From: Macrostomum lignano
Taxonomy: Eukaryota
Length of the DNA stretch: 64,000 bases
Reading direction: 5' to 3'
NCBI GenBank assembly: GCA_002269645.1
Contig: NIVC01001322.1
Location: 62,001-126,000, forward strand
In this document: in pieces, positions 1-64,000 of the stretch
Numbering within the stretch: position 1 is the stretch's first letter
How the letters are laid out: each line of letters begins with the position of its first letter
Made by a program: the position numbers and the translations under genes
Notes under the pieces: generated by a model
Database searches by the model: none
What the model saw: only the letters and a program-made list of their open reading frames with translations
What the model was told of the DNA's origin: nothing

Positions 1-194
1 AGAGGTGAGATAAAGGAATTTTAGGAGAGTGTTTGGCATGAGGCCAAGAAGGAAAGACTATAGAATAAGCTCTTAGTACGAGCTAGAAGATATAAGGAGG
101 AATATCGAATACAGATGATAAACAATGAGAGTATTGGCGCTAATGAAGACTACCAAAATGTTTCAAATCAACGATAAAGCATCGGCAGCGCTAT

Positions 195-3100
195 TCAACT
201 CTCAATTACCTTCGAAGAGGCCTCGTAGTTGGCCAACGAGCTGCTGGTGGGGCACCGGTGGCCGTACACAGCAACACCATCCTCAGCCGGATCTACTTTG
301 CGCGTCATCCAGTCAGTGCCAGTCCCGTGCCGGTTCCGCTCGGCGTATTCAGCGCCTTCGCCTCTAGTCCGCGAGGACGGGCGCGTTGAAGGCGCCGTAG
401 TCGGTCGGGCGTCGTGTCGGTACCAGTCGGCCTGGGAGCGCATCGACCTGGCGATCTCGCGTCCAGCCTCGGACGTGCACTTTGGCCCGGGCGCCGCCTG
501 CGGGTCCGGCTTCTTGTTGTGATCGAACCAGTCGCCCTCGCGAGCCTGGTTGGCACGCTGCATCAGCTCCACATTAGACGGTGGATAAACTTTAACTGGA
601 CGCGGCTTCGGCCTGAACGCGTAATTGCCGTGGAAGTCGAACCACTTGTCCTCCTGGTTGTTGAACTTGTCGGCGATGCGTCTGGCGTCCTCGTCGCGCA
701 GTCGAACTGGCGCCGGCGCGTCGTCCGGCGGCAGGCGGTAGTTGTGGAACACCTCGCCGACTGTCGGCTTGTTTCTGATGGTAAGAAGCAATGCTATGTA
801 GCTAAATAATTTTGACTATAAGCAGCGATCTAGAGCCAGATAGCAGCTTCCAATTTACACATTTTACTGAATTTACCGCAACTTCGGTTTGATTAAACCG
901 AGTTTTGTTAATTTGGCTTTATCCGACAAAAATATGCAATACGTATCTAACTGTGGTCACCCAGCTGACATCGTCCTAGCACCAGTTGCGAGGCAATTCT
1001 GCTCATTCCGCCGACTCCTGAGCATATTAAACGCGACAATGCAGTTATGCAGGCACGCACTCATACATGCTCACACATACTCATACACAATCTCACGCAT
1101 ACTCATACACAATCTCATGCATACTCATACACAATCTCACGCATACTCATACACAATCTCACGCATACTCATACACAATCTCACGCATACTCATACACAA
1201 TCTCACGCATACTCATACACAATCTCACGCATACTCATACACAATCTCACGCATACTCATACACAATCTCACACATACTCATACACAATCTCACGCATAC
1301 TCATACACAATCTCACACATACTCATACACAATCTCACGCATACTCATACACAATCTCACGCATACTCATACACAATCTCACGCATACTCATACACAATC
1401 TCACGCATACTCATACACAATCTCACGCATACTCATACACAATCTCACGCATACTCATACACAATCTCACGCATACTCATACACAATCTCACGCATACTC
1501 ATACACAATCTCACGCATACTCATACACAGTCTCACGCATACTCATACACAATCTCACGCATACTCATACACAATCTCACGCATACTCATACACAATCTC
1601 ACACATACTCATACACAATCTCACGCATACTCATACACAATCTCACGCATACTCATACACAATCTCACGCATACTCATACACAATCTCACGCATACTCAT
1701 ACACAATCTCACGCATACTCATACACAATCTCACGCATACTCATACACAATCTCACGCATACTCATACACAATCTCACGCATACTCATACACAATCTCAC
1801 GCATACTCATACACAATCTCACGCATACTCATACACAATCTCACGCATACTCATACACAATCTCACGCATACTCATACACAATCTCACGCATACTCATAC
1901 ACAATCTCACGCATACTCATACACAATCTCACGCATACTCATACACAATCTCACGCATACTCATACACAATCTCACGCATACTCATACACAATCTCACGC
2001 ATACTCATACACAATCTCACGCATACTCATACACAATCTCACGCATACTCATACACAATCTCACGCATACTCATACACAATCTCACGCATACTCATACAC
2101 AATCTCACGCATACTCATACACAATCTCACGCATACTCATACACAATCTCACGCATACTCATACACAATCTCACGCATACTCATACACAATCTCACGCAT
2201 ACTCATACACAATCTCACGCATACTCATACACAATCTCACGCATACTCATACACAATCTCACGCATACTCATACACAATCTCACGCATACTCATACACAA
2301 TCTCACGCATACTCATACACAATCTCACGCATACTCATACACAATCTCACGCATACTCATACACAATCTCACGCATACTCATACACAATCTCACGCATAC
2401 TCATACACAATCTCACGCATACTCATACACAATCTCACGCATACTCATACACAATCTCACGCATACTCATACACAATCTCACGCATACTCATACACAATC
2501 TCACGCATACTCATACACAATCTCACGCATACTCATACACAATCTCACGCATACTCATACACAATCTCACGCATACTCATACACAATCTCACGCATACTC
2601 ATACACAATCTCACGCATACTCATACACAATCTCACGCATACTCATACACAATCTCACGCATACTCATACACAATCTCACGCATACTCATACACAATCTC
2701 ACGCATACTCATACACAATCTCACGCATACTCATACACACGCATCTCACGCATACTCATACACAATCTCACGCATACTCATACATGCATACTCATACACA
2801 ATCTCACGCATACTCATACACAATCTCACGCATACTCATACACAATCTTACGCATACTCATACACAGCATACTCATACACAATCTCACGCATACTCATAC
2901 ACAATCTCACGCATACTCATACACAATCTCACGCATCTCACGCATACTCATACACAATCTCACGCATACTCATACACAATCTCACGCATACTCATACACA
3001 ATCTCACGCATACTCATACACAATCTCACACATACTCATACACAATCTCACGCATACTCATACACAATCTCACGCATACTCATACACAATCTCACGCATA

Positions 3101-3529
3101 CTCACGCAGGGTGTACAGCAGCCCTGACTTTCTAATCATCAGGCATGTACACTCTCTGTGTCTTCGGGGTTGACCCGTCGTGAGTTAAAAACGCAGACAA
3201 CCTCTCAGCCAATTGTTTGGCGCTCACAAGCCACAAATGAATGCGGCCGCGCGCGGAATCGAACCAGGGATCGCGGCGTGAGAGACACGCCACTCCAACA
3301 TTCCATGAGTCAAATGGTTATATAAATCAGCTACCCGATGAGATATTTAGCCGAGAAAAAATATTTTAAAAACGCACTTTTGAGCAATCTCCTGAGCCTC
3401 GGGCCGAACCCGCGGCGCTGGCTGCGGCTCTCGATAATCGGCCTTGTGCTGAAACCATTGGCCCGGATTGCCGCGATTCTTCAAATAGTTGCTCTGCGCC
3501 TGGTCCTTAGACGATTCCACTAGCGCCAT
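195..3529 (-). CDS. Uncharacterised ~243-aa repeat protein ('gene A'), 2 exons: 3529-3378 and 774-195
   Basis: ATG at 3529 (MALVESSKDQ...). Donor GTGCGT at 3377 and acceptor CATCAG at 780-775 join in phase 2 (AA|A) to give ...EAQEIAQK-NKPTVGEVFHNY... Stop at 197-195. Internal ~35-aa repeats (PQPAPRVRPEAQEIA, PAPVRLRDEDARRIA, PGPKCTSEAGREIA) with W-F/Y-x-H motifs. GC-rich exons. Confidence 0.8.
935..3318 (-). mobile_element. tRNA-derived SINE (type C) split by an internal 2-kb minisatellite
   Basis: Minus strand 3318-3240 reads as a tRNA-Glu-like head (CTCTCACGCCGCG...GGTTCGATTCC, B box). 3150-3105 reads GTGTACATGCCTGATGATTAGAAAGTCAGGGCTGCTGTACACC, like the core of the SINE at 7500. Below the array, 1025-985 reads GCTCAGGAGTCGGCGGAATGAGCAGAATTGCCTC, like the 3' part of that SINE. 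Confidence 0.65.
1075..3105. repeat. 22-bp minisatellite (ATACTCATACACAATCTCACGC)n, ~90 copies, in the intron of gene A
   Basis: Directly visible, near-perfect array. It produces the 22-aa periodic ORFs in all three + frames. Confidence 0.98.
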
Positions 3530-3862
3530 GCTAATGTGACTATTGATTAACCTTACCTTTAGTATTGAACTATAATAATACCAGATCACAACTCGAATAC
3601 ACGGCAAGTAAGCAGGCACAGTTTGCTGCTCTATCTATTGTACTCGCAGCTCTGAATTCCAACTAGACTTAGGAGGCGGGGAGAGGGCTGAGAGGAGGGG
3701 CAAAGCAAATGAATGGAGCGACAGTGAGTCAGTGCAGCTCTCACGAACACACCTGGCTGCTCAGTGACAACCCCGCTCGTAGAGCTCTCCACCATCCCTT
3801 TCTCTCTCTCTCTCTCCCGCTTACCGTCACAGTCTTACTACCCCAAAAAGGGTAGAAAGGTG

Positions 3863-3876
3863 GTCCCCCTAGCAAC
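3863..3876. promoter_or_regulatory. RFX X-box-like motif GTCCCCCTAGCAAC in the shared divergent promoter
   Basis: Close to the RFX consensus GTNRCC(N0-3)RGYAAC. Sits near the middle of the 746-bp region between the two start codons (3529 and 4276). Confidence 0.45.
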
Positions 3877-4275
3877 ATGGGGTTGGCTACAGATAGGGCG
3901 ACAGTACGCAGCCTCTTTCTATAATGTCTGTCTCTCTTTCTGTGCTCACGCGCATGCAATCTCTCTCTCCCTCTATTCCAGCAGTGCGCTAAGGCAAAAG
4001 CAGCAAAGGGGTGGCCGCATAACACCGGTAGGCAATAAGACTTAAATGAGGCACTGCAGTCAGTGTACGTACGTTTTGCTGCTGAGCGATCGAGGCTGCT
4101 CCAAGGGTGTGTATTTCCTGCCGCTGTCAAGAAAGCCGGAACGGTAGACCCGAAAGCCGCAGAGCTCTCTTTTCGCAGTTTATTTAGTCAAACAAATAAG
4201 AAAGGCTACAAAGAAGCGGAGAACTTATTTGGAATTTGAACGGCTTTGGACTCCAAAGCCGCAGCAGATAGTCAT

Positions 4276-6460
4276 ATGGCTTCAATCAGCAGAACAAACG
4301 GCAATCAAAACGGCCTTGGCGTCTATGGAAGGACCATGAAAACCTCAGTAGACTTTGCCGAAGATTACTATCAGCCGGACAAATACGGTTTCAAGCTGCA
4401 CGGAGCCCCTGAAAGCAACGGTTTTGGCGCTACAACCGAGCCAAAGAAGCGCAGCAAGCCCATTAAAGTGCACAGCCCGAAGGTTCGCACCGGCTGGGAC
4501 AAGGCAGCCGTTGTGGCAAACGGTGAACGCTCGCGCAGCAGCGCCGTGAAAGCGAACTTCGACTACAGGCCAGAGAATGCCGAACGCACCGAGAAGCAGC
4601 AGCCAAGGGGCAGCGCCATCGACGGCAGGTTCGCCGAAATCCAGCGCAAGCAGACGCACACTGAGATGGACAAAGTACTCAATCCGAGCAAGGAGCGCTT
4701 CTACCAGCCAGAGATGAATCCCAAGTGTCCGACCGAGGACAGCAAGGAGTTCTACAGGCGCAACCAGAGAGGCACGTACGGATTCATGGAGCCGCCCAGG
4801 GCCAACTACCCCACGGACGAACCCGGCAAGGTGCGCTGTCCATCCGCAGCGGCCCGGGAGAATCTGGAGAAGGGCCGCGGAATGGCTGGCCGGCTCATTC
4901 ACCAAGAGGAGCGGTCGCGCACACCGCCGCCCAGCCTTCGCCTCGGCGCGTCGCAGGAGAGCCGCGAGAACTACGACCGATCGCGCGGCGGCTGCATGTC
5001 GGCCGTGTTCAACCAGTCGGAGAACATTCGGGCCGGTGCGCAGGACCCGGCCCCGGCCGGTCGCGTGATCAAAGGCGAAGCGGCCGAGCAGAACGCGTCT
5101 AGGAATCGCGGCCAAACTGCGCAGCTGTTTGCGCCCGGTCGCGGCGCTCAGCCGGATCCGCAGCCGGCGCCGCGCGTGCGGCCTGAGGCGCAGGAGACGG
5201 CGGCCAGAGAGGGCGCCGGGATGCGGGGCACCTTCTACGGCGGGCCGCAGACGGAGCCGCAGCCGGCGCCGAGGGTTCGGCTGGGCGGTGGCGAGGTGGC
5301 CAGCAAGCTGCAGGGTACACTGACTAGCGAGCAGTACAACTATCGGCAGATGCCTCCCGATCCGCCACCTGCACCGAAAGTGCGACCTGAGGCTCAGGTA
5401 TGTCTCTCTTTGAGGTGGTGTGAATTAAAAGACGCATTAAACCATACCTATATAGGTACGTGCACTTTTCGGAAGTGAGGCTTTGGTAGAAATTTCAGTT
5501 CCCTAGCAACATATTAGACGGGCCAAATGCAAATTCTCAAATGGGCCTGCTGAGATGTTAATGCTCAAATGAGTTGATGTGATGCCAATGCTCAAGTGAG
5601 TTGATTTATGTGATGCCAATGCTCAAGTGAGTTGATCGATGTGATGCCAATGCTCAAGTGAGTTGATTGATGTGATGCCAATGCTCAAGTGAGTTGATCG
5701 ATGTGATGCCAATGCTCAAGTGAGTTGATTGATGTGATGCCAATGCTCAAGTGAGTTGATCGATGTGATGCCAATGCTCAAGTGAGTTGATCGATGTGAT
5801 GCCAATGCTCAAGTGAGTTGATCGTGTGATGCCAATGCTCAAATGAGTTGATGTGATGCCAATGCTCAAGTGAGTTGATTGATGTGATGCCAGTGCTCAA
5901 GTGAGTTGATCGATGTGATGCCAATGCTCAAGTGAGTTGATGTGATGCCAATGCTCAAGTGAGTTGATCGATGTGATGCCAATGCTCAAGTGAGTTGATC
6001 GATGTGATGCCAATGCTCAAGTGAGTTGATCGATGTGATGCCAATGCTCAAATGAGTTGATGTGATGCCAATGCTTAAATGAGGGCTGTTTAGATCGAAA
6101 ATTCGACTGGAAAATGTTCGAGTCAAAAATTTATTTTACATGTAAAAGTATACATCATACAATTGAGTCTATTTAAAGTTTTTGTCTCAAAAGGGTTTAC
6201 GTGCAAATTTTCGCATTCGCAAAGTTTTCATTCCTTTGTCTCACACGCAGGAGTACGCCAACAGGGAGCGAGCGGTGGTGACGAAGAACCTTCTGCAGAA
6301 GTACGGCCAGCTGCCATCGGACTTGCCGCCGAAGCCGCACGTGCCACCGCAGGCGTGGAACACGGCCTATAGATCGAGGGGCAGCGCCATGAAGGACTGC
6401 ATCAATCCAAGCAAGCCGAGGCGAGTCCGGCGGCACAGGAGGCCCGTTTCCGCGCACTGA
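4276..6460 (+). CDS. Uncharacterised ~443-aa repeat protein ('gene B'), paralogue of gene A, 2 exons: 4276-5397 and 6251-6460
   Basis: Long GC-rich ORF. Donor GTATGT at 5398 and acceptor CAG at 6248-6250 join in phase 0 (...PKVRPEAQ|EYANRERA...). TGA at 6458-6460. About ten copies of a P-x-P-(R/K)-(V/C/L)...E-A...N/Y-x-x-R-x-R-G repeat. Confidence 0.85.
5498..5510. promoter_or_regulatory. RFX X-box-like motif GTTCCCTAGCAAC in intron 1 of gene B
   Basis: 13-bp match to the X-box consensus, 100 bp after the donor. Confidence 0.35.
5563..6082. repeat. 27-31-bp minisatellite (TGATGCCAATGCTCAAGTGAGTTGATCGATG)n, ~17 copies, intron of gene B
   Basis: Directly visible tandem array with length variants. 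Confidence 0.95.
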
Positions 6461-6619
6461 GCTGCGTTGGGATTCTAAGAAACGAGCTCCGTTTCTGTTT
6501 TTGGTTAAACACGCGTGCATTGACAGCTAAATGGCTATGACGCTTTTATACTGCTTGCAGCGAGCGTAATAACAGGCAGACATATTAATCATCAAAGTTT
6601 GAATATGTATAACTGATTT

Positions 6620-6790
6620 GAGGGGTTCGAGCCTGGTGGTTGGGGCGTGTAATTGAGGGTGTGTGTGGCAACCCCCCCCCCAGTCCTTGGACTGAACAGC
6701 CGTACGCAGCCTTCAGATGCGCCGCGCAATAGCTGTGGCTGAGCTGTCGGTTGCACATCTGCCTATTAGGGCAGGTGTAATCAATTGTTA
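6620..6790 (+). mobile_element. SINE type A (CORE-like family), deleted copy retaining the 3' part
   Basis: GTAATTGAGGGTGTGTGTGGCAACCCC...CAGTCCTTGGACTGAACAGCCGTACGCAGCCTTCAGATGCGCCGCGC matches 23185-23310. Confidence 0.85.
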
Positions 6791-7499
6791 TATTTATTAC
6801 CAATTAATTTGAACTATTGACACATTTTGTGATCTAATTTATTCCCAAAATGATTAGATTTTCATTCTGGCTGAACGACATCAAGTCGGGACTTTCGGGA
6901 TGCTAAAGGAAATTCGATGTCACTATATTAACTACTGCAAGTATAATATATGCATTCTTTAATAGCATCAGATACGTCAGTAAAAGACCACTTGATATAG
7001 ATTGTTTTTTAATCATTTTAACTAGTTTACAGTTGTTTTTGTGCCTTAGTTTTTTCCTGCTCCGTCCGACCTTTTTAAAAATCCTCTTTACTAAAGAAGG
7101 CTATTTGATTTTATTTAACTACAATTAACAAACTGGGTAACTTATTTTGTCATTTCTCTGTCAGAGTAGGTCTACCAAGGGGCTACGTTGGTTGACACTG
7201 TTTTTTTATGGCTTTAAATCCTTTATTTGCCCCCTCCTGCACTTTTGTCGGAATCAAAACAACTCTGTCATATCCTTAATTGTTTAAATGTTTGCTTGTC
7301 GTGTCAGAAAATATATACATACGAGCTACATGTATGCTAATTTTATGTACACTGTAGCACACCCGTTATTAAATATTTGAACTGAGTGCGTTGACCCGCG
7401 GCAGTTAGGTGACAAAACATAAGCCTTTATTTTCAAGAATATGCGTATATTAGCTGCTAACCGCAACCAAATTGGCTTAATTTTCATGTGCTATGTGAA

Positions 7500-7861
7500 G
7501 GAGGCCGTAGCCCAGCGGTAGCGCAGCTGCTCTGGTGTGCCAGCGACCCAGGCTCGATTCCAAGTGCAGTCACATTAATTTGGGGCTGATTTGGAATCTC
7601 GGCTTGGCTCTGCTCGTGCAATTAGCGGCCTTGAGATCCAACCCCCCAAGGCGCAGTGAAGTGTACATGCCTAACGATAAAAATAAAGTTAGGGCCGTTG
7701 TACACTCCTGTGTGAGTGTTTGCCTGCGTACGTATCCCCGTGCTTGTGTGCCTGCTCAGGGGAGTAGGCGGAATGGGCAGTAATGGTTCTCGCCGGTTGT
7801 GTGCCTATGTCGCTTAAAGTGCGCCAGGATGCACACAACCCCCGTGCCTCTAATAAAAAAA
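7500..7861 (+). mobile_element. tRNA-derived SINE type B, full length, with poly(A) tail and target-site duplication
   Basis: A box TAGCCCAGCGG, B box GCTCGATTCC, A-rich tail. TSD CATGTGCTA(T/G)GTGAA at 7485-7499 and 7862-7876. Highly similar second copy at 38986. Confidence 0.9.
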
Positions 7862-8637
7862 CATGTGCTAGGTGAACTTGCTTGACTTGATAAGAAAGCA
7901 GTTCTTAAAATACAAGCGTTTTAACAGCTTTAGTACCGTCAATTGGATAAAATAGCTGCTTGATTAAGTAGACAAGTATAAATGTATTTAGCTCAGGGTT
8001 GTTGCGGGGTTGTTGCATACCGGTAGAGTGCACATTAGTTTTAACTGCTTTCCCGTTAATCTGTCAGAATAAATCCCCCGAAGGGAATAGCTTTGTTTAA
8101 TTTTAATTTTGGACGACCCCTTCAGAGAAGAAAAAGTTTATTAGGTTTCTTTCGGGAAATTGTAGAGATCGAACAAGCTTACAGAACTCCCTTAGGAATT
8201 TCGATTCCGGAAATTATATCCTGATGCAGTAAACATTTTATCATCACGCTTCTTGTGCAAGTGTACATTTGATATGTATATTTTCTACGCATTTCTGTAA
8301 AGAATTAACAATGAGCAAGACGAAACGACCACTTATTGTCTTAGCAAAGAATTCACAGCAACAACCGTACTCAACTCTTTCTTGCTTCTAAGCCCAGTAA
8401 CATTCAGGCATTAACAGCAATCGATTCTCTTGCATAAGGTTCAGGGTAAGCATGGTTGAGCTAACATAGCCGAGCTTAAGCCAAATATATCGATTCAAAC
8501 GTTTCTGCCATTGAACTCGAAGGGAAACAGCGTGGACGCGCAGAAAACGGCGTATAAAGCTACGCTCTCTACCGGGACTAATCTGCTAGCGCCAACTCCT
8601 AGGTTAAACAGTGCAGATCCTCCAATAGTGTCCGAGA

Positions 8638-9003
8638 ATGTCCACTGGTGAACAAGCGGCCGCGAGCGACGATTCGAAGTCGAAAATCAAACAGCGATTG
8701 GAGCTGGTCAGCTGGATAGCCGTGGCTCTCATCTTGGCTGGACTCGTCGTGGTGGTTGTTGGCTTCGCTGTGCCCACTCACTATGAAGAGCAGGATAACC
8801 TCACTGCCAGACAGAATGAGCGCAATGTTATTTACTATTATCAGCTGAGAAAAAAGATGATCAACTGCGTCATGGCCGGCATCGTGTTGCTGACGCTGGG
8901 TTCAATTGTTCTGTCTTCGGCGCTATCGACCAATTTGGCTTTGCCGTACTGCAACTGCACCGGGACGGCTGCTGCGGACAAAAAACCAGCTGCTGATGGC
9001 TGA
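8638..9003 (+). CDS. TMEM74: TMEM74/neurensin-family two-TM membrane protein (121 aa)
   Basis: Two hydrophobic helices. VVGFAVP...DNLTARQNERNVIYYYQLRKKMINCVMAGIVLLTLGSIVLS aligns by eye with human TMEM74 (AYAIP...[41 protein letters not shown], recalled from memory). Confidence 0.8.
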   Translation: MSTGEQAAASDDSKSKIKQRLELVSWIAVALILAGLVVVVVGFAVPTHYEEQDNLTARQNERNVIYYYQLRKKMINCVMAGIVLLTLGSIVLSSALSTNLALPYCNCTGTAAADKKPAADG

Positions 9004-9267
9004 TGCATACGAAAGACTACTAGACTTGTATGTACTACTAAAGTAAAAGGACGTTATTTATACGGTTGCAGATCGTGCAGCTTGCACACACTCATGAGGG
9101 TCAACCACCAAAGCACAGAGAGCTAGTGTTGATGCCTGACGTGCCAGCCTGCGTACAGTATTGGCGCGCTTGCATGTGCTCAGGAGGTGCTCAGGAGTCA
9201 GCGGTATGGGCAGAATTGCCTCAGCGCTGCTTGTGGGACGATGGCATTACTGTCTATTGCATATTCA

Positions 9268-9470
9268 GCCGACTCCCCTGAGCAGGCACACAAGCTTGCG
9301 GACACGTACACATGAGTGTAAAACGGCCCTAACTTCATTTTATCGTAGGCATGTACACTTTATTGTACTTTGGGGGTTGGCCCTCATGGGTTGTAATAGC
9401 TCGACCAGACCCAAGCCGAGATTCCAATTCAGGCCCAAATTAATTTGACTGCACTTGGAATCGAGCCCTC
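9268..9470 (-). mobile_element. SINE type B, partial copy, inverted
   Basis: Reverse complement matches the B box (GCTCGATTCCAAGTGCAGTCA), core (GTGTACATGCCTA) and CTCAGGGGAGTCGGC segment of the 7500 copy. A type C-like fragment lies just upstream on + (9170-9245). Confidence 0.85.
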
Positions 9471-10019
9471 CTGGAATTTCGATGTCCGGAAGGCTAATGC
9501 GAAACCGGCTTTCATATTGTAGAATAGCGTCCTTCTACTTTAGCTAGTTGTCAAAACACGCGTGTTTTGAAAAATATCTGTCCTGCAGTAGATTAACGAT
9601 GATTCAGACTGGCATTGGCCATTAGTTGTTTTTATTTTCATTTTCATTTCACGTATATTTCATGGTATCAGACATTGACAGCATTAATGTTCAGCTGCAG
9701 TACATAATGCATGTATGCATTACTGAATAATAAATACGGACAATGTACTTTTAATTTCAGTCAAAACTATACGTATTTATTACACCTTATGTAACGTACC
9801 TTTCCTACATAATGTACTGAAAGCCTTTTTTCTTAATATTATATTCTAAATTAAAACTAATTAAGGCTTCGAAACTTTTGAATCACCTTTCCCAATTTTA
9901 ATTGAGTTATTCGACTTTTTAAGCTCAAAAAGATGAGCTTTCTGTGCAGACAAACCTGCTATTTCATTGTGACTGTCATATCCTTCTTACTTTAGAAGAC
10001 AGAACTTTTTATACCAATC

Positions 10020-10490
10020 TCCCTTTCTCGCCTCCCCTCCCACTCTACCTCATTTTGTCTCACTCTCCTTCTCTCCCTTTATCCCTCCCTCCCTCTCTCC
10101 CTCCTTCTCTCCACCTCTCCCTCTCTCCCTCTCTCCCTCCCTCCCTCCCTCCTTCTCTCCACCTCTCCCTCTCTCCCTCTCTCCCTTCCTCCCTCCCTCC
10201 TTCTCTCCACCTCTCTCTCCCTCTCTCCCTCTCTCCCTCTCTCCCTCTCTCCCTCTCTCCCTCTCTCCCTTTATCCCTCTCTGACTCTTTCTCTCCACTC
10301 TTCTTCTCTCCCTCTCTCTCTCCACCTCTTCTTCTCTCCCTCTCTCTCTCCACCTCTTCTTCTCTCCCTCTCTCCCTCTCTCCCTCTCTCCCTCTCTCCC
10401 TCTCTCCCTCTCTCCCTCTCTCCCTCTCTCCCTCTCTCCCTCTCTTCTCTCTCCTTCTTTGCCTCCTCTCCCTCTCTATCTCTTTAATAA
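10020..10490. repeat. CT-rich low-complexity polypyrimidine tract
   Basis: Almost exclusively C/T; gives spurious (ER/GE)n ORFs. Confidence 0.95.
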
Positions 10491-11094
10491 TACCCTACTT
10501 TCGATCATAGACTGGTACGTATTATATAAATTTTATGGCCATGTATACAACAAGCAACCACAAAAACGTGCAGTCGTGCCTCGTTAGAGCTTTTTACTAG
10601 TGTAGCCGGGCCAATTTCTTTGCCAATCTGTGTCTGCGCCGCTTGAAAGCAGCAGGTGCAGACACAGAAGAAGTAATCTTGTTACCTGCCTCTTGAACTG
10701 GTAGACACCAGAAGTTACACCAATTACCATGCCGGACAACTGCCGCCTTAGTTACGAGTGTGTGTATATACATGCAGGTACTGCCGCAGGACTGACAGTG
10801 AAGAAATTCAATTAGTAGTAGGGAGGGGGGCAAGCGTTTGGTTTCGGGGGTGCAAAAAACCCACATTGTGGACTTTTCAGCTTTCCGACGAGCCCGAAGG
10901 TTGCCTACAAATAAAACTATTCGGCTTGGAAGTCAATTTTACTGGTATAAGCCATGTTCAGCTGCAGTAAAAATTCTTTTTGATTAGAGCTCTATTAAAA
11001 ACATTTGTTATATTCGTTTAGTAATTTGATCCGGGCTAAACACAGTTAATTTTCATACTGCATGCATATACTAGTAATTTTATAAAGCGCCCAC

Positions 11095-11420
11095 CAAAAG
11101 ACGGGGGTGCACACCAAGAGACAGGGACGCCCACTAAGAGACAGGGGCGCCCAAAAAGAGACAGGGGTGCCCACCAAGAGACAGGGGTGCCCACCAAGAG
11201 ACAGGGGTGCCCACCAAGAGACAGGGGCGCCCACCAAAAGACAGGGACGCCCACCAAGAGACAGGGGCGCCAATCAAGAGACAGGGGCGCCCAAAAAGAG
11301 ACAGGGTGCCCACCAAGAGATAGGAACGCCCACCAAGAGACAGGGTGCCCACCAAGAGATAGGGACGCCCATTAAGAGATAGGAGAGTCCACCAAGAGAC
11401 AGGGGCGCCAACCAAGAGAC
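11095..11420. repeat. 20-bp minisatellite (AAGAGACAGGGGCGCCCACC)n, ~16 copies
   Basis: Directly visible; same family as 63765-64000. Confidence 0.95.
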
Positions 11421-12075
11421 ACACCGAATTCATATGTACGCCACATGCAGATATCAAACGTTTATCTAAAACGATAACGGTGTCATAGTTCTGCAGCATT
11501 GCATTACTCTATAGCAGCTGTGTCAGCTTGAACCCATTCTCAACACGGCCTGAACTGAGCAAAATCTCAGTACAAGATGTGCATCTGCAGCAGGCAATCG
11601 GCGTCGCCAGGCTATCATGGTTGGCTTAGCCTCGATCAAAAAAATGTCAGAGAAGAAAAAGCAGCAGAATTGGGAAAGCAACAAGAGCTAAAACTTTCTG
11701 AAAAGTTTTGCCGCAAGAAAAAGCCAGACTGACCTCTCGAGACATCTGGCACAGCCCATACAGCAAAGAGGCACAAGATCCAAGGATTAGGGAAATTCAG
11801 CCTCTATAGATAGGGCCGTGATTTCAGAAAACCAACAGCTTCAACTTCCGAAATAATCACGCCTGACTGGCGCATTGTGCAGACACTCGGTGCAAATAGA
11901 AAAGGGGGCTCGATAGAATTTATCAGCTAGCGGGATCACTGCTTCGATAAAGAGAGGTTCTGAAGCATCTATTGACTGTGAAGCAGGCCCACATCCTTTC
12001 AGCAATTATCGTGCGGCTGACAGCCCAGTCGGGATTCTAGTCTCTTCTAATCTAGCCTTGTCTAGTCCTATCGAT

Positions 12076-12437
<362 letters not shown>

Positions 12438-12694
12438 GTCGTAGGGCTTACTTCTGTCCTCCAACTATCCCACTAACTGCTACCAAGTTGTCGTAGGCGT
12501 ATTGGCTCTCTATAGAAATCTCAACTGCTGACACCAAGTTGTACTAGGGCTATTCCTTCTTACTAGTACTCTATATACTTCACCACCAAGTTGTAACAGG
12601 TCTTTAATAATTTCCTTATTAAATTTCTACTGCTGACACTAAATCTTGTCTTAATGTTTCTAACTGTTTCTTAGAATCTTATATATTTTCTGGG

Positions 12695-12885
12695 TAGCGT
12701 TCTTAGTAGTGTTCTGGTAGCGTTCTTAGCATATGGTCTGGTAGTGTTCTTAGCATATGGTCTGGTAGCGTTCTTAGCATATGGTCTGGTAGCGTTCTTA
12801 GCATATGGTCTGGTAGCGTTCTTAGCATATGGTCTGGTAGCGTTCTTAGTATATGGTCTGGTAGCGTTCTTAGTATATGGCCTGA
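12695..12885. repeat. 24-bp minisatellite (TTCTTAGCATATGGTCTGGTAGCG)n, ~7 copies
   Basis: Directly visible; gives the FLAYGLVA periodic ORF. Confidence 0.93.
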
Positions 12886-13755
12886 GCGGTCTTACTGGTA
12901 TATGTACTTTCTCTCTCTTTCTCCAGTCTGGGCGTTACCGAGATTAGAGGGTCACAGCGATTACTCTTAGTATTAATTCTCTTTGCATGAATTCCCAATT
13001 CTGACTTTCAATACTTCTTAGAATAAAATGAGCAATGATCTGAGAATAGTTTATCGAACACGTTTTGAGCTTATAGCTAGCGAACGAGTTATCTTTTCCT
13101 TCCTACAATTCTCTTCTTTTTATACTAGTTGATCGCGAGTATTTTTAATTTATCTATCTATGTATCTGTTCTGTGTCTCAGTGTGTCTAGGAAACCTATC
13201 TAGAGAGACAAATCCCTTTTCAAAATCCTGTGGTTTACTTTTTTGATGCCTTACACCGCTAGGCCAGGATTGGCTGGGTCTCGCACAGAAATCCTGAAAC
13301 ATCAAGCTATGCATATAAGACTTCTTCCAACCCCGGCTGAAACAAAGCTTATTCTCGCCAGAAGTTTAAGCATAATCAGCAGTCTGCAATTCCAACTCCA
13401 AAATGCATTGCAGCTCTTCTGTTTGTATTGCTCTGCTCGCCATTTTCCTAGCCGAAGTCGCCTCCTTGGTTTCTGGCAGCAAGTGGGATTTTCATGCCTG
13501 TGAGTGACATTTAAAATAAAACAAATCTGCTATTTATAGTTTTACACCTTGTGCTCACAACTTCCATCCAAAAAATATTGAATTTTCGTCGGCTTCTGGC
13601 ATAAATCAATGAAAATATTGAATATCTGTGAGTAGTCTTCGAGTGCTTTCCAAGACCTGTCAACACAGTTGCGTCAACACTGGCAGGAAAATTGACCTGT
13701 TTGTTGTCTTGCTCAAACTTGTTTTTGGGTCGATAATAATAATAGTAATAGTAAG

Positions 13756-13978
13756 AATTGATTACAACTTCCCTAACGAGCAGATGTGCAATCTGAAGGC
13801 TGCGTACGGCTGTTCAGTCCAAGGACTGGGGGGTCGCCACACACATCCTCAATTACCCCCGCTAATGCTGGCACCCATTTTACAGCCGGGTGAACTGAAG
13901 CAATGCTGAGTTAAGTGTCTTGCTCAAGGAATCGAACCCCCGAGGTTTCCGTCGTAAGCCCGACGCTCTGACACCCTT
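13756..13978 (-). mobile_element. SINE type A (CORE-like family) with internal deletions
   Basis: Reverse complement matches the 23026 copy (GGTTCGATTCC, CAAGACACTTAA, CAGTTCACCCGGCTGTAAAATGGGTGCC). Confidence 0.88.
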
Positions 13979-14039
13979 GGTTTGGTTTGATTCTTTACCT
14001 AGCTATTAGTCTATCTTTCTGATTTCCAATTGCACGCAT

Positions 14040-14135
14040 GCACCCTCCAACGGCATAAGGGAATAGAAGAGAATGATGCGGCGGATTTGGCCAGAAGGCA
14101 CCGCGGCGGCTGCAGGAGAGCACTATTAGAAGTTG
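14040..14135 (+). pseudogene. Possible RNase H fragment of a decayed non-LTR retrotransposon
   Basis: Translates as QRHKGIEENDAADLARR, resembling the H-x-G-I-x-G-N-E-x-A-D-x-L-A motif. Short and degraded. Confidence 0.3.
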
Positions 14136-14446
14136 TTAGACGAATTCCCTAGAGGGGAAACTGGGACGCAAGTCAGTGAAGACTAGAATTCAAGCAGAGA
14201 AGACTAATCACAGTCAGTGTTATCTGAAAATAATGCTCTTAAATTTTTAACGAGTTTGCAGCGACTCGAGAGTCGTGTTCAGCTGCCATCATGATCAGTA
14301 GCTCCTGCATCTATCAGCTGATCAGTTGCTGGTCAGTTGAGCTTTCTCACATTTCAGTGGGCTGTTAAAAATAGGCGCAATCTGAGACAGGTGATTAATG
14401 GAGTTTTAAACAGCTAGAAAGACTGGCGCACAAACGTTAGTTTAGC

Positions 14447-14460
14447 GTTGCTATGACGAC
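14447..14460. promoter_or_regulatory. RFX X-box-like motif GTTGCTATGACGAC upstream of the iGluR gene
   Basis: One mismatch from GTTGCTATGACAAC. Confidence 0.3.
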
Positions 14461-15204
14461 AGAATTGCACAGCTCATAAGCTTTGGCTAAATTTTTATAT
14501 CGAATATTTTTAGTCAATCTTAATAAGACTTTCACAACGCCTAATTGCTTAAAGAATGGAAAACTACAAGTGCAAGCCTCCAACACTAAGATCAACTAGC
14601 CTGTAAAAATGGCCTTTTTGAGCAGCAGTAATTTAGTTGTAAATATTAGTTATGATATAGTGGCATGTCATATTAATTTGGTAAGGAGTTTGCAAATCAA
14701 TAGTGCCGCATCATGCTCCCATTACAGCGGCTTGCTTCAGCAATTTCGCAATTTTAGGCCTTCTAAATGACTGATTGGTTCATGATTTATATTGACTCGC
14801 TTTAAGATGCCAGCCATGGTTAGGTTAACAATTAATCTTAAGAAGTGCTTTTTCGCTTAACTCATCATGCTGACTTTGGCTATTTTGTGTGCCATTTTTA
14901 TAGGGAAATAATGCTAATAACCCGCACAGGGAACCTGGTCACGCATCAGCCAGTGACTTCCAGCTTCGAGGCTGCTCTGCCGACAGATGAAGATGAAGCT
15001 GCAAGTTTAAGTGAGTTCGAATTTTTTTAGCATCTAAATAAAAATTGCACCAACAAGTTTTTACGCTTTCTGAACTTTGGAAACCTGTCAAAGATCTACT
15101 TTTTGCTATAACATTTGAAAAAAACACTGTTTGAAAAATCGACACCAATTCGTGCAAATAATGTGTAACCGATACTTTATAAGTCCTCATATACCATAAA
15201 CTTC

Positions 15205-15830
15205 ATAAACCCTAAACTTCATTAGCCCGAAACTTCATGACCCCAAAACTTCATGAACTCGAAACTTCATGACCCCAAAACTTCATGAACCCGAAACTTC
15301 ATGACCCCAAAACTTCATGCACCCGAAACTTCATTAGCCCGAAACTTCATGAACCCAAAACTTCATGAACCCGAAACTTCATGACCCCAAAGCTTTATGA
15401 AATTGAAACTTCATGACCCCAAAACTTTATGAAATTGAAACTTCATAAACCCAAAACTTCATTAGCCCGAAACATCAAGAACCCGAAACTTCATGAACCC
15501 AAAACTTCATGAACCCGAAACTTCATCAGCCCAAAACTTCATAAACCTGAAGCCGAAACTTCAAACCGTGCACCCACCCAAGTTCATAAACTTCATGCAC
15601 CCAAAACTTCATGAATTCAAAACTTCATGAATTCAAAACTTCATGAACCCGAAACTTCATGACCCCAAAACTTCATGCACCCGAAACTTCATGGCCCCAA
15701 AACTTTATGAACTTGAAACTTTATAAACCCAAAACTTCATTAGCCCGAAACATCAAGAACCCAAAACTTCATTAGCCCGAAAATTCATGAACCTGAAACT
15801 TTTTGAACCCAAAAGTTTATGAACCAGAAG
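15205..15830. repeat. 16-17-bp degenerate minisatellite (AAACTTCATGAACCCG)n, ~38 copies
   Basis: Directly visible. Confidence 0.93.
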
Positions 15831-16086
15831 CTTCTTAAACTCTATTTTAAGGTTCTTCTTTAGCCAGTAATTTAATTTATTCAATTATAATTTCAAGTTA
15901 AACAAACTCGCGAACGTTCTGAGCGGCGTCGCTACGCTGCGCTGTTACGCTGGGCTGGGCTGGGGGACAAAGAAAAAATGAATTATTCCTCATATCTCTC
16001 TCATAGCTGCAACCTATTAAGCAGGTTCTTGCTAGGTTTGTATATTTGTGGATTTGTAACAAACACTCTAGTAGATAAAACAATTT

Positions 16087-19000
16087 TTGCGTTGCAAATA
16101 TTATAACGTTTCCAACTCAACGTCGAAAGTTTGCGCCACTCTGTCGAGAGTGTCCTCCAACTCTGGCGACGTCGGTATCATGGCATTGTCCGGCGACGAG
16201 TTCCACCCGGGTTTGAACAGAGTGTGCCGGCTGGCCCACCTGGCATGCCTGTACACCTCTGCCGGGCCTCAGCCTTTCGCGCCGGTGTGGAAGTCCAACG
16301 GCACTGTGGAGTTTTATCCGGACAGAAGTCTTGCCGGTTTGGCAATCAGCCAGTTCATGGAGTGGTCCGAATGGAGCTTGTTTAGCGTGCTCTACACCAG
16401 AGATACAGGTGAGAGGGGCTGTCGTAAAATTTACGTTGGGCCTACAAATCGGCTTCTCTCTCAGCCATGGACAGTGTGGTGGATCAGTGATTCTGTGTCT
16501 GCACTGGTGTGGCCTGACCTCAGCCATGGACAGTGTGGTGGATCAGTGATTCTGTGTCTGAACTGGTGTGGCCTGACCTCAGCCATGGACAGTGTGGTGG
16601 ATCAGTGATTCTGTGTCTGAACTGGTGTGGCCTGACCTCAGCCATGGACAGTGTGGTGGATCAGTGATTCTGTGTCTGCACTGGTGTGGCCTGACCTCAG
16701 CCATGGACAGTGTGGTGGATCAGTGATTCTGTGTCTGCACTGGTGTGGCCTGACCTCAGCCATGGACAGTGTGGTGGATCAGTGATTCTGTGTCTGCACT
16801 GGTGTGGCCTGACCTCAGCCATGGACAGTGTGGTGGATCAGTGATTCTGTGTCTGCACTGGTGTGGCCTGACCTCAGCCATGGACAGTGTGGTGGATCGG
16901 TGATTCTGTGTCTGCACTGGTGTACCCTGACCTCAGCCATGGACAGTGTGGTGGATCGGTGATTCTGTGTCTGCACTGGTGTGGCCTGACCTCAGCCATG
17001 GACAGTGTGGTGGATCAGTGATTCTGTGTCTGCACTGGTGTGGCCTGACCTCAGCCATGGACAGTGTGGTGGATCAGTGATTCTGTGTCTGCACTGGTGT
17101 GGCCTGACCTCAGCCATGGACAGTGTGGTGGATCAGTGATTCTGTGTCTGCACTGGTGTGGCCTGACCTCAGCCATGGACAGTGTGGTGGATCAGTGATT
17201 CTGTGTCTGCACTGGTGTGGCCTGACCTCAGCCATGGACAGTGTGGTGGATCAGTGATTCTGTGTCTGCACTGGTGTGGCCTGACCTCAGCCATGGACAG
17301 TGTGAGGGATCAGTGATTCTGTGTCTGCACTGGTGTGGCCTGACCTCAGCCATGTACATTGAGACAAGGAAACATATAATTGTGTCTGTCTATACCAGTG
17401 GTCCTAGTGGACAAGGCCAGTCGGTTTGGTTTTCTCAGCCATGTTCGCAACTATCGCTGCAGTGCAACAAAGCTGCTAATACTTTGAAAATTCCAGCATC
17501 TGAATAACAGAGGGTAGCTACAAACATTTTCACCAAGAAAAAGCTTACGACCCTTGACATTGACTAATAGACAAATATTTTACTGGGAATACGAAAGCAT
17601 AGACACTGCCTTCAGCGCGCAATTAGATTGATGAGAGGCAATCGAGGCGCGCACAACACGGATGACCGGATTCTTGGAAAACTTTTTGAAAAGTACACTC
17701 CAAATGAATTCGTATTCGTATTTAAAAACCAAATATTTGCTTGCTGTTCGAAAGCTACCTAATCTCTTTATGTTCGCTTTTTGAAATAATTATGGCTAAA
17801 ACTTTTTCATCAGACTCATTTAACTGCTTCAATTTGAACACACTTCGTGCCCCGATTCCCTAACAGACCTGGACAAGTACAGAGAAACTCTACTGTCCTC
17901 CAACTCGAAGATTCTATTCCGCAAGATTGACTTAGTCAACAGCAATGAAACATTTCTGGCATTGAAAAGTCTTCGTCAGGCGAACGTGTTCCATTTTGTG
18001 GTGGACATTCCGTCCGATCAGCTTCCCCGACTACTACAGCTGGTGAGGAAACAAAATTGAACCCGAAATTCAGCGCACAGAAACACGCGTCATAAAACAA
18101 CTTCGGCTACCTTAACCTGCAAATGGCTTTTTTCAGGCATCTTCCGCCGGAATAACAAGTGTCTCGTACAATTACCTGTACGTTGGCTGGGTAAGAGCTG
18201 CCGTGCAATACGTTTCGGCCGTATTTCACTCGGGTGTCCACAAGCCTGTCAAGCTTGCCCAACTGTACATGCTGCACCTAAATGATGGCCACGACCTGGC
18301 CTCACTCTGATCCTTTGCAGATAAGCCCCGCTCTGTACCACAGCGGCATTGCTGGCTATCTGTATGCCGGAGGCAATTTCAGCGCCCTGCAAGTGGGCGC
18401 TGTGACGGGCAGCCAGTTGGAGAATGAAGGCGTTCCGGTAAGCCCAGCGCTGGAATGACGGTGGCCGCTTCGCATTCCTCTGAACGCCCTCCAGTCAGTT
18501 TTTTTTAATTTTTCGCCGTTTAGCTTAGTGCAGCGTTACCGTCTTGCACTGAAAATGTTGAAAAGTAGTTCGGACAATAATGCAATTGTACAATGCCTTT
18601 TACGTCAATGCAGTGCAAGCTCAAGCCTCGTCAAGCTAAACGATGATCGTATTCTCAGTTACATGCGGCTTTTCTGTGAGCTGCTGGCGCAGATTAGCGT
18701 TCATTTCTTTTAGCGTGATGAGCGGATTCGCTTGGGTACAAGTACACGGGCCTGCATTTCTTCATCCCACTTGAATCGTTTGGCTCCATCCTTGGGCTTC
18801 TTTTCAACTCTCCCTGACCTCACAATCTTGTACGCTGTTCACCTCTTGACTCCAAGTTGGCGCGCCAGTTTCACAAAGTCATCCCCACGATCAGCAGCCT
18901 TGATGATACGGTCTCTGCCACTGTTGCTTACAATAGCGTACTGCCGAGGCTGCTGTTCCACGATATCTCCATCGAATTCTGCTTCAGCTTCATCGATTCC

Positions 19001-22000
19001 ATCTTCCTCCAGCAATTCATCGTCTTCTTCAATCTGATCTTCAGAATTCATGTCGATTCTTGGTGCGCAACGATTGTACAGTTATGCAGTAAAAACAAAA
19101 ATTAGATTAACTAATTTAACTTAGACGAAAGTTTTGCTACAGCCCAAGATGCAGTGGATGAGCAGAATCCTGCAGGGCGAGAACCAGGGCTGGTTTCGGC
19201 AGATGCTTCGCTTCATCCCGCGCTGCTTAAACGAGGAAGAAATTATCTGAAAATTGATAGGGTTTGATTTCAATCCGTCCAACACTGTTTTGAGAGACAT
19301 GATTGTTGTTATACTGCCATGGTTTTGCTTTTGTCTGTTTTATATTGGTTTCTCTGAAATCAAAGTGTTAACGTCACTCGTTTTTTGATATGCCATCTAT
19401 TTACAGACGTTATTTCAGTGAAGTTTTTCGTGAAGGATATACGAGCACTGCGAAAAGGATTAATTGCGCACCCATATTCTCAAATGGGCTGCTCCATAGA
19501 GCCCCTTTTGGACCATAGACAATTAGAAACAAGTCTTCAATAGATTGATTCTCTCGAAAGGGTTAAATTGCTTGCTCCTAGGCTGAATTAGCTTGGAAAA
19601 TGCTATATTAGTTCATGTATCTATGTGCAAAAATCTCAGTCGAAAAAGAATGTAACTTTGTTTCTTTTGAATTTCAAAGCTGCGCGTGCGCGTCACTCGG
19701 GGACAGTTTTGGCCACAGACAGTCTGAAGTGAACTTCGCTATCTGTTTCAATAGAAATTGACTTTGCTTGAGCTGAATTTCCTCAAGCGCTTTAGAATTT
19801 AGTGTTTGAATTGAAGGTCTGCTTGTTTCTATTAAACAATACTTTGTTCAAAATAGAAGGTAAAATGGTGTACAATTCAATTTGGAGGCTCTATAGTTAG
19901 TCCTCAAATCAAAATTAGGAATCTTTCAAAAGTTCTTTGAAATGTTTTCCACAATGTACTTTTCACTTTTTCAAGCTATGAAATTGCTAGCTTAATGCTC
20001 ATTGAGCGTGTCAACAATGAATTTCAACGAAGTGAAGTACTCATCAGATACATGTACTGCCATTCTCCCCAACAGCTCGCAGACCGACTGCGCCAGGAGG
20101 CCTCCTGGATGCTGGACTCGGCCTACGCCGCTGTCAGCAGAAATCGCAGCGATTCTGGGGCGCGAGTTGGGCCACTTCAGCTGGAGTTGGAACCGGCCAA
20201 GGGTTCATTGTGTAATGTATCGCGCCAATCGACTGGCACGTACCTGACTGCTCTCAAAGTAAGTAGCAGGCATTTAAAATGAAGGTGCGTTTGATGAGTT
20301 GGCTAAATAGCAGTAAAACATTTTGATTTTACACTTTTCAGAACAAGATATCCAAGTCGATCGGTATCGTTAAAGTGCCGGAAGGTCTGGATGTATACAA
20401 CTTCAGTTTTGATGTGTTTCATCTGTACACAACAAAAATGCAAAAGGTATGCAATTAGGCCATGATCAGGATAGGATAGGGATAAGCTAGGAAGTGGCCC
20501 AGGAACTGGGAATCTGGGAGGATGGCGTACTGTGGTCTTTTCGATCCTCCCAGCAACAGGGGATCTGCTGCTTTTTCTCCTCAGTCGTGTACATGTAGTC
20601 CATTCGTGCTATCAACCGTTCTCAGTTCGCCATCTGGACTGCGGATAACGGCTTCATACAAGTGCCCGGTGCCTATGAAAAGCACCTGGAAGAATTCGAT
20701 CAGTACCTGAAGAGGGTCAAACTGACTGTCTTGTCTGTGGAAGACCCGCCGTTTAGCATCTACAACGAAGAGGATCCGGAAGGCCGGCCAATCACTGGGA
20801 ACGATCGGTGGACCGGCTTCGCCGTTGAGCTGTTCAAAGAGATCGCCCGCCGGATGCGGCTGCGCTACTCGATTCGAAAAAGCATTGATGGAAAGTTTGG
20901 CTCCCCAGTTGACGGCACGAACAATCGCGAGTGGAGCGGCATGATCGGCGAGCTGATTAAGGGCACAGCGAACGTGGCAGTGGCTTCGCTAACCATCACC
21001 TACGACAGGGAAAAGGTGCGTCAAAGTCCTAAATAAAGGATATAATTAATGCATTAATGTTTTATTGACTCAAGAAGCTCTTCTGGCCCTGCCCATGTAG
21101 TTTTAGCTTTAGTTACTAATAAAACATCGGGTTTCTTTTTATGAAAGTGCAAAACTGACTATCTATATAATATACGCACCCTGCACATACTTCGCAGCTT
21201 CTCAGTCTCAGTAAACTTACACTCGTATAAAAAGCCTTTAAACCACTCGATGAAGTATAAAAAAATAATCTAGCTAATTAGAAAAGGATAGTTTTGTTTC
21301 CATAGAGGATTTGTCATAGACGATCTTGGCAAAAAAAAGTTGAAGATTTAAAGTTGAAAATTTATCCATTACTTGCCGTTCTCTGGTAGTTTGTGAAAAT
21401 TTCTCGAGAATCTTGGGAATCAATTTAAAACAAAGCATACAATTGGTGCATTTTCGATTCTGAAGTACAGAAAATGTAGTGAAATAGTGTTAACTTTATG
21501 CTAAATAACAAAACTTCGTATTCGCTGTCCCAGAAATTTTTTTAACTATTTTGAGGTCAATAATAATAATAATAACGATAATAATAATAATTGATAACAC
21601 CTGCACCAATTGGGCCAGATTTGCAAGGACTGGGGGTCGCCACACACATCCTCAATTACCTCAGTTAATGCTGGCACCCATTTTACAGCTGGGTGAACTG
21701 AAGCACTGCAGAGTTACGTGTCTTGCTCAAGGACACCAATTGTTCCTGTGAAATCGGGAATCGAACCCCGACCTTCAAGTCGCGAGTCTGACACTTTAAC
21801 CACTAGGCTACAACCCCTGTGCAGTGGACCTGCAATGCAAGACTTATGGACAGGCGGTTTGGGCTCAGGGGGTTGCAGTTTCAAACTTTGTTTACCGGAT
21901 CTGGTCTGTCTCTGTGGTTACCGGATCTGTCTGTCTTTGTGCTAAACTATTTTTAAATACGAGCTACACTATGTAAACAAGTTTAAATTAACAAATTAAC

Positions 22001-24313
22001 AGGTCGTTGATTTCACTACGCCCTACATGAGCCTAGGCCTGAGCGTCATCATGAAAAAATCGAAGCAGGAGCCAGACCTGTTCCAATTCCTGCTGCCGTT
22101 CAGCAACCGAGTGTGGCTGTACATGGTGCTGGCGTGGCTGCTGACGGCTATCATAATGTACGCATGCGCCAGGTTGAGCCCCTACGAGTGGTACGCTCCA
22201 TCAGCCTGCGACCCGGTAGTGCAGAACCAGTTCAGTGCCCTCAACAGCCTCTGGTTCACCATCGGATCGCTGATGCAGCAGGGTGAGCGCCGATTCAAAC
22301 GGAAATAAGTCAAATTTCTAGGAAAAACTTTGCCGATCTTAAAGGAATGAAAATGTTTCCATGATAAATGAAAGAGGATTATTAAGTCTAAAAGTAACTC
22401 CCGACTCCTACAGGCTCCGACTTGGCACCCAGAGCGACATCCACACGAATGGTTGGCGCAGTCTGGTGGTTCTTTACGCTGATCCTCATTAGCAGCTACA
22501 CAGCCAACTTAGCCGCGTTTCTTACGGTGACACGCCTGAACGATATTTCCAGCATTGGCGATCTTGCCAGTCAAACAAGCATTAAGTACGGAACTCTCAT
22601 GGGCGGCTCTACTTATAACTTCTTCAAGGTGAGCTAATCAGGCATTCGCTTGTTAGAAAAACAAATTTACTAAAAACTATGAAATGCACTCTCCAATCTC
22701 AGAACTCAGAAATCTCTGTGTACAAAACAATGTGGGAGTCAATGAGCGGCTGGGCCAACACTAACGAATCTTTCATGTCGAAGACTTCGGAAGGAATTGA
22801 GAAAGTTCGTCGCGGCGGCTACGCCTACATTTTGGAGTCCACTTTTAATACCTACTACAGAGAGCGGGACTGCTCGTTGATGCAGGTGGGCACGATTTTC
22901 AATCCAATGAGCTATGCATTCGGCGTCAATCACGGCAGTGAGTTTTTATTTGAGCTTTAATTTGCTGCTTAAAATTGCACGCTTATATAAAGTGTTTCTT
23001 CTTTAATCGATTTTAACTTGCTCATAGGGGTTGTAGTCTAGTGGTTAGAGCGTCGGACTCAGGACTTGTAGGTCGGGGGTTCGATTCACGATCCCAACTG
23101 GAACAATTTGTGTCCTTCAGCAAGACACTTAATTCTGCATTGCTTCAGTTCACCCAGCTGTAAAATGGGTGCCAGCATTAGCTGGGGTAATTGAGGGTGT
23201 GCGTGGCGACCCCCCAGTCCTTGGACTGAACAGCCTTACGCAGCCTTCAGATGCGCCGCGCAAAAGCCCAGCTGTCGGTTGCACATCTGCCCATTAGGAT
23301 AGGCGTAATCAATTATATGAATATTATCTACATGTATCTATGAAGAGATAATAGTATACGCGCTCGTACGCTACCAAAATTCAAGCCCCATCTACTCGAG
23401 AGGCGTACTTAAAAATTTCAGTCGCAAAATAATTTTTCATCCCTGACCTCAAAAAACACTTAGACGTCGGACTGCGCGACCGCTTAACAGAAGAGATTCT
23501 GAAGCTGCAGAAAGAGCAGTTCATCGAAGGCCTGACAGAGAAATGGCTCAAGCGCTACAACGTTAGCCAACCGTGCAGCGATCAGGCCAGGAACGCGCAG
23601 GAGACGGGCACACTCGATGTAGACGCTGTTGGAGGCGTCTTCGTCTCGCTGCTCATTGGTCTGGCCATTGCGGCTGGGATCTGCTTCATCGAGCTCATTG
23701 TTCGCGCGGCGGTGGGTTCTAGAAAGCAAAAAGTAGGTTTTAATTGACTTAAGCAGTTTTTGCTTTTGAAGTATCCAGATACATAGGGAAGATGCTACAC
23801 GGGTTGGCATTAGTCTCGTAGCATTAGTCACAGCAAAGTCAAACTGGAGATCCACAAAGTAACGTAAAGTTATTTCTGTAGTTGCACTGCATACACCAAA
23901 TGCTAATTGTGTCGCATCAGCTTATTGAATACTCGCACGAAAATGCAATCAAATGAGGTAATGTGCGAACTATTTTACGTAAATGTTCGAGGAGTATAAA
24001 CTCGGGTATCGCTGTACTGCGTCTTTAACAGCAATATATTAAAATCAATGACTATTGCTAAACACAGATGAGCTTCCAAGAGATCGCACTAAAGCAAGTG
24101 AAGCTGGCTGTCTCCTGTTCCAACACAAACTCGCCAGCTAATGTCAACGATAGCAGGCTGCCGCCGTCTTCAGTGATTGCCGCTCGCGAAATTGCGACAG
24201 CCCAGCTGAACGAGACCTCGTCCTGTCTGCTTCCGCCGGAGCAGATGTCACACAGTCCTACCGGCGCTGCTAACGCCACTGCTATTACTCTTAGTAGCAA
24301 GGAGAAGCTTTGA
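16087..24313 (+). CDS. Ionotropic glutamate receptor, kainate-like (GRIK-like), ~860+ aa; 5' end unresolved
   Basis: Phase-consistent exons: ~16087(or 16130)-16408, 17867-18042, 18137-18190, 18321-18437, 20076-20258, 20342-20446, 20626-21015, 22003-22282, 22414-22628, 22703-22937, 23464-23732, 24068-24313. Motifs: ATD FYPD...W...LY, S1 [17 protein letters not shown]2 [12 protein letters not shown]3 [11 protein letters not shown]2 GGST / YILEST / EKW, M4 [12 protein letters not shown]. Confidence 0.95.
16462..17353. repeat. 59-bp minisatellite, ~15 copies, in an iGluR intron
   Basis: Unit CAGCCATGGACAGTGTGGTGGATCAGTGATTCTGTGTCTGCACTGGTGTGGCCTGACCT; near-identical copies. Confidence 0.98.
18540..19051 (-). 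mobile_element. Decayed IS630/Tc1/mariner-type transposase, N-terminal HTH region, in an iGluR intron
   Basis: MNSEDQ...[63 protein letters not shown] (frameshift) [28 protein letters not shown]. The pattern resembles paired-like HTH domains of ITm transposases. Stops and frameshifts present; no DDE domain seen. Confidence 0.65.
21625..21818 (-). mobile_element. SINE type A (CORE-like family), 3'-truncated, in an iGluR intron
   Basis: Reverse complement aligns with 23026-23225 along ~195 bp. Confidence 0.9.
23026..23320 (+). mobile_element. tRNA-derived SINE type A with CORE (MIR-like) domain, full length
   Basis: A box TAGTCTAGTGG, B box GGTTCGATTC. Central GTGTCCTTCAGCAAGACACTTAA...GCTTCAGTTCACCCAGCTGTAAAATGGG resembles the MIR CORE (GTGACCTTGGGCAAGTCACTTAA...GCCTCAGTTTCCTCATCTGTAAAATGGG, recalled from memory). 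Confidence 0.88.
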
Positions 24314-25129
24314 ATGCACGTTTTTTTCGTTTACAGGAGGCCGGTGCAGAGTTATTCGGAAACTGATTTCTCAATTTTCATAAGGCCTTATCCGTTATAA
24401 CCAACGATATATCCTGATGATTGCATGGTTCTAAGCTTGCTTTTGCTTCTAGTTTTCCCGGTAGAGAAGTCTCAAGTATTCATAGCTATAGCGGGGTCGG
24501 CAAACTCTCGCTCCGCCGATCACAAGATTTTAGTCTCTTCTCAGCTCTCTTCTCTTTTTTCTCTCCTCTCCACTTTTTTATCTCCTCTCATCATATCTCC
24601 CATCCCCTCTCTCGTCTCTCGTCATTCTCTCTCTACTATTTCTCCTTTATTCTCTCATCTGGCCCTCCGCAGTGATCTATATTTTTTCTGTCATTTTACC
24701 GACCCTTTTGCTCTTGCTCTAGTATACTATGCTCCAGTATCGGCGAGAAGCATTCAGTACGTTATCGTGCTCATCGAGACTGACAAAACCCCAAAAAATT
24801 CAAGCAAAGTAACAGTCCTTCCCATTATATAACCTCAACATATGGGAAAACATTTTATAAACTAGAAAGTAAGCTTTTTTCTGCCACAAATCCGTATATA
24901 TTTAAATGGCACTTTTGAAAATTAACATCTGATCTAGCGTATATACGATACTCGTACCAACATAATCGTCGAAGTTCAGTCGACAGCTATGCTTATTTTT
25001 AGTGCTAAAAGTACTGAGAAATTTGCGTCTGAATCAAAATTTCATAAAGTTATTATACTTGTACTGTTGCTAATTTGTGGTCCTTGGCTAAGTACTTCCA
25101 AGCTCTGTTTGCTTGCGCATGCAGCTCCT

Positions 25130-26135
25130 AAAAAAGCCAGGGGTTTAGCGGGCGGCGAGCCCCCCACTAGCCTTATGGAAGCCATGGTTTTAGCGGGCGG
25201 CGAGCCCCCACTAGCCTTATGGAAGCCATGGGTTTGGGGGGCGGCGAGCCCCTACTAGCCTTATGGAAGCCATGGGTTTGGGGGCGGCGAGCCCCTACTA
25301 GCCTTATGGAAGCCATGGGTTTGGGGGGCGGCGAGCCCCTACTAGCCTTATGGAAGCCATGGGTTTGGGGGGCGGCGAGCCCCTACTAGCCTTATGGAAG
25401 CCATGGGTTTGGGGGCGGCGAGCCCCCACTAGCCTTATGGAAGCCATGGGTTTGGGGGCGGCGAGCCCCCGATAGCCTTACGGAAGCCAGGGGTGTGGGG
25501 GCGGCGCCCCCCCCCCCCACTAGCCCTACAAAAGCCACGAGCTCCCTACTAGCCTTACGGAAGCCAGGGGTGTGGGGGCGGCGCCCACCCCCACTAGCCC
25601 TACAAAAGCCACGAGCTCCCTACTAGCCTTACGGAAGCCAGGGGTGTGGGGGCGGCGCCCCCCCCCACTAGCCCTACAAAAGCCACGAGCTCCCTACTAG
25701 CCTTACGGAAGCCAGGGGTGTGGGGGCGGCGCCCCCCCCCCCCACTAGCCCTACAAAAGCCACGAGCTCCCTACTAGCCTTACGGAAGCCAGGGGTGTGG
25801 GGTTTGGGGGGCGGCGAGACCCCCACTAGCCTTACAAAAGCCAGGGGTTTGGGGGGCGGCGAGACCCCCACTAGCCTTACAAAAGCCAGGGGTTTGGGGG
25901 GCGGCGAGACCCCCACTAGCCTTACAAAAGCCAGGGGTTTGGGGGGCGGCGAGACCCCCACTAGCCTTACAAAAGCCAGGGGTTTGGGGGGCGGCGAGAC
26001 CCCCACTAGCCTTACAAAAGCCAGGGGTTTGGGGGCGGCGAGACCCCCACTAGCCTTACAAAAGCCAGGGGTTTGGGGGGCGGCGAGACCCCCACTAGCC
26101 TTACAAAAGCCAGGGGTTTGGGGGGCGGCTCTAGT
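25130..26135. repeat. GC-rich 44-45-bp minisatellite with sub-blocks (GGGGGCGGCGAGACCCCCACTAGCCTTACAAAAGCCAGGGGTTTG)n
   Basis: Directly visible; three variant blocks, the middle one with a longer composite unit. Confidence 0.95.
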
Positions 26136-27025
26136 GTCTGCCTGAGTCTTATTTTATTGAGCTGATTTTGTTCTCTCTGCACCTGGGAACACAGATTTTT
26201 TAACAGAAAATTATAATTAGATTAAAATTAGATTACAAAAATTTATTAATTATTTTTTAGAACTGCTTCATTCGCTTTTGGTTAATAATTTTTTTATACT
26301 GTAGTTAGTTGCATGCATCAACTGCTTTCGATTAGCCTGGCTAAGCCGGTATCGCACTAATTTTTTGATTATGCAGTTACGAGTGTATATCAATACATCA
26401 AACATTACCGGCCGTATTTTCAGTTGGCTTTAACTGATAAATATTTAAATTTCGGTTAAAACTAAGTGTTACTGATTATTTAAAATACTAAAGTATCATA
26501 TTTTACACTGCTCTCCCAACCAAAGTTCACCCTGCACGCTTTTGACTCTTAATAAACGATTATTTCTGCTATGACATGCGTAGTGAATCAATTTCATTTT
26601 TTATCGCAAACCCTTGCTGATCATTACGAGAATGATCATTCATTTTTCAATAAATTAAAATCTGAAGCGCTCAAAAAGTGGCCAAACAATTCTTTGATGG
26701 TTGAGACTCGAAGTCCACCATCAGTTCAAATTTAATTACCCGGCTGAGTGCTAGGAGCGTACATGGCTTCAAAATTAATGCGCATATTCTCCTATCTGCT
26801 ACATAAAACCCCAATGAGTGCATTGCAATAGCTAGCTCTATAGCAATTCAAATTTCGGCTGAAGATGTACTTTAAATCGCATTAAAAGTTTAAAATTGCC
26901 AGAGCAGCTCAGGCAGATAAGAGTGTATATTGGCTTAACTTATTCCATGCTCAAAGAGTATTCTATGCTGCAGCTGGGAACAGGGCTGTAGTCTATGGCC
27001 TGAAGCTCCATGCCTCTTCTATTAG

Positions 27026-27298
27026 GCCCTGCCCCGGGCGATACCAAGGCGAGAAAGAAATTTCTCGGGCCAGCAACCGAACTCAAGCGGAGGAAATTCT
27101 ACTAGCAAAGTAACCGGCGGAGAAATGGCCAATGCTTCCAACTGCAAATGCGAGGGCTTACCGCCCTGCATGACTCTGCAGACCAGCAGCAACAACGGCC
27201 AGTCGTCCAAGCAAACCGGCGGCTGCCCGGCGGAGTACACCAACGGCGGAAACCGAGGCCAGTCTAAGGGCCGCAGCGGGGGCTGTCCCAGCTGTGCC

Positions 27299-27329
<31 letters not shown>

Positions 27330-27532
27330 CCCCGAAGTGCAAGCCGCCGAAGACTCCGCAGGCGAAGCCGGACCCAGCCCAGCGCCTATTCGATCGCTAC
27401 AACATCTGCTGCCCCGGCAAGAAGTGCCCGCCGCCGGAGCCGGGTCCGCAATGCTCAACTGGTCGCAGGCTGAAGAAGCACAAGAACGGATACGATTTGT
27501 ACGACACCGACATGCCCAGGCCTTCCTGCTAA
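27026..27532 (+). CDS. Orphan Cys/Pro/Gly-rich protein with a polyproline tract (135 aa from ATG 27125; frame open from the acceptor at 27025)
   Basis: GC-rich ORF in AT-rich surroundings, 13 Cys, P12 run, TAA at 27530-27532. Pyrimidine-rich acceptor CTCTTCTATTAG at 27014-27025 in phase 0. Confidence 0.7.
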
Positions 27533-28277
27533 CTCCGCCGATTCAGTTAAACCGAACCTTGTATGAAAAAGCTCGCGCAAAAACAGTTTCTCTTTCTTTT
27601 TCGGTGGCGAATTTAAATTAAACAAACGAGACCAAAATACAAACAAAAACACGAATTGAGTTTCAAATTTTATCAACGACCCGATTCTTTTTTAAACGTC
27701 ACTTTAGTGGAAAAAGGCTTCAGAGTTTGTTTCGTTATTTTTTGTCCCGCAAAGTAGTTTTTTTAAATAAGGCATCGCAATGAAAAAATATATGGAGTAA
27801 GGGATTAAAATGGGCAAACAACTAAGATTGGAAGCTATTTGTTGTTTAAAAATTGGAAAACTTTACACAATCAGTCGGCACCAGAACTACTTACTGAGTA
27901 AATCAACAGCATATAAAAATACAAAAAATATATACTGAGGCAGTAAAATTTCGATAAAACTTACAAAAATTTCTGGCAATCAAACCAATTAGTTTAGTAA
28001 AACAAAAAAATGTGAATGGGGCCATAATAACAATTTTGGTGCATTATATATATTAATGCAAAATATTTTGCGTTTTTCTTTGATGCGTCCGCTATAAATA
28101 TTAAAGTGATAATAAATGAATACAATACGGTTAAACTTTCACAGTTTTTGATATATAGTGTTAGAGTAATCAATCACGTCCGCTGCGTGTTCTTGTGATT
28201 TTTTTCCAATTAATCTTAAGCTACGTCCAAAAATTAATCATTTAGTCGTAGAAACGAGATTTCAGGGCTTCTCAGTT

Positions 28278-31200
28278 TTAGTTGTAGCCGCTGTTGTCCG
28301 CGCCGCCAATTCGCGAGCCGTCTCCGTTGTCAAGGCCGCTGGAAAGTATCAGAAGCCAATAAAAGTTTTTTGTCAATTTTGAGTTGGTGCTTTAAGGGGC
28401 TCGCCATGGATTTTATGGTGGGGGGCAAAGCCAAGAACTCTACATGTAAATGACTATACATTATTGCTACATGTACATTATTTTGATAAGCGGTGCTGTT
28501 AGCACGCATTTTGGCGCCGCAGGCAGGCTCTCATTCTGGGGACCGACGGTGGCGACACCCATGTGCGAGTTAGTAAATTCTACTCACGCGGCATTCTCGC
28601 GAGCCTCTCGATCGGCGATCAGCCGGTCAAGCTTCTCCTGGTAGCGCCGGCTGTCTGGCCAGTACTTCTGTACGGCTGGGCCCCATTCGGGCGCCTCGGC
28701 GGCGGCCGCCTGCATGGCCTCTTTGGCGCCGCGGATGCAGCTCTCATAAATGGCAAAGCCAGGGATGAACATAGCAGTGCTGATCATCATGAGCCAGGCC
28801 AGGGCTTCGCCCCAGTCGGTGAAGGGCTCGTCAGCGTAGCTTGAGCGGCCGTATTGAGTGAGTCCAAAGATCAGAATGAACTGCAGAGGGGGGTCGGAAA
28901 TTCTTTTATTCAGGTCTATTTAGCCTATATTTAACTTTGGTTAAGGTAAATTCAATGTTACTAGTGACAAAGTGACAGCACAAGTAACTAGTAGTAAGTG
29001 TTGAAAATTTTTAGTACAATTTTAGTACTTAGATAAATAAAAGCCTGGATTGCGATTGTCTGCCTTATATTTGGGGGTGCAATTTTACTTCGTGAAGCCC
29101 CGTTTGCGGCGATTGACTACTGAATCTTCATTCTTCAGAGCAATCCATGCTTTTTTCATCCATGGTTTTTGTAAAAGTCTTTTACTTACACCCATCATAA
29201 CAGGCGTGACAAACATCCAACAGCCGATCCAATACGGTCCGGGGTAGAAGCCAAGCATCATCTTGATGTCGCGGACGAACTTCTTGATGCCGTAGACGTA
29301 GCAAACTCCGAGTAGTTCGGCAAACGACACCAAGAACAAGTTGTAGTAGGCCGAGTAGTTGTTGAGCAGGGTGAACAGGTACATGCCGCCGGGACAGCAG
29401 ATCGGAATGCCCAGGAGGAACAAGATTACGCACACAACCATTTTAAACAGCGCCTCACGCTTGAACGTCTTCTTTAGCCAGGGCCATTCGTCGGCGAGGG
29501 CGGTGAGCACAGTTTCCATCATTGCGAACTGCGAGTCGAGTCCCAGAGTCAAGATCATGATGAAGAATAGGATGCTCCACAGAGGAGCAACCGGCATGGC
29601 GGCGAGGCCCTCCGGGTAGGCAATAAAAGCCAGGCCGGGACCTTGAGTTGCCACGTCGGCCACTGCCAGACCGGTCTTTTTGGCCATGAAACCGACCACC
29701 GAGAAGATGACAAACCCGGCGAATACAGAGGTGCCGCAGTTGATCACGGCAACCACAAGGGCGTCTCTGTTAATATGGGACAAACGGTTTAGTTTTTTAT
29801 TCTCACTAAAAACGAGTAGAAAAAACGATCTAATAAAGCCTACCTGTAGCAGTTGTTATGGAATCGATTGTAGCTGGCCATTGTCATCAGACCACCAAAA
29901 GCTACTCCCAATGAGTAGAAAATCTGAACAGCAGCGTCTGACCAAACCTGTAGGATTAAAGGATTGAGAATTCGATTTTAGCACTGTCACATCAGCACAA
30001 AGCTAGCCATAGTATAGCTAGGTATTCATATATTTAATTGTTTACCTTGGAGTCAGCGAGACGGTAAAAGTCCGGCTTCAGATAAAAGATAATACCGTCG
30101 AGAGCGCCTTCCAGAGTGGCGCCCCGAACCAGCAGAATGATCAAAACCACGTAGGGGAAGGTGGCTGTAAAATAGACGACCTGGAGATCGAGGACAGCGA
30201 AAGGTTGTACCGGATGTAATTTTTGGTGATTGCCAAATAGGAAACAAATAGTTTGTTACAAATAACAAACTTTTTGTCCCACTGTCTTTTTAATGATTTA
30301 ACTCACTTTGCCCGAAGACTTGATGCCCTTGACAAGGCAGACGTAGACAAGGATCCAGGCAAGCAGCAGGCACAGAGTCACGTGCCACTGCGGCACGCCG
30401 ATAAACTCGGTCATCTTCCTGTCCACGCCGGTGTAGCTGGTGTAGCCCAGCACCACGCGACTAAAAGTATGCAGGATAGGAATTGCTATTGCCCAGTTTT
30501 CGATGTTAAATAATAGAATTGCTTTATGGTCACTCACTCAAAGTATTGTTCGCTCGGTGTTTGGTACTTGGTGCAGTTCACGGTTATCGTTGCGTTGCAT
30601 GGCATAGGATTAGCTGAAATTCGGATGGATTAAAAAATATGAGATGAATAAATGAAAATTAATACATGGAAATTTATCCCTAATTTACATGATGACGTCC
30701 CTGATATCATGGACGCATAATCAGTTCATTTGTATTTGAAAGCCAATGACAAAATCGCAACTTACGGTTGAATCCGGCCTTCAGGTTTCCAGCCACATTG
30801 TGAGTCGCATTGGTGGTGTTCTGCGTCAGGTCGCGGCAGCGCAGATCATTCCATTCGTTGTCGCAGTTGCGCCAGGGCACGGCCGAGTTAAACGAGGCGA
30901 ATAGGTAGTACAGCGACCAGGCAATGATGATGTTATAATAGATGCAGACCAGAGCCGAGATGGACACCATGGCCCAGCCAGTGCCTGGCAGGTTAGGTCG
31001 GTTTCACGGTTCACGGTAAATTATATTTTGTTTATCGCAATTGTGAATTTCTAAGAATTTTTTTAAAAACAGATATTTGCGGGACGAGTTTCCAAACTGA
31101 CACTACCATGCATAATAAAATGTACCCCATCCCATACTCTCATGTAATGTGCCTATTATACTGTTCTAATCTAAGACAGAACTTTTTATAAATTTTGTTT

Positions 31201-31836
31201 TTCCAAGCCCCTGATCCAAGACTAACTTAGCATTAGCTACGAGAGAAGAGAACCCAGGTAACTTTTAATCAGGTGCAATTGCTGGCTACAATGTTAAGTC
31301 CGCATTTTTCTCATTATTAATTCATAGTGCGCTACTAACAGTAGAGATATAAAAAATCTTTTTTTAGATAATACAATAATAATAATAATAACATAGATGA
31401 AATAAAGTAAAAATTGAATTAAATTAAATTCTACTCACCCTTCAAGATAGGACTGGCCCGCCAGATAGTGACCGGCCCCAGATTGGCGAACTGTCCGAAC
31501 GACAGCTCGAAATAGAACAGCGGCAATCCGGCCACAGCCAACATGATGACGTACGGGATGAGGAAGGCGCCGCCTCCATTTGAGTAGCAGAGGTAGGGGA
31601 ATCGCCACACGTTGCCAAGACCGACGGCGAATCCGATAGCAGAGAGGATGAAGTCGAACCGGCCGGTCCAGTTGCCGCGCTCCTTGTTCTCGTCGCCGCC
31701 CTCCTCGCCAGGCATGCCCTCCATGTTAGTCGAGCCCATAGGCTGCATATCCAGGCCGCTGCCGCCTTGGAACTCTTGCTGGAATTCGAGTTTCACCACG
31801 GATTTGTAGTTATCGTGGCAGAATTGCCTTTCAAGT
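28278..31836 (-). CDS. SLC6 Na+/Cl- amino-acid transporter, proline transporter (PROT/SLC6A7)-like, ~642 aa from ATG 31748
   Basis: Phase-consistent exons: 31836(31748)-31439, 30984-30766, 30613-30538, 30460-30307, 30180-30046, 29947-29844, 29766-29190, 28880-28588, 28338-28278. Motifs: [24 protein letters not shown] (Gly rather than Asp, so not a monoamine transporter), [19 protein letters not shown]. Confidence 0.95.
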
Positions 31837-33728
31837 CTGAGAAAAACTTTGTAGCTAAAGTCGCTAGACAAATTTCTTAGAATCAAACGTACTAGTAGAA
31901 CGACAGTAGATTTGATATAGATGATTCTTGCAATGTTTTTGTTAATCTATTACAAGCTCAAAACAATAATTTGGCTACACTCGGATTTCTTATTCCTACA
32001 AGCAAAGAACAAGCAAACCGATAAAGGCATACGTAACTGCATTTATTTTTTCTTTGTGATGCTCATCAAAGACATATGAGCGTACAGCCTCGTCTACGAG
32101 TTTACCGATATTACCTTACAGAGATAAACAGAGAAAACATCCGTAAACTTCAGTTCAGTTCTAACTTACCACCTTGCTCATTGTTCAGACAAGTTTTTGA
32201 GATGTATTGACGACTGCTTGAAATGGCACTGTCGATTGCAGACGAAATTGAGAAGGCCAGTGTATAATTTTTGTTATAAACGCTACTAGACGAAAGCTAC
32301 CGCAAGAGAAAGGCGGAGAGCGGTGGCAAACAAAAAGCGCTCTCTTATAAAAACAGACAGCAGTTGGGGCTCGCCCTGGGTGGGGTGAAGCGTGGGGGGT
32401 TGTTGGTTTATGCAGTTGGGCGAGACAACGCGATGGCCCTGTTGCGACTCCGTCATGGGTGAGGCAGTCACAGTCCATCTCTTTTTCGTCGTGCACGTGA
32501 TTGCGTTTTTGGGTTGAGAGAGAGAGAGAGAGAATTGAGTAACCGCGGTGAAAAACGAAACCCACTGCTTGAAGATGGGCCCATTCCTATTGTCTATCAG
32601 AGCCCCTGCACCTCTCTCCGTGGGTGCAAGCCATTGTGCTCAGAGCGATGAATCTTGGAATCGACCACTCTTGCAGCGTATTGAGAGGGTAATATAGTCT
32701 TCTCAGGGTTTTCTACATGGATTCATAAGTGAAGCATTTCGACCCCTCGGTCCCCTCGCTTTATTCTAGTCAGCTCAGTAATAAGCTTGGCTAGATCTGC
32801 AGAACAGCGTGCAAGTTTTGTACAAAAACGTCCTTTAACGCCCACTTACTGGGGCAGAGAGGGGCTGGAGGCAGCCGAGTTATCAATCCTGCACTGGGCT
32901 ACCCCTAACCCCTGCGGTGCTTTTTGGTATCACGCCAGCTGAGGATGACAAGCAGCTCTCTCTAGCCTTTTCGGCTGACGCAGTGCAAGCTACTCAAATA
33001 TGCATTCTTGAGCATGAGAAGCTCAGCGTTATAAACACAATGACTATGAGGCTTCGCTTGCCTATGCTCCAGCTAGAGCTCTTTCATATTTTTTCCCGCT
33101 GTCCTGAGTATGTCAAGTCGCCATATGAAAAAAAATAAAACTATAGTAGGCAGCCATAAAACTCGGTGTAAGACACAAGAAGCAGCTCCTATTTTTTCTA
33201 TGCTAGTTTATATCCAGCCTCGCTTTCATTGTTTTTAAGAGTGCAGCACACTGTGTGGAAAAAAACGTAGTCTTTCCCCTGCAGCGAGGAAAATTCCATT
33301 TAGACTGTCAAGATTTTAAATGGAGTTTCAGTCTCCAGTTTCTTTTCCATTAGCTAACCTATTTTTGAGCTTGGGCATTTGGTGAGAAATATTTTTTGCT
33401 GTTTGAGTTATTTTTCTCTTGTTTTTTTTCCTGTGTGTATAGATGGCATAGAATAATACCACTGAGAAGGGGCGAGTCTAGTCAGCCAAGATTTTTTAGT
33501 GTTCAAGCGCGTTCATTTTGATCTGAAATGTTTCCAACGAATGCGCGGTTAACCAATGTTCTGAATTTTCAGGGAAAGGACTCATTCATCTGACCTATTT
33601 CAACTTAACCCTAGGGCGTCTAAATTAAAGACCCACTGAGGGGCGATGGAACGGTAGAAGATCCGGAGGGCCTTGACGAGCCGCGGGATGCTCTCGGTTA
33701 TGTTCAGAATCGGGTCTTCTTGTATGAG

Positions 33729-33940
33729 AATTTCCCGCCGAGGTTTTCCCGCCGAGGTTTTCCCGCAGGGATTTTTCCTGTCGGAATTTAAAGTCAAATC
33801 CATCGGATTTGAAATCTAGTCTAGTTTTGTCTACTCTAGCATAGCCTAGCCTAGTCTAGGCTAGTTCTAATCTAGTCCAGCCATAAATCTCGGCCGGGAA
33901 ATCTCGGCGGGAAATCTCGGCCGGGAAATCTCGGCAAATT
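33729..33940. mobile_element. Small MITE-like inverted-repeat element with tandem subrepeats
   Basis: Left arm (TTTCCCGCCGAGGT)n and right arm (AAATCTCGGCCGGG)n are reverse complements; CTAG-rich spacer. Confidence 0.55.
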
Positions 33941-34619
33941 TAACTTATTTATAAGTTAAAATAGCAGCTTTTACAAACAAAGCAATAGAGATATTCAACT
34001 ACATTCAGCATTAAATGCAAGACTATAGGAGTTCTAGGAATTTTTCTAGAAACTGCTCCCACTCCTCCCGAGGAGAGAAGCGAAATGAAGCGACTCACGC
34101 ATCCTGGTCTTCCGCTTTGCGCGCCTGCGACAAGAAAAATCATTGATCAATACCAACTGAATTTGCTTCGTCACCTGTTCCCTCACCCGAGGATTGTGTT
34201 GTCTTAGAGCCTCCCTCCTAGCTCTTTGCTCTGAGGAAAGGAAATAATCGATCGTTCTTGGTTAAAGAGTACTAACAAATTTAGAATCTGGATTTCTAAA
34301 TGATGAGCTCCTCCTTGAATCTCGTACTACATTTGCTGAGATGTCACGGCTAATGGTGGGGAGTGTTCCTGAAATGCTGTGGCTCATTGGGGTTGCTCAG
34401 ATGCTGTGAGCCAAAGCCCAGAGGGGATGCTGATATCATATCTTTTTCCTTAAATAACTAACAATAGTTTCTTTACGAGGTCAAAAGCTACATTTAGTTA
34501 TTGAAAACTTTTTCTTCCTTTCTTTGTTGCCTCCCGAACTGGGAGCTTATTCTTTATCAACCAGTTTTGTCAAAAGTCAGTCATCAATACATTCGAAATG
34601 GCTAATGGCTAAATATAAA

Positions 34620-35343
34620 GCAGTCCTGCAGAGACGTTTGCTTGCGGGACTTTTGTTTGCGGAAATTTGCTTGCCGAAGTCTGCTTGCCAAATTTTGCTT
34701 GCCGAAGTCTGCTTGCCGAACTTTGCTTGCCGAACTTTGCTTGCCGAACTTTGCTTGCCGAACTTTGCTTGCCGAACTTTGCTTGCCGAACTTTCCTTGC
34801 CGAACTTTGCTTGGGGAATTTTGCTTGCCAAATTTTGCTTGCCGAGGTTTGCCAGCCAAAGTTTTCTTGTGGAACCTTAAAAAACTATTTTTGAGCTCTT
34901 GTGTACTCGTATATTGCTAATTTTCATTTTCTAAGATTCGTGGAAGTCGCCTATAGTGTTATCATTTTGTATGAGGATATGGCGGAGTTGAAAAGCCCTA
35001 ACGCGGAAATGGAATAATATAGTTTTTTACTGTGAATATATTTTCAACAAAAAAATGGACACAATTTCGAACAATACACATATCGAATGATTTAAGCAGC
35101 GAACTGTACAGAATATATTTTTTGGAAATGAATGTACCACCAATCTGTGAATTGCTACATATCATGACTCGTAAGGATACCCAACGCTCGGATACCCAAA
35201 GTTCGGCAAGCGAAGTTCGGCAAGCAAAATTCCACAAGCAAAGCTCGGCAAGCAAAGTTCGGCAAGCAAATTTCCTGCAAGCAAAGTTCGGCAAGCAAAC
35301 TTCCCGCAAGCAAACGTCGTACTCCCGACGGCTGCATGACTGC
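34620..35343. mobile_element. Foldback-like element with terminal inverted repeats built of 14-bp subrepeats
   Basis: GACGTTTGCTTGCGGGA (34633-34649) and TCCCGCAAGCAAACGTC (35302-35318) are a perfect inverted pair. Arms are (TTGCCGAACTTTGC)n versus (GCAAAGTTCGGCAA)n. Outer ends GCAGTC / GACTGC. Confidence 0.75.
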
Positions 35344-35627
35344 AAAAATATGAAACTGTGGTCAAGGTAGCTTGCAGCCAATGCCAGATTCTATCGCTAA
35401 ATCTTTAGCTTTCCTTGACTTGGCCTCAATTTCCTGTGTCTTAAAACAATGTCTATACAACAGAGACAATGAAACTACATGGATTCGAAAAAGGAAGTGA
35501 AAAGACAATAACAGTAAGGCCGGGAAGAAACTTTTCCCTTGGCAACCATGTCTTTAGTCTAACTGGCATAAATGAAAGAGAAAAGCATAGTTTGAGCTCC
35601 GCTTTTCTTAAGCTTTCTGTCTTAGCG

Positions 35628-36390
35628 ATGGCTTCTGCAATTCCATCTGTTTGGCTTGTGTCGTTGATATTCTGCCAGATTTTACCATCACTACTGGCTG
35701 AGGCCGATTGTCCGAGTCCTTAAAAGCTGGAGTCTGGTAAATGCATTTTTGTGAGCACATCTCAAAGCCACAACTGGTGCGTAGCAAATCACAAGTGCAA
35801 CGCCATTGGGGGCGAGCTCATTAACTCGTACGACACGCTGCAGCTGCTACCTGACATGTCAAGTATCCATTGCAGTTGCAGGCTTTGGCTTGGAATTACT
35901 GACTTGGCTGATTGGCGGGGCCTGGGCAAGACTGGTTGGCAGCGCATCAATGATTACGGTAAAGTGCCTTCGGACAGTTCGCTGTGGAGTTCTTCAAGTG
36001 AACCGAACAATGCTGATCATCACTGCCTCATAAGTGCGTCTCATAGAAATCCAGGAAAACTGGCTGACAATGATTGCCTAAGTAAGAAGGGATACGCCTG
36101 CGAATTTGTGCAAAAAACCACCGCCGCCGACTCTAAAACCGCCAAAACCGCCACGGAAGCGAACTCCGTTCAAGCGTAAGAACTACAATCCCAATACGCA
36201 GTACTGCTTCACCGATCAACATCAGATATCCCGACTCGAATGTGTAGCAAACGCTATGAAATCTGGTAATTGCCGACACGTGCTGTACAACAGCAAGCTA
36301 AGAATTTGCCGCCTACTATTGTTCACCGACACTCAGGTGGAGGAGGAGATCGAGACGAGCGCCGACTGGGTCAATTTTAGCGTGTACTGA
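35628..36390 (+). pseudogene. Secreted C-type lectin + PAN/apple-like domain protein, single exon, disrupted by a stop and a frameshift
   Basis: Signal-peptide-like MASAIPSVWLVSLIFCQILPSLLA, then CPSP*KLESGKCIFV...WCVANHKC...LWLGITD...EPNN...C...C...YACE. A +1 frameshift (36105-36170) leads to FKRK...CF...ECVANAMKSGNCRHVLYNSKLRICRLLLF...VY*. Confidence 0.75.
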
Positions 36391-38105
36391 CTTTTTAGTT
36401 TTTAAACAACACATAAAATAACTAAGATTCTTTTGACTGGAAGTTGACATGTCAGTACTGTGAGAAAAGGTTTTTTAGATGCTACGTTTCAATAAGTTGC
36501 GCCTTTTGATGATATATACGATAGAATTGAGGATGATTCTGTGGATGATGCTGTGAAGCCAGTAATCTTAGCTTTATTATCATTAATATTGTTCCAAATC
36601 TGTGAAGGCTTCTTAAAATCTATATATCAAGCTGATATTTAATGAAAGAAATTAAGTGTTATAATTGTTTTTTAAATTTGTTTTAAGGAAATCTTTAATA
36701 CTTATGAAAGATATTTTTAGCTATCCCGATATTTATCCAGCGAAACATTTTTCATCGTTTTTAGTTTGTTGTAAAATTTTTATCAAGTTCTTGTTGTTTT
36801 CCTCAATTTTGTTTTTTTCGGCGTAAAAATATTTATCCAGATAATTAATCCGCTGCACGTGCATTGTATATTAAATCTTCGTCGATTTTATTTTGGATCT
36901 ATCGCGTTCCTTTTCTTCTATTTTGTTTCTCGTATATTCAACTCAGTAAAATACGAGCGTATCTACTACACTACTATATGGTCTACCTTATGCCTAATAT
37001 TCTATAATGACTAAATATATAGCCGTTTCGGAGTCAAGCCTATCAATTTCTAATATTTGCTTCAATTTGATTCTTTATTATCTTCTTTTATTATACATGC
37101 ACATGTACCCATTCAAATTTAACAGGCTAAGGCCAGTTCCGGCTGACAAACAAGCGCTTTACACGTTCATGTACATGTTATTATGTGTATATCAAGAAGG
37201 ATAAAGACGTACGTCGATCATGTCATACATTAACTCGACTCGAATTTTGACGGTGCAAATGTAAAAAACAATATTTGTCAGCGTCGTCGATTGATGTCCA
37301 AGAAACGTTGGACGACGTCACCGACGTTCTAAAATTGATGTACGGGATGTACATGTACGAGAGAGATTATTACTGTACAGCTTCTTGTAAATTTCGAAAA
37401 AATGGCTAACGCATCAAATAAGAATAAATTGACAGAATTGCTCCTCTAGCTATATATCCCATGCAATTTCTAATTTTGTATTAACAACGACGTTAATTTG
37501 TGTACCGTACATTAAGTACATATTTTATTTATATGTACATTATATGTCTAATTTCCTACAGGAATTTTCAAAACAAAGTTGTTGAGATAAGAAATAAATG
37601 TTTATTTTCTACGTACCGTCCGAATGTGAGCTACATTGTATCTGTTGCACAAATGCAATTTACATGCATATATGTCATGTGTATATGCGTCACAACAAAA
37701 ACAACAACAAAGACAACGGCCCAAAAGATCGTTAAAAATAAGTTTAAAAAAATCGTTAAAAAATAAGGCATCGGGTAATAAGCGTGCCACATGCACGTAC
37801 GTACATCATATCACGAACGAGGGGACGGAGTTGCGGTGTCTATATACATCGTAGCTAGGGCGCGCCGATTTAGCATAGTTTTTTTACAGGAAGCTGATTA
37901 AATGCTGACGCATCTATTCGAATATGAAATGCCTGTTTTTGTTTGTTTGATTTGCTCTAATGTAACGTACCCTAGCGTATATACGTATATGTAATTAAAA
38001 TAAGAAATTTGCAACAGGGCCGGAACGAGAAAAGGGAGAACTATTCAGAAGAGCTAGGGCACTGGGCCCGCAAAGAGCACCGAAAAGGAAAATGGGGCGA
38101 AAAAT

Positions 38106-38126
38106 GGCGCCAAATGCGCGCCAAAA
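38106..38126 (-). promoter_or_regulatory. Two adjacent E2F-like sites (TTTGGCGCC, TTTTGGCGCGC) in a small GC-enriched island; possible NMNAT promoter
   Basis: Match to TTTSSCGC, 4.4 kb upstream of the NMNAT ATG. Function not shown. Confidence 0.3.
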
Positions 38127-38985
38127 CAGAACGGAAAACACAATGTGGAAACGCCCGGCCACAACACAACTAAGCTGATTGATACGTACCGTGCCAGCAT
38201 TTTCAAAATATTTTTTGTGTGTTGCATGATTACTATTTTTCACACTTATTTATATAAAACCTTAACTTTTTTATGCTAAAACTTTGTGTCTCAAATTCGA
38301 GGTACTCGCATTTTTTGTTAAAACACGACTTGTTTATAATGCGTCAGATTTAAAACTCTGAGCTTACTTATTTTTAGTTACGCTAGCAGATCTCATTCCT
38401 ATGAGACGGTCATCATTCCTATTACTACAATAAAAATATCCCAGCTAGCTTAAACGCACAGGAGGACCACAAGCACCGTGACGTAAACTATGTACCTGTT
38501 TGAACCGCTTGCTATTAATGGATCACTGTTGCAATTACAGGGCCCCTAGCCCTAGCTAACATATGCCATGCTAGATTGCTAGGCCTGCCTAGCTAAGTTA
38601 AAACTAGAAGTTTTGTTACAACAAATTTTCTTTTTAGTTGGTAAAGATTAAGATATATTATTTAGTATACTGTGATAGGTTCTACTCCTACTCGGCTACT
38701 CCTACATCACTACATCTAGTATAGTAGGCCTATGCTACACTCTAGAAGGTTACTGGTACTGACGTGTGTACCATGGATGATATGCCATATATATATATAT
38801 ATAGCTGAGAAACTGAAACAATTTGACAGTTTAGCTAGGCCTAACTACATGAAAAACTATATTACTTGCATCTATCTAATTCTAGTTTTACTGTCTATTC
38901 TTTTATAGGCCTACTGTTCAGGCTGTATTCTACTAGGTCTAAGACTATATTTTTTAACAACCTTTTCATTAAGCATTTTTGTCAA

Positions 38986-39347
38986 GGGGGGCCGTAGCCC
39001 AGCGGTAGCGCAGCTGCTCTGGTGTGCCGCAACCCAGGCTCGATTCCAAGTGCAGCCACATTAATTTGGGGCTGGATTGGAATCTTGGCTTGGCTCGCTT
39101 GTGCAATTAACGGCCTTGAGAGCCAACCGCCTAAGGCGCAGTGAAGTGTACATGCCTAACAATTGATAAAGTTAGGGCCGCTGTACACTCCTGTGTGAGT
39201 GTGTGCCTGCGTAACGTATCCGCGTGCTTGTATGCCTACTCAGGGGAGTCGGCGGAATGGGCAGTAATGCCTCTTGCCGGTTATGTGCTAATGACGCTTA
39301 AATTACGCCAGGGTGCACACAACCCCCCCTGTCTCTAATAAAAAAAG
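38986..39347 (+). mobile_element. tRNA-derived SINE type B, full length, with TSD
   Basis: Highly similar to 7500-7861. TSD AAGCATTTTT(T)GTCAA at 38971-38985 and 39348-39363. Poly(A) tail. Confidence 0.9.
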
Positions 39348-42300
39348 AAGCATTTTTTGTCAATTATAATAGGCCTATGATTTTATCATTTCATCAAATA
39401 GAAAACAAAATGACCTTTTTAAACTTGTATAATGGACCCTTTTTGGCAGATAATTTGGTTAATTGTTCTGCTTTTTTGGAAATATTATTAACTTGGTACA
39501 AAATTGATACATGCAAAAATTCATTTAAATGCTTTGTTATAGTGTTCTGCCATAAGGAGGGTCCATGTACTGTAGCTGTAGCCATAAGCAAAACTATGGC
39601 TTATTCCAATTCTTCATATTCCATAGCCGTAGGGACCCCAAAATTATCATATTCCCATAGTTCCTATAGCCGTAGCCATAGTTTTAACAAAAAGTCTAAA
39701 AAATAAAATATTTTGAATCAAGAAGATAACCTAATGCTTAAACAACAGCAAATTAAATTAGAAAATAAAAGAAACACTCAATTGCCTTTGTAAGATTATA
39801 TTTTGTCTTTTTTCATAGCAACAATACTTAATTGTTACTGAAAGTACTAATGCTAAACTTTTTCACATTAATAAAAATTAGAGTTTGCTAGTGTTTTATT
39901 GTACTTTTTTAGGTATATTTTATAAGTTTCTAGGTTGATAATACAGTTTACTAAAAGTTAATTTGTTTTACTCTACCTGCTGATCCCATAGCCATAGCTA
40001 TGGCTATGACAAAACACTACTTTGTTATGAGCTTAAAAAATCCAAAAAGCTTGAAATTTATGGCTATGCTTAAAATGAACTTTTTTCATCTTTTTCTACT
40101 TCACAAAAACTTTTCTGGGTGATTCTGAGGTAGGGCAGAGAAAATTTTCTTGGAAATTGGTTGTTTGAATTACTTGCTGACACCAGTTAGCTAGTGCAGA
40201 TTGCATGGTTGAATTGCTGCCTTCGTTGAGTTCGCACAAATGAATCCAAAAAAATGGCTGACAAATCACAACAAAAATTTTCTTTCTCCTGCTTTACTCC
40301 AATAGCCGGGTTCTCAAGTCCAGGAGGAGGGTAGTCGTAATTGTAGCAAAGCAGTCATTAATGGTGCAGTCATTCAGACATTGTAATACCAGAGATTTAG
40401 ACCCCAAAATCATTGTGTCAAGTTGCTAAGCTTGTTACTTTCTGTAGGGTAGAGCTGCTACCACCGTAATTTATATATTACAGAAAAATTAAGTCTCTGG
40501 GCTTCTTTGAGCTGAGAAAACTTGGTTATTTTACGCCCTGCAGGCAAATGACTTATGAAAGGCTATGGCTTAATGTCAACAAATAATTAATGAATATGGA
40601 AGTTATTAACTATTATTATTATTGCAGATCAGTTTACTATTAATCAATTTAATATTAGCAGGCTGAAACTGAATAAAAATTAACTTTCTGACAAGTATGA
40701 GATGCTGGCGGCATCGGGGTGCTGAATTAAAGGTAGTTGAACTAGTAAGTTAAGAGCTTAAAAAAAGACTGATTAATTAATTAATATGCAAATTACTAAA
40801 CAGGTAGAAGGCAAGGGAAAATAAACAACAACAGTGGAATAGAAACCAAGAAGGAGGTAAAAGCAATGAGGAAAACAGGGCTTGGGACAACTGCTAAATA
40901 CATCAGAAAACGCGGACAAACAGTGGAGACAGGGGTTGGACAGGCTGGTGGGCAGAAAAAAACATCTGGGCCAGGCTCAAATATGTTATGACATCTCGCG
41001 GAATAACAAAATTCACAAGAGGGACTACAAAAAATCAAAGAAAGGACAAAATGGGGGTTGAACAGTTGATGGATAGGAAGAGGTGAAAAATCAGCAGATG
41101 GGAACTGTTAAAAATTATTTCGCATGCAACTAAATGTTATTAAAATAATAATTTTCTCAGTCAATCATGATATCTCGACTGCTAAAATTCTATAAAGTGT
41201 ATGCCAGGTGTTCACATATACTATTTTATGTGTATAATGCATGCCAATTTTGCACGCCTACTTTTGATGTGCAAGGCCAATGCACACCCAAATTTTTTGG
41301 TATATACTACATTATCCAGAGTGTGGCTTCAACCCTAGGCATAACCCCTTGATGTAGCCTATATATCTTTTAAGAATAACATTTTGGCATATTTTGCTAG
41401 ATTCTTAATGTAACTATTTTTAAAGTTTTTCTTATCCTCAGAGAATATAAATTTAAAAAATATTTCTTGTTTTTCTTTATCATTTTTAGTTCAAAGTATA
41501 CCACTTGTAATTTTTTGCTTTTTTGATTGCTTGTTCATTGGTTTTACTAAAGTTCTTAGGCCTACTTAGAAATATCTAGTATAAACAATAAATAAAGTTC
41601 CTTTCTAATACATTTTGACTTAGGCCTCTTAGCAAGGTACAAATTTTCTAACCAAGAAATTAATTTAAATTTTCAATCCTATAGGTATTTAATTTCCATT
41701 GTTTAACAAAACAACTATTGATAAAAATGCTTTTGAAAAAATGTCTATACATAACAGGCTATTGCTATCTGCCTAGGCAAAAAGTTGTATATATTTGAGG
41801 CTAAGGCTTTTAAAATTCAACTGAAAACTTCAAACATAATTGTTAGTCTTGAAGTAAATCTATTTGTTTTAATAGTATAAAAGAAAAATATCAATTGGAC
41901 AATATTAGAAAAACTTTGAAATTAAAGATAAAAATATATTTAATGAACATGGAAAACTGCTTTTCTTATGCTTTTTTGAGTGCCTAATGCATGGGCCTGT
42001 ATTTTTGGCTTATACTTTTAGTCTTCACTTAGGCCCTTTTTTAGGCATGATCATTTCCAGTAGTTATATATACTCAATTTATAGAAATCTAAAAATGTTA
42101 TTGTATATTTTTTGATAAATTTTTTTATAAAGCTAATATTAATGTCTAAAATCATTTTTATAGCTAGAAAATATGTATATAGAAAATATAGCATATAGGC
42201 AAAACATTTAAAGCTATTATATACATTTTTCTTTTATCACAAAGCAAATCTGAAGGTTTAGTACTGCTTTATACTACTGATTGGTGTGAATAGTGTATCA

Positions 42301-42563
42301 TATGACCAAAGTTTAGTGCATAATGTGATGAGTCCTCTTAGTCCTAACTGATTTTTACTATTCATGGGCATTTACACATATTTCATATATCTATGAAAAC
42401 CTTAACTCTAGAGTCTAATATCTGCTATTACTATTAGTAATACGAATGTATTGAAATCAAATTAGGCCAAACAGCCACAACTTTTGCTTCATCAGCAGTT
42501 GACAACTTTCATATTTCTGATTATGATTTCTCTGCTTTCAGTTGCTTCTTTTCATTGCTTGGC

Positions 42564-45500
42564 ATGACAGGCGGCGGAGACCTGCCTGTACACAATGTAC
42601 TTTTAGTAGCTTGCGGCTCATTCAATCCCGTCACTAATATGCACCTGCGCATGTTCGAGTTAGCCAGAGATGCACTGACTCGAACTGGCAGATTTCGAGT
42701 CCTTGGCGGTTTGGTGTCGCCAGTGTCCGATGCTTACTCACAAGTTGCTCAGCTCGAAGGCTTAGCCGCTGTCAATCACAGGTTGGAGATGATTCGTCTG
42801 GCACTGCAGCCGCCTAGCAGGGAGGGCCCGGCCGCCTGGGTCCGATTGGCTCGCTGGGAGGCTGGACTGGCTGATTGGACGCCGACTAGGCGAGTGCTGG
42901 ACCACTATCAGGCTGTTATGGACTGCAGGCCCGTGCAGCAAGGAGCCGAGGTTCAAGCTGGTGCAACTGCTGGCGCCTCTGCTGCCACTGCCGCTGCTGC
43001 GGGAGCTGCTACTGGTGCGTCAGCGGCATGAAACTGCCTGCCAAGTTTTGGGTAGCCGCTGAAGGATTTGGCTGGGTAGCCACTGAAGGATTTGGCTGGG
43101 GTAGCCGCTGAAGGATTTGGCTGGGGTAGCCGCTGAAGGATTTGGCTGGGGTGGTCACTGAAGGATTTGGCTGGGGTGGTCACTGAAGGATTTGGCTAGG
43201 GTAGCCGCTGAAGGATTTGGCTGGGGTGGTCACTGAAGGATTTGGCTGGGGTGGTCACTGAAGGATTTGGCTGGGGTGGTCACTGAAGGATTTGGCTGGG
43301 GTGGTCACTGAAGGATTTGGCTGGAGTGGTCACTAAAGGATTTGGCTGGGGTGGTCACTGAAGGATTTGGCTGGGGTGGTCACTAAAGGATTTGGCTGGG
43401 GTGGTCACTGAAGGATTTGGCTGGGGTGGTCACTAAAGGATTTGGCTGGGGTGGTCACTAAAGGATTTGGCTGGGGTGGTCACTGAAGGATTTGGCTGGG
43501 GTGGTCACTAAAGGATTTGGCTGGGGTGGTCACTAAAGGATTTGGCTGGGGTGGTCACTGAAGGATTTGGCTGGAGTGGTCACTGAAGATCTGACTGGGG
43601 TGGTCACTGAAGATCTGACTGGGGTGGTCACTGAAGGATTTGGCTGGGGTGGTCACTAAAGGATTTGGCTGGGGTGGTCACTGAAGGATTTGGCTGGGGT
43701 GGTCACTAAAGGATTTGGCTGGGGTGGTCACTAAAGGATTTGGCTGGGGTGGTCACTAAAGGATTTGGCTGGGGTGGTCACTAAAGGATTTGGCTGGGGT
43801 GGTCACTGAAGGATTTGGCTGGAGTGGTCACTGAAGATCTGACTGGGGTGGTCACTGAAGATCTGACTGGGGTGGTCACTGAAGATCTGACTGGGGTGGT
43901 CACTAAAGGATTTGGCTGGGGTAGACACTGAAGTATCAGGGGGGGGGGCAGCAGGCACTGAAGCATCAGGGGAGGGGCAGCAGCAGGCACTGAAGCATCA
44001 GGACAGATGCAGCAGGCACTGAAGCATCAGGGGAGGGGCAGCAGCAGGCACTGAAGCATCAGGACAGATGCAGCAGGCACTGAAGCATCAGGGGAGGGGC
44101 AGCAGCAGGCACTGAAGCATCAGGACAGATGCAGCAGGCACTGAAGCATCAGGGGAGGGGCAGCAGCAGGCACTGAAGCATCAGGGGAGGGGCAGCAGCA
44201 GGCACTGAAGCATCAGGGGAGGGGCAGCAGCAGGCACTGAAGCATCAGGGGAGGGGCAGCAGCAGGCACTGAAGCAACAGGGGAGGGGCAGCAGCAGGCA
44301 CTGAAGCATCAGGGGAGGGGCAGCAGCAGGCACTGAAGCATCAGGGGAGGGGCAGCAGCAGGCACTGAAGCATCAGGGGAGGGGCAGCAGCAGGCACTGA
44401 AGCATCAGGGGAGGGGCAGCAGCAGGCACTGAAGCATCAGGGGAGGGGCAGCAGCAGGCACTGAAGCATCAGGGGAGGGGCAGCAGCAGGCACTGAAGCA
44501 TCAGGGGAGGGGCAGCAGCAGGCACTGAAGCATCAGGGGAGGGGCAGCAGCAGGCACTGAAGCATCAGGGGAGGGGCAGCAGCAGGCACTGAAGCATCAG
44601 GGGAGGGGCAGCAGCAGGCACTGAAGCATCAGGGGAGGGGCAGCAGCAGGCACTGAAGCATCAGGGGAGGGGCAGCAGCAGGCACTGAAGCATCAGGGGA
44701 GGGGCAGCAGCAGGCACTGAAGCATCAGGGGAGGGGCAGCAGCAGGCACTGAAGCATCAGGGGAGGGGCAGCAGCAGGCACTGAAGCATCAGGGGAGGGG
44801 CAGCAGCAGGCACTGAAGCATCAGGGCAGATGCAGCAGGCACTGAAGCATCAGGGCAGATGCAGCAGGCACTGAAGCATCAGGGCAGATGCAGCAGGCAC
44901 TGAAGATTCCATAAGTTCACAGCACGTGGCAATTTTTCTGCTTTGAACAGACCCAGATGACTATCGCTGGCTTACTGGGCTGCTTCGCCGGCTTCGACTG
45001 AAAGACCCGCTGACCGTGGCACACCCTATGCTACTGTGCGGCTCCGATATGCTTAAATCGTTCGCCGTGCCAGGACTATGGACTAATGACGACGTGAGGT
45101 CTTGAGTATATAATAAAGTAAATATTAGGTGTCAGAAAAAACTGGAAATGGTTTTCATAGTTCAGGCCTTTTTAATAGTAAGGAGGGCTATGGGCTATGG
45201 GAGGGATATCCTCATCAACAACATGTTTTAATTAATTATTCTGCAAAATTATTTCCAGCTGGTAAAAATACTTCGCGACTACGGTCTGATTGTAATCACT
45301 AAGCCCAGCTGTAATCCGCAACAGATCATCTTTGAAAATGATCTGCTCAACACCTACGAGGTTTGTAGAATTATAATTATTATAATTATTCAGATGGGAA
45401 ATTCGTATTGTAGCTGATATGTTTGTCAACGTATTGCAGCAAAACATCGCCCTAGTAACTGAGTGGACAGTGAACGAACTTAGTTCCGCTTTCGTTCGTC

Positions 45501-47583
45501 GAGCCCTTCGTCGACGGGAGAGTGTGCGTTACCTGCTGCCAGATCCTGTTATTGAGTACATCTATCGCAATGCTCTGTACCAGTCTACTACTGAGAGGCC
45601 CAGGTTAGTGCGCTGGTTTGTGTTGTCTTTTTATTGATGAGCTTCAGGTGAATGGGTAGTGTAATTATGGAGCTTCAGGTGAATGGGTAGTGAGATTATA
45701 GAGCTTCAGGTGAAAGTGAGATTATGGAGCTTCAGGTGTATGGGTAGTGAGATTATGTAGCTTCAGGTGAATGGGTAGTGTGATTATGGAGCTTCAGGTG
45801 TATGAATAGTGAGGTTATGGAGCTTCAGGTGTATAGGTAATGAGATTATGTAGCTTCAGGTGAATGGGTAGTGAGATTATGTAGCTTCAGGTGAATGGGT
45901 AGTGAGATTATGTAGCTTCAGGTGAATGGGTAGTGAGATTATGTAGCTTCAGGTGAATGGGTAGTGTGATTATGGAGCTTCAGGTGTATGAATAGTGAGG
46001 TTATGGAGCTTCAGGTGTATAGGTAATGAGATTATGTAGCTTCAGGTGAATGGGTAGTGAGATTATGTAGCTTCAGGTGAATGGGTAGTGAGATTATGTA
46101 GCTTCAGGTGAATGGGTAGTGAGATTATGTAGCTTCAGGTGAATGGGTAGTGTGATTATGGAGCTTCAGGTGTATGAATAGTGAGGTTATGGAGCTTCAG
46201 GTGTATAGGTAATGAGATTATGGAGCTTCAGGTGAATGGGTAGTGAGGTTATGTAGCTTTAGGTAGTTGTTATCCAACCTGAGGTTTTTTATTTTGTCCC
46301 ATAGGTGAATATTGCGGCAAGTTTAGCAATCGTGATCAACTAGAAGTACAATACCATACTTTTTTTGTCAAAAATATTGTTGCAGAAAAAGCAAAACATT
46401 GCTTCTCGCAGGTAATTTTTTGCGTTTGAAACTTGGCTTTTCTGCGCATTTTTGGCTTGCAAACAGAGCTTTTGTTTTTCAGGTATTTCAGCCCATGCAA
46501 GCACTAATTGTGCAGTTAGCTGGGCATGACTCAAGTGTTTTCGTTTAAAGTAGTTTCGTTACTTTAGAGGGAAACTAAAATAAGTCTTCTTGCAATCTTT
46601 GCAGTCTACTGCCACTCGTAACCTTATACGAGCGTATAAGTACTATAAGGGCCTTAAGGTTTTTCTTTTATTTGCGGCAAAATGTGCTTCTGACTTTATT
46701 CCACAGCTCTTGCTTCCTTTGGATTGTAATAAAATTAAGATTTGTTTTGATCTAATCTTTCTCTATACTTCCCCTCTCCTTCTCCCTCTTTCCCTCTCCT
46801 TCCCCTCTCCTTTCTCTCTCCGTCCCCTCTCCTTCCCTTCTCCGTCCCCTCTCCGTCCCCTCTCCGTCCCCTCTCCTTTCCCTCTCCGTCCCCTCTCCTT
46901 TCCCTCTCCGTCCCCTCTCCTTTCCCTCTCCGTCCCCCCTCCCTCTCCTTCTCCCTCTTTCCCTCTCCTTCCCCTCTCCTTTCTCTCTCCTTCCCCTCTC
47001 CTTCCCTTCTCCGTCCCCTCTCCGTCCCCTCTCCGTCCCCTCTCCTTTCCCTCTCCTTTCCCTCTCCGTCCCCCCTCCCTCTCCTTCTCCCTCTTTCCCT
47101 CTCCTTCCCCTCTCCTTTCTCTCTCCTTCCCCTCTCCTTCCCCTCTCCTTTCCCTCTCTGTCCCCTCTCCTTTCCCTCTCCGTCCCCTCTTCTTTTCGCG
47201 CTTTAAAATAAAATTAGCAAAAGTCAAATGCAAATTCAGCATTTTAAAGCATAGCTCTACTTTCAGTAGCTTGCAACCGTCCGCTAAATTCAGTATCAAA
47301 TATCTCTGGTTCTAGACCGGCATCTTCAACCGCCGCAGGCGCCGCCTCAACTGCCGAGCCGCCAGTCGCCAGCCAGCAACAGCAGGATCAACGGCGCCAA
47401 AATCGCGGCATTCAAACGCGCATGGTTGGCGCCGATTTGGCGCAGGCGCGCATACGTAAAGAGTGCCGCGCCTGCGGTGCCAGATCCACTCGGCATATTC
47501 TGATTCCGCCTAGCAACGGAAACGGGCAGCAGGAGCAGCAGCAGAGGCAGCCGAGCTCAGATGATAACGAGACCCTGCTCTGA
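42564..47583 (+). CDS. NMNAT: Nicotinamide/nicotinate mononucleotide adenylyltransferase (NMNAT)
   Basis: Exons 42564-43014 (donor GTGCGT, phase 1), 44951-45093, 45259-45360, 45440-45603, and terminal 47316-47583 (phase 2; alternative ends at 45637 or 46308). Motifs: ACGSFNPVTNMHLRMFE, SPVSDAY, LLCGSDMLKSF.VPGLW, SSAFVRRALRR.ESVRYLLPD.VIEYI. Confidence 0.93.
43045..43925. repeat. 25-bp minisatellite (GAAGGATTTGGCTGGGGTGGTCACT)n, ~35 copies, NMNAT intron 1
   Basis: Directly visible. Confidence 0.97.
43926..44905. repeat. 32-bp (and 29-bp variant) minisatellite (GCACTGAAGCATCAGGGGAGGGGCAGCAGCAG)n, ~30 copies, NMNAT intron 1
   Basis: Directly visible; abuts the 25-bp array. Confidence 0.97.
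45640..46262. repeat. 31-bp minisatellite (AGCTTCAGGTGAATGGGTAGTGAGATTATGT)n, ~20 copies, NMNAT last intron
   Basis: Directly visible. Confidence 0.96.
46770..47195. repeat. CT-rich low-complexity tract upstream of the NMNAT terminal exon
   Basis: (TCCCCTCTCC)-like repeats. Confidence 0.93.
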
Positions 47584-47629
47584 TTGGCTACCAATATCAG
47601 GTATCCTAGCTATATGGAACTCTTAAGAC

Positions 47630-47775
47630 TACTGCAGTCTGCGATTCCAAATTAGTTTGGGGCAGAATTGGAATCTCGGCTTGGCTCTGCTCGTGCAATT
47701 AACGCCCAGCTTGAGGGCCAACCCCCAAGGCACAGTGAAGTGTACATGCCTAACGATAAATGAAGTTAGGGCTGG
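47630..47775 (+). mobile_element. SINE type B internal fragment
   Basis: TTGGAATCTCGGCTTGGCTCTGCTCGTGCAATTA...GTGAAGTGTACATGCCTAACGATAAA matches the 7500 copy. Confidence 0.8.
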
Positions 47776-48644
47776 TTCCATCAGCGCTGGTTTTTATTGA
47801 GATTTGCTATTTTCGAATGCTGTTCATTGATTATTTTTGTTGTATAGGTAAGTCTGTCACTGTCATAGTTCCTATAGATATATAATATTTAGAGTCATAT
47901 TTTTCAGACTAGTCTATTTTTCAAAAATATAAATTTTATTTTGTAATTTTGTTTTGTTTGTTGTAGTCATTTATAGCTTTACGAGCTTTAATTACTACTA
48001 AGATAGTAGTATGACAAGAAGTACACAATCTAGCACAATTCAATGCAGCATCAGACGCTTACATTTCCTACTGTAAGAACACTTTTTTAGCTCTACCGAA
48101 AATTTGAAATTGATTCTTTTTTTGTTTAAATAAAACGCAATGCCACGGTTATTTTATCAAGACTCTATAAAAGTTTTTTTGCTATATTTTTTCTTTAAAT
48201 AATGCGGAAACTTTTCATTAGCAATACAATTTTTTTCTTGTTTCTAGATATAGCTATATATATACCATAGCTAATAATAATTACAATTAAATGTGTTTAC
48301 CTCAGGTATTAGCTATTTTCTATTTAGATATATTGTCATTTCTATGTCTGCTATACTAATGCTAACAAGGTGTTGTTGATATATTAAACAGTTTAATGCA
48401 ATCAGTTTTAATATTGATATTTTGTTCTGTACTATGCATACTACTGTTAACACCATTTTCACTGTTCGCTCCTACACTCCCCATGAATATATCTTATTTT
48501 TGAAATCGCATATCGATGTTAAACAAATTAATGCAAGTAAAAGTTAATGTTATACATTATTTTTCTTCTCATTGTTTCAGAAAGGCTTCGTCTTTTTGTT
48601 TATTTACTTCCTTTAAATCGTAGGTATTAGCAGCTTGTTTGTGG

Positions 48645-51600
48645 ACTCACTCAATTCTCACCTGTTGTCATCCTGATTCTCATGATTCTCACCTGTTGTC
48701 ATCCCGATTCTCACCTGTTGTCATCCTGATTCTCATGATTCTCACCTGTTGTCATCCCGATTCTCACCTGTTGTCATCCTGATTCTCATGATTCTCACCT
48801 GTTGTCATCCCGATTCTCACCTGTTGTCATCCTGATTCTCATGATTCTCACCTGTTGTCATCCCGATTAGCACCTGTTGTCATCCTGATTCTCATGATTC
48901 TCACCTGTTGTCATCCCGATTCTCACCTGTTGTCATCCTGATTCTCATGATTCTCACCTGTTGTCATCCTGATTCTCATGATTCTCACCTATTGTCATCC
49001 CGATTCTCACCTGTTGTCATCCTGATTCTCACCTGTTGTCATCCTGATTCTCACCTGTTGTCATCCTGATTCTCATGATTCTCATCTGTTGTCATCCCGA
49101 TTCTCACCTGTTGTCATCCCGATTCTCACCTGTTGTCATCCTGATTCTCATGATTCTCACCTGTTGTCATCCCGATTCTCACCTGTTGTCATCCTGATTC
49201 TCATGATTCTCACCTGTTGTCATCCTGATTATCATGATTCTCACCTGTTGTCATCCTGATTCTCATGATTCTGTGTGTTGTCATCCTGATTCTCACCTGT
49301 TGTCATCCCGATTCTCATGATTATGTGTGTTGTCATCCTGATTCTCACCTGTTGTCATCCTGATTCTCACCTGTTGTCATCCTGATTCTCATGATTCTCA
49401 CCTGTTGTCATCCCGATTCTCACCTGTTGTCATCCTGATTCTCATGATTCTCACCTGTTGTCATCCCGATTCTCACCTGTTGTCATCCTGATTCTCATGA
49501 TTCTCACCTGTTGTCATCCCGATTCTCACCTGTTGTCATCCTGATTCTCATGATTCTCACCTGTTGTCATCCTGATTCTCATGATTCTCACCTATTGTCA
49601 TCCCGATTCTCACCTGTTGTCATCCTGATTCTCACCTGTTGTCATCCTGATTCTCACCTGTTGTCATCCTGATTCTCATGATTCTCATCTGTTGTCATCC
49701 CGATTCTCACCTGTTGTCATCCTGATTCTCATGATTCTCACCTGTTGTCATCCCGATTCTCACCTGTTGTCATCCTGATTCTCATGATTCTCACCTGTTG
49801 TCATCCTGATTATCATGATTCTCACCTGTTGTCATCCTGATTCTCATGATTCTGTGTGTTGTCATCCTGATTCTCACCTGTTGTCATCCCGATTCTCATG
49901 ATTATGTGTGTTGTCATCCTGATTCTCACCTGTTGTCATCCTGATTCTCATGATTCTGTGTGTTGTCATCCTGATTCTCACCTGTTGTCATCCCGATTCT
50001 CATGATTCTGTGTGTTGTCATCCTGATTTCATGATTCTGTGTGTTGTCATCCTGATTCTCATGATTCTGTGTGTTGTCATCCTGATTCTCATGATTCTGT
50101 TTGTTGTCATCCTGATTTTCATGATTCTGTGTCACGTCATCCCGATTCTCATGATTCTGTGTGTTGTCGTCCTGATTCTCATGATTATGTGTGTTGTCAT
50201 CCTGATTCTCATGATTCTGTGTGTTGTCATCCTGATTCTCATGATTCTCTCCTGTTCTCATCCCAGTCATCATGATTCTCACCTGCTGTCATCCCGATCA
50301 TCATGATTCTCACCTGCTGTCATCCCGATCATCATGATTCTCACCTGCTGTCATCCCGATCATCATGATTCTCACCTGTTTTCATCCTGATTCTTACATA
50401 CTCTTATCATGATTCTCACCTGCTCTTATCCCAATCACCATGATTCTCACCTGCTCTTATCCCAATCATCATGATTCTCACCTGCTCTCATCCCGATTCT
50501 CATGATTCTGTGTGTTGTCATCCTGATTCTCATGATTCTGTGTGTTTTCGTCCTGATTCTCATGGTTCTGTGTGTTGTCATCCTGATTTCATGATTCTGT
50601 GTGTTGTCATCCTGATTCTCATGATTCTGTGTGTTGTCATCCTGATTTCATGATTCTGTTTGTTGTCATCCTGATTTTCATGATTCTGTGTCACGTCATC
50701 CCGATTCTCATGATTCTGTGTGTTGTCGTCCTGATTCTCATGATTCTCTGTGTTGTCATCCTGATTCTCCTGATTCTGTGTATTGTCATCCTGATTTCAT
50801 GATTCTGTGTGTTGTCATCCTGATTCTCATGATTCTGTGTGTTTTCATCCTGATTCTCATGATTCTCTCCTGTTCTCATCCCAGTCATCATGATTCTCAC
50901 ATGTTCTCATCCCAATCATCATGATTCTCACCTGCTCTCATCCCAATCATCATGATTCTCACCTGCTCTCATCCCGATCATCATGATTCTCACCTGCTCT
51001 CATCCCAATCATCATGATTCTCACCTGCTGTCATCCCGATCATCATGATTCTCACCTACTGTCATCCCGATCATCATGATTCTCACCTGCTGTCATCCTG
51101 ATCATCATGATTCTCACCTGTTTTCATCCTGATTCTTACATACTCTTATCATGATTCTCACCTGCTCTTATCCCAATCACCATGATTCTCACCTGCTCTT
51201 ATTCCAATCATCATGATTCTCACCTGCTCTCATCCCGATTCTCCTGATTCTGTGTGTTGTCATCCTGATTCTCATGATTCTGTGTGTTGTCGTCCTGATT
51301 CTCATGGTTCTGTGTGTTGTCATCCTGATTTCATGATTCTGTGTGTTGTCATCCTGATTCTCATGATTCTGTGTGTTGTCATCCTGATTCTCATGATTCT
51401 GTTTGTTGTCATCCTGATTTTCATGATTCTGTGTCACGTCATCCCGATTCTCATGATTCTGTGTGTTGTCGTCCTGATTCTCATGATTATGTGTGTTGTC
51501 ATCCTGATTCTCATGATTCTGTGTGTTGTCATCCTGATTCTCATGATTCTCTCCTGTTCTCATCCCAGTCATCATGATTCTCACCTGCTGTCATCCCGAT

Positions 51601-54600
51601 CATCATGATTCTCACCTGTTTTCATCCTGATTCTTACATACTCTTATCATGATTCTCACCTGCTCTTATCCCAATCACCATGATTCTCACCTGCTCTTAT
51701 CCCAATCATCATGATTCTCACCTGCTCTCATCCCGATTCTCATGATTCTGTGTGTTGTCATCCTGATTCTCATGATTCTGTGTGTTTTCGTCCTGATTCT
51801 CATGGTTCTGTGTGTTGTCATCCTGATTTCATGATTCTGTGTGTTGTCATCCTGATTCTCATGATTCTGTGTGTTGTCATCCTGATTTCATGATTCTGTT
51901 TGTTGTCATCCTGATTTTCATGATTCTGTGTCACGTCATCCCGATTCTCATGATTCTGTGTGTTGTCGTCCTGATTCTCATGATTCTGTGTGTTGTCATC
52001 CTGATTCTCCTGATTCTGTGTATTGTCATCCTGATTTCATGATTCTGTGTGTTGTCATCCTGATTCTCATGATTCTGTGTGTTTTCATCCTGATTCTCAT
52101 GATTCTCTCCTGTTCTCATCCCAGTCATCATGATTCTCACATGTTCTCATCCCAATCATCATGATTCTCACCTGCTCTCATCCCAATCATCATGATTCTC
52201 ACCTGCTCTCATCCCGATCATCATGATTCTCACCTGCTCTCATCCCAATCATCATGATTCTCACCTGCTGTCATCCCGATCATCATGATTCTCACCTACT
52301 GTCATCCCGATCATCATGATTCTCACCTGCTGTCATCCTGATCATCATGATTCTCACCTGTTTTCATCCTGATTCTTACATACTCTTATCATGATTCTCA
52401 CCTGCTCTTATCCCAATCACCATGATTCTCACCTGCTCTTATTCCAATCATCATGATTCTCACCTGCTCTCATCCCGATTCTCCTGATTCTGTGTGTTGT
52501 CATCCTGATTCTCATGATTCTGTGTGTTGTCGTCCTGATTCTCATGGTTCTGTGTGTTGTCATCCTGATTTCATGATTCTGTGTGTTGTCATCCTGATTC
52601 TCATGATTCTGTGTGTTTTCATCCTGATTCTCATGATTCTGTGTGTTGTCGTCCTGATTCTCATGATTATGTGTGTTGTCATCCTGATTCTCATGATTCT
52701 GTGTGTTGTCATGTCATCCTGATTCTCATGATCCTCACCTGTTCTCATCCTGATTCTCATGATTCTGTGTGTTGTCATCCTGATTCTCATGATTCTGTGT
52801 CTTGTCATCCTGATTCTCATGATTCTCTTTTGTTCTCATCCCAATCATCATGATTCTCACATGCTCTCATCCCAATCATTATGATTCTCACCTGCTCTCA
52901 TCCCGATTCTCATGATTCTGTGTGTTGTCATCCTGATTCTCATGATTCTCTCCTGTTCTCATCCCAATCATCATGATTGTCACATGCTCTCATCCCAATC
53001 ATCATGATTCTCACCTGCTCTCATCCCAATCATCATGATTCTCACCTGCTCTCATCCCGATTCTCATGATTCTGTGTGTTTTCATCCTGATTCTCATGAT
53101 TCTCTCCTGTTCTCATCCCAACCATCATGATTCTCACATGTTCTCATCCCAATCATCATGATTCTCACCTGCTCTCATCCCAATCATCATGATTCTCACC
53201 TGCTCTCATCCCGATCATCATGATTCTCACCTGCTCTCATCCCAATCATCATGATTCTCACCTGCTGTCATCCCGATCATCATGATTCTCACCTGCTGTC
53301 ATCCCGATCATCATGATTCTCACCTGCTGTCATCCCGATCATCATGATTCTCACCTGCTGTCATCCCGATCATCATGATTCTCACCTGTTCTCATCCTGA
53401 TTCTTACATACTCTTATCATGATTCTCACCTGCTCTTATCCCTATCATCATGATTCTCACCTGCTCTTATCCCAATCACCATGATTCTCACCTGCTCTTA
53501 TCCCAATCATCATGATTCTCACCTGCTCTCATCCCGATTCTCATGATTCTGTGTGTTGTCATCCTGATTCTCATGATTCTGTGTGTTGTCATCCTGATTC
53601 TCATGATTCTGTGTGTTGTCATCCTGATTTCATGATTCTGTGTGTTGTCATTCTGATTCTTATGATTCTGTGTGTTGTCATCCTGATTCTCATGATTCTG
53701 TTTGTTTTCATCCTGATTTTCATGATTCTGTGTCACGTCATCCCGATTCTCATGATTCTCTTTTGTTCTCATCCCAATCATCATGATTCTCACATGCTCT
53801 CATCCCAATCATTATGATTCTCACCTGCTCTCATCCCGATTCTCATGATTCTCTCCTGTTCTCATCCCAATCATCATGATTCTCACCTGCTCTCATCCCG
53901 ATTCTCATGATTCTGTGTGTTTTCATCCTGATTCTCATGATTCTCTCCTGTTCTCATCCCAACCATCATGATTCTCACATGTTCTCATCCCAATCATCAT
54001 GATTCTCACCTGCTCTCATCCCAATCATCATGATTCTCACCTGCTCTCATCCCGATCATCATGATTCTCACCTGCTCTCATCCCAATCATCATGATTCTC
54101 ACCTGCTGTCATCCCGATCATCATGATTCTCACCTGCTGTCATCCCGATCATCATGATTCTCACCTGCTGTCATCCTGATCATCATGATTCTCACCTGTT
54201 CTCATCCTGATTCTTACATACTCTTATCATGATTCTCACCTGCTCTTATCCCTATCATCATGATTCTCACCTGCTCTTATCCCAATCACCATGATTCTCA
54301 CCTGCTCTTATCCCAATCATCATGATTCTCACCTGCTCTCATCCCGATTCTCATGATTCTGTGTGTTGTCATCCTGATTCTCATGATTCTGTGTGTTGTC
54401 GTCCTGATTCTCATGATTCTGTGTGTTGTCATCCTGATTCTCATGATTCTGTGTGTTGTCATCCTGATTCTCATGATTCTGTTTGTTGTCATCCTGATTT
54501 TCATGATTCTGTGTCACGTCATCCCGATTCTCATGATTCTGTGTGTTGTCGTCCTGATTCTCATGATTATGTGTGTTGTCATCCTGATTCTCATGATTCT

Positions 54601-57600
54601 GTGTGTTGTCATCCTGATTCTCATGATTCTCTCCTGTTCTCATCCCAGTCATCATGATTCTCACATGTTCTCATCCCAATCATCATGATTCTCACCTGCT
54701 CTCATCCCAATCATCATGATTCTCACCTGCTCTCATCCCGATCATCATGATTCTCACCTGCTCTCATCCCAATCATCATGATTCTCACCTGCTGTCATCC
54801 CGATCATCATGATTCTCACCTACTGTCATCCCGATCATCATGATTCTCACCTGCTGTCATCCTGATCATCATGATTCTCACCTGTTTTCATCCTGATTCT
54901 TACATACTCTTATCATGATTCTCACCTGCTCTTATCCCAATCACCATGATTCTCACCTGCTCTTATTCCAATCATCATGATTCTCACCTGCTCTCATCCC
55001 GATTCTCCTGATTCTGTGTGTTGTCATCCTGATTCTCATGATTCTGTGTGTTGTCGTCCTGATTCTCATGGTTCTGTGTGTTGTCATCCTGATTTCATGA
55101 TTCTGTGTGTTGTCATCCTGATTCTCATGATTCTGTGTGTTGTCATCCTGATTCTCATGATTCTGTTTGTTGTCATCCTGATTTTCATGATTCTGTGTCA
55201 CGTCATCCCGATTCTCATGATTCTGTGTGTTGTCGTCCTGATTCTCATGATTATGTGTGTTGTCATCCTGATTCTCATGATTCTGTGTGTTGTCATCCTG
55301 ATTCTCATGATTCTCACCTGTTCTCATCCTGATTCTCATGATTCTGTGTGTTGTCATCCTGATTCTCATGATTCTGTGTCTTGTCATCCTGATTCTCATG
55401 ATTCTCTTTTGTTCTCATCCCAATCATCATGATTCTCACATGCTCTCATCCCAATCATTATGATTCTCACCTGCTCTCATCCCGATTCTCATGATTCTGT
55501 GTGTTGTCATCCTGATTCTCATGATTCTCTCCTGTTCTCATCCCAATCATCATGATTGTCACATGCTCTCATCCCAATCATCATGATTCTCACCTGCTCT
55601 CATCCCAATCATCATGATTCTCACCTGCTCTCATCCCGATTCTCATGATTCTGTGTGTTTTCATCCTGATTCTCATGATTCTCTCCTGTTCTCATCCCAA
55701 CCATCATGATTCTCACATGTTCTCATCCCAATCATCATGATTCTCACCTGCTCTCATCCCAATCATCATGATTCTCACCTGCTCTCATCCCGATCATCAT
55801 GATTCTCACCTGCTCTCATCCCAATCATCATGATTCTCACCTGCTGTCATCCCGATCATCATGATTCTCACCTGCTGTCATCCCGATCATCATGATTCTC
55901 ACCTATTGTCATCCCGATTCTCACCTGTTGTCATCCTGATTCTCACCTGTTGTCATCCTGATTCTCACCTGTTGTCATCCTGATTCTCATGATTCTCACC
56001 TGTTGTCATCCCGATTCTCACCTGTTGTCATCCTGATTCTCATGATTCTCACCTGTTGTCATCCTGATTCTCATGATTCTCACCTGTTGTCATCCTGATT
56101 ATCATGATTCTCACCTGTTGTCATCCTGATTCTCATGATTCTGTGTGTTGTCATCCTGATTCTCACCTGTTGTCATCCTGATTCTCATGATTCTGTGTGT
56201 TGTCATCCTGATTCTCACCTGTTGTCATCCCGATTCTCATGATTCTGTGTGTTGTCATCCTGATTTCATGATTCTGTGTGTTGTCATCCTGATTCTCATG
56301 ATTCTGTGTGTTGTCATCCTGATTCTCATGATTCTGTTTGTTGTCATCCTGATTTTCATGATTCTGTGTCACGTCATCCTGATTCTCATGATTCTGTGTG
56401 TTGTCGTCCTGATTCTCATGATTATGTGTGTTGTCATCCTGATTCTCATGATTCTGTGTGTTGTCATCCTGATTCTCATGATTCTCTCCTGTTCTCATCC
56501 CAGTCATCATGATTCTCACCTGCTGTCATCCCGATCATCATGATTCTCACCTGTTTTCATCCTGATTCTTACATACTCTTATCATGATTCTCACCTGCTC
56601 TTATCCCAATCACCATGATTCTCACCTGCTCTTATCCCAATCATCATGATTCTCACCTGCTCTCATCCCGATTCTCATGATTCTGTGTGTTGTCATCCTG
56701 ATTCTCATGATTCTGTGTGTTTTCGTCCTGATTCTCATGGTTCTGTGTGTTGTCATCCTGATTTCATGATTCTGTGTGTTGTCATCCTGATTCTCATGAT
56801 TCTGTGTGTTGTCATCCTGATTTCATGATTCTGTTTGTTGTCATCCTGATTTTCATGATTCTGTGTCACGTCATCCCGATTCTCATGATTCTGTGTGTTG
56901 TCGTCCTGATTCTCATGATTCTGTGTGTTGTCATCCTGATTCTCCTGATTCTGTGTATTGTCATCCTGATTTCATGATTCTGTGTGTTGTCATCCTGATT
57001 CTCATGATTCTGTGTGTTTTCATCCTGATTCTCATGATTCTCTCCTGTTCTCATCCCAGTCATCATGATTCTCACATGTTCTCATCCCAATCATCATGAT
57101 TCTCACCTGCTCTCATCCCAATCATCATGATTCTCACCTGCTCTCATCCCGATCATCATGATTCTCACCTGCTCTCATCCCAATCATCATGATTCTCACC
57201 TGCTGTCATCCCGATCATCATGATTCTCACCTACTGTCATCCCGATCATCATGATTCTCACCTGCTGTCATCCTGATCATCATGATTCTCACCTGTTTTC
57301 ATCCTGATTCTTACATACTCTTATCATGATTCTCACCTGCTCTTATCCCAATCACCATGATTCTCACCTGCTCTTATTCCAATCATCATGATTCTCACCT
57401 GCTCTCATCCCGATTCTCCTGATTCTGTGTGTTGTCATCCTGATTCTCATGATTCTGTGTGTTGTCGTCCTGATTCTCATGGTTCTGTGTGTTGTCATCC
57501 TGATTTCATGATTCTGTGTGTTGTCATCCTGATTCTCATGATTCTGTGTGTTTTCATCCTGATTCTCATGATTCTGTTTGTTGTCATCCTGATTTTCATG

Positions 57601-60600
57601 ATTCTGTGTCACGTCATCCCGATTCTCATGATTCTGTGTGTTGTCGTCCTGATTCTCATGATTATGTGTGTTGTCATCCTGATTCTCATGATTCTGTGTG
57701 TTGTCATGTCATCCTGATTCTCATGATCCTCACCTGTTCTCATCCTGATTCTCATGATTCTGTGTGTTGTCATCCTGATTCTCATGATTCTGTGTCTTGT
57801 CATCCTGATTCTCATGATTCTCTTTTGTTCTCATCCCAATCATCATGATTCTCACATGCTCTCATCCCAATCATTATGATTCTCACCTGCTCTCATCCCG
57901 ATTCTCATGATTCTGTGTGTTGTCATCCTGATTCTCATGATTCTCTCCTGTTCTCATCCCAATCATCATGATTGTCACATGCTCTCATCCCAATCATCAT
58001 GATTCTCACCTGCTCTCATCCCAATCATCATGATTCTCACCTGCTCTCATCCCGATTCTCATGATTCTGTGTGTTTTCATCCTGATTCTCATGATTCTCT
58101 CCTGTTCTCATCCCAACCATCATGATTCTCACATGTTCTCATCCCAATCATCATGATTCTCACCTGCTCTCATCCCAATCATCATGATTCTCACCTGCTC
58201 TCATCCCGATCATCATGATTCTCACCTGCTCTCATCCCAATCATCATGATTCTCACCTGCTGTCATCCCGATCATCATGATTCTCACCTGCTGTCATCCC
58301 GATCATCATGATTCTCACCTGCTGTCATCCCGATCATCATGATTCTCACCTGCTGTCATCCCGATCATCATGATTCTCACCTGTTCTCATCCTGATTCTT
58401 ACATACTCTTATCATGATTCTCACCTGCTCTTATCCCTATCATCATGATTCTCACCTGCTCTTATCCCAATCACCATGATTCTCACCTGCTCTTATCCCA
58501 ATCATCATGATTCTCACCTGCTCTCATCCCGATTCTCATGATTCTGTGTGTTGTCATCCTGATTCTCATGATTCTGTGTGTTGTCATCCTGATTCTCATG
58601 ATTCTGTGTGTTGTCATCCTGATTTCATGATTCTGTGTGTTGTCATTCTGATTCTTATGATTCTGTGTGTTGTCATCCTGATTCTCATGATTCTGTTTGT
58701 TTTCATCCTGATTTTCATGATTCTGTGTCACGTCATCCCGATTCTTATGATTCTCTTTTGTTCTCATCCCAATCATCATGATTCTCACATGCTCTCATCC
58801 CAATCATTATGATTCTCACCTGCTCTCATCCCGATTCTCATGATTCTCTCCTGTTCTCATCCCAATCATCATGATTCTCACCTGCTCTCATCCCGATTCT
58901 CATGATTCTGTGTGTTTTCATCCTGATTCTCATGATTCTCTCCTGTTCTCATCCCAACCATCATGATTCTCACATGTTCTCATCCCAATCATCATGATTC
59001 TCACCTGCTCTCATCCCAATCATCATGATTCTCACCTGCTCTCATCCCGATCATCATGATTCTCACCTGCTCTCATCCCAATCATCATGATTCTCACCTG
59101 CTGTCATCCCGATCATCATGATTCTCACCTGCTGTCATCCCGATCATCATGATTCTCACCTGCTGTCATCCTGATCATCATGATTCTCACCTGTTCTCAT
59201 CCTGATTCTTACATACTCTTATCATGATTCTCACCTGCTCTTATCCCTATCATCATGATTCTCACCTGCTCTTATCCCAATCACCATGATTCTCACCTGC
59301 TCTTATCCCAATCATCATGATTCTCACCTGCTCTCATCCCGATTCTCATGATTCTGTGTGTTGTCATCCTGATTCTCATGATTCTGTGTGTTGTCGTCCT
59401 GATTCTCATGATTCTGTGTGTTGTCATCCTGATTCTCATGATTCTGTGTGTTGTCATCCTGATTCTCATGATTCTGTTTGTTGTCATCCTGATTTTCATG
59501 ATTCTGTGTCACGTCATCCCGATTCTCATGATTCTGTGTGTTGTCGTCCTGATTCTCATGATTATGTGTGTTGTCATCCTGATTCTCATGATTCTGTGTG
59601 TTGTCATCCTGATTCTCATGATTCTCACCTGTTCTCATCCTGATTCTCATGATTCTGTGTGTTGTCATCCTGATTCTCATGATTCTGTGTCTTGTCATCC
59701 TGATTCTCATGATTCTCTTTTGTTCTCATCCCAATCATCATGATTCTCACATGCTCTCATCCCAATCATTATGATTCTCACCTGCTCTCATCCCGATTCT
59801 CATGATTCTGTGTGTTGTCATCCTGATTCTCATGATTCTCTCCTGTTCTCATCCCAATCATCATGATTGTCACATGCTCTCATCCCAATCATCATGATTC
59901 TCACCTGCTCTCATCCCAATCATCATGATTCTCACCTGCTCTCATCCCGATTCTCATGATTCTGTGTGTTTTCATCCTGATTCTCATGATTCTCTCCTGT
60001 TCTCATCCCAACCATCATGATTCTCACATGTTCTCATCCCAATCATCATGATTCTCACCTGCTCTCATCCCAATCATCATGATTCTCACCTGCTCTCATC
60101 CCAATCATCATGATTCTCACCTGCTGTCATCCCGATCATCATGATTCTCACCTGCTGTCATCCCGATCATCATGATTCTCACCTGCTGTCATCCCGATCA
60201 TCATGATTCTCACCTGCTGTCATCCCGATCATCATGATTCTCACCTGTTCTCATCCTGATTCTTACATACTCTTATCATGATTCTCACCTGCTCTTATCC
60301 CTATCATCATGATTCTCTCCTGCTCTTATCCCAATCACCATGATTCTCACCTGCTCTTATCCCAATCATCATGATTCTCACCTGATCTCATCCCAATCAT
60401 CATGATTCTCACATGCTCTCATCCCAATCATCATGATTCTCACCTGCTGTCATCCCAATCATCATGATTCTCACCTGATCTTATCCCAATCATCGTGATT
60501 CTCACATGCTCTCATCCCAATCATCATGATTCTCACCTGATCTCATCCCAATCATCATGATTCTCACCTGCTCTCATCCCAATCATCATGATTCTCACCT

Positions 60601-61435
60601 GCTGTCATCCCAATCATCATGATTCTCACCTGATCTTATCCCAATCATCGTGATTCTCACATGCTCTCATCCCAATCATCATGATTCTCACCTGATCTCA
60701 TCCCAATCATCATGATTCTCACCTGCTCTCATCCCAATCATCATGATTCTCACCTGCTCTCATCCCGATCATCATGATTCTCACCTGCTGTCATCCTGAT
60801 CATCATGATTCTCACCTGCTGTCATCCCGATCATCATGATTCTCACCTGCTGTCATCCCGATCATCATGATTCTCACCTGCTGTCATCCCGATCATCATG
60901 ATTCTCACCTGCTGTCATCCCGATCATCATGATTCTCACCTGTTCTCATCCTGATTCTTACATACTCTTATCATGATTCTCACCTGCTCTTATCCCTATC
61001 ATCATGATTCTCTCCTGCTCTTATCCCAATCACCATGATTCTCACCTGCTCTTATCCCAATCATCATGATTCTCACCTGATCTCATCCCAATCATCATGA
61101 TTCTCACATGCTCTCATCCCAATCATCATTATTCTCACCTGTTCTCATCCTGATTCTTACATACTCTTATCATGATTCTCACCTGCTCTCATCCCAATCA
61201 TCATGATTCTCACCTGCTGTCATCCCAATCATCATGATTCTCACCTGATCTTATCCCAATCATCGTGATTCTCACATGCTCTCATCCCAATCATCATTAT
61301 TCTCACCTGTTTTCATTCACATCATCATGATTACCACCTGTTCTCATCCCGATCATGATTCTCACCTGATCTCATCCCATCATCATGATTACCACCTGTT
61401 CTCATCCCGATCATCATGAGTCTCTCCTGTTCCGA
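48645..61435. repeat. 12.8-kb complex satellite of 22/30/31-bp monomers (core TCATCC(C/T)GATTCTCATGATTC) with nested higher-order repeats
   Basis: Directly visible. Recurring landmark CTTACATACTCTTATC, and identical ORF blocks offset by 1240, 810, 4935 and 4995 bp. Confidence 0.98.
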
Positions 61436-62187
61436 TCCAGATTTAGCAATATCCATCTGTGAACGCTACTTGTTTTTACATTCTGCCTACTTTAATTCAT
61501 GTATTCTAACTTTGTCCCCCTGTCTACATGTGTCTGCATAGCTGAGTAGCTATTCATGCTAAGGAATTGTCATAGGCAAGCTAGCTGTGCACTACAATAG
61601 AACTGCACAAGAATTGAAGAGATGCATACTAAGGAACAATATCTCAGGTCTAATTTTGCTATCTAGTCTGACACTGGAGTGTAGCGGGTAATGCCTATTA
61701 TGGCAGCCCTCTGCCTATTGGCTGTAGACAGAGAGCAATGATACAAGTACATTTTCTTTCTGTTATTCCAAAATGGTCATGCAGGCAGTCCGCATATCGT
61801 GCGTTAGGCTTGGGGTTGGTAGCCGGAGTTAGGGCTGGGAAAGAGATTGAGAAATTTACCTGTACTAATATCACAAGCTTAAGAGTCGATGGCAGCATTT
61901 TCTGGTTCATAGGAATTGAAACTTGTAATTGGATATTTTTTCTCTACCCTGCTTTGAATTGCTTCGCTCTATGATTGTAAGTAATCGTTGTTCTAAATAC
62001 TTTTCATAGGTCATAATTTCTAAAGTGTAGTTACTTTGTACTTTGATTAAAGTGATACTATGTATGGTTTTTAGTTAACTCTCGTTGCTGCCCATTCCGC
62101 CGACTCCCCTGAGCAGGCACACACCAAGGACGACTTAAGTAGAAGGACGGGAAACCTCGTTTCTTAGAAAAATTTTTTAAGGCCGGC

Positions 62188-62700
62188 TTTTCCCGAAAAA
62201 ATACACTACAGAGATAGGAGGCAGATCCAGTGTTTATCTTTTGATATGCTGTGCCTTTCTTATTGCTCTATCGATATTCATAAAGCTTTCCGTTCAAAGA
62301 CTTAGAATTCTATGTTAATTTTTATTCTACATACATTTCCTGTACCTAAAAATCATAAAAATGCATGGCACAGTTCCAATCTTTGGTTTTATGAATCTAT
62401 TTTGTCATCTCTGTTACAACTATTTGTAACACAGTCAGCTAAGAAGGATTAAATAGACTCTTAAATAGTGCCATTTTAATGGTTTTTAGGCACAAGACAC
62501 GTGCAAATGTACGTAGAATAAAAAATTAACATAGAATCCTAAGTCTTTGAACGAAAAGCTTTATGAATATCGATAGAGCAATAAAAAAGGCACAACATAT
62601 CAAAAGATGAACACTGGATCTGCCTCCTATCAAAAGCAATAGCAATTTTTGTGCTGAAAAAGTGAAAACTTCCTAACTCCGTAGTGTATTTTTTCGGCGA
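62188..62700. mobile_element. MITE/foldback-like element with ~125-bp inverted arms
   Basis: 62213-62338 is the reverse complement of 62505-62631 with a few mismatches. Outer segments 62190-62212 and 62678-62700 also pair. Confidence 0.75.
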
Positions 62701-63260
62701 ATAAAATAGCGAGAGGATTTTTTATTATGTAGTATTGATATCACTCAGTGGATAGTGACCCCTCCCCTATATTCCTATCTGTTCCTATTGGATACAAGTA
62801 TTCAGTAAGACCGCGTTTTTTGTTATTACTACTATGGCCAATATTGAGCGCAGAATTTTTGATTACTAATTTAAGTCTTGCAGTCCAAGATCTGGATCTA
62901 GTTAGTAATCTAGCTAAATCATGGACACTTACCCTGCCCCACTATTTTTCAAGCTAAGTAAACAAAAATCATAACATTCTGTTCTGAGCATTGAGCAAAA
63001 ACCTTCTAGTTAGTCTTGATTGATAAGTATAGTTTTACAACATGCAAGATCAGTGTGGTAGTTTCATTTTTTGTACCTAGAAACCACGCCTGTCGAATGT
63101 AGCACTATAAACATCGAAATTCGACAATAAATAAATAAGACAATCATAATTTTCAGACAAAAACTACGGATTTTCAACAATGTAGTCTTCACTAAGCATT
63201 TGTTATCAGCTGTTCAGGCTAGCTTACTAGTGTTCAACATTTACTTGGGAGAACTGTTCA

Positions 63261-63662
63261 ATGAGTACGGCATCAACGCTTGTCAATGGCGGCGGCGGTA
63301 GCAGCGGTGGCGGCTCCGTCACCGAGCTATCGTTAGCTGAACTTCGCGACATCGCCGCCCGTCAGCAGGCTCGCATCGACGCCCAGCTCAACGATTTAAG
63401 GCATCGTCAGCTGGCTTTGAACCGGCTGCGCAAAGACAGCAACGGATTAACGAATGGCGGAGGCCTTGCTGCCGCTGTTGAAGATCGCGACAATCGATTG
63501 AATCGGCTTCGCTTGCAACGGAAACAGCTGGACGAATATCGGCAGGCCAATGCCCAGCTGGCTGCCCAGCTGGCCCAAGCTCGCGACGCGTTTCAACGTC
63601 GTTCGGAGGAACTGGCGAAGCTAGACCAGCGAGTGGAGGCTATGCAGAAGCTGGCGGAGTCG
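63261..63662 (+). CDS. ASPP: ASPP family (PPP1R13B/TP53BP2-like) protein, N-terminal coiled-coil exon; gene continues beyond the window
   Basis: ELSLAELRDIAARQQARIDAQ...EDRDNRLNRLRLQRKQLDEYRQANAQLAAQL resembles ASPP1/2 [21 protein letters not shown]...EAQENKLKKIRAMRGQVD (recalled from memory). Donor GTGAGT at 63663. Confidence 0.8.
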
Positions 63663-63764
63663 GTGAGTGTGAGCATAGGCTCCTTTGAATTGTGTTTAAA
63701 AGGAAACCTCTCGATTTTAGCCTCTTCTTAGACAGAGTATCTGCAAAGCCTAGCATAAGAGGGC

Positions 63765-64000
63765 CGCCCATCTAAGAGACAGGGGCGCCCATCTAAGAGA
63801 CAGGGCCGCCCATCTAAGAGACAGGGGCGCCCATCTAAGAGACAGGGGCGCCCATCTAGAGACAAAGCGCCCATCTAAGAGACAGGGGCGCCCATCTAAG
63901 AGACAGGGGCGCCCATCTAAGAGACGGGGGCGCCCATCTAAGAGACAGGGGCGCCCATCTAGAGACGTGCGCCGATCTAAGAGACAGGGGCGCCCATCTA
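63765..64000. repeat. 21-bp minisatellite (AAGAGACAGGGGCGCCCATCT)n in the ASPP intron, truncated by the window end
   Basis: Directly visible; related to 11095-11420. Confidence 0.95.

Follow-up and report, generated by a model that had tools for sequence, protein, structure and literature searches.

Genes A (Mlig007728g1) and B (Mlig032595g1) of Macrostomum lignano encode proteins built from a tandem repeat unit that is homologous to a motif of the N-terminal, microtubule-binding half of ENKD1. This link is new here and was drawn from sequence comparison. Because that half binds microtubules in human ENKD1, we propose with moderate confidence that multivalent binding to the microtubule lattice is the most likely function of these tandem ENKD1-motif proteins. 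The first-pass annotation, which had read them as candidate ciliary or axonemal microtubule-binding proteins, is partly supported overall.

Gene models

Genes A and B are real, transcribed genes that match RNA-based GenBank models. The GenBank annotation with both models was derived from a genome-guided RNA-seq assembly (PMC5730564). The first-pass picture of a spliced gene on either side of a divergent 746-bp region in the window (the 64-kb stretch of DNA analysed here) holds, and the GenBank proteins match. The features are as follows:

3378..3529, minus strand: gene A exon 1, start ATG at 3529, donor GTGCGT at 3377, residues 1-50 + 2 nt
775..3377, minus strand: gene A intron 1
210..774, minus strand: gene A exon 2, residues 51-239, ending at donor AAG/GTAATT (210/209)
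1..209, minus strand: gene A intron 2, start only
3530..4275, no strand: divergent intergenic region of 746 bp, presumed bidirectional promoter
4276..5398, plus strand: gene B exon 1, residues 1-374, 100% identity to P0001
5399..6250, plus strand: gene B intron
6251..6460, plus strand: gene B exon 2, residues 375-443 and stop codon

The whole of gene B lies inside the window. Its joined exons (4276-5398 and 6251-6460) encode 443 aa that are 100% identical to GenBank PAA46201/PAA69443 over 100% of the length. The spliced translation of gene A is the N-terminus of PAA69442 (P0005), exon 1 (3529-3378) and exon 2 (from 774) giving residues 1-239. Gene A is truncated by the window edge. Its full protein has 478 aa, residues 240-478 being encoded by exons 3 and 4, some 100-2030 nt past window position 1 on contig NIVC01001322.1, as placed by the relation L002 coordinate = window coordinate + 5725. 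The earlier end of gene A at 195 was therefore incorrect, that position being intronic with two more exons beyond window position 1. The TGA at 195-197 was rejected as the gene A stop; it is downstream of the splice donor 210/209.

Both genes carry tandem arrays in their introns, with about 85-92 copies of 22 bp in gene A intron 1 (1070-3104) and 16.8 copies of 31 bp in the gene B intron (5576-6083). The 746-bp spacer is almost unchanged in two further genomic copies.

Repeat unit

The repeat unit of about 36 aa consists of a Pro/Arg-rich stretch, PRVKPEAxExAxKNKG, and then GxMxxL or WFxH. The mode of unit spacing is 36 residues family-wide. The repeat profile counted 7 units in gene B and 9 in gene A, which confirms the initial description of a ~35-aa repeat in both. 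The gene B units were located with an iterated repeat HMM (unit E-values 1.6e-9 to 9e-3). Four gene A units lie in the window and five further units in the out-of-window exons.

4834-4902, plus strand: gene B unit 1
4957-5013, plus strand: gene B unit 2
5044-5130, plus strand: gene B unit 3
5155-5208, plus strand: gene B unit 4
5257-5328, plus strand: gene B unit 5
5359-5398 joined to 6251-6295, plus strand: gene B unit 6, split by the intron
6326-6406, plus strand: gene B unit 7
3446-3508, minus strand: gene A unit
3378-3427 joined to 747-774, minus strand: gene A unit, split by intron 1
447-494, minus strand: gene A unit
318-389, minus strand: gene A unit

The reported peptide identity and DNA-level similarity of the two genes were both recovered. 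Proteins A and B have PQPAPRVRPEAQE in common, and 3388-3430 (minus strand) is identical to 5155-5197 (plus strand) at 37/43 positions and to 5254-5281 (plus strand) at 26/28. No Pfam model gave a credible match at E<=10 to gene A (243-aa window part or full 478 aa) or to gene B. The view of a head-to-head paralogue pair with a repeat of no named family thus holds, there being no Pfam model for the repeat.

Homology to ENKD1

The motif occurs 1-3 times N-terminal to the Enkurin domain in ENKD1 orthologues. Those from invertebrates or of unnamed origin have 1-3 clear copies, and the mammalian protein keeps a single degenerate one around residues 52-83. Repeat profile A1 matched P0066 (E=3.9e-16), P0068 and P0073, in all of which 3 units precede a Pfam Enkurin domain (PF13864, E-values 1e-13 to 1e-22). 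Among the profile matches, 4 have the Pfam Enkurin domain and 7 an ENKD1-type C-terminus; a phmmer search with the C-terminal 240 aa of P0066 found 7 ENKD1-like proteins among the family matches. The ENKD1 chain 11yj_8A was matched by P0066 (E=5.8e-36) and P0144 (E=3.6e-46), and the P0144 unit VPRVRPEAEDIATRAQGSVGLLLQLQG aligned in register to GPCIGPGAGEILERGQRGVGDVLLQLEG of ENKD1 (residues 56-83). A profile made from ENKD1-type copies only scored 83.8 bits on gene A and 60.2 bits on gene B, against 5.8 bits for the best of 1000 shuffles. Residues 52-79 of ENKD1 scored 12.7 bits with the repeat HMM (P=4e-6). Against mammalian ENKD1, profile A1 alone gave no PDB match at E<=10 and an hhalign probability of 1.9%, so the link reaches mammals via intermediate ENKD1 orthologues.

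ENKD1 carries the motif P-R-V-K/R-P-E-A-x-x-I-A-x-K-x-x-G-x-M/V-x-x-L as in genes A and B, and its motif region resembles proteins A and B in its basic charge and predicted disorder. Unlike ENKD1, genes A and B lack the C-terminal Enkurin domain (no credible PF13864 match, Pfam, E<=10) and the central block ENLRRIxxIQ ... PLKALWRSxKYxxVESRV, which the same phmmer search did not find in P0001 and P0005. Their units stand head to tail with 36-residue spacing, 7-9 per protein, whereas ENKD1 units are 55-75 residues apart and alternate with a GPIxxDPxY element.

Of the ENKD1 fragments, 1-150 and 1-250 bundle microtubules and are found with them in the pellet; 250-346 is not active in this way (bioRxiv 10.1101/2021.07.20.453048). 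The proposal of a microtubule-binding family, first made by analogy, thereby gains motif homology; the binding itself we infer.

Family distribution

Profile A1 matched 159 clusters at E<=1e-3 among 1.84e9 proteins; 86 clusters reached E<=1e-10. The whole-protein E-values against the same 1.84e9 proteins were 2.3e-22 for gene B and 1.6e-50 for gene A. The genes are thus not orphans, as had been stated, and belong to a profile-based family across Spiralia. The HMM search suggested earlier for taxonomic spread found these clusters, and its named matches are all spiralian (10 species, 4 phyla: flatworms, molluscs, an annelid and a brachiopod). Genes A and B have the several tandem ~36-aa units that define this spiralian PRVKPEA tandem-repeat family. 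The same tandem units make unnamed spiralian proteins true members, including Capitella CAPTEDRAFT_223662, Schistosoma mekongi MN116_005904, Biomphalaria LOC106057157, Littorina, Lingula LOC106155656 and others, all annotated as uncharacterised.

Genes A and B fall in two different old subfamilies. Gene A is colinear with a subfamily of ~480 aa to which the Capitella and Schistosoma proteins belong, as does P0006 (end-to-end identity 28%). Gene B clusters with a subfamily of ~365 aa whose members end in ...KKTYK...W. For a core ciliary component one would expect a wider spread than the Spiralia-only named members show, a point against lattice binding.

Predicted fold and proposed function

The two proteins are strongly basic, with pI values of 10.0 and 9.7, net charges of +27 and +20, and GRAVY -1.15. 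They are predicted to be largely disordered with helices. AlphaFold2 gave gene B alone a pLDDT of 47 and coil for the most part; for a two-unit alignment it gave a pLDDT of 76, with each unit as helix-Gly-helix. A unit falls into three parts: an extended stretch rich in Pro and Arg (SPRPxPRVK), a predicted ~10-residue helix (PEAxExAxKN) with a terminal Gly, and a predicted ~6-residue hydrophobic/aromatic helix, which reads xMxxLh or, in gene A's N-terminal half, WFxH.

In our proposal, a single tubulin site would take up one folded unit. A series of 7-9 units would bind the lattice multivalently, stapling or stabilising stable microtubules. Candidate sites include cilia and basal bodies, or the cortical microtubules of flatworm cells. 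More tentatively, we speculate that the unit PRVKPEAxExAxKNKG-GxMxxL is a tubulin-lattice-binding module not recognised before, of which ENKD1 uses 1-3 spaced copies. It may have expanded in Spiralia into at least two old stand-alone tandem-array families, with A a member of one and B of the other. Such proteins would form a coat or lining on stable microtubules, each tubulin repeat taking one unit.

Should the unit bind tubulin, it would pinpoint the element with which ENKD1 binds microtubules, which has so far not been mapped; ENKD1 is a protein of centriole, cilium and spindle recently located inside the transition-zone doublet. It would also join the small set of lattice-binding repeats (tau/MAP2, Mn/SAXO and SPM1) as a new sequence class, and offer a way to study the building of stable microtubule arrays in spiralian animals. 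If it does not, A and B are two more basic repeat proteins whose role is not known. Transgenesis and RNAi are established in Macrostomum, so the tubulin-binding prediction is directly testable.

A role apart from microtubules, such as nucleic acid or chromatin binding or a scaffold for another ENKD1 partner, with the ENKD1 motif serving that interaction, seems improbable to us. The microtubule binding of ENKD1 has been mapped as far as fragment 1-150, its N-terminal and central parts also give centrosome targeting and gamma-tubulin and HDAC6 binding, and the composition of A and B (R 11%, P 10%, pI 10) is generic for polyanion binders. However, direct microtubule binding is the sole experimentally characterised activity of the motif-bearing ENKD1 region, and the regular 36-residue period and conserved helix-Gly-helix recall other lattice-binding repeats. 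That repeats of this basic, disordered kind can also bind polyanions of another sort, nucleic acids for example, counts against lattice binding.

Comparison with known microtubule proteins

SAXO, MAP6, SPM1 and FAP363 share the design: short repeats, each including a short helix, make up a disordered chain that runs along tubulin (PMC8144581). The SPM1 unit of 32 aa is close in length to that of genes A and B, but there is no detectable sequence relation to any of them. The repeat profiles matched no SPM1, FAP363 or SAXO chain (PDB, E<=10), and the Pfam SAXO/STOP model did not match proteins A and B (E<=10). The cysteine cluster, motif 1 of Dacheux 2012 as defined in PMC3280300, is absent from the N-termini MALVESSKDQ... 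and MASISRTNGN.... The Mn-motif (T/S at 6 and F/Y at 12 of a 15-mer) was compared with both proteins by eye only. Membership in SAXO/MAP6/SPM1 was rejected, as no Pfam model, PDB chain or cysteine cluster matched.

Lattice binding could also be external and not lumenal, with A and B associating from outside with the microtubules of stable non-axonemal arrays or bundling them; such arrays include centrioles and the cortical microtubules in the epidermis, muscle or sperm of flatworms. The high positive charge would suit the acidic outer surface and tubulin tails, over-expressed ENKD1 N-terminal fragments coat and bundle cytoplasmic microtubules from outside, and the spiralian-only named spread suits a lineage-specific cytoskeletal use. 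UniRef names gene A 'Microtubule associated protein SPM2 / 6', names of cortical or stable-microtubule proteins; against this, neither the Pfam search (STOP/SAXO) nor the PDB search (SPM1/SAXO) reproduced the label. We regard this external placement as possible but rather unlikely.

Axonemal doublet and X-boxes

The most doubtful of the readings is that the two genes are co-regulated, driven by RFX through X-boxes, and make microtubule inner proteins for the axonemal doublet. ENKD1, which bears the motif, lies in the B-tubule lumen of the transition-zone doublet (bioRxiv 10.64898/2026.06.11.731632), and this favours the reading. However, searches of all PDB chains with P0001, P0005, A1 and A3 gave nothing relevant, including the solved axonemal doublets. 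The sole doublet chain reached was ENKD1 (transition-zone, 11yj), and only via ENKD1-like intermediates; no spiralian doublet has been solved. The assignment as an axonemal inner protein was not upheld, since the repeat profiles match no chain of any solved doublet.

Co-regulation would fit the divergent 746-bp spacer. Against it, the head-to-head partner is absent at 4/4 orthologous loci (Capitella, Schistosoma mekongi, Littorina and one ENA entry). In the same four orthologues, no X-box with <=1 mismatch was found within 3 kb upstream, their transcription starts not being known. The two X-box-like motifs of the first-pass annotation exist as strings:

3863..3876, plus strand: GTCCCCCTAGCAAC, promoter; right half-site perfect, left with one mismatch to GTNRCC
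5498..5510, plus strand: GTTCCCTAGCAAC, gene B intron; left half-site mismatched

Such motifs are not commoner than chance. The strict pattern GTNRCC(N0-3)RGYAAC occurs zero times in the window, relaxed matches number 6 vs 9.6 expected, and a loose nematode-style pattern 5 vs 4.1 expected. The homeologous copy L004 has a 1-bp insertion (an extra C) inside the promoter string. RFX co-regulation is thus not borne out by the chance-level motifs, the homeologous insertion and the orthologue promoters. The promoter and intron strings do have the exact 12-mer CCCTAGCAACAT in common, which is mildly unusual, any shared 12-mer arising in 2.8% of shuffles.

Gene models and genomic copies

The window lies in contig NIVC01001322.1 of assembly GCA_002269645.1 (Platyhelminthes), and its position n corresponds to position n+5725 of L002, one genomic copy of the gene A/gene B pair. 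The exons of the two genes within the window, with the gene B intron, are as follows:

4276-5398 (+), gene B exon 1, starting at the ATG
5399-6250 (+), gene B GT-AG intron
6251-6460 (+), gene B exon 2
3529-3378 (-), gene A exon 1 (start 3529, end 3378), donor GTGCGT
774-210 (-), gene A exon 2

The ATG-to-ATG distance was 746 bp. The spliced product of gene B (443 aa) showed 100% identity over its full length to PAA46201/PAA69443, "hypothetical protein BOX15_Mlig032595g1". Gene A had been read through to a TGA at 195 in the first-pass annotation. The sequence AAG/GTAATT at 210/209 is a splice donor of gene A, and the GenBank protein PAA69442 (Mlig007728g1, P0005) runs on as ...EASSK/GSQMRD... 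to a total of 478 aa, its last two exons lying 100-2030 nt outside the window, past its start. The 243-aa gene A of the earlier model does not correspond to a real protein, and for that reason it had no matches in a word-indexed homologue search. The GenBank annotation of this assembly was built from a genome-guided RNA-seq transcriptome (PMC5730564), so the splice junctions and the divergent transcription proposed for the pair are RNA-supported through that annotation. The first-pass observation mostly held, except that the window cuts gene A short and the stop codon given for it was wrong.

In the assembly the pair occurs in three near-identical copies (L002, L003 and L004), which fits the known duplicated karyotype of the sequenced M. 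lignano line. Both genes were much shorter in L004 (3470-9787), at 3845 vs 5557 nt and 1787 vs 2185 nt, which may reflect shorter tandem arrays. In the window, intron 1 of gene A contains a 22-bp tandem array (CTCACGCATACTCATACACAAT, 1070-3104, about 85-92 copies), and the gene B intron contains a 31-bp array (5576-6083, 16.8 copies). Intron 1 of gene A also carries, at ~3243-3300 (-), a tRNA-like string whose T-loop motif is GGTTCGATTCC. It may be a fragment of a tRNA-derived repeat; no tRNA was called there by ARAGORN or by Rfam, even at E<=1.

Repeat unit and protein properties

The identical peptide PQPAPRVRPEAQE is present in both proteins, and the DNA-level similarity between their coding sequences was confirmed (37/43 and 26/28 identical). 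Profile A1 was built from 24 units and then iterated on the family. The iterated profile, with the consensus SPRPAPRVKPEAEENAEKNRGGMMSVLLH, identified seven units in gene B and nine in gene A, which bears out the repeat described earlier in both genes; the modal spacing in the family was 36 residues, mostly 32 to 40 (488 unit matches). The aromatic second element noted in the first-pass annotation corresponds to the WFxH or WYxH variant that replaces MxxLh in the N-terminal half of gene A. Elsewhere in the 64-kb window the repeat does not occur.

The gene A and gene B proteins are very basic and hydrophilic, with pI values of 10.0 and 9.7, net charges of +27 and +20, and a GRAVY of about -1.15. 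AlphaFold2 modelled gene B alone with low confidence (pLDDT 47) as nearly all coil, with helices only at the unit cores. With a 60-sequence alignment of two units the pLDDT was 76, and in each unit an extended stretch was predicted to lead into a helix of 10 residues (PEAEEFANRA), followed by a Gly and a second helix of 6 residues (QMSQWF). Foldseek found no matches to the two-unit model in the PDB.

Distribution of the repeat family

The pair had been called orphan. Profile A1 matched 159 clusters at E<=1e-3 and 86 at E<=1e-10 among 1.84e9 representative proteins, with named members in four spiralian phyla, and the orphan status is therefore withdrawn; profile A3, in the word-indexed homologue search, matched only 16 short fragments. 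The named members belong to flatworms (Macrostomum, Schistosoma mekongi and Echinococcus), molluscs (Biomphalaria, Littorina, Liolophura, Ylistrum and Argopecten), annelids (Capitella) and brachiopods (Lingula). All members with a source name were spiralian and annotated as "uncharacterised", a statement that covers the named members only, many others being from unnamed assemblies. Searches of both proteins and 146 family members yielded no Pfam family for the repeat, and the only Pfam matches among the 146 were Enkurin (four members) and one stray Ig domain.

Two subfamilies were distinguished. The ~480-aa subfamily (P0006, Capitella R7V190 and S. mekongi) is colinear with gene A from end to end, and the ~365-aa subfamily groups with gene B, sharing a ...NLLxKYGxLP... 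penultimate unit and a basic tail. Since gene A and gene B fall into different subfamilies, sequence comparison indicates that they are old paralogues and not a recent tandem duplication. No divergent partner was found within 10 kb at four orthologous loci (an ENA organism, S. mekongi, Capitella and Littorina). In Lingula LOC106155656 and a relative (P0021 and P0057), a second repeated element, RPxSR(D)ETRxESFxKRNxTT, flanks the PRVKPEA units; it shares the R...E...KRN skeleton and could represent another form of the unit.

Relationship to ENKD1 and proposed microtubule binding

Seven profile matches had a C-terminus of the type found in ENKD1, a centriole and cilium protein, and four of these reached Pfam Enkurin at E<=1e-4. 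Two members, P0066 and P0144, matched the ENKD1 chain of PDB 11yj (E=5.8e-36 and 3.6e-46, respectively) with scores far better than those of their Enkurin matches, and are therefore assigned as ENKD1 orthologues on sequence grounds. The N-terminal halves of the ENKD1 orthologues contain one to three clear units (e.g., APRVKPEAAEIARKSRGSMSSLL) spaced 55-75 residues apart. The single unit of P0144, VPRVRPEAEDIATRAQGSVGLLLQLQG, aligned with high posterior probability to GPCIGPGAGEILERGQRGVGDVLLQLEG of mammalian ENKD1 (residues 56-83). A profile made only of 20 ENKD1-type copies scored gene A at 83.8 bits and gene B at 60.2 bits, against a best score of 5.8 bits in 1000 composition-matched shuffles. 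The iterated repeat profile scored 12.7 bits on ENKD1 residues 52-79 (P=4e-6 as a single test). The first, narrower profile (A1) by itself did not reach mammalian ENKD1, so the connection of gene A and gene B to the mammalian protein is transitive.

A conserved GPIxxDPxY element precedes each PRVKPEA unit in the ENKD1-like proteins P0068, P0073, P0144 and P0153, and human ENKD1 begins ...SGPIPPDP.... This suggests a larger ancestral N-terminal module of ENKD1, about 70 residues long.

Recombinant ENKD1 binds microtubules directly; human fragments 1-150 and 1-250 co-pelleted with and bundled microtubules, and the Enkurin domain (250-346) did neither (bioRxiv 10.1101/2021.07.20.453048). According to a 2026 preprint, ENKD1 lies in the B-tubule lumen of the bovine transition-zone doublet and repeats every 8 nm (bioRxiv 10.64898/2026.06.11.731632). 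Neither bioRxiv 10.1101/2021.07.20.453048 nor bioRxiv 10.64898/2026.06.11.731632 maps a contact to ENKD1 residues 52-83. We infer that the repeat unit binds microtubules. The repeat family is real and without a name, and its tie to a microtubule-binding region is indirect; we regard its members as disordered repeat proteins that carry an ENKD1-type motif and putatively bind the microtubule lattice. Each unit would fold upon binding, with its helix-Gly-helix on the tubulin surface and the Pro/Arg-rich linker bridging to the next site. When fully extended, a unit of 36 residues could span roughly 8-9 nm, a length that geometrically permits either one tubulin monomer or one dimer per unit. An array of seven to nine units would bind a protofilament with high avidity, in the lumen or on the surface, and would stabilise or bundle microtubules.

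The first-pass interpretation was partly right: the repeat family is real, but the pair is not orphan and the X-box argument did not hold. For an axonemal placement, solved doublet chains yielded no match, and nothing points to the axoneme specifically. Neither the two proteins nor two repeat profiles retrieved any SPM1, FAP363, SAXO or other doublet or cortical microtubule chain from the PDB. UniRef labels on gene A read "Microtubule associated protein SPM2" and "Microtubule associated protein 6", a relation reproduced by none of the Pfam, PDB and cysteine-cluster checks: Pfam STOP/SAXO had no match in either protein even at E<=10, and both proteins lack an N-terminal cysteine cluster. The SPM2 literature searched offered no sequence features for comparison. 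The likeness to SAXO/MAP6/SPM1 is one of design, as described for the Mn-motif proteins (PMC8144581), without detectable common ancestry.

Promoter region

Control of the pair by RFX through X-boxes had been proposed. Both X-box-like strings exist, each with a left half-site that departs from GTNRCC(N0-3)RGYAAC. The window contained no strict match to this pattern, six one-mismatch matches (9.6 expected) and five matches to the looser GTHNYYNNRRNAAC pattern (4.1 expected). In L004, the homeologous copy, the promoter string has one additional C. No X-box with <=1 mismatch occurred within 3 kb upstream of four orthologues, which is weak negative evidence because transcription starts there are not known. 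Taken together, these counts, the L004 insertion and the orthologue upstream regions leave RFX control of the pair unsupported. Promoter footprinting was uninformative because the three genomic copies are about 97-100% identical, the sole informative difference being the additional base (1 bp) in the promoter string. In a search for expression data, identifiers of gene A and gene B were absent from the full texts searched and from supplements of Macrostomum papers, and orthologue identifiers were likewise absent.

An exact 12-mer, CCCTAGCAACAT, is common to the divergent promoter (3867-3878) and the gene B intron (5501-5512) and overlaps the two X-box-like strings. This sharing is mildly unusual, since any 12-mer in common with the intron occurred in only 2.8% of shuffled promoters, a figure for a match noticed after the fact, and the 12-mer could be a shared cis-element or chance.

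Other features of the window

21749-21817 (-), tRNA called by Rfam (31.5 vs gathering score 29 bits); ARAGORN called none in the window
29085-29783 (-) and 31431-31886 (-), SLC6/SNF sodium:neurotransmitter symporter exons (Pfam PF00209, E=5e-69 and 2e-38)
42555-43031 (+), cytidylyltransferase-like domain exon (PF01467, E=4.5e-8)

Judged by eye, the exon at 42555-43031 looks like the N-terminus of a nicotinamide-mononucleotide adenylyltransferase.
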